DNA from: a virus
Taxonomy: Duplodnaviria > Caudoviricetes
Virus record (IMG/VR): IMGVR_UViG_3300037465_000378
Coordinates: 1 to 27,392 of that record
Strand: one strand, 5' to 3'
DNA: 27,392 bases
A program made the position numbers and the translations under genes. Of this stretch, positions 1 to 27,392 are shown one piece after another. The notes beneath the pieces were generated by a model, which was not told where the DNA came from, did no database searches, and was given only the letters and a program-made list of their open reading frames with translations. Each line of letters begins with the position of its first letter. The stretch's first letter is position 1.

Positions 1-121
1 CTCCAAGGTCCCCGAACCTAAGCGGACGGAGACGGTGCTCTTTGCCGCTCAGGTCCTTGATGACGACAGCATTTTCACCGAGCGCGGCGCTGATCGAACC
101 TGCCTGCGGAACGTCTGCCAT
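1..121 (-). CDS. Probable tail assembly chaperone, N-terminal part (runs off the window)
   Basis: ATG at 121 with GGGGAGAG upstream. Reads MADVPQAGSISAALGENAVVIKDLSGKEHRLRPLRFGDLG. Lies directly downstream of the tail tube gene; the 'GKEHRLRPL' pattern is typical of tail chaperones. Confidence 0.55.
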   Translation of the reverse strand, partial: MADVPQAGSISAALGENAVVIKDLSGKEHRLRPLRFGDLG

Positions 122-148
122 GGCTTCTCTCCCCGAAAAGTTAGTCGT

Positions 149-1114
149 TTAAACTGCGGCTGAGTTCTCGTTTTGAACCTCAATGGTCAGCTCGTTTTCG
201 TTCGTCGTGTCGTAAAACGCTTCGAAACTGACTGGAATGACGAGCGGACCCTCAGTGTCCGCCTGCGCTTGCGCTTCCACCAACTCGACAACGGGCATCG
301 TGAACTTCGTGTAATACTTGTAGGAACCCGTGATTGTCAGACCGTTAACGGTGATTGTCAACGCCCGACGAGTAGCATTCCGCCAGTCAGACCAAAGACT
401 GGCGTCCTCGAGCTCGACTCGGAAGCTGCCGGAAACGCGCCGCTTTCCGTTGCGGAGAGGCTCGCTGGTGAAACGCGAGTTCACGAAGTTGCGGACCGTC
501 AAAGCGTTCTCGACCGAGATCGAGAAGTCAATCACGTTCAGCGTCGTACCGCCGAAGGTTGCTGTCGTGTCCGTCAACGGAGGAATATTTCCTTCCGTCA
601 GCGACTCCCCTGAATCCGAGATGCTCGAGCTCTGGCGGCCGATGATCGAAACCGAGCAGTCGAGCAAGGCACCCGCCGATCCCGCGAACCGCATGCCTGT
701 GACTTTGCAGCCATCGAAAAGGTGGGAGAGAACGTCCTTGCCTACCTCAAGCGACAATCCCGTAGGCAACGCATCAGCAGGAGTGAACGAATGCCGGTAG
801 ACGGTCGGTGCTGCCGTTGTGTCCGGCTGGCTCGAAGACACCGTACCCATCAAGTGCTTCAGAAGCATTGTGTAGGCATGGTAGCTGAGCCCGGGGTTGA
901 AGCTAAAATCTCCGGACACGCCAACCAGACCCTGCACCTGCCGCGCCGCATTCCGCCCGACTTTGTGCAGGGCTCCAGCGAAGTTCTTGTTCTCGATCGC
1001 GCGGATGCTTTCCGTGTTATGGAAAAGCCAGCGCGTTCGCGCAACGGAAGTTCCGTACACGCTCTCCTCGCCAAGACCGATCCATGCGTCTTGAACGCCA
1101 ACGCCTGTAGGCAT
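149..1114 (-). CDS. Major tail tube protein
   Basis: 321 aa, beta-rich. N-terminal 'IGLGEESVYGT', plus 'SLEVG', 'FDGCKV', 'DFSISVENAL', 'RRVSGSF' motifs of siphoviral tail tube proteins. SD AAGGAG. Follows the terminator gene. Confidence 0.85.
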   Translation of the reverse strand: MPTGVGVQDAWIGLGEESVYGTSVARTRWLFHNTESIRAIENKNFAGALHKVGRNAARQVQGLVGVSGDFSFNPGLSYHAYTMLLKHLMGTVSSSQPDTTAAPTVYRHSFTPADALPTGLSLEVGKDVLSHLFDGCKVTGMRFAGSAGALLDCSVSIIGRQSSSISDSGESLTEGNIPPLTDTTATFGGTTLNVIDFSISVENALTVRNFVNSRFTSEPLRNGKRRVSGSFRVELEDASLWSDWRNATRRALTITVNGLTITGSYKYYTKFTMPVVELVEAQAQADTEGPLVIPVSFEAFYDTTNENELTIEVQNENSAAV

Positions 1115-1126
1115 GTTGCTTTCTCC

Positions 1127-1636
1127 TTATTTGAACATCAGCGTCCGCACTTCCCAGTTGAAGGCGGAGGCGAGAAGTCGTGCTTCAGCCTGCACAAGAT
1201 AATTCTCTTCCGGAGCTTGGTATTCCCACTCACGTACTACACTCCAAACCACCTCTCCTTTAGCGGGAGTGCCAAAGTCAAGTGTACCACTTTGATTGAG
1301 TTCTATATCACTTACAACCACGTCCATGATCTGCTCTAGCTTCGCGCGAATGTGCTCAACGGTTACGCCTTCTTCAAGGCGTGCGACCCAGAACACGCGA
1401 TACCGATAGTACACGTGGTAGCGTTGGTTGAGCGTCGCGAAGTCCGACCTTCCATTAAGAGGCTTGATGAAAATACCCGGGACAATTTCGCTGATGATTT
1501 CGCTTTCCGTGGGGAATGGATCAAGGTCTCCATAATGACACGCCTTGAGGCTAAGAGAAGACTCTAGTTCCGTTTTCATGCGATCACGCATGTATTCGCC
1601 AATTTTCCGTGTGAAATAGTGGACAGCATCAGGCAT
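1127..1636 (-). CDS. Putative tail terminator / tail completion protein
   Basis: 169 aa, immediately upstream of the tail tube; TAATG-coupled to the preceding gene. Confidence 0.6.
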   Translation of the reverse strand: MPDAVHYFTRKIGEYMRDRMKTELESSLSLKACHYGDLDPFPTESEIISEIVPGIFIKPLNGRSDFATLNQRYHVYYRYRVFWVARLEEGVTVEHIRAKLEQIMDVVVSDIELNQSGTLDFGTPAKGEVVWSVVREWEYQAPEENYLVQAEARLLASAFNWEVRTLMFK

Positions 1637-1989
1637 TAGGTCACCTTATAAGTTGCACGGCACTGCCACGTACGAGAGTCTACGTTCATGACTTCGAGCA
1701 CGTCGTAGGTCTGATCAAGTACTGTATCCTTAATGCGATCGCCTACTCGGATTTCCGATCCTTCTGGGATGAAATCCGCATCGATGTTGATGATCACCAT
1801 GCGCCGTTTGACATCGCCGACAAGCGCAAGATCAACCTTGTTCACCGAACTCTCCTTGATGGCAGCCTCGAGCGCTGTCAACCCGCTCACTGCCGCGTAC
1901 GTTGGGATTTTCTGGAGTGTCCCAGCAGCGTTCGCAATGCTGCAGCGTTCTATATTTACTGTACTCGTATGAAAGCGTCGGCCCGGCAT
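1636..1989 (-). CDS. Putative head closure (stopper) protein
   Basis: Start reassigned to ATG at 1989 (TAATG overlap with the upstream stop), 117 aa. 'IRVGDRIKD...YDVLEV' C-terminal pattern is typical of head-closure proteins. Confidence 0.65.
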   Translation of the reverse strand: MPGRRFHTSTVNIERCSIANAAGTLQKIPTYAAVSGLTALEAAIKESSVNKVDLALVGDVKRRMVIINIDADFIPEGSEIRVGDRIKDTVLDQTYDVLEVMNVDSRTWQCRATYKVT

Positions 1990-2486
1990 TAGCGGTATCC
2001 TCCACCAACGGCAAGCTTGGCATCGCGAATGGCGGTCCGGGTAAGTGCCGAGGACTTCTCCTTGACAACCTCGAACGCGCGCGTCACGTAGCGCCTCGCC
2101 GGGATGCGCACGGCGGGAACGCAGATGTAACGGTTGGAACCTTCCGGTTTGAAGTACAAACACCGTGCACGAACAGGCACGATTCTCGTAAACGTTGCAT
2201 AAGGGTCGTCAGGACCTTCGTGGATTCGCGCGTACTTCGAGTTCACGCGGATCAGAACGAACAGCTGCGTCTGCCCGAACCCCCCACCCTTTTCCACTTT
2301 CGGTTGAACGCTCCACGCGGTTACGAGCGCGCCCGTGCGCTTGCGGAGAATCTTGCCGGAAATGTTGATTTTCACCTGATTTTGCAGCTCTTCGGCGTGA
2401 TAGAGCAACGCCTTCTTCTGAACATCTTCTATGAACGGATAAAGCGTTTTGGGAAGATTGTCCGTTATCTGGATAGTGAGTTGCAT
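1989..2486 (-). CDS. HK97 gp10-like neck / tail-component protein
   Basis: 'RTGAL', 'KYARIHEG', 'LYF', 'VRIPARRYVTRAF' motifs of the gp10 / virion morphogenesis family. Confidence 0.75.
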   Translation of the reverse strand: MQLTIQITDNLPKTLYPFIEDVQKKALLYHAEELQNQVKINISGKILRKRTGALVTAWSVQPKVEKGGGFGQTQLFVLIRVNSKYARIHEGPDDPYATFTRIVPVRARCLYFKPEGSNRYICVPAVRIPARRYVTRAFEVVKEKSSALTRTAIRDAKLAVGGGYR

Positions 2487-3064
2487 TATGAGCTCTCCAC
2501 GAGGTTCATCTCCTGCTCGAGGAGAGCGGCAACGTCTGCCGTAATCACAGGCTCGTACGAATAGGACACGTTCCCAAGGGAAGCTCCCTGCTGACCGTCG
2601 TCCTTGCGCTTGTTGAAAACGGCTGCAACGAGCTTGTTCGCCGCGAGAACGACGTTTGGCGGGAGGCTCGCAATGTCGGTGTACCCCGCTGAGTAGACCA
2701 CCTTGATGTTCCCACGTCCCTCAGAAAGCGTGACGTCGAACTTAATGATCCCACGATCCGTGTCCACATAGTAGTCTGCGGAATTCACGAGCGTACTTGC
2801 GGGGAACACGCGCGCATAATCGTCATGCACCGACGTAACAGACACAACCGGATGCTTTCGGAGAACAAGCTCCCGCTGCCGCTTACCGTCGTAGAACTCG
2901 GTCACGGAGCCCGTGGAAATGAAAACACGTTGGCAGTACTTGTCGATAGCTTTGGAGCATTGGGTGATCAAGGAGTTCAGGATGTCGTTCCAGGTTGAGT
3001 TTGTGCTCGAGAGCTGCAAGTACTCCTTAACACGCGCGAGCGTTGTCAGGTCCGCAGCAGCCAT
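2486..3064 (-). CDS. Head-tail connector (HK97 gp6 / phiE125 gp8-like adaptor)
   Basis: 'LTTLARVKEYL', 'IDKYCQRVF', 'PVVSVTSV', 'IKVVYSAGY', 'LPPNVVLAA' motifs. Confidence 0.85.
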   Translation of the reverse strand: MAAADLTTLARVKEYLQLSSTNSTWNDILNSLITQCSKAIDKYCQRVFISTGSVTEFYDGKRQRELVLRKHPVVSVTSVHDDYARVFPASTLVNSADYYVDTDRGIIKFDVTLSEGRGNIKVVYSAGYTDIASLPPNVVLAANKLVAAVFNKRKDDGQQGASLGNVSYSYEPVITADVAALLEQEMNLVESS

Positions 3065-3714
3065 TAGAGGCCCTCCTTCGCGCGGAAGTCGGCTTCGGCC
3101 TTCTGCAGCTCTCGGTAATACTCGCCCTTGCGCTCAACGCGATCGCGGTCACGCAGCATCTGAAGGTGGTCCAACCGCAACCCTGGGAAGATTTTCAGGT
3201 GATCCTTTTTTGGGTGAATCAAACGCGGGCCGATGTGTACGGCATGATGCGCTCCAAAATAACGAATCCCTCTGCGATGCTGGAACAAGCGATGGATCGG
3301 GTACGGTTTGATGTGGTCGTTTACGCGGCTGAGCACGACAAGCCAGTCCGTTTGCTTCGCGAGTTCATCGCGATTGATGTGCACGGTCCCGGTTGGGGTT
3401 TCGTCGGCATCGCATACTAGATAATAGTCTCCAGGTTGTCCAACCTGTAGATACTGAGAGCGCTTCTGGATCTCGTTGAACCACGGCACGGGCTTGCCGG
3501 TGATGTCCTTGCGGCAAAAGATGATGTGGTCTGCATACTCCTGAGCGAGCGCGAGAGAGTCGTCCGTGCTCTCGGGGTCGTCGTTGTAGAGAGGAAACCC
3601 CGAGTAAGCGCCGTCAACAACCACCAAGAAATCGACAAGCCGCCTTAGTGCTGGAAGCGAATGCTTCAGCATGTCTACGTCTTGGTAGCAGTTCACTGCT
3701 CCAATCAGGCGCAT
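3064..3714 (-). CDS. Glycosyltransferase (GT-A fold, GT2-like)
   Basis: 216 aa with 'LVVVDG..S....STDDS', 'KRSQYL', a DxD motif 'YYLVCDADE', and 'RLF...GIRY.G.HH'. Confidence 0.8.
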   Translation of the reverse strand: MRLIGAVNCYQDVDMLKHSLPALRRLVDFLVVVDGAYSGFPLYNDDPESTDDSLALAQEYADHIIFCRKDITGKPVPWFNEIQKRSQYLQVGQPGDYYLVCDADETPTGTVHINRDELAKQTDWLVVLSRVNDHIKPYPIHRLFQHRRGIRYFGAHHAVHIGPRLIHPKKDHLKIFPGLRLDHLQMLRDRDRVERKGEYYRELQKAEADFRAKEGL

Positions 3715-3733
3715 GCTTGTCTTGAAAACCTCC

Positions 3734-3853
3734 GATCGGCGGAGGGGTCATCGCTCGAGGGAACTTCGGGCCGCGATGGCATACGGGAGGGAACGTGGTT
3801 GTGGTTGGGGTTGTGGACGTCAGGGGGTTCCCAGCGCTCGCCCTCCGCCGATC
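3734..3853. repeat. Long inverted repeat / stem-loop between the capsid and glycosyltransferase genes
   Basis: Perfect 13-bp arms GATCGGCGGAGGG (3734-3746) and CCCTCCGCCGATC (3841-3853), plus an inner GGGAAC (3759-3764) / GTTCCC (3827-3832) pair. Confidence 0.75.
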
Positions 3854-3874
3854 TTCGGTTGTCAGTCCTCCTTG

Positions 3875-5197
3875 TTACGCGAGGTCAATGTCGATGCCAG
3901 CGACCGTGTGCTTGTCGGCCGTCTGCCACGTGTTGAACGCACCTCTCCAGGCCGCGATCAGGTGCCGCTGGCGGAAGAGCGGGTTGGTCCAGAGCTCCAT
4001 TTCCATGTCGCTCCGAACGCCCATCGTCCACTGCGCACGGTTGCAGATGATGAGCGAGCCGTTGTTCGTCGTCGTGCCGTCGTAGACACCCGAGGTGTTC
4101 AGATCCTCGCGCATCTGGTCGGAAACGATCACTGACATTCCGTCCAGCTTCGCCACCTCTCCCGTCAGCACGTAGGCGTTGTCGCCGTACTTGTCGCGGG
4201 TGATCACGTCAGCGTGGTTCGCGATGTGCCGGAGGTACACCGCAGGACCGGTGATCAGGACACACTCGCTCGGCTCGACACCGTACTTGCCCATCTTGCT
4301 GCGGAGCGTGCGAATGTTCGCGGCGCTGAACGAGGAGAGCGAGTCGCTGTCCGCCGCCAGAGCGTGGAAACGAAGGCCACGGAACGCCTTGCGCCGGTCA
4401 GTCGCAGCCGTCACGTCGGAGTGCTGATGCGTGCCGGACGTGTCGCCTTCGATGAAAGCGCTTTCGGTGCCCTTGCCCATGTCGTTCGCCAGCTTCTTGC
4501 GGAGCCGGGGAGCAATACTGACAACGGCGTCCTCTTCGAGCTCGTAGCTGAACGGAATGCGCGCGCCCAGCGTCTTGGCCGTCAGAGTGAGCTTGCCGGT
4601 CGTTGGACTGCCGTCAGACACCCGCGTCGCCGAAGCCTCGTCTGCCGTGTTCTCGGAAATGAGGAAGATCGTGCAAAGCGAGTTGTCGTACGGAACGTCG
4701 TAAGTCGGCGTCGGCATGCGAATCGGGTCGAACAGCATCGGAACTTTCGCCGCGAGCGAGTAGAACTCGATGAACGTTCCCGACATGTTGCCACGCGGGA
4801 CCCACTCAGAACCGTCGGTGCTCGTGGACGTGTCGAGCGCCTTACGCATCGGCGCGCCCTTCTTCATGTTCCGGTTCCAGTACTTGCTCTCCTGGAGCCG
4901 CTCATCGGACCACCCCAGCACGCCCTTCAGCAGAAGGCAAGTGTCGTTGAAGTCGTGAATGCGCTTCGCTTCACCGTTCTCCGCCTTCTCCATGATGATC
5001 TGATCCACGGAATCCGGGTCGGCATCGAACCACATTCCATCGGGCGGGATCACGTGCGCACTTTTGCGCATCGGTTCCGGCTTCGGCGTGGTTCCATCGC
5101 GACGCGGCGCAGGCTCAGACCGCTTCGAGGGAGAGGAGCTCACGAGAGCGCTTGTGCGCGCCTTCATCTCGCGAAGCTCTGCCATTGAGACAACCAT
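3875..5197 (-). CDS. Major capsid protein (HK97 fold) with N-terminal delta/scaffold region
   Basis: 440 aa. 'RK|ALDTSTSTDGSEWVP' resembles a maturation junction; 'LTAKTLGARIPFSYELEEDA', 'AFIEGD' and 'KLDGMSVIVSDQM' are HK97-family MCP motifs. SD GAGGAG. Confidence 0.93.
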   Translation of the reverse strand: MVVSMAELREMKARTSALVSSSPSKRSEPAPRRDGTTPKPEPMRKSAHVIPPDGMWFDADPDSVDQIIMEKAENGEAKRIHDFNDTCLLLKGVLGWSDERLQESKYWNRNMKKGAPMRKALDTSTSTDGSEWVPRGNMSGTFIEFYSLAAKVPMLFDPIRMPTPTYDVPYDNSLCTIFLISENTADEASATRVSDGSPTTGKLTLTAKTLGARIPFSYELEEDAVVSIAPRLRKKLANDMGKGTESAFIEGDTSGTHQHSDVTAATDRRKAFRGLRFHALAADSDSLSSFSAANIRTLRSKMGKYGVEPSECVLITGPAVYLRHIANHADVITRDKYGDNAYVLTGEVAKLDGMSVIVSDQMREDLNTSGVYDGTTTNNGSLIICNRAQWTMGVRSDMEMELWTNPLFRQRHLIAAWRGAFNTWQTADKHTVAGIDIDLA

Positions 5198-5255
5198 CTT
5201 GAGAACTCCTCGTTGTGGCCTTGACCTCTCCCCAGAGTTGGCCGGTTAGGTGTTG

Positions 5256-5624
5256 CTACGACAGGAAACCCTCTCCCTTGCACTTCACGCACGGCTGGCT
5301 GTTCACCGTCTTCACCCCGATGCAGACCGGGCAGATCTTCTCACCCTTGAGCAGGCGCTCCGTCTTCTCGAGTGCCTCGCGCGCGAGCTCGACAGCTTCG
5401 TCGCGCTCCTTCGCGCATTCCTCGTAGGCCTTGGCAAGCTCTTCGAACGTGTTGTGGCACGCATCGATGTGCTCCGCAGCCTGCTCTACGTCGTTCGGAC
5501 GCTCGTACACCTTCGGCGGACGAAATGCCTTTGACATTTTCGTTCCGCTCGTGCTGAGTTTCTCGTGGAGCGACTTCGTGCTCGCCGAGATGGCCTTCAG
5601 CACACTCGCGCTGACTTCCGGCAT
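5256..5624 (-). CDS. Coiled-coil, scaffold-like protein with C-terminal CxxC-x-G..CxxC-x-GxG zinc finger
   Basis: Start reassigned to ATG at 5624 (SD AGAGGAGG), 122 aa. Helical heptad region, then CPVCIG...CVKCKGEG. Confidence 0.6.
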   Translation of the reverse strand: MPEVSASVLKAISASTKSLHEKLSTSGTKMSKAFRPPKVYERPNDVEQAAEHIDACHNTFEELAKAYEECAKERDEAVELAREALEKTERLLKGEKICPVCIGVKTVNSQPCVKCKGEGFLS

Positions 5625-5684
5625 TGTTGTTCCTCCTCTGGAACAGATGTCTAACGCGAACGGGACCACCCCGCTCTCGGCGTT

Positions 5685-6125
5685 TTACTTCACGTGCTTT
5701 TGCAGCAGGTCAAGGACTCCTTTTTCATCGAAATCCCCTGTCTCAAGTGGAGATTCCTCGGATTTCTGGAGGTACTTCTCTTCGAACTTTTTCAATGGGC
5801 GCATGACCTCGTCGCCCTTTACCTGTAGAGTAAGGTCTTCCATCTCGGGGTCTTCGCTGTATTCCTCGTCGAACATGTCGCTCGTTTTCGCTGCCGCTTC
5901 GCGCGCGTCTGCGTCGTCAGAAGCAGTCGCGCGACGCGCGGCAGCACGCGGATCGTCCGCAGCCTTGTAAAGAAGGAATCGTTCGCCGTTCGCTGCCTTG
6001 TCTACGACGCTGATTTCCGACACCTTGAGGTCGGTGATTCGGCGGCCTTTCTTCTTCGACGGCTTCAGCTTTGCGCCGCCCTCGTTCTCTTCCTCGTCTT
6101 CCATCATCTCATCACGCGTCGGCAT
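5685..6125 (-). CDS. Acidic scaffold-like protein carrying the 'EISVVDxAAN' prohead-protease strand
   Basis: 146 aa. 'ITDLKVSEISVVDKAANGERFLLYKA' matches the E-V-S-x-V-x-x-P-A-N element of HK97/XkdF-type prohead proteases. SD AAGGAG. Confidence 0.65.
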   Translation of the reverse strand: MPTRDEMMEDEEENEGGAKLKPSKKKGRRITDLKVSEISVVDKAANGERFLLYKAADDPRAAARRATASDDADAREAAAKTSDMFDEEYSEDPEMEDLTLQVKGDEVMRPLKKFEEKYLQKSEESPLETGDFDEKGVLDLLQKHVK

Positions 6126-6136
6126 TTCGCTTCTCC

Positions 6137-8815
6137 TTAGACAGCGGCGAACCGCTTAGAGCCTCCCATACTGAAACCGGTTATCTTGCCTGCCTTGTAG
6201 AGCTTCTTACCCTCCTCATCCAGCTTAACTCCAATGATCCACGTTCCCGGCGTCCACTCCTTTCCGAGAACCTTGTCGCCTTTTTCGGTTACGTAGGAGA
6301 AGACCACCTTACTCTTGCTCATCTTGCCGTGCTGGACGCGAACTTGGGGGTTTGTCATGAAATCCTCAGCAGCCTTTCGCACATCGTCCTCGTTTGCGTA
6401 TTCGTTTTGCAAATCTACCTTACCGGGCTCGTATGCCACGCCGTAGACAATTCCACGTTCTTTCGCCTTTTTGAGTTCAGAGGTGTCAGTTTTGAGTAGG
6501 GGGACAGATTTCCCTAAACCAGGAGGCGGGTCCTCGTCACGCAGATCCGCCAAGTCCTCCTTGAGGGACTTGCCTAGTTTGCTCGCCAACTCGTCCAGAA
6601 CATTCACAGTTTCCTCATGTAAGTGATCTAAGGTAGAAATGCTGCGGCGTTCCGTAATCGCTTTCTTGTATCTGTTCAGTTGGCGCTTAGCACGCACCTT
6701 TGCTGCTGCAACATTTGAATATGGAGATTTGTCAGCGTCAGAGAAAAGTTCTTTTGCCCTTCTTTCTTCTCCAGAGAATGCTTCCTGATATCTCCGAAGA
6801 CCATCTCCCTTACCTGGACCACCCCCTCCTCTCGCACACGTATTCCCTTCTTGGAACCCTCCTTCCCCAGTTCCGCAATTCTTCTCGCACAGGATCTCAC
6901 ACGTCTCCCCATTCGCGTCCTTCTCGAACTCCACCGTCACGCCAAACATGTCTACCTCGACGCTTTTCGCTGCACCCGTGTCCCGGACTGCCTTCGCGAG
7001 CTGGACACTCGCGCCATTCACTTCAAAGAAAAAGGAATTGGAATGGGGGAGGCGCATGCCGTGAAAGATGAGGGACTTGCCTAGTTTGCTCGCCAACTCG
7101 TCCAGAACATTCACAGTTTCCTCATGTAAGTGATCTAAGGTAGAAATGCTGCGGCGTTCCGTAATCGCTTTCTTGTATCTGTTCAGTTGGCGCTTAGCAC
7201 GCACCTTTGCTGCTGCAACATTTGAATATGGAGATTTGTCAGCGTCAGAGAAAAGTTCTTTTGCCCTTCTTTCTTCTCCAGAGAATGCTTCCTGATATCT
7301 CCGAAGACCATCTCCCTTACCTGGACCACCCCCTCCTCTCGCACACGTATTCCCTTCTTGGAACCCTCCTTCCCCAGTTCCGCAATTCTTCTCGCACCTC
7401 ACCTCAATCTCGTCGCCGTCCGCGTCCTTCTGGAGAATCAGCTCCCCGTCCATCTTTCGGACGTTCTCGCCCGCTTCCTCGAGCGCCTTTTCGAGACGCT
7501 TGTCATAGGCGAAGGTGAACTCCCCGTCGGCGGTGCGCGTTCCCTTGAAGAGGTACTCGTCCTTCTCGAGACCAACCACTTCGATCACGCGCAAGCGCGC
7601 GTTGCGGTCCCAGGCGAGTTCGCCATCCAGCATCTGCTCCAGAGTCTCGACGGGAATCCCTGTGCGCTGCGCAACGTCTGTCCTCGAAAGCCCTTCATCG
7701 GCCATTGCTTCCTCAACAGACTCCGAGAATTCGTCGTCGTCGGAAGCGTACTCGGCGACGTTCTTTCTCAGGTCGTCTACAGCCTTCTTAATTGGCACGT
7801 AGACTTGCTTGACTTCCTCGCTCTCTCCAAGCACTATTTTCCCCTCTTCGACTTCGTAGGGAACTCGGAGCGTAACCTTCTTCGTGTCTCCCATCGCATA
7901 AGGCATTGCCATACCGTACATCGGTGCATCCGGGTAGACGCAGATGATCGCAACCTGCGCGTCGGGGTAGTTGCGTTCAACGTAGCTTCGTACGCCCCAC
8001 TTGTTCAGGGCGGCAGCACGAATCTGGTCGTCGAGCTCGTACGTGCTCAGACCAAGGTCTTCGTCTTTAGCCATGGACTTCTCCGATTTCTTAGAGTAGC
8101 GTCCGCCCATTTTCTGGTAGATGGAGGATACCAAGGCGTAGTAGTCGTCTACATCTTCTTGCTTATCGGCAGCAGCTTTAGCCTTTTCCCAGATGTCCTC
8201 GTCCAAGACTCCTGCGCCCTTCGAGAGTCCGCACCACTCTCCAGCGCACTTCATGGCCTTCTGCTTCGCGCTCACGCGCGATCCCTTGTGCGCGGTGTCG
8301 TAGGTGAACTCGCGCATCTCTGTCCCTTTGACGACGGCGAACTTTCCAGGACGGTAGTAAACTTCTGCGCCTTCTTCACCATCGGCCTTGCGGAACGTGC
8401 GAATCTTACGACCGTAGTTAGGATTGCGCGTTGGAGCACCTGCGTAACGCCCGACTTGCGTTCGCATTGTACGGGCAGATTCGGGAAAACGCTTCTCGAG
8501 GACCTGAGGGCGAGGACCTTCGACCTGAACCTCGACAGATTCCTCGATCCTCTCACCCGTGCTCAAATCAACGCCGAGATCAATCTCATAGCGATGGCCG
8601 GGTTCGCCGCCCTTGACCATGTAATGCACTTCCGTGCCTTTGACGTCGGCTCTGTTGCTTTCGAGGAGAACGTTCGAAGCATCCTCACCGCTGTCAAGGT
8701 CTCTTGCGGTGACAGAACAAGCGGCAATGCCCGCGTCTGCGGGTAGCGCTTTTGCGAGATCGAAGACTTGTCTGTAACGTTCCCCGGGCTTCTTTACGGC
8801 CTTTACTTCTGCCAC
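6137..8815 (-). CDS. Multidomain head polyprotein ending in an XkdF-like prohead serine protease
   Basis: 892 aa, GTG start with GAGG. C-terminal 'GIVYGVAYEPGKVDLQNE...VRKAAEDFM...QHG...PGTWIIGVK...KAGKITGFSMGG' is the XkdF-like protease. Also an N-terminal Ig-like adaptor-type domain (KKPGE..FD), an XRE-type HTH (GLSRTDVAQRTGIPVETLEQMLDG) and two identical cassette domains. Confidence 0.85.
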   Translation of the reverse strand: MAEVKAVKKPGERYRQVFDLAKALPADAGIAACSVTARDLDSGEDASNVLLESNRADVKGTEVHYMVKGGEPGHRYEIDLGVDLSTGERIEESVEVQVEGPRPQVLEKRFPESARTMRTQVGRYAGAPTRNPNYGRKIRTFRKADGEEGAEVYYRPGKFAVVKGTEMREFTYDTAHKGSRVSAKQKAMKCAGEWCGLSKGAGVLDEDIWEKAKAAADKQEDVDDYYALVSSIYQKMGGRYSKKSEKSMAKDEDLGLSTYELDDQIRAAALNKWGVRSYVERNYPDAQVAIICVYPDAPMYGMAMPYAMGDTKKVTLRVPYEVEEGKIVLGESEEVKQVYVPIKKAVDDLRKNVAEYASDDDEFSESVEEAMADEGLSRTDVAQRTGIPVETLEQMLDGELAWDRNARLRVIEVVGLEKDEYLFKGTRTADGEFTFAYDKRLEKALEEAGENVRKMDGELILQKDADGDEIEVRCEKNCGTGEGGFQEGNTCARGGGGPGKGDGLRRYQEAFSGEERRAKELFSDADKSPYSNVAAAKVRAKRQLNRYKKAITERRSISTLDHLHEETVNVLDELASKLGKSLIFHGMRLPHSNSFFFEVNGASVQLAKAVRDTGAAKSVEVDMFGVTVEFEKDANGETCEILCEKNCGTGEGGFQEGNTCARGGGGPGKGDGLRRYQEAFSGEERRAKELFSDADKSPYSNVAAAKVRAKRQLNRYKKAITERRSISTLDHLHEETVNVLDELASKLGKSLKEDLADLRDEDPPPGLGKSVPLLKTDTSELKKAKERGIVYGVAYEPGKVDLQNEYANEDDVRKAAEDFMTNPQVRVQHGKMSKSKVVFSYVTEKGDKVLGKEWTPGTWIIGVKLDEEGKKLYKAGKITGFSMGGSKRFAAV
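6562..6890. repeat. 329-bp exact direct repeat, copy 1 (in-frame cassette)
   Basis: Identical by visual comparison to 7069-7397 (offset 507 bp = 169 codons). Encodes CEKNCGTGEGGFQEGNTC...LASKLGKSL. Confidence 0.95.
7069..7397. repeat. 329-bp exact direct repeat, copy 2 (in-frame cassette)
   Basis: Identical to 6562-6890. Confidence 0.95.
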
Positions 8816-8858
8816 GCTACACCTCGCTAGGTCTCTCTCCCCAGCTAGGCATCCGGTA

Positions 8859-9206
8859 TTATCTCAAAACTCGGTCGTTTACGGTAAAACTTTTTTCTTT
8901 TTTCGTTGTAAGAATTCGTGGTGAAGCTATCAGGCGTCTCTCAATGGTGTTCCTACGAATGACAGTTTCAAGCGGTTCTCGTTGAATGACGAACCTGTTG
9001 AGCTTGTTGGAGATACCATTGCGTTTGTTTCTAAGCGACCGGATAAGGAATTCTTCCAGCGACTCGCCGTCCTTGGACGTCCACTCAACTTGTGTCCAAT
9101 AAAGGGGGAGCAGAAATCCTGTAGAGGACTTGTTCTGGTCGGCTGCACCAACTTGTCCGAACCAAGGGCCGAAGAAATTGTCTGCGTAGTTAGCGTTGTA
9201 GACCAT
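8859..9206 (-). CDS. Hypothetical protein
   Basis: 115-aa ORF, TAATG-coupled to the upstream gene; AT-richer than its neighbours. Confidence 0.6.
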   Translation of the reverse strand: MVYNANYADNFFGPWFGQVGAADQNKSSTGFLLPLYWTQVEWTSKDGESLEEFLIRSLRNKRNGISNKLNRFVIQREPLETVIRRNTIERRLIASPRILTTKKEKSFTVNDRVLR

Positions 9207-10579
9207 TAAGTGCCGTCCACCGTAACCGATGTTCTGTTGCCGTTCGCATCCAGGACACCGGTAATGCGCGCCTTGGAATCGTCAATTGCGCGGAAGATCA
9301 TGGTGCTTGCCTGCGAAGCAACAGCTCCCGAAGACTTTCCGGCAAGAGCGGCGGCCATGATTCTGAGAAGCTGTCGGACAGTATAGGTATCTACTGCGCT
9401 CGCCCGGTCAAGCAGTGCGTCAGCGATCTCGTTCGCCGCACCTTCAGCAAGCTCCGACGCACCGATGGCGTCGGCAGCTATCTTCGCCGCCGTGATCGCG
9501 TCCGCCGCTATCGAGTCCGCCGTGATCGCCCCGGTAGCGATTGCGCCGACCGAGGAATCCATGCGACCGGAGACCAGTGCCGCCGGGAGGCGCGCCTGGA
9601 TGTCGTCGAGGTCGGCCTGCGCCGTGACGATGCTGGCCGAGGTCGCGAGCCCGGACTGAATCTCCGTGACGGCGCTCGCTGCTATCGCATCCCCGTCGAT
9701 GGCGTCCGTGGCTATCGCCGCAGCATCTACCGCGCCTGCGACAAGGTCCATCGCGTCGCCCGGAGCCGCACGGCTCGTAATCTCGTCGTCGAGATAGTCC
9801 CCGAAGCTGTCCGGCGTCGTATGCGCCGACTTCAACTCGTCCCACACCTCGTCCGTCGTCTGACCCGGCACGTCAGCCCCGGCGGAATCCGCCACGCCGA
9901 GGAGCGCGTTGAGGTTCGAGTTGTTCGTCCTGTCGCTGATCGCGTCCAGCGTGCGGACGGCTCTCCCTGCCGTGTCCGCCGTCCCGTGCGCCGCCACGAT
10001 GTCCTCGTCCCAGACTTGATCCGCGATCTCGTTCACAGCATCCGCAGCCAGCTCCGAAGCTCCGATGGCGTTCGCCGCGATCTTGTCGGCGGTGATCGCA
10101 TCCGTGGCGATTGCGTCCGCATCCACGGCACCCGCGATCAAGTCCACCGTCGTGCCCGACAGATTCTGCACCGAAGTCGGGCTTCCGATGTTCGCCCAGT
10201 CGATCCCCGCTTCTCCGGCGGCGGTCACGTCCAGCGTCCGGCCCTCCGTCGTCGGCTGGAGCGGCGCGTACCACGCGCTCCCGTTCCAGAACCCGTCGCC
10301 CGTCCCGACGACCTCGTCCGATTCGGCAGGAGATCCGCCCGCCCGCTTCTGGACGGTGAGATAGTATCGCCCCGCCGCGACGGACGGCATGTCGCCCGCG
10401 TAGAAGCGCGACGCCGTGCCCTTCTCGGCCATCGCGATGTCGTAATCGCCGACGTTCGCCGTCAGGTACGACTCGAACCCGGGCGTCGCCGTGTTGTATA
10501 TCTGCCCGGTCTTGTCCCAGAGGTGGGCGTACAACGTGACCGCCGTCTCCGCGTGGTGGATCTGGATCTCTCCGGCCAT
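9206..10579 (-). CDS. Fibre-like virion structural protein with ~10-aa 'DAITAxKIAA' repeats
   Basis: 457 aa, Ala/Asp/Gly-rich. Repeats such as AIATDAITADKIAANAIGASELA and 'EIADxVWDE'; C-terminal 'LLRIMAAALAGK...DANGNRTSVTVD'. Confidence 0.7.
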   Translation of the reverse strand: MAGEIQIHHAETAVTLYAHLWDKTGQIYNTATPGFESYLTANVGDYDIAMAEKGTASRFYAGDMPSVAAGRYYLTVQKRAGGSPAESDEVVGTGDGFWNGSAWYAPLQPTTEGRTLDVTAAGEAGIDWANIGSPTSVQNLSGTTVDLIAGAVDADAIATDAITADKIAANAIGASELAADAVNEIADQVWDEDIVAAHGTADTAGRAVRTLDAISDRTNNSNLNALLGVADSAGADVPGQTTDEVWDELKSAHTTPDSFGDYLDDEITSRAAPGDAMDLVAGAVDAAAIATDAIDGDAIAASAVTEIQSGLATSASIVTAQADLDDIQARLPAALVSGRMDSSVGAIATGAITADSIAADAITAAKIAADAIGASELAEGAANEIADALLDRASAVDTYTVRQLLRIMAAALAGKSSGAVASQASTMIFRAIDDSKARITGVLDANGNRTSVTVDGT

Positions 10580-10580
10580 G

Positions 10581-11594
10581 CTAGTAAGCCTCCAACGAGC
10601 CGACGGACCCGGCCTGCAATGTCACGGTCGCCCCGGTCGTCTCAGCCGCGAATTGTAGTTGAAGCGTCCCGGACGAGGACGGAACGATGACCCCATCGAC
10701 ACGCGCCAGATAGTCCGCGTTGGCTGCGGGCACGGCAGTCCCCGTCACGCTCCCGCCGGACGCCGTGATGGACCCCTGAAGCTCTCCTGCAGTCCCGGTT
10801 GCGGCGATGGGGATTCGCGCGCTTGCCGCGAAGATCGTCGCGGCGGGAAACGTCAGCCCGAGCTTGAGCCCGACCGTGCCGGAGGTCGAGCGGAAGACCA
10901 CGGCGAAGCGGAACCTGTACGTCGTTCCGGCCACGAGCGCGAAAGCAAGATTCAGCACGTTCACGAGCGTCCCGTTGATCGCGGTTTGCGCGGCAAGCTG
11001 CCGGACCTTCGTCGCTCCAGTTCCGCCGACGGGCGGGGTCTTCAATGTCCCGTCGTCCGCGACGAACTTGGTTCCGTCGGGAGTCCCGGAGGCGATCCTC
11101 GCTATCGCGAGCTGACCCGAGACGATGGCCGAGGCGTCGTGGACGTGCGCGAGCGGGGGTCTGGCGTCCGCGAGGCGGGCGTCGTCCCCGGCGCAGAGCG
11201 TCCCGGAGACGGTCCCGACGGGCAGATTCTCCAGCGAAACGAGTCCACCCGGGGAAAGAAAGACGGGTTCGGCGTTCGGGCCGTCAGCCGTCTTCGTTCG
11301 CGCAGGTCGGAGCCCTCCGTTCACGGCGGCCACTTCGGCGTCCAGCTCGGCCTTCGTCGCCGACCTCTCCTCCAGCCTCGAATGCTCCTGCGTCCCGTCG
11401 TCTGTGTCGATTAGCACGAGAGGAATAGCCCTGTAAGGCCGGTCCGGACGGCCTTCGACGGCCTGCGGTACCCCGGCGATGGGCCTGTCAGGACTGACGT
11501 TGTAGAAGAGCGCCGACGGGTAGGCCGCCGCGATCTCCGCTGCCGCAGCGTGCGTCGCTCCAGATCCGCCCGAGAAATAACAACTAATCTTCAT
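10581..11594 (-). CDS. Fibre/spike-like structural protein
   Basis: 337 aa. 'GDDARLADARPPLAHVH' (H-x-H fibre metal motif), 'GTKFVADDGT', and a C-terminal jelly-roll-like 'GTLQLQFA' domain. Confidence 0.65.
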   Translation of the reverse strand: MKISCYFSGGSGATHAAAAEIAAAYPSALFYNVSPDRPIAGVPQAVEGRPDRPYRAIPLVLIDTDDGTQEHSRLEERSATKAELDAEVAAVNGGLRPARTKTADGPNAEPVFLSPGGLVSLENLPVGTVSGTLCAGDDARLADARPPLAHVHDASAIVSGQLAIARIASGTPDGTKFVADDGTLKTPPVGGTGATKVRQLAAQTAINGTLVNVLNLAFALVAGTTYRFRFAVVFRSTSGTVGLKLGLTFPAATIFAASARIPIAATGTAGELQGSITASGGSVTGTAVPAANADYLARVDGVIVPSSSGTLQLQFAAETTGATVTLQAGSVGSLEAY

Positions 11595-12853
11595 ATCTGC
11601 GTCAAAACCTCAATGCCCGCGCCTCCAGCCCCTCCGGCCCCGGAAGACCCGCCGCCCGCCGCGCCGCCGGTGCCGCCGCTGACGGTCACGGTGCCGGAGT
11701 TGAACAAGTTGCGCGAGATGAAGTAGAGCACGCCGCCCGCACCTCCCCCTCCCCCTCCGCGCCCGCTCCCCGCCCCGGCTGTCCCGTTACTGCCATTCGC
11801 CGAGAGCACGGTGCTCGCGCCGTGCGCGATGCACGCGGCGGCCAACGTCGCCCCGCCGCCGCCAGCCCCGCCGTTGCCGCCAGCGGACCCGCTTCCGCCT
11901 CCGCCTCCGCCACCGGAACCGTTCGTCTTCCACGAGCCCATGCTCCGGAAGTGCGAAGTCGTAGCGTGCGCGGACGCGCTGCCCGCCGCGCCCGCGTTCG
12001 CGCCCGTCGCTCCTCCCGACGCGACCGTGTTGGTCGCATTGCTGCTGACATGCGGCCTTCCGCCGCCACTCCCGCCAGCGCCCGTCGATCCTCCTCCGCC
12101 GCCTCCCCCGCCGCCTCCGTACCCGCCCGTCGTCCCGGCGGACCCGCCCGCCGTTCCGCCCGCGCCGCCGGAACGCCCGAGCCCGTTCAGGTTCATCGTC
12201 GCGCTGCCGAGGAACGCGATGACGCCCTGCGCGGAAATGTTGAGTTGATTGACGACGTTGGCCGTGTGCGCTATGTTCCCGGTGCCCCTGACGACGACCG
12301 CCGCGTAATAGTTCACGTTGTTGAGCGTCGTCGTCCCGGAAGATATGTCGAGGAAGCCCAGCTTCGCGTAGCCGAAGAGCTCGCCGCGTGTCCACGGATC
12401 GAGCCCTATGGGTTCGCACGCATACCGCGCGTCCTGCTCCGACGAGTCGGCCCGCACGTACCCGATGTAGACCCTGTAGACGCGCGTCCACGCGGACCCG
12501 CTCCATTCGTACATCTTCCCGTCCCCGAGCGAGAACCACGGCTGCCCGGTCGCTGGGGAAGACGGCGCGGACCATGTGTAGTAGCACGGCAGCGCGGAGC
12601 GCCCGAGCGCCCCTGTGTTGTCCACGTAGACGAAGTTGTGCGCGTTGTTCGTGACCGCGAAAGTCACGTCGGCCTCCAACCCGTACTCCTTGTCGCCGAT
12701 CCTGTAGACGAACGGGTTCGTGGCGTCCGCCTCCAGCGTCAGGTTCAGGCCGCTGACCGCCTCTTCGAGAAAGTCGGCGTTCCCTGCGACGATCTCGGAC
12801 GCGACGATACAGTCGCTGCGACCGGCGTACCCGAACGGAAGGAGCAGGCTCAT
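11591..12853 (-). CDS. Glycine-rich fibre/receptor-binding-like structural protein
   Basis: Start reassigned to ATG at 12853 (ATGA overlap). 'APSSPATGQPWF...KMYEWSGSAW' fibre motif and a long C-terminal Gly-rich 'GGGGGAGG' domain. Confidence 0.7.
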   Translation of the reverse strand: MSLLLPFGYAGRSDCIVASEIVAGNADFLEEAVSGLNLTLEADATNPFVYRIGDKEYGLEADVTFAVTNNAHNFVYVDNTGALGRSALPCYYTWSAPSSPATGQPWFSLGDGKMYEWSGSAWTRVYRVYIGYVRADSSEQDARYACEPIGLDPWTRGELFGYAKLGFLDISSGTTTLNNVNYYAAVVVRGTGNIAHTANVVNQLNISAQGVIAFLGSATMNLNGLGRSGGAGGTAGGSAGTTGGYGGGGGGGGGGSTGAGGSGGGRPHVSSNATNTVASGGATGANAGAAGSASAHATTSHFRSMGSWKTNGSGGGGGGGSGSAGGNGGAGGGGATLAAACIAHGASTVLSANGSNGTAGAGSGRGGGGGGAGGVLYFISRNLFNSGTVTVSGGTGGAAGGGSSGAGGAGGAGIEVLTQI

Positions 12854-13362
12854 GCGCCGTAAGCCCCGACGACCCACCACTCTGTCCCGTCGCAGACGAG
12901 CATGACGCAGTCGTACTGATGCTTCAACACGAGGTCCGCGAGGTCGTCAATGGTCTCCGACGCATTGCCGTCCACCGTCACCCGATTCGACGAACTGTCG
13001 ATCTTCTTCACGATGTAGACGCGCCCGGACAGTCCCGACGCGGCAGGGAGCGTAATCGTCCTCGCCGCTCCCGAGGCGTCCACGAGGACGACGGCATGCG
13101 CCGAGGTCAAGGTCGTGTCTGAGCTCACGGAAGTCACGGTGGTTTTGACGGGCGCTTCGAGCGCGCCGTCCGAGACGAGCGACGAACCGCTCCGCCGGAG
13201 GAACTCCCCGTCCGCTATGTCGCCGTTGGTGAGGTTGGTCGGCCCAGAGGTCTCGCGCAGACCGAGAACGGTCGGCGCGTCGGCGGTTCCGCCGAGGTGC
13301 GTGGCGAGCTTGAGCTTGCCCTTGAGGGAGGTCGTGGCGTCGGGAGTGACAGGTTGTATCAC
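12850..13362 (-). CDS. Fibre/decoration-like structural protein
   Basis: 170 aa, GTGA-coupled. 'DATTSLKGKLKLA..GGTA..PTV' fibre repeat and 'VDASGAARTITLPAA..GRVYIVKKID..V.LV.DGTEWWV' beta domain. Confidence 0.7.
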   Translation of the reverse strand: MIQPVTPDATTSLKGKLKLATHLGGTADAPTVLGLRETSGPTNLTNGDIADGEFLRRSGSSLVSDGALEAPVKTTVTSVSSDTTLTSAHAVVLVDASGAARTITLPAASGLSGRVYIVKKIDSSSNRVTVDGNASETIDDLADLVLKHQYDCVMLVCDGTEWWVVGAYGA

Positions 13363-13706
13363 CGTTCGCCCCCCGAGTATGGCACAGCATGACCTGCGTC
13401 GATCATTTCTTTATTTACGGAAATCAGATCAGGATCAACCCAGATTTCAGCCAGCAATCGCCCGTATTTCTCGCGCTTGTCCTTGGTTGTCTTGATGCGC
13501 ACTTTGGTTGAAATCGGCAAACGATTCTCGAGGTAGCGCTTCGCTGCTTTGCCCGGTTCTGGGTCTGGCTGTCCGTGCAGTTCCGGGGCGTTGATTCCTG
13601 CGAGACGGACAACCTGCGTAGACCAAATTCCAAAGCCAAGGTCAACGGCAAGCTTCACGGTGTCTCCGTCTACAACCGACCCTACGAGAGCGTTGTACTC
13701 GAACAT
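13359..13706 (-). CDS. Thermonuclease (staphylococcal nuclease-like, SNase OB-fold)
   Basis: Canonical 'VVDGDTV', 'RLAGINAPE', 'KYGRLLA', 'VNKEMIDAGHA' motifs; no signal peptide. Confidence 0.92.
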   Translation of the reverse strand: MFEYNALVGSVVDGDTVKLAVDLGFGIWSTQVVRLAGINAPELHGQPDPEPGKAAKRYLENRLPISTKVRIKTTKDKREKYGRLLAEIWVDPDLISVNKEMIDAGHAVPYSGGER

Positions 13707-13952
13707 TTAGCCCACCCTCATTGCGACTTGGAACCCACCCGCATCGATTCCTGGTATAAAGCTCACCTGTTGGATGACCGCGAGAGCTTCTTGCTTGGTT
13801 ACGTTCTCAAGCATGCAAACCTTACCCGAGAGCAGCGAAGAGAAGTGATCTCCTGCAGCTTGTTCGAAGCTCGCCTTCGCCCATGACATCAGCATCTTGA
13901 ACGCCTTAATGCCGACTTCCCTGTCCTCGAGAACGCTTGGTCTCATCACCAT
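13707..13952 (-). CDS. Small hypothetical protein directly downstream of the MuF gene (candidate immunity protein)
   Basis: Start reassigned to ATG at 13952, 2 nt after the MuF stop; 81 aa; fills the gap to the nuclease exactly. Confidence 0.55.
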   Translation of the reverse strand: MVMRPSVLEDREVGIKAFKMLMSWAKASFEQAAGDHFSSLLSGKVCMLENVTKQEALAVIQQVSFIPGIDAGGFQVAMRVG

Positions 13953-13954
13953 GA

Positions 13955-16900
13955 CTACGTTCCAGGTCGCGGAGCTCTCAGTTCTGGAGGCTTTCCCGGA
14001 GTTCCTGGATTCACCCAAAAGTGCGCGCCGACGGCCTTGTATCTTGCCCACTCCTCGCTCTCAATCTTCTCTCCCACGAGTGTCTCGAGAGTCGCTTTGT
14101 CTTGCGCAACGATTGCGCTGAGTGCTCGAACAGCTTTCTGCGTCTCTGTCCCGGAAGTCGGTTCCGGTAGCTTGGCTGCGCGAAGCTGATTGATGAACCC
14201 GCGTGCGTCTGATGGAGAGACTTCCGTTGCAACCAGATGCTGCCGAACCGCATTCTGAATCTGCTGCAACGGAGCCTTTGACCCGATTCGGATCAAACCC
14301 TCGTCCGGGTCGTAATCAACCCCGCGTCCACGGATTTTCTTGACACCAAGACTGTCCACGTCCTTCGGATCGAGCCCTGCTGTCTGTCCTCGCGGAAGCT
14401 TGCGGACAGCCTCCCGAATTTTTTCTTCGATGTCTTCATCGGTTTCGTCGTCTTCCCAATTGAGTTCAAGTTCGTCTCCGAGAGTGTCTGTGGTTTCGAT
14501 GTCGCGGCGGACTAGCTCTGTGCAGCGACAATTAGAGTAGGTTATGCCCTTTTCGTTTATAATTAACCCGGACACCGTTTCGAGGTCATAGACATGCCCA
14601 GAGTAGTCGAAGTGCCTAACATAGAGAATCTCATCCGTCTCTACAAATCCGGGATACCTCTCTATAAGCTTTCGGAAGCTTCCAAAATTAAAGGAGAGAC
14701 GTTGAGGAACAAGCTCCTGCAGCACGGCGTTAAGTTGCGAGTCTATCGCAATAACAGGAAACCGCGCCCGCAGGGAATCCTTAAGGAAATCGTCAGGCTT
14801 TACACTCAAGGCGCAACGTTTCAGGAGATAAAGGAACAGACAGGCGTTGATCGAAGAAGGTCTAGGACATGGACGCTTGAAGCTGGTATCAGGATCAGGA
14901 CGATGAGCGAGGTCGAGGCTCTCAAATGGAACAAATTCGGTTTCAATCGAGCTTTCGTCGAGAGGCAGTGTCACCGTGCATGGGCTGCTCGAAGGAAGCA
15001 ACGCGAGAAGGAACCTCTTTCGATTAGGCTGAGACGCGCCATCGGAATGGAACGAGCAAGGGCGAGAAGAGGTCTCTATGAGCGGGAGCTTGAGCAGCTC
15101 TTCCTGAAGGCAGGACATCAAGTCACTCCGCAGTGCGCGATTGGCAGATACAACACTGACTTTGGCTTCAAACCCTTGCGCGTCGCCATGGAACTCCAGA
15201 TCTCCAACCATAACGTTCCTGGGTCTGGAGTCTCTTGCAAGCGCGTTAAAGATATCCTCGACAGGAACTGGGCTGTTCTTCTGATCTGGGTCCCGCAAAG
15301 ACAACGCGTTAAAGTCTCCGCAATAGCGAAGAAGGCGATCGCATTTCTTGAGCGCGCCCGCAGAGACAAGTCCATTTACAGTAAGTACGGGATGATTAAC
15401 GGTAAGGGTCAGCCGTTCACCCCGTCTCGTCACGATCTCCACAGCCTTCCCAGAATAAAAGGCTTTTGATGCTCCAAGGAATTCACCCCAAACTTTGTTG
15501 CCCGGCAGAATGCAGTTGATGATGTTCCCAGGAGAACCCTCAGGATCGCCCGGAAACATTAATTCCTCATTGTCCACGATGTACGGCTCGTCGATCGCAA
15601 CAACCTGACCGTTCGCCTCAAGATGAGCAGGGCGCGTGCGCTCATCAAGGGAAGCAAGCCACTGGCGATGCGTTACGCCGTTCTGAACCATTGCCTCGTG
15701 CGCACCTTTCATCACAGCAAGATGGCTCTCGGTCCGTGCAATGCGCTGCGCGCGAGCCTTGCCGAAAATTCCAAGCCCTTCTAGCCGTTCGATCAGCTCC
15801 TTTTCAGTCTCGCTCTCGAGCCTTCCTTGCGCAAGCGCGCGCTTAACTTCTGTTGCTGTCGCTTCGTCCATGACCTTTTCGAGGTTACTCTTCCGTTCGC
15901 GAATGAACTTTTGGACATCAGGATCTTCTTCGCGCCAGTTCACCTTCATCTGAGAAGCTTGCAGGTCACCACCCTGCGTAACAGCGGCTCCGAATTGCTT
16001 GTCGAAACTGTCTGGCAGTGGTGTATCCGCGAGCGCGTCGAAGAGCTCCTCATCGGAAATGCCTGGGTCATCAGCGGGATCACTGTCGGCTTTGCGCAGC
16101 TTGCGCATTAGAAGCGCTAGGACGCGCTTTCGCTGGGAAGCGAGGCGATCGGCCGCTAGAGCTTCTATCGCGCGTGATATGGGAGCTTCTACGCCCAAAC
16201 GGGCCTTCTCCATGCGGTAGGGGGTGGAGGGAAGCTGAGTCGTGTCCTTCTTCAACAACTTGAATTCCGGCGGGTAGTACGTGTGTTCTTTTCCACCTTC
16301 AAGAACAGTTATAGAGTGTATCCCAAGTTTTGTCCCGCGTTCTGTCCCGACACCAATTCCTCCATCAATTGCTACGTTCGCACCCTTCAGATCTGAGTGC
16401 TCGTGCATTAGATCACCATACGGGTTTTCTGGGTTGTATCGCTGGTCCGGTATGATTTTCCTGTAGTCTTTATTAGGAACCCGAATTCTGACAATGGCCT
16501 TGTCCTTTGTAGTTATGAAGCCGCTAGGTTCACCAATAGTTCCAAAATTTGCTTCGTCACGTAACCCAGAACTAGCAATTCCCGGAACTCGGTCCAAAGT
16601 TGTTTCGTGGAAGATAAAGAGGCCTTTTGGAAATTTCGTATTCAGAGCAACACGGAATTCTTTCTCTGTTCTTCTAGGAGTTTGCCCTTCCCCCCCACTC
16701 CCCCCCGCCCCGCACGTATTCCCCTCCTGAAATCCCCCCGCTCCTGTTCTGCAATTCTTTTGCAACTTCTGCATCATCCCCGCGAGCCGTTCCCAATCTG
16801 GTATCTCATCCTTATCCTGGTATTTCTTCCGCGCGTCGCGGATAGCCTCATGCAGCTCGTCATACTCCTGCGCCTCGTCCTCGGCCTCGTGCAAATGGCC

Positions 16901-17785
16901 GATGATCCGCAGCCTGTACTCGTAACCGTCGCGCTCCTCGCCCATCAGGACCATCGCCGCGCCGAGGTGCTTCTCGACGCAGTGGAGGCAGGAGGGGCGG
17001 GTCTCGGGGCCTTCTGCCTTTTTGAGATTGACTTGCTCTACCACGATCACCTTCTTGAATTTCGTGCTGCCTTTGTAAGCCCTTGGCAGTTTAACTCTCT
17101 CACCCTTGCGAACTTCAACCACCCGGTAGTTACCAAACGTCAGGTGTTCTTTGTGTGCCTTGCCGGTCAAACGATCTACCGAGAGAGTTTGTGATGGCCC
17201 GCGAACTTCAATCAAGTACGAGTGCTTGTCACCAGCATAGAACGCTGCTGAGTCCTTTGCTTCTGTGTACGACGTCAACTTCTTTTCTTCCAAACTATCA
17301 CCAACCCTGGCGTTCTCGAACTGGCTTATCGGATTTTTGGAACCGATTCCACGAAACAACGTCTTGCTGGTGATGGGCTCAATACGGACTTGATCAACCA
17401 GCAACTTCGCAGCGGCAGAAAAATCCTGGAATTTCTCACCAAACTCATTTTCAGTTTCGTCTGGTCCTCCTTTCGAGTCAATGTACTCTACCAACCCTTT
17501 GTCGCCGTGTTCGATGTAGTATTCGCTTGCCTTTGTAATCGTGGCTCCCCCGCTAAAGTCTGCGTTTAATTTTGCAGCGCGCTCCATCGTCATACTTTTA
17601 ATGGACTGATTGAGGGAATTGAGCGTACGGCCATCTCCGGCTCCACAGGCATTCCCCTCCTGAAACCCGGGAGCTCCTTCCTCTCCCGCGCTGCAATCCT
17701 TCGCCATCTCCACCGCGCGTACGAGGTCGTCGACGCGGAAGAACGGGCCACGCTGGAGGGAGCGAATTCGGGAAACAACGCTCAT
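13955..17785 (-). CDS. MuF / SPP1 gp7-like minor head protein with N-terminal ADP-ribosyltransferase-like cargo domains and an intein
   Basis: Start at 17785 (ATGA overlap with the portal stop). MuF motifs 'RAQRIARTE', 'RQWLASLDERTRPAHLEANGQ', 'LMFPGDP..S..NIIN/CRC'. ART-like motifs 'LFRG..TSYT..KEHL' and 'IFHETT..GIASSGL'. Confidence 0.9.
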   Translation of the reverse strand: MSVVSRIRSLQRGPFFRVDDLVRAVEMAKDCSAGEEGAPGFQEGNACGAGDGRTLNSLNQSIKSMTMERAAKLNADFSGGATITKASEYYIEHGDKGLVEYIDSKGGPDETENEFGEKFQDFSAAAKLLVDQVRIEPITSKTLFRGIGSKNPISQFENARVGDSLEEKKLTSYTEAKDSAAFYAGDKHSYLIEVRGPSQTLSVDRLTGKAHKEHLTFGNYRVVEVRKGERVKLPRAYKGSTKFKKVIVVEQVNLKKAEGPETRPSCLHCVEKHLGAAMVLMGEERDGYEYRLRIIGHLHEAEDEAQEYDELHEAIRDARKKYQDKDEIPDWERLAGMMQKLQKNCRTGAGGFQEGNTCGAGGSGGEGQTPRRTEKEFRVALNTKFPKGLFIFHETTLDRVPGIASSGLRDEANFGTIGEPSGFITTKDKAIVRIRVPNKDYRKIIPDQRYNPENPYGDLMHEHSDLKGANVAIDGGIGVGTERGTKLGIHSITVLEGGKEHTYYPPEFKLLKKDTTQLPSTPYRMEKARLGVEAPISRAIEALAADRLASQRKRVLALLMRKLRKADSDPADDPGISDEELFDALADTPLPDSFDKQFGAAVTQGGDLQASQMKVNWREEDPDVQKFIRERKSNLEKVMDEATATEVKRALAQGRLESETEKELIERLEGLGIFGKARAQRIARTESHLAVMKGAHEAMVQNGVTHRQWLASLDERTRPAHLEANGQVVAIDEPYIVDNEELMFPGDPEGSPGNIINCILPGNKVWGEFLGASKAFYSGKAVEIVTRRGERLTLTVNHPVLTVNGLVSAGALKKCDRLLRYCGDFNALSLRDPDQKNSPVPVEDIFNALARDSRPRNVMVGDLEFHGDAQGFEAKVSVVSANRALRSDLMSCLQEELLKLPLIETSSRPCSFHSDGASQPNRKRFLLALLPSSSPCTVTLPLDESSIETEFVPFESLDLAHRPDPDTSFKRPCPRPSSINACLFLYLLKRCALSVKPDDFLKDSLRARFPVIAIDSQLNAVLQELVPQRLSFNFGSFRKLIERYPGFVETDEILYVRHFDYSGHVYDLETVSGLIINEKGITYSNCRCTELVRRDIETTDTLGDELELNWEDDETDEDIEEKIREAVRKLPRGQTAGLDPKDVDSLGVKKIRGRGVDYDPDEGLIRIGSKAPLQQIQNAVRQHLVATEVSPSDARGFINQLRAAKLPEPTSGTETQKAVRALSAIVAQDKATLETLVGEKIESEEWARYKAVGAHFWVNPGTPGKPPELRAPRPGT
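14558..14563 (+). promoter_or_regulatory. Candidate -10 box (TATAAT) for the antisense endonuclease gene
   Basis: Perfect TATAAT ending 30 nt upstream of ATG 14594; GAGG SD at 14582-14585; no convincing -35. Confidence 0.4.
14594..15469 (+). CDS. HTH + Vsr/DUF559-like (PD-(D/E)xK) putative homing endonuclease, antisense and nested inside the intein
   Basis: 291 aa, basic. Two HTH-like repeats (IRLYKSGIPLYKLSEASKI..TLRNKL; VRLYTQGATFQEIKEQTGV..), then 'YERELEQLF..QCAIGRYNTDFG...RVAMELQISNH...NWAVLLIW'. SD GAGG 8 nt before the ATG. Confidence 0.82.
   Translation: MPRVVEVPNIENLIRLYKSGIPLYKLSEASKIKGETLRNKLLQHGVKLRVYRNNRKPRPQGILKEIVRLYTQGATFQEIKEQTGVDRRRSRTWTLEAGIRIRTMSEVEALKWNKFGFNRAFVERQCHRAWAARRKQREKEPLSIRLRRAIGMERARARRGLYERELEQLFLKAGHQVTPQCAIGRYNTDFGFKPLRVAMELQISNHNVPGSGVSCKRVKDILDRNWAVLLIWVPQRQRVKVSAIAKKAIAFLERARRDKSIYSKYGMINGKGQPFTPSRHDLHSLPRIKGF
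16247..16759 (-). other. Motif-headed cargo cassette 2 in MuF: H-x-T type ADP-ribosyltransferase-like domain
   Basis: Begins KNCRTGAGGFQEGNTC, contains 'LFIFHETTLDRVPGIASSGLR', ends LLKK|D; AT-richer than the flanks. Confidence 0.55.
17018..17701 (-). other. Motif-headed cargo cassette 1 in MuF: R-S-E type ADP-ribosyltransferase domain
   Basis: Begins KDCSAGEEGAPGFQEGNAC. 'TLFRGIG', 'VGDSL', 'LTSYT', 'AAFYA', 'YLIEV', 'KEHL..GNYRVVEV' follow the order of exoenzyme/Alt-like ART motifs. Ends NLKK|A. Confidence 0.75.
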
Positions 17786-19962
17786 GCCGCATTCCACCCC
17801 TCAAGGATCCCGCTCAGTGCAGCCTTGCTGAGCTGCTTGTGCGCCGCGTTCACAATCCCGTAAACCCAACCAGAGTTTACACCTTCAGAATCAAGGATCT
17901 TCTTGATCCCCGCCGCAGTTTCCTTGATTCCCTCTTCTATGCCACGCGCGAGAAGTCCGATGAGGGCGTTCATTTCCTTCATGAAAAGACTTTGCTTCTT
18001 CTCAGGAAGCTTGGCTGCGGCCGACTTCGCCTTCTCCTTCGCCTGACGACCCAGCACTTTGCCTGCTGCAGCACGCTCTCGTTTTAGGGCTTCTTGATAC
18101 TTCTTCTCGTCTTCCTTTTCTTGCTCTTCGAGGATTTTCTCACGCTCTTCACGCTGACGTTCCAGACGTTCAGCGCGTTCCTCGCGTTCCTTCTCCTCGT
18201 CGAATCGCTCCAAGCCTTCTTCGCCAAGGTCGTCGTCCTCGTCTTTCTGCTCCTGCTCCTTGAGCTCTGCAAGTTTGCGCTTGGTCTCGTCGAGTTCTCG
18301 CTTAATCCGCTCCTCATCCTTTCGTGCTTTTTCTGCCTCCTTTAGCCATTTCTTTTCTTCGCGTATGGCGCGCTTTGCCTCCGCACTGTACGGCACCTTT
18401 TTCGTTGTCCGAAACTCGCAGTCGGTGTCTTTAAGAAGCGCTTGCACGACTTCTTTCGCCTCTTCGAAGCTCACGACCTCGCTCGTCTTTATTAGCCTAC
18501 TCGACCCGTTCTCTCCGACTCGAATAGCGCCCGTACCAATCATTCGGATCTCATCTACGAGGCTCTTCCTCGCAGGCAAACTGCCCTTCTGCCCAGGCTT
18601 CGGCGCAGGCTCGACGTCCTCTTTCTCTTTTTCCTTGACCTCTTTCTCGCCCCCTCCACCGAACTGCGGTGGAAGCTCCGGCTTCGGCTTCGCCTCCTGC
18701 GCCGCTTCACTTCCCGGCGGTAGCGGGTTCATCTCCGGCTTGTCGAGCTCGGGCTTGCGCGGCATCCCGAACTGCTCGCGGAGCTCGTTCAGGTCCATAG
18801 CGCCAAGCTGCGTCATCTGCACGGCGAAGGTCTTGCGCTGTTGCGCGTCCGCCGGATCTTCCATCTTGCGGTAGTCCGGCTCGAGATAGAACCCTTCCGA
18901 CCCTTCGAACTCAGCCAAGACTTCTATCGTGAGCTTGTCGAGGATCTTCTTGAGGAGCGGCTGGCCAACCTCTTCTCTGAAGACCTTCATCTGCGTTGCG
19001 GCAGAGGCGTAGCTGCTTGTGTCCATACCCACTAGAACTGGTGGCACGCGATGCGCAGCAAGCACTTCCTGAACAGCATTCTCCTTAAGCACGGCGAACT
19101 GCATGTCACGGTGCGTTTGGCCGAATGGTTGCGCCTTAATGCCATGCGAGAGAACCGCAACACCGCCGCTCTGGCCGGACTCGTTCGCATGCCGCGCGAT
19201 CCATTCTGCCGCCATGCGTTCGCGCGTAGGGGCATCGAGCTTCGCTTCGGTCATGAGCGCAATCGCAGGTTCGCCACCATTGCGGAAGAATCCGATGTTG
19301 AAGCGCAACGCGCGCCGAATGAGCATGTTCGTGTCCCAAGCCGGTTGGACAGGACTCAGTCCAGCATTCGGCGTCGTGGGGTCGAAGTATTTGATGTGCA
19401 GGATTTCGTCGGGCTCGTACTCCTCCTTCGCGCTTTCCACTCCTGGAACGTAGAGGTACTTCTTGATTGCGTTCAGAAGCTTCTTCGGATCGTCTTCGAT
19501 CTCGTAGCGGATCTTGCTAGGATCCATACGCGCGAGGGCGAGTGCGTGCGGGTAAGTTTCCTTGTTGATGTCCTGCTTGACCTTCTCGTTGAAGTTGTTC
19601 CCCATCAGCTCAAGATCGGCGATCGTTTCGAAGCAGAACTCGTCCCACGTAAGCTTCGGAGCGGGCCGCTCAACGAAGTCAACGAACTCGTGCTCGGCAA
19701 CAACCTCGTCTTCGCCTTTGCGCTGCCGCTTGAGAAGCCAGGGCATGCCGGCAATCGATTCGGCTTTGGCTTTGACGGCAATGTAGGTCCAGATCGCGCG
19801 CTTGTACTCGTCCATGAATGTGCGTGGGTTCGGACCGATCTCGCGAATGCCTCGGCTCGAGTACGTCGCGCTGTCGAGCGGCATCCACCCTTCCGGAACG
19901 CTGTATTTCAGCATCCGAAGGGCGATGTTCTTGGTTACGTTTTTGAACCAGCCCATCAGCAT
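17782..19962 (-). CDS. Portal protein (HK97-like) with ~300-aa C-terminal extension
   Basis: 'YIAVKAKAESIAGMPW', 'LELMGN', 'DEILHIKY', 'GLSPV', 'FFRNGGEP', 'DMQF', 'HRVPPVLVG', 'NELREQFG' portal motifs, followed by a Pro-rich and then Glu/Lys coiled-coil tail. Start at 19962 or 19956. Confidence 0.93.
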   Translation of the reverse strand: MLMGWFKNVTKNIALRMLKYSVPEGWMPLDSATYSSRGIREIGPNPRTFMDEYKRAIWTYIAVKAKAESIAGMPWLLKRQRKGEDEVVAEHEFVDFVERPAPKLTWDEFCFETIADLELMGNNFNEKVKQDINKETYPHALALARMDPSKIRYEIEDDPKKLLNAIKKYLYVPGVESAKEEYEPDEILHIKYFDPTTPNAGLSPVQPAWDTNMLIRRALRFNIGFFRNGGEPAIALMTEAKLDAPTRERMAAEWIARHANESGQSGGVAVLSHGIKAQPFGQTHRDMQFAVLKENAVQEVLAAHRVPPVLVGMDTSSYASAATQMKVFREEVGQPLLKKILDKLTIEVLAEFEGSEGFYLEPDYRKMEDPADAQQRKTFAVQMTQLGAMDLNELREQFGMPRKPELDKPEMNPLPPGSEAAQEAKPKPELPPQFGGGGEKEVKEKEKEDVEPAPKPGQKGSLPARKSLVDEIRMIGTGAIRVGENGSSRLIKTSEVVSFEEAKEVVQALLKDTDCEFRTTKKVPYSAEAKRAIREEKKWLKEAEKARKDEERIKRELDETKRKLAELKEQEQKDEDDDLGEEGLERFDEEKEREERAERLERQREEREKILEEQEKEDEKKYQEALKRERAAAGKVLGRQAKEKAKSAAAKLPEKKQSLFMKEMNALIGLLARGIEEGIKETAAGIKKILDSEGVNSGWVYGIVNAAHKQLSKAALSGILEGWNAA

Positions 19963-20264
19963 TCGTCCTCAATGGCGATCACGTCCGCTTCGCGCACAAG
20001 ACTCAGCGTGAATCCCTGGTACTTTACTGCTTCGACTTTCGCTTGACTGCGCACGAGAACGACTTCGCCTTTCTTCACCTGCAGCGGCAGGAGCTTGCCG
20101 TCCAGGATCGGCCTTCCCGCTCCCGTTTCGACGACCTTGTAGCGCTTGAAGGCCATTGCGCTGACATCGGGAACGACCACGCCGCTTGCGAGCTTAGTCT
20201 CGCTTTCCTCGTGGAGCTCCTCACAGAGCAGCATCTCGTAGAGGGGCCTAAGCTTTTTCGGCAT
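19956..20264 (-). CDS. groES: GroES / Cpn10 co-chaperonin
   Basis: Start reassigned to ATG 20264 (SD AAGGAG), 102 aa. 'LRPLYE', mobile loop 'TKLASGVVVPD', 'VVETGAGR', 'LQVKKGEVVL', 'VREADVIAI'. Confidence 0.9.
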   Translation of the reverse strand: MPKKLRPLYEMLLCEELHEESETKLASGVVVPDVSAMAFKRYKVVETGAGRPILDGKLLPLQVKKGEVVLVRSQAKVEAVKYQGFTLSLVREADVIAIEDEC

Positions 20265-20619
20265 TGGCAGTCTCCTTCTCGTTTTCCATAGCTTCGAAGG
20301 AAACGCTCCCGGCACGCTTGAACTGCTCGAGCAGGGACCGAAGATTCGGCCAATGATCCGGGCGCGCGTCGAAATGCGTTTTGAGGACAACAACCCATGA
20401 AACCATCTGCTGCCCGAAACTGCGCTCAACGACCTTGAACTGAAGCATCCTCTGGGAAACGAGGAACGCAACCCACTCGAACTCGCTCAGCATCGAGTCA
20501 GCGAACCACTTCTCACCGTGCTTCTCCAGGATCTTCTCGTCTGTCAGTTCGAGGCGATTGACCCTGTCTCGAATACCTTCCATCAATCGGCACTGATCAG
20601 CAAGGTCTCCAGCAGCCAT
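20248..20619 (-). CDS. Hypothetical helical protein (DUF4760-like pattern)
   Basis: 123 aa with GGGGAGAG upstream. 'LSEFEWVAFLV...FG..MVSW...WPNLR.L' loosely resembles DUF4760; family call is tentative. Confidence 0.55.
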   Translation of the reverse strand: MAAGDLADQCRLMEGIRDRVNRLELTDEKILEKHGEKWFADSMLSEFEWVAFLVSQRMLQFKVVERSFGQQMVSWVVVLKTHFDARPDHWPNLRSLLEQFKRAGSVSFEAMENEKETANAEKA

Positions 20620-20621
20620 GG

Positions 20622-20828
20622 TTATCTCTCCCCGTTGCAGGATTTGTAACCGAGTTGCTTCAGGTCTGCCTCAACAGCATCGCGGTCCTCCTGCGAGACC
20701 TCGACGTCGTTGGACAGACAGTTGACGATCCGGACAAAACGCTCACGCTGCATCTGCGAAATGTTCTGGTCAATCCCGCAGACCAGCTGCAGCGTGCGCA
20801 TGACGTGCGTTTGGTCGGACCAGTTCAT
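20622..20828 (-). CDS. Hypothetical protein
   Basis: 68-aa ORF tightly packed between its neighbours (2-nt gaps). Confidence 0.55.
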   Translation of the reverse strand: MNWSDQTHVMRTLQLVCGIDQNISQMQRERFVRIVNCLSNDVEVSQEDRDAVEADLKQLGYKSCNGER

Positions 20829-20830
20829 CC

Positions 20831-21289
20831 TTAGTCCTTTTTAAGGTCAGCGTCTTCAACTGCTTGTATAGCCTTGTCGGGCGTGTCAACTGTCACCACA
20901 CGCTCTCCAATTTGAACGTCTCTCAGAACGTCGTAGTCCTTTCTGGTTTTCACTTGATAGGCATTTCCTGCTACTTTGGTAATCTTCGCAAAGGCGTTCT
21001 TTTCCTTACCAAACTCGGTATGCCCTTCCCCAACAACAAGGTCCACGCTCCGACCTACTTTAAGGCCCCTTACAGCTTGCTTAAATGCCTCTGATCTCAG
21101 CTGCGCTTTGCCGTAATATCTGGAACCTTTTCCTATTGATTCGCCCTGCTTGTAATCCTTCCATCTAGACGTTTCTGCTACGGAACCCCCACCCCCAGCA
21201 CCGCATGTGTTCCCCTCCTGGAATCCACCCGCACCACTTCCACAGTTCTTGATCAACTTCATCAGTCTGCCGTCGTATTCGTGGCTCAT
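20831..21289 (-). CDS. Stand-alone motif-headed cargo protein
   Basis: 152 aa: short leader, then KNCGSGAGGFQEGNTCGAGGGG, a basic AT-rich domain, ending DLKKD*. ATGA-coupled. Confidence 0.75.
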   Translation of the reverse strand: MSHEYDGRLMKLIKNCGSGAGGFQEGNTCGAGGGGSVAETSRWKDYKQGESIGKGSRYYGKAQLRSEAFKQAVRGLKVGRSVDLVVGEGHTEFGKEKNAFAKITKVAGNAYQVKTRKDYDVLRDVQIGERVVTVDTPDKAIQAVEDADLKKD

Positions 21290-21849
21290 CTTGGTTTCCT
21301 CACCTCGTCCTTGAGCTCGTCCACTTTCTGGATGAGTACTTCTTGCCGCGCGTCCATTTTGTTAAGTGTCTTGTCCTTTTCGACGTCGTGCGCTTGGAGG
21401 ACACTGATGTCTTGCTGGATCTCTTGAACCTTACCTTCGACCTTCTCGATACGCAGGTCGCTCTTCTCGCGTCCGGCTTTCTGGTCACCCCAGATAGCAC
21501 CGATCAGGGCGAGCGTCACGGCCCAGAGAATACCGAGGACTCCCGTAAGCAGGCTGATCTGGAACTTGGTTACAGCACGACCCTCTGCGCTGCCAGAGCT
21601 CTTCGCCATCTCCATTAGACTTCTGAGGATGGCCGAGTCTGTCGAGGACAGTGGTTCGCTTCCCGGCTGGTTCATCCCAGGAACCGGAGGCGGGGGAACG
21701 GGGCTCATGGCTGCAGTCTCCCTGAAGTGTTTTGAGGCTTGCGGATTCCTCCGCACGGCTTGCAAAGCTTCCCCAAGCTTTGTTTCGGCGCGCTGCACGT
21801 CTTCGGGCTTCGCGGCAAGCAGCGTTTGGATGTGCGTGATTGAATCCAT
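21286..21849 (-). CDS. Membrane protein, single TM helix + C-terminal coiled coil (lysis-module-like)
   Basis: TM 'ISLLTGVLGILWAVTLALIGAIWG' followed by heptad-rich helix; Pro-rich linker; SD GGAG. Confidence 0.65.
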   Translation of the reverse strand: MDSITHIQTLLAAKPEDVQRAETKLGEALQAVRRNPQASKHFRETAAMSPVPPPPVPGMNQPGSEPLSSTDSAILRSLMEMAKSSGSAEGRAVTKFQISLLTGVLGILWAVTLALIGAIWGDQKAGREKSDLRIEKVEGKVQEIQQDISVLQAHDVEKDKTLNKMDARQEVLIQKVDELKDEVRKPR

Positions 21850-21873
21850 CGAATGCGCTCCAAAGGGGAGTGG

Positions 21874-22083
21874 CTAAGGTTTCGGGGCCTCTTCCACGAT
21901 CGGCGCATTCCCGTTCTTCAGAATCTTGGCAACGTCTGTCGCGCCAAGGCTCACGAGATAGGCAGCCACGATCCCCGTGATCTTCGTCAGCCCCGCTTTG
22001 CCTTCCGCCGCGAAGATTGCAACGCATGTCCCCGCCGTAACCCAGAACTTCCTCGAGCCGAGCAGTTCTTTGATCTTGTCCAC
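21874..22083 (-). CDS. Putative holin (2 TM)
   Basis: Start reassigned to GTG 22083, 69 aa. 'LLGSRKFWV' N-terminal motif typical of small phage holins, two hydrophobic segments, charged C-terminus. Confidence 0.65.
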   Translation of the reverse strand: MDKIKELLGSRKFWVTAGTCVAIFAAEGKAGLTKITGIVAAYLVSLGATDVAKILKNGNAPIVEEAPKP

Positions 22084-22120
22084 GATATTCCCCGTTTTCC
22101 TCTCTCCCCTTGAGAAAGGT

Positions 22121-22453
22121 CTACGGAATGATGGCACCGAACGCAAGTTTCAAGGCGAACTTCCCGGCTTCGGACACGACTTCGAGCACGGTCTTCTTCA
22201 CGGTTTCGCGCGCAATCCGCGACGCCTTGCTTGCGATTAACGCCAGCGTCTCGTCAATCTTCGTTTCGTCGTAGGAGGTGTCCTGCCCGAGCATGCGTGC
22301 AAGGAGAAGCTCTGCTTTGCGCAGACTCGCCTGCTCCACGATCTCCATGTCCCTGTCTGAGAGTTGCTGCGCAGCACTCTTTACGTTTTCGACGACCTTG
22401 GTGCTGATCTGCCCGCCGAGAGACTTCAGAACTTCTCCGAGGTCGATGCTCAT
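22121..22453 (-). CDS. Hypothetical helical protein
   Basis: 110 aa, ATGA-coupled, SD GAGGAGG. Confidence 0.7.
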   Translation of the reverse strand: MSIDLGEVLKSLGGQISTKVVENVKSAAQQLSDRDMEIVEQASLRKAELLLARMLGQDTSYDETKIDETLALIASKASRIARETVKKTVLEVVSEAGKFALKLAFGAIIP

Positions 22454-22686
22454 TTTGCGAGCGCCTCCTCGCGATCTTTCACCCAGCTCTCGAAAGCGTC
22501 CCAGTAGCGGACGTCGTCGGCCTTCTGTGCTTCGGTGAGCGCTGCGTCAGCCGCACTGTACTTCAAGCTGCGCTCGCGCCAGACTTTGATTACCCCTCGT
22601 TCGCGCGCAACGGCGTCTGCCTCGGGCGTCGAGCAGCAACCTGCGAGAACGAACAACCCCAGCAGAACGACCAGCACCTTACGCAT
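22450..22686 (-). CDS. Small lipoprotein (possible o-spanin-like)
   Basis: ATG 22686 behind a strong SD GGAGGGAGG; signal 'MRKVLVVLLGLFVLAG|C' with lipobox LAGC. The frame is also open upstream to GTG 22848. Confidence 0.7.
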   Translation of the reverse strand: MRKVLVVLLGLFVLAGCCSTPEADAVARERGVIKVWRERSLKYSAADAALTEAQKADDVRYWDAFESWVKDREEALAK

Positions 22687-22844
22687 ATGCATCGCCTCCC
22701 TCCGTTTTTGCGCCATTGCACGATAGGCCTCGGTGAGTTTCTCGCGATCCTCATCCGTTAATGTCTCCTCTGTACCCACTTTGCGCCCCAGAATTTTGGA
22801 GATCAGGTCGAGCGACTGGTGATCGACCGGAGGCGTCTCGTGCT

Positions 22845-23930
22845 TCACTTGAGATACTCCTTGATGCGCCTGCGCTCTTCTGCAGAAAATTGGTAGGGAA
22901 CGTTCCTGAGATCGAGGAACTCGGTCGCGTTCGGATCTTCGTCCTTTTTCTTCAGACACGGATGTCCGAGCTCGATTGTGTTCGCTTTCGTGTCCACACG
23001 TCGCAGCTCGAAGTCTCCACCGCAGCGCTTGCACTTGGGCCACTCCTTGAGGCTGCGCATGACCGCGCCGCGCAGATTCTGGAGGGTCTTAGCGCGTTCG
23101 TTCTCGCGGAGCTGGGACATGCAGGTAAGGTCCTTTGCGAAGCGCTGTAGGTCGAGAGCTTTTCTGTTTTTCTCCTCTTCGCAATTCTTGGAGATTTCAG
23201 CGGCGTCGTGGGCAGCCCCGACAAGCCGATTACGGTCGCAGTAAGCGCACCACACCAGCTTCTTGTAGTCGTCGATAGGTGCCTCGAGATGAACACTCTC
23301 GTTGGAACTAAACGTCCCTGCAGAGAAAATGTACCGCGCAGCATCCTCCACATCCGTATGTGTGGTCGTTTTTGTCGGCTTCTCCCACCAAAGGATCGAG
23401 GCTCGGTAGAGAACCATGTGCTCGAGATGAAAAATTACGTCATCGCATTTCTGGAAGAAAGAAGGGTTCTCGTCCTCTAGCGCTTCAGCAACATCCACAT
23501 CCCCGTAACTCTTCTTTCCGAAGACGTTGCTCAACCAAATTCCCGGGCACCAAACCATGTCCACGTCGAATCTATCTCCACCAAGAACAAAGACGGGAAA
23601 CTCTGCTCCGCTGCGCAGGAGTTTTTTCTCGTGTACCCTAAACAACGCCTTCCATCCGCGCTCAGCTTTCTCCATGTCTTTGAGGGTCCACTTGAACACT
23701 TTCACGTCCTCGGGAACCCCGTCCACAACCTCTTGCCAACAGTCGAAGATAGCTGCCTTGAGGACGAGAATACGTTCCCATTCTTCCAACGGCATAACCT
23801 CATGCCCTCCAAGAAACGATTTCCGAATCACCAACGACCCATTGTAAGCATCGAAGTAGGTTGCGAAGTCTTTTCCTTCGGGCAACGTACCATTGGGCAT
23901 CAACTGGGCAAGGACCTCCTCGAGCTTCAT
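22845..23930 (-). CDS. Hypothetical protein with C-terminal Cys/His (zinc-ribbon-like) segment
   Basis: Start reassigned to ATG 23930 (ATGA overlap with terL; SD GAGGGAGAGG), 361 aa. CAYC and CKRC...HPC motifs. Confidence 0.7.
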   Translation of the reverse strand: MKLEEVLAQLMPNGTLPEGKDFATYFDAYNGSLVIRKSFLGGHEVMPLEEWERILVLKAAIFDCWQEVVDGVPEDVKVFKWTLKDMEKAERGWKALFRVHEKKLLRSGAEFPVFVLGGDRFDVDMVWCPGIWLSNVFGKKSYGDVDVAEALEDENPSFFQKCDDVIFHLEHMVLYRASILWWEKPTKTTTHTDVEDAARYIFSAGTFSSNESVHLEAPIDDYKKLVWCAYCDRNRLVGAAHDAAEISKNCEEEKNRKALDLQRFAKDLTCMSQLRENERAKTLQNLRGAVMRSLKEWPKCKRCGGDFELRRVDTKANTIELGHPCLKKKDEDPNATEFLDLRNVPYQFSAEERRRIKEYLK

Positions 23931-25276
23931 AGCCTCTCCCTCTTCGGAACGTAGCAAGTGAAACCGAAATCTCCTGTAGCATCCATTTCGCTGATTCTGT
24001 TGAACGCCCCACTGCAAGCGTCAACAATGTCGTCGTGCGACCCATTCGGGAAGGCTTCGAACTCGTCGAGCAGTTCGCGATTCCACATCGCCCGAATCAG
24101 GTAGACGTGCCCCGCCTCAACCTGCGAAGCGAAAGGTCCCGCGCGAACGCTTTTCTCCCCGGTCGTTTTGTGCCCGTAGACTTCCCATCCGTTAAGAACG
24201 TTGCGGATGTAGTGGTCTACAACAGCAACCCCTGAGCTCCCTGGTTCTTGCTCAAGCCAGATCGGGACGGTCCTCCCGTCCTCGAGCGCTGTCTCGCGGA
24301 TCTTCGCTTCGACCTCAGAAGGGCGACACCTGAAGCGCCGGATGTCGTGGATGAAAGTCTCGTTCTTCTCGTTCTGCGAGAGCAAGGCGCCAACCGTCCA
24401 GTCCGGGTCGCTGCCATTCCTTGGGACAGTGGCCGCGAAGTCCCAGAAGCGGCAGAACTTGTGTTCGAGCGGAGCTGAGTCAACAATCCGCTCCACCAGC
24501 TTCCCTCTGCTGAAGAAGGTCCCCGAGGGGAGCGCGTCCCAATTCCCTTCGAGCAAGCGCTGCCGACTCAAAGGGTCAAGGCGTGAGAGGCTGCGCTTGT
24601 AGTCCTCCTTCGCCAGATATGGATTGTCGTCGAGAGTCGCGGGAATGAAAACGCCTTTCGCTGTCCGAGGGTCAACGAAATACGCCTTCAAGTCCTCGTG
24701 CGAAATCCCTCCGGGATTGCTGGAGTAGCGGATTCTGAGAGGTATGTTCGACTTCGCTTCCTTGCGCATGCGCGAGTTCGTCACGAGTTGCATCCACCGC
24801 CAAGGGATCTGGCTGGCCTCGTCGATCCCTATGAAATGGAACGCGGCGCTCATGTACCTGTCCGGGTCCGTTGCCGTGTCCAGGTACCCGAAACCCAGAG
24901 TTGCCCTGCTCGGAAACTTCCAGCTTTTGGTCAGACCGTCCCAATGGGCGTCGGTTCCCCGGAGCACTTCCATGCTGAGATCCATCAAGGCTCCGGGCAG
25001 GGAAAGGTCTGTGTAGCTGCGTCGAAGGAGAAGGCCGTGATAGCCCGGGACGTCCACGTACTGCAGGCCTGCCATCAGGAGGGCGAAGGACTTTCCTCCA
25101 CCTGCCGCGCCTCCATACAACGCCTCCTCAACTCCGAACTTCTCAAGGCAGAGAAACGCAGCCTGCTTCGGGGTTGGGGTGAATTGAAGGAGATATTTGT
25201 TCCATCGGGGGGTGAATTGTTCTGTGAAGACCCTCTGCTCTTCGGACGACAACTGCTCGAAAGTTGCTGTGTTCAT
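23927..25276 (-). CDS. terL: Terminase large subunit
   Basis: Walker A 'YGGAAGGGKS', Walker B 'IGIDEA', 'SSNPGG', 'LDDNPYL', nuclease 'FWDFAAT', 'DWTVG', 'HDDIVDACS'. Confidence 0.95.
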   Translation of the reverse strand: MNTATFEQLSSEEQRVFTEQFTPRWNKYLLQFTPTPKQAAFLCLEKFGVEEALYGGAAGGGKSFALLMAGLQYVDVPGYHGLLLRRSYTDLSLPGALMDLSMEVLRGTDAHWDGLTKSWKFPSRATLGFGYLDTATDPDRYMSAAFHFIGIDEASQIPWRWMQLVTNSRMRKEAKSNIPLRIRYSSNPGGISHEDLKAYFVDPRTAKGVFIPATLDDNPYLAKEDYKRSLSRLDPLSRQRLLEGNWDALPSGTFFSRGKLVERIVDSAPLEHKFCRFWDFAATVPRNGSDPDWTVGALLSQNEKNETFIHDIRRFRCRPSEVEAKIRETALEDGRTVPIWLEQEPGSSGVAVVDHYIRNVLNGWEVYGHKTTGEKSVRAGPFASQVEAGHVYLIRAMWNRELLDEFEAFPNGSHDDIVDACSGAFNRISEMDATGDFGFTCYVPKRERL

Positions 25277-25812
25277 TTCCCTGGGTTCAGCTGCTCATAG
25301 TCCGCAAGAAGCTTCTGGTCCTCGCTGTTCGCAACCACCTGCCGCGCTGCAACGTCAATGACGCGCTGCACAACCCCAAGCTTGCTGAGGACCTCCATCA
25401 CTTTTGGAGCGAGGGTGGTTGCCTGCGGAAGTTCAACAACAATCTTCTGTTCGATCGGCTTCCCGCCCTCGCCTGTCAACTCAACGACCTGAGGCGCGCG
25501 CCCCCATGCTCTATCCAGGAGGGCTTCCGCGGCGCGAGTTGCTGCAGGAATGTCGTTCGAGTGGATGATCTCGCCAAGGCGGGTGATCGCTGCCGTTGTA
25601 TATTGGCGGGCAAGGAGCACAACCTCGTGAAGATTTTTGAGAACCCGTGCCCCTTGAGGGTTTCCGGACTCTCCCTTCTTCCACCGACGCCGGTTCGCCG
25701 CGAGAGCGGCCAACTGCTTCTCCGAAAGGACACGTTTCTTCTTCGGAGTGTACTCTACTTGTTTGATCTCAGTTCCGTCCGGTGCTGTTATCTTTGTTAC
25801 AGTTGCAGGCAT
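25273..25812 (-). CDS. terS: Terminase small subunit
   Basis: Directly upstream of terL (ATGA overlap). 'WKKGESGNPQG', 'AAEALLDRAWGRAPQ', 'VELTGEGGKPI' motifs. Confidence 0.85.
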   Translation of the reverse strand: MPATVTKITAPDGTEIKQVEYTPKKKRVLSEKQLAALAANRRRWKKGESGNPQGARVLKNLHEVVLLARQYTTAAITRLGEIIHSNDIPAATRAAEALLDRAWGRAPQVVELTGEGGKPIEQKIVVELPQATTLAPKVMEVLSKLGVVQRVIDVAARQVVANSEDQKLLADYEQLNPGK

Positions 25813-26031
25813 GCGTACTATTGTGCCTTAAACCGTTATCATTTGATCTTGAATTCCTAAACGCAACAAAAAATCCAATCTCCGTTCTCCTTTAACGATT
25901 GCCGCGATCCCTTGTATTTAACGATCCAAAATCCAGGTATGCCATAAGTCCCAGTGTACGTAGGGGGTACTTATGCCGAAGGCCGCGCAACTAACTATCG
26001 CCACTGCCTTTATAACGCCCTATTCTTGCAT

Positions 26032-26204
26032 ATACAAGGTAGGTCAAGTTCCGCCCCCCTCCCACGGGGGGTCCCCCTTCTTCCTCCCTCACCCTCCTTC
26101 TTAAAAAATAAAAAAATATTAGGTCTCTAAAGGACGACTCAATATCTAGAAGGGGGGGGCCTCCCCCCCTCTGGGGGGGGGTCGTCCTTTGACCTACCTT
26201 GTAT
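26032..26204. repeat. Nested inverted repeats with G/C tracts in the AT-rich region upstream of terS (possible packaging or regulatory site)
   Basis: 16-bp perfect IR ATACAAGGTAGGTCAA (26032-26047) / TTGACCTACCTTGTAT (26189-26204); 10-bp IR AAAGGACGAC (26129-26138) / GTCGTCCTTT (26181-26190); G8-C7-G9 tracts. Confidence 0.7.
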
Positions 26205-26383
26205 GAAGCCCAAGAAACGCCATAAACACATACCCCCAATTATCTTACACCAATTAAAATTCCCATATAGCAAGTTAACGCAAAATAGTTCAAGCTAATC
26301 CGTGGTTATCAAGAGCCCCCTCCCCCCTTACCTTTGCCAGTAAACGCCGTGAAGCGGTCCATTTTTCATGCCTTTATCCTCAC

Positions 26384-26491
26384 TCACCGATTCGGCGGAA
26401 TTGGCTTTCCGCGCCTTAGATTCCTCAAATGTTCCTGGCTGCGCTTGTGTTTCTTCACCAATTCATCCACCCCGCAATGCGCGCAAGACAT
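26384..26491 (-). CDS. Very small C2H2-like zinc-finger peptide (possibly the 3' part of a frameshifted gene starting at 26531)
   Basis: MSCAHCGVDELVKKHKRSQEHLRNLRRGKPIPPNR; CxxC...HxxSxxH pattern. Confidence 0.3.
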   Translation of the reverse strand: MSCAHCGVDELVKKHKRSQEHLRNLRRGKPIPPNR

Positions 26492-26527
26492 TCCGGCCTT
26501 GAAAAAGCTCGGCTGCGCCGCAGATAT

Positions 26528-26704
26528 TCATGCCTGCCCTCCGAACGCCTTCTCCGCCCCCTTGAGCCGCTTTTCAAGCTCACACTTTAGTTTGAAAAGT
26601 CGCTTGCATCTGCCCAGAGTCTCGCGGTACATCTCGTTCCGCGTCGCTTTCGCGCGGCACATCGTCTGGACCATGACTGAAACGGCGTACCACTCGTTGC
26701 TCAC
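26528..26704 (-). CDS. Small hypothetical protein
   Basis: GTG 26704 with GAGGAG/GGAG upstream, 58 aa (VSNEWYAV...KAFGGQA); GTGA and ATGA overlaps at both ends. Confidence 0.4.
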   Translation of the reverse strand: MSNEWYAVSVMVQTMCRAKATRNEMYRETLGRCKRLFKLKCELEKRLKGAEKAFGGQA

Positions 26705-26909
26705 GGACTCCAGAGCTCCTCGGAGTGCAACGAGCTCTCAATAGAGCGGGTCTTTCTTCTCCAGTTCGAGCCGGGCACGAAGCTCGGCTGCGCCGCCGCC
26801 ATCCATCCGTCCGCGTAGGCGATATCGAGCATGTGGCGCACGGTCTCGGCATCCAGCGGGCGCTCGCCGATGTTCCACGCCTGGTCTACGTATCGCTTTG
26901 TTTTCTCAT
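26701..26909 (-). pseudogene. Small gene with an apparent 1-nt frameshift just after the start
   Basis: Strong SD AGGGAGG + ATG at 26909 stops after 7 codons. Adding one A to the A4 run gives MRKTKRYVDQAWNIGERPLDAETVRHMLDIAYADGW...LWSP*, which is GTGA-coupled to the next ORF. Confidence 0.4.
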
Positions 26910-26961
26910 ATTACCTCCCTGCTTTTGCTCACTCATCACCGCCCGGCCCGTCAGTTCGCAC

Positions 26962-27390
<429 letters not shown>

Positions 27391-27392
27391 CT

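Follow-up and report, generated by a model that had tools for sequence, protein, structure and literature searches.

Anti-sense VSR-like endonucleases have been described in full inteins of actinophages by Gosselin, Arsenault and Gogarten (bioRxiv 10.1101/2025.01.02.630785). In the portions of that preprint covered here, minor capsid hosts (IPR006528) hold only non-canonical inteins in their data, the secondary ORF typically lies outside the splicing domain (given as a trend) and older anti-sense LAGLIDADG cases are cited. A cyanobacterial dnaX intein carries an out-of-frame LAGLIDADG endonuclease (bioRxiv 10.64898/2026.09.14.751524), and an insertion in a phage methylase, that of ShiLan, hides an HNH endonuclease (PMC11855218), both as given in the parts of these sources covered. 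According to the covered part of its description, I-Bth0305I, of the EDxHD homing endonuclease family (PMC3239194; PDB 3R3P), belongs to enzymes whose genes lie within a group I intron or next to split inteins.

The locus described here resembles the inteins of Gosselin et al., as far as the covered portions describe them, in having an uninterrupted intein, a long anti-sense endonuclease ORF and an unstructured in-frame insert. The match to Vsr (1CW0) is also similar, with Z 10.6 over residues 144-267 in their case and Z 10.8 over 157-289 here, and both proteins also match 3R3P. The REQ3 minor capsid intein that they name is homologous to the present one in both frames (E 7e-35 and 3e-44), and it and the Gordonia Kewpiedoll minor capsid intein match both of our family profiles. 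Unlike the trend that they report, the antisense ORF here overlaps the splicing blocks (codons 16-307); their survey is of actinophages, whereas relatives found here include phages of Vibrio, Edwardsiella, Salmonella, Klebsiella and Pseudomonas, together with many uncultured ones. The covered portions of the preprint contain no analysis of starts, Shine-Dalgarno sequences or promoters and no selection test, all of which are given below. The dnaX intein, in the part of its preprint covered, likewise has a separate overlapping endonuclease ORF inside the intein, with its own Shine-Dalgarno motifs and purifying selection, but it differs in its LAGLIDADG enzyme, +2 frame and bacterial host gene. 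From the covered text, the ShiLan insertion is similar in that a stop-free in-frame insert hides an endonuclease in another frame, and it differs in that the enzyme is of the HNH type and the insert is not identified as an intein. The layout, which the initial annotation had implied to be novel, is already described in outline by Gosselin et al. in the portions covered; what appears to be new is how the nuclease gene overlaps the splicing blocks and how widely the family is spread. Neither overlap of an antisense nuclease gene with splicing blocks nor a spread of the family far beyond actinophages was found in the searched literature, which comprised openly accessible papers and the covered portions of the Gosselin et al. 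preprint.

The window, the whole stretch of DNA that was analysed, is a 27-kb virus record (27,392 nucleotides) in which the terminase, portal, MuF, protease and capsid genes all lie on the minus strand. The MuF ORF (17797-13955) matches Pfam Phage_Mu_F (PF04233) at residues 649-762 (E 4e-13) and is interrupted by the intein at NIIN|CRC. The DNA of this intein very probably codes on both strands: the minus strand for the intein, and the plus strand for a separate protein with HTH units and a Vsr-like domain, a likely homing endonuclease expressed from its own antisense promoter (Table 1).

Table 1. Coordinates of features in the window, with the evidence on which each assignment rests
Feature	Position	Strand	Basis
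Host gene, MuF-type head morphogenesis (minor capsid) protein, 1280 aa	13955..17797	-	ORF list; Pfam; PHROG head morphogenesis families
Intein, 328 aa, class 1 type (Cys1, TxxH, block F, Ser-Asn end, +1 Cys)	14531..15514	-	Translation; family profile against solved inteins; Hint fold match
Confidently modelled N-terminal intein part (about residues 1-125), with block B and HGD motif (109-111) conserved in both frames	15140..15514	-	pLDDT; column conservation
Intein insert (about residues 127-272), predicted disordered, shaped by opposite strand	14699..15136	-	pLDDT mostly <50; third codon position above first in conservation
Antisense gene, 291 aa, predicted HTH-HTH-helical linker-Vsr/DUF559-like nuclease	14594..15469	+	ORF; profiles; model; structure matches
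Two HTH-like units (residues about 10-43, 60-96)	14621..14881	+	Model helices; 2LVS profile match (E 1.7e-5); phrog_323 (E 7.5e-7)
Vsr/DUF559-like nuclease domain (residues about 157-269), with E163, D189, E200, H206, R217	15062..15400	+	Profile; structure matches; conservation counts
Start codon ATG, reverse complement of block F His307 codon	14594..14596	+	CAT usage among 80 inteins
Shine-Dalgarno-like GAGGT, complement of block F Tyr-Asp-Leu codon stretch	14582..14586	+	Sequence; Leu codon usage; Shine-Dalgarno counts
TATAAT, putative -10 box in codons between blocks F and G	14558..14563	+	30 nt before ATG
CGxGxGGFQEGNTC-like peptide copies	6828-6869, 7335-7376, 16704-16745, 17637-17678, 21195-21236		

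The 328-aa insert is predicted, from its motifs and its modelled fold, to be an intein that self-splices from the MuF head protein. The frame (15514-14531, minus strand) is stop-free and encodes Cys1, T38-V-N-H41, block F SGHVYDLE (with His307), the terminal Asn328 and a +1 Cys, in line with the original reading of the splicing blocks as intact. The penultimate residue is Ser rather than His; among 80 relatives, 35 have His and 34 have Ser at this position. A penultimate His is variable among working inteins. A profile of 62 inteins matches solved inteins (best E 2e-13), and structural comparison of the model gives Z 11-12 to Hint folds, with rmsd 1.5-3.4 over about 105-110 residues and both ends of the intein contributing to the fold; the best match is 2CW8 (Z 12.0, rmsd 1.5, 109 residues aligned); 23 chains reach Z of at least 8, and all the listed ones are Hint-type. 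Confidence is high (pLDDT >90) over residues 1-60 and 81-120, and residues 281-328 are also confidently modelled. An endonuclease encoded in frame within the insert was considered and rejected: Pfam detects no LAGLIDADG or HNH domain in the intein (its only match is a weak one to Intein_splicing), most of the insert has pLDDT <50 and its conservation tracks the opposite strand. The central insert had been described at the outset as free of LAGLIDADG and HNH motifs, and these results agree.

The plus-strand ORF is in exact antisense register with the intein. It starts with an ATG that reads as CAT, the His307 codon, on the intein strand and ends with a TGA that reads there as TCA, the Ser16 codon, and it thus spans intein codons 16-307; the coordinates confirm the initial annotation, which had placed the start opposite the block F His and the stop opposite a Ser near the intein N-terminus. 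In the protein model (mean pLDDT 91.5), two units of three helices each are followed by a helical linker and then an alpha/beta domain. A comparison with 48,161 chains ranks 1CW0 first (Z 10.8, rmsd 2.9, 114 residues aligned), ahead of 3HRL (Z 10.3) and 3R3P (Z 10.2, rmsd 2.6, 92 residues); the next match has Z 7.9. Foldseek with the same model returned nothing at E 0.001, phmmer with the single protein returned nothing under E 0.07 in the PDB and a Pfam search with this copy alone gave no match. A profile of 67 antisense proteins matches 3HRL (E 2e-8), the HTH protein 2LVS (E 1.7e-5) and Vsr 1CW0 (E 0.0085), and a smaller antisense profile matched 3R3P at E 0.011. At E 0.01, 46/67 family members match PF18741 and 17/67 match PF04480. 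The antisense product is predicted from these profiles and structural matches to be a Vsr/DUF559-type nuclease. Two HTH-like repeats followed by such a nuclease had been proposed from the sequence, with a check of folds on both strands; the Hint fold was recovered on the minus strand and DUF559/Vsr folds on the plus strand.

E163 is conserved in 65 of the 67 proteins and D189, E200 and R217 in 66 each, and a His follows E200 by 4-9 residues in 48/67 (H206 in this copy). An Asp equivalent to D222 of I-Bth0305I occurs in at most 8/67, and this copy has none in the five residues before R217. The enzyme is assigned to the Vsr/DUF559 type rather than to strict EDxHD because E163, D189, E200 and R217 are kept, the His is partial and the last Asp of the motif is missing. 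Strict EDxHD membership is rejected on the last point; of the EDxHD label in the initial annotation, the Vsr-like fold, the Glu and the Asp stand and the final Asp does not. As with I-Bth0305I, in the covered part of its description, a C-terminal Vsr-like nuclease fold lies behind N-terminal DNA-binding modules, and a Glu and an Asp are 26 residues apart (170/196 there, 163/189 here), a correspondence drawn from the spacing. The modules differ, with NUMOD there and HTH units here, and an invariant Arg is present here in place of a conserved D222. The DUF559/MTES_1575 nucleases (PF04480, PF18741; PDB 3HRL) provide the best sequence-profile match, 3HRL, but this copy matches neither Pfam model and does not keep the Asp-Gly that follows the conserved Glu of 3HRL.

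Relatives of the intein were recovered by tblastn in 113 GenBank phage records, including those of Salmonella (62), Gordonia (15), Pseudomonas (14) and Klebsiella (8) phages. All eight GenBank records that were fetched encode a long antisense ORF in the identical register; it is annotated in none of these and in one of four later records, as hypothetical. Pattern searches added 93 loci. The resulting 102 sequences yielded 91 in which both blocks were placed, and 80 distinct inteins after removal of 11 near duplicates; the 11 sequences left out because blocks were unplaced are L003, L034, L044, L056, L061, L064, L065, L068, L071, L079 and L101. The initial annotation had named conservation of the antisense frame in such inteins as a check and had regarded antisense stops in them as evidence against dual coding. 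There is no antisense stop between blocks B and F in 77 of the 80 distinct inteins, which are related sequences, so that counts among them are not independent events. Of the three exceptions, one (L099) is intact, its block B having been misplaced in the parsing, and the other two (L010 and L082) are broken genes. The antisense register contains 4 stops in 18,366 codons versus 922 and 484 in the other two antisense frames; for comparison, host genes have 241 in 15,619 codons, and 464 would be expected in the inteins from host-gene codon usage. For this copy, its own codon usage predicts 9.9 antisense stops from block B to block F, with a probability of 2e-5 of having none. The antisense ORF ends at or before intein codon 24 in 77/80.

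By codon counts, start, Shine-Dalgarno and -10 signals are favoured in synonymous codon positions of splicing blocks F and G. The block F His codon is CAT in 62/80 inteins and CAC in 18/80, giving ATG and GTG on the other strand, whereas CAT codes the block B His in only 23/80. The loci from the pattern searches were chosen by a block F pattern, which selects for the His itself and leaves codon choices free. The block F Leu codon is CTC in 69/80 versus 333/1267 in host genes, and the Shine-Dalgarno core is in place in 66/80 versus 18.5 expected. In this copy the GAGG core (14582-14585) is the complement of the Asp-Leu codons; it had been ascribed to the codons for 'DLE', of which the Glu codon contributes nothing. 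The TATAAT reported 30 nt upstream of the ATG is present at 14558-14563, and a perfect TATAAT occurs in 24/80 versus 2.3 expected, its positions concentrated 29-30 or 45 nt upstream of the start. A -10 box accompanied by a -35 match or TG is found in 30/80 versus 4.0 expected. No -35 match was found for this copy (1/6 bases), and a sigma-70 scan of 14300-15800 found no full promoter and no terminator. For a Pseudomonas prophage relative (L094), the stretch is present in 14 RNA runs, of which four contig runs are flat and unable to show strand or level and four raw-read runs have no reads there.

The lack of a -35 match in the window's copy would suit a decaying relic whose nuclease is no longer active, in a family that is otherwise a homing element. 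Such a relic would also account for changes at two family-conserved positions (G225 to N and L170 to F, with G174 kept), and broken copies do occur within the family (L010, L082). However, the frame is whole, E163, D189, E200, R217 and the His at 206 are kept, and the start, Shine-Dalgarno sequence and perfect TATAAT are in place, and we regard decay of this copy as unlikely.

A full HMMER search with the antisense protein gave 1254 clusters at E 0.001. Among the best 150 of these, block B has left its antisense imprint in 134, against 5.1 expected, and M-[PSTA] opens 118 of the sequences; the imprint indicates that the nuclease is nearly always inside such an intein and that the antisense gene travels with it. 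Host genes of 79 inteins match MuF (52) or minor capsid 2 (11) families or have no match (16), and the junction is nearly always N|C. In Guernseyvirinae, 165 records match the upstream host gene of phage LSPA1 and 70 match its intein; BUCT789 and RP180 are intein-free, and intein-free alleles among relatives read PPAHPN|CRS. The inteins of LSPA1 and nctD30 are 98.3% alike, but their upstream host genes only 69.8%; the LSPA1 upstream gene instead resembles that of intein-free BUCT789 and RP180 (92%). The switch in similarity falls within about 40 nt of the insertion site, and the downstream host gene of LSPA1 is 90% similar to nctD30 versus 79% to BUCT789. Five phages, forming one set, provide this discordance. 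It agrees with homing in which a short tract to the left was co-converted, but because the downstream host gene also follows nctD30, a single ordinary crossover could give the pattern as well. No close relative or empty allele of the window's own MuF gene was found by a word-index protein search with the antisense protein or by a search of viral contigs with the single intein; relatives came only via alignments and the full HMMER search.

These distributions bear on whether the antisense protein instead serves the phage, as a regulator or as a nuclease against competing phages or host DNA, with the intein merely sheltering its gene. The HTH units resemble those of regulators (phrog_323), the family is large and usually intact, and the lengths of antisense relatives (P0003-P0152) cluster near 235, 290, 340 and 400 aa, a spacing of about 50 aa that suggests addition of HTH units, to between one and four per protein. 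The intein imprint in 134 of the best 150 relatives, the restriction of 63/79 host genes to MuF or minor capsid 2 families with an almost constant junction, and the existence of intein-free alleles in close relatives argue against this, and such a role appears improbable, slightly more so than decay of the window's copy.

The antisense register pairs first codon positions of either frame with third positions of the other, and selection on the two strands can be compared by position. When 68 sequences were aligned by each frame, conservation was higher at the first position in the two ends of the intein (residues 1-60 and 301-328) and at the third position between about residues 121 and 290. 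The F108-H109-G110-D111 stretch is fixed in both frames, with Gly at 97% on one strand and Ala at 97% on the other, and the catalytic-type E200 opposes F108. The antisense gene also overlaps block B, with V43 opposite Y265 (93%). The intein model, which was built from the same alignment, is confident at HGD, and this motif may serve the intein protein or be a DNA-level signal. Judged from stop depletion and codon-position conservation, both strands are coding, and selection maintains an open antisense frame across the family; the dual coding and the overlap with both splicing regions claimed in the initial annotation hold up on these measures and on the coverage of codons 16-307. Long antisense frames are common over GC-rich genes and many occur in the window, but an ORF that is a codon-bias shadow of the intein frame and codes nothing can be dismissed almost with certainty, as the stop depletion far exceeds the codon-usage expectation, the family shows antisense-type codon-position conservation and the product has a confident nuclease fold.

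If the plus-strand gene is a homing endonuclease, as we favour, it would be transcribed from a promoter inside the last codons of the intein, earlier than or apart from the late head operon. Its HTH units would bind a long target, the enzyme would cut the MuF site of a phage that lacks the intein, whether co-infecting or resident, the element would be copied in when the cut is repaired from the copy that carries it, and protein splicing would restore the head protein. With somewhat less assurance, we consider it probable that the nuclease gene is woven through the splicing blocks themselves. Its start would be the complement of the invariant block F His, blocks F to G would hold its Shine-Dalgarno sequence and promoter in their synonymous positions, block B would be traversed by its C-terminal strands and its catalytic strand would lie opposite the HGD motif; in hundreds of phage lineages the two enzymes would be co-evolving inseparably, and the endonuclease would be produced at a different time from the late head protein.

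Timing is a problem for inteins in late structural genes, because replication would be over before an endonuclease encoded in frame was made. Placing the enzyme in a separate antisense gene would remove this problem and would explain minor capsid inteins without canonical endonucleases. With 474 clusters at E 1e-10, the family also offers a large collection of naturally occurring antisense gene overlaps, in which codon positions allow selection to be read separately for the two strands, and it is likely to be an untapped source of Vsr-type site-specific nucleases; annotation mostly misses the antisense genes.

Several relatives depart from the common arrangement. In L010 and L082, stops break the antisense nuclease gene and the intein frame is intact, which would correspond to a decay stage of a homing cycle. 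A short intein in L014 (1441-about 1990) has an antisense ORF of 154 aa that lacks the middle and keeps the nuclease core, with both frames open. Block A is seemingly lost or displaced in L060 and L077, where the antisense ORF passes the intein N-terminus and ends in a CxCGCG zinc-finger-like tail. In L074 (712-1617), an intein of the same family has another junction (YAH|C ... HN|SGY), and its host gene does not match MuF, which may reflect a host-gene switch. The intein-free MuF of Raoultella phage RP180 (L105, 1501-3261) has a long, ADP-ribosyltransferase-like C-terminal extension.

In the window, an ADP-ribosyltransferase-like domain is suggested in the N-terminal part of the MuF ORF (residues 100-260, about 17500-17020, minus strand) by Atlas feature matches of 0.95-0.96 to PF03496 clusters; Pfam did not detect it. 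A second such region was noted by eye at about residues 390-480 (FHETT...GL). The CGxGxGGFQEGNTC-like peptide occurs five times in three proteins, twice in the head protease ORF, twice in MuF and once in a 152-aa ORF. The XkdF-type protease gene (892 aa) contains an exact 300-nt duplication (6562-6861 and 7069-7368), either a recent duplication or an assembly artefact, and the contig end (26962-27384) encodes an Ala-rich low-complexity repeat.
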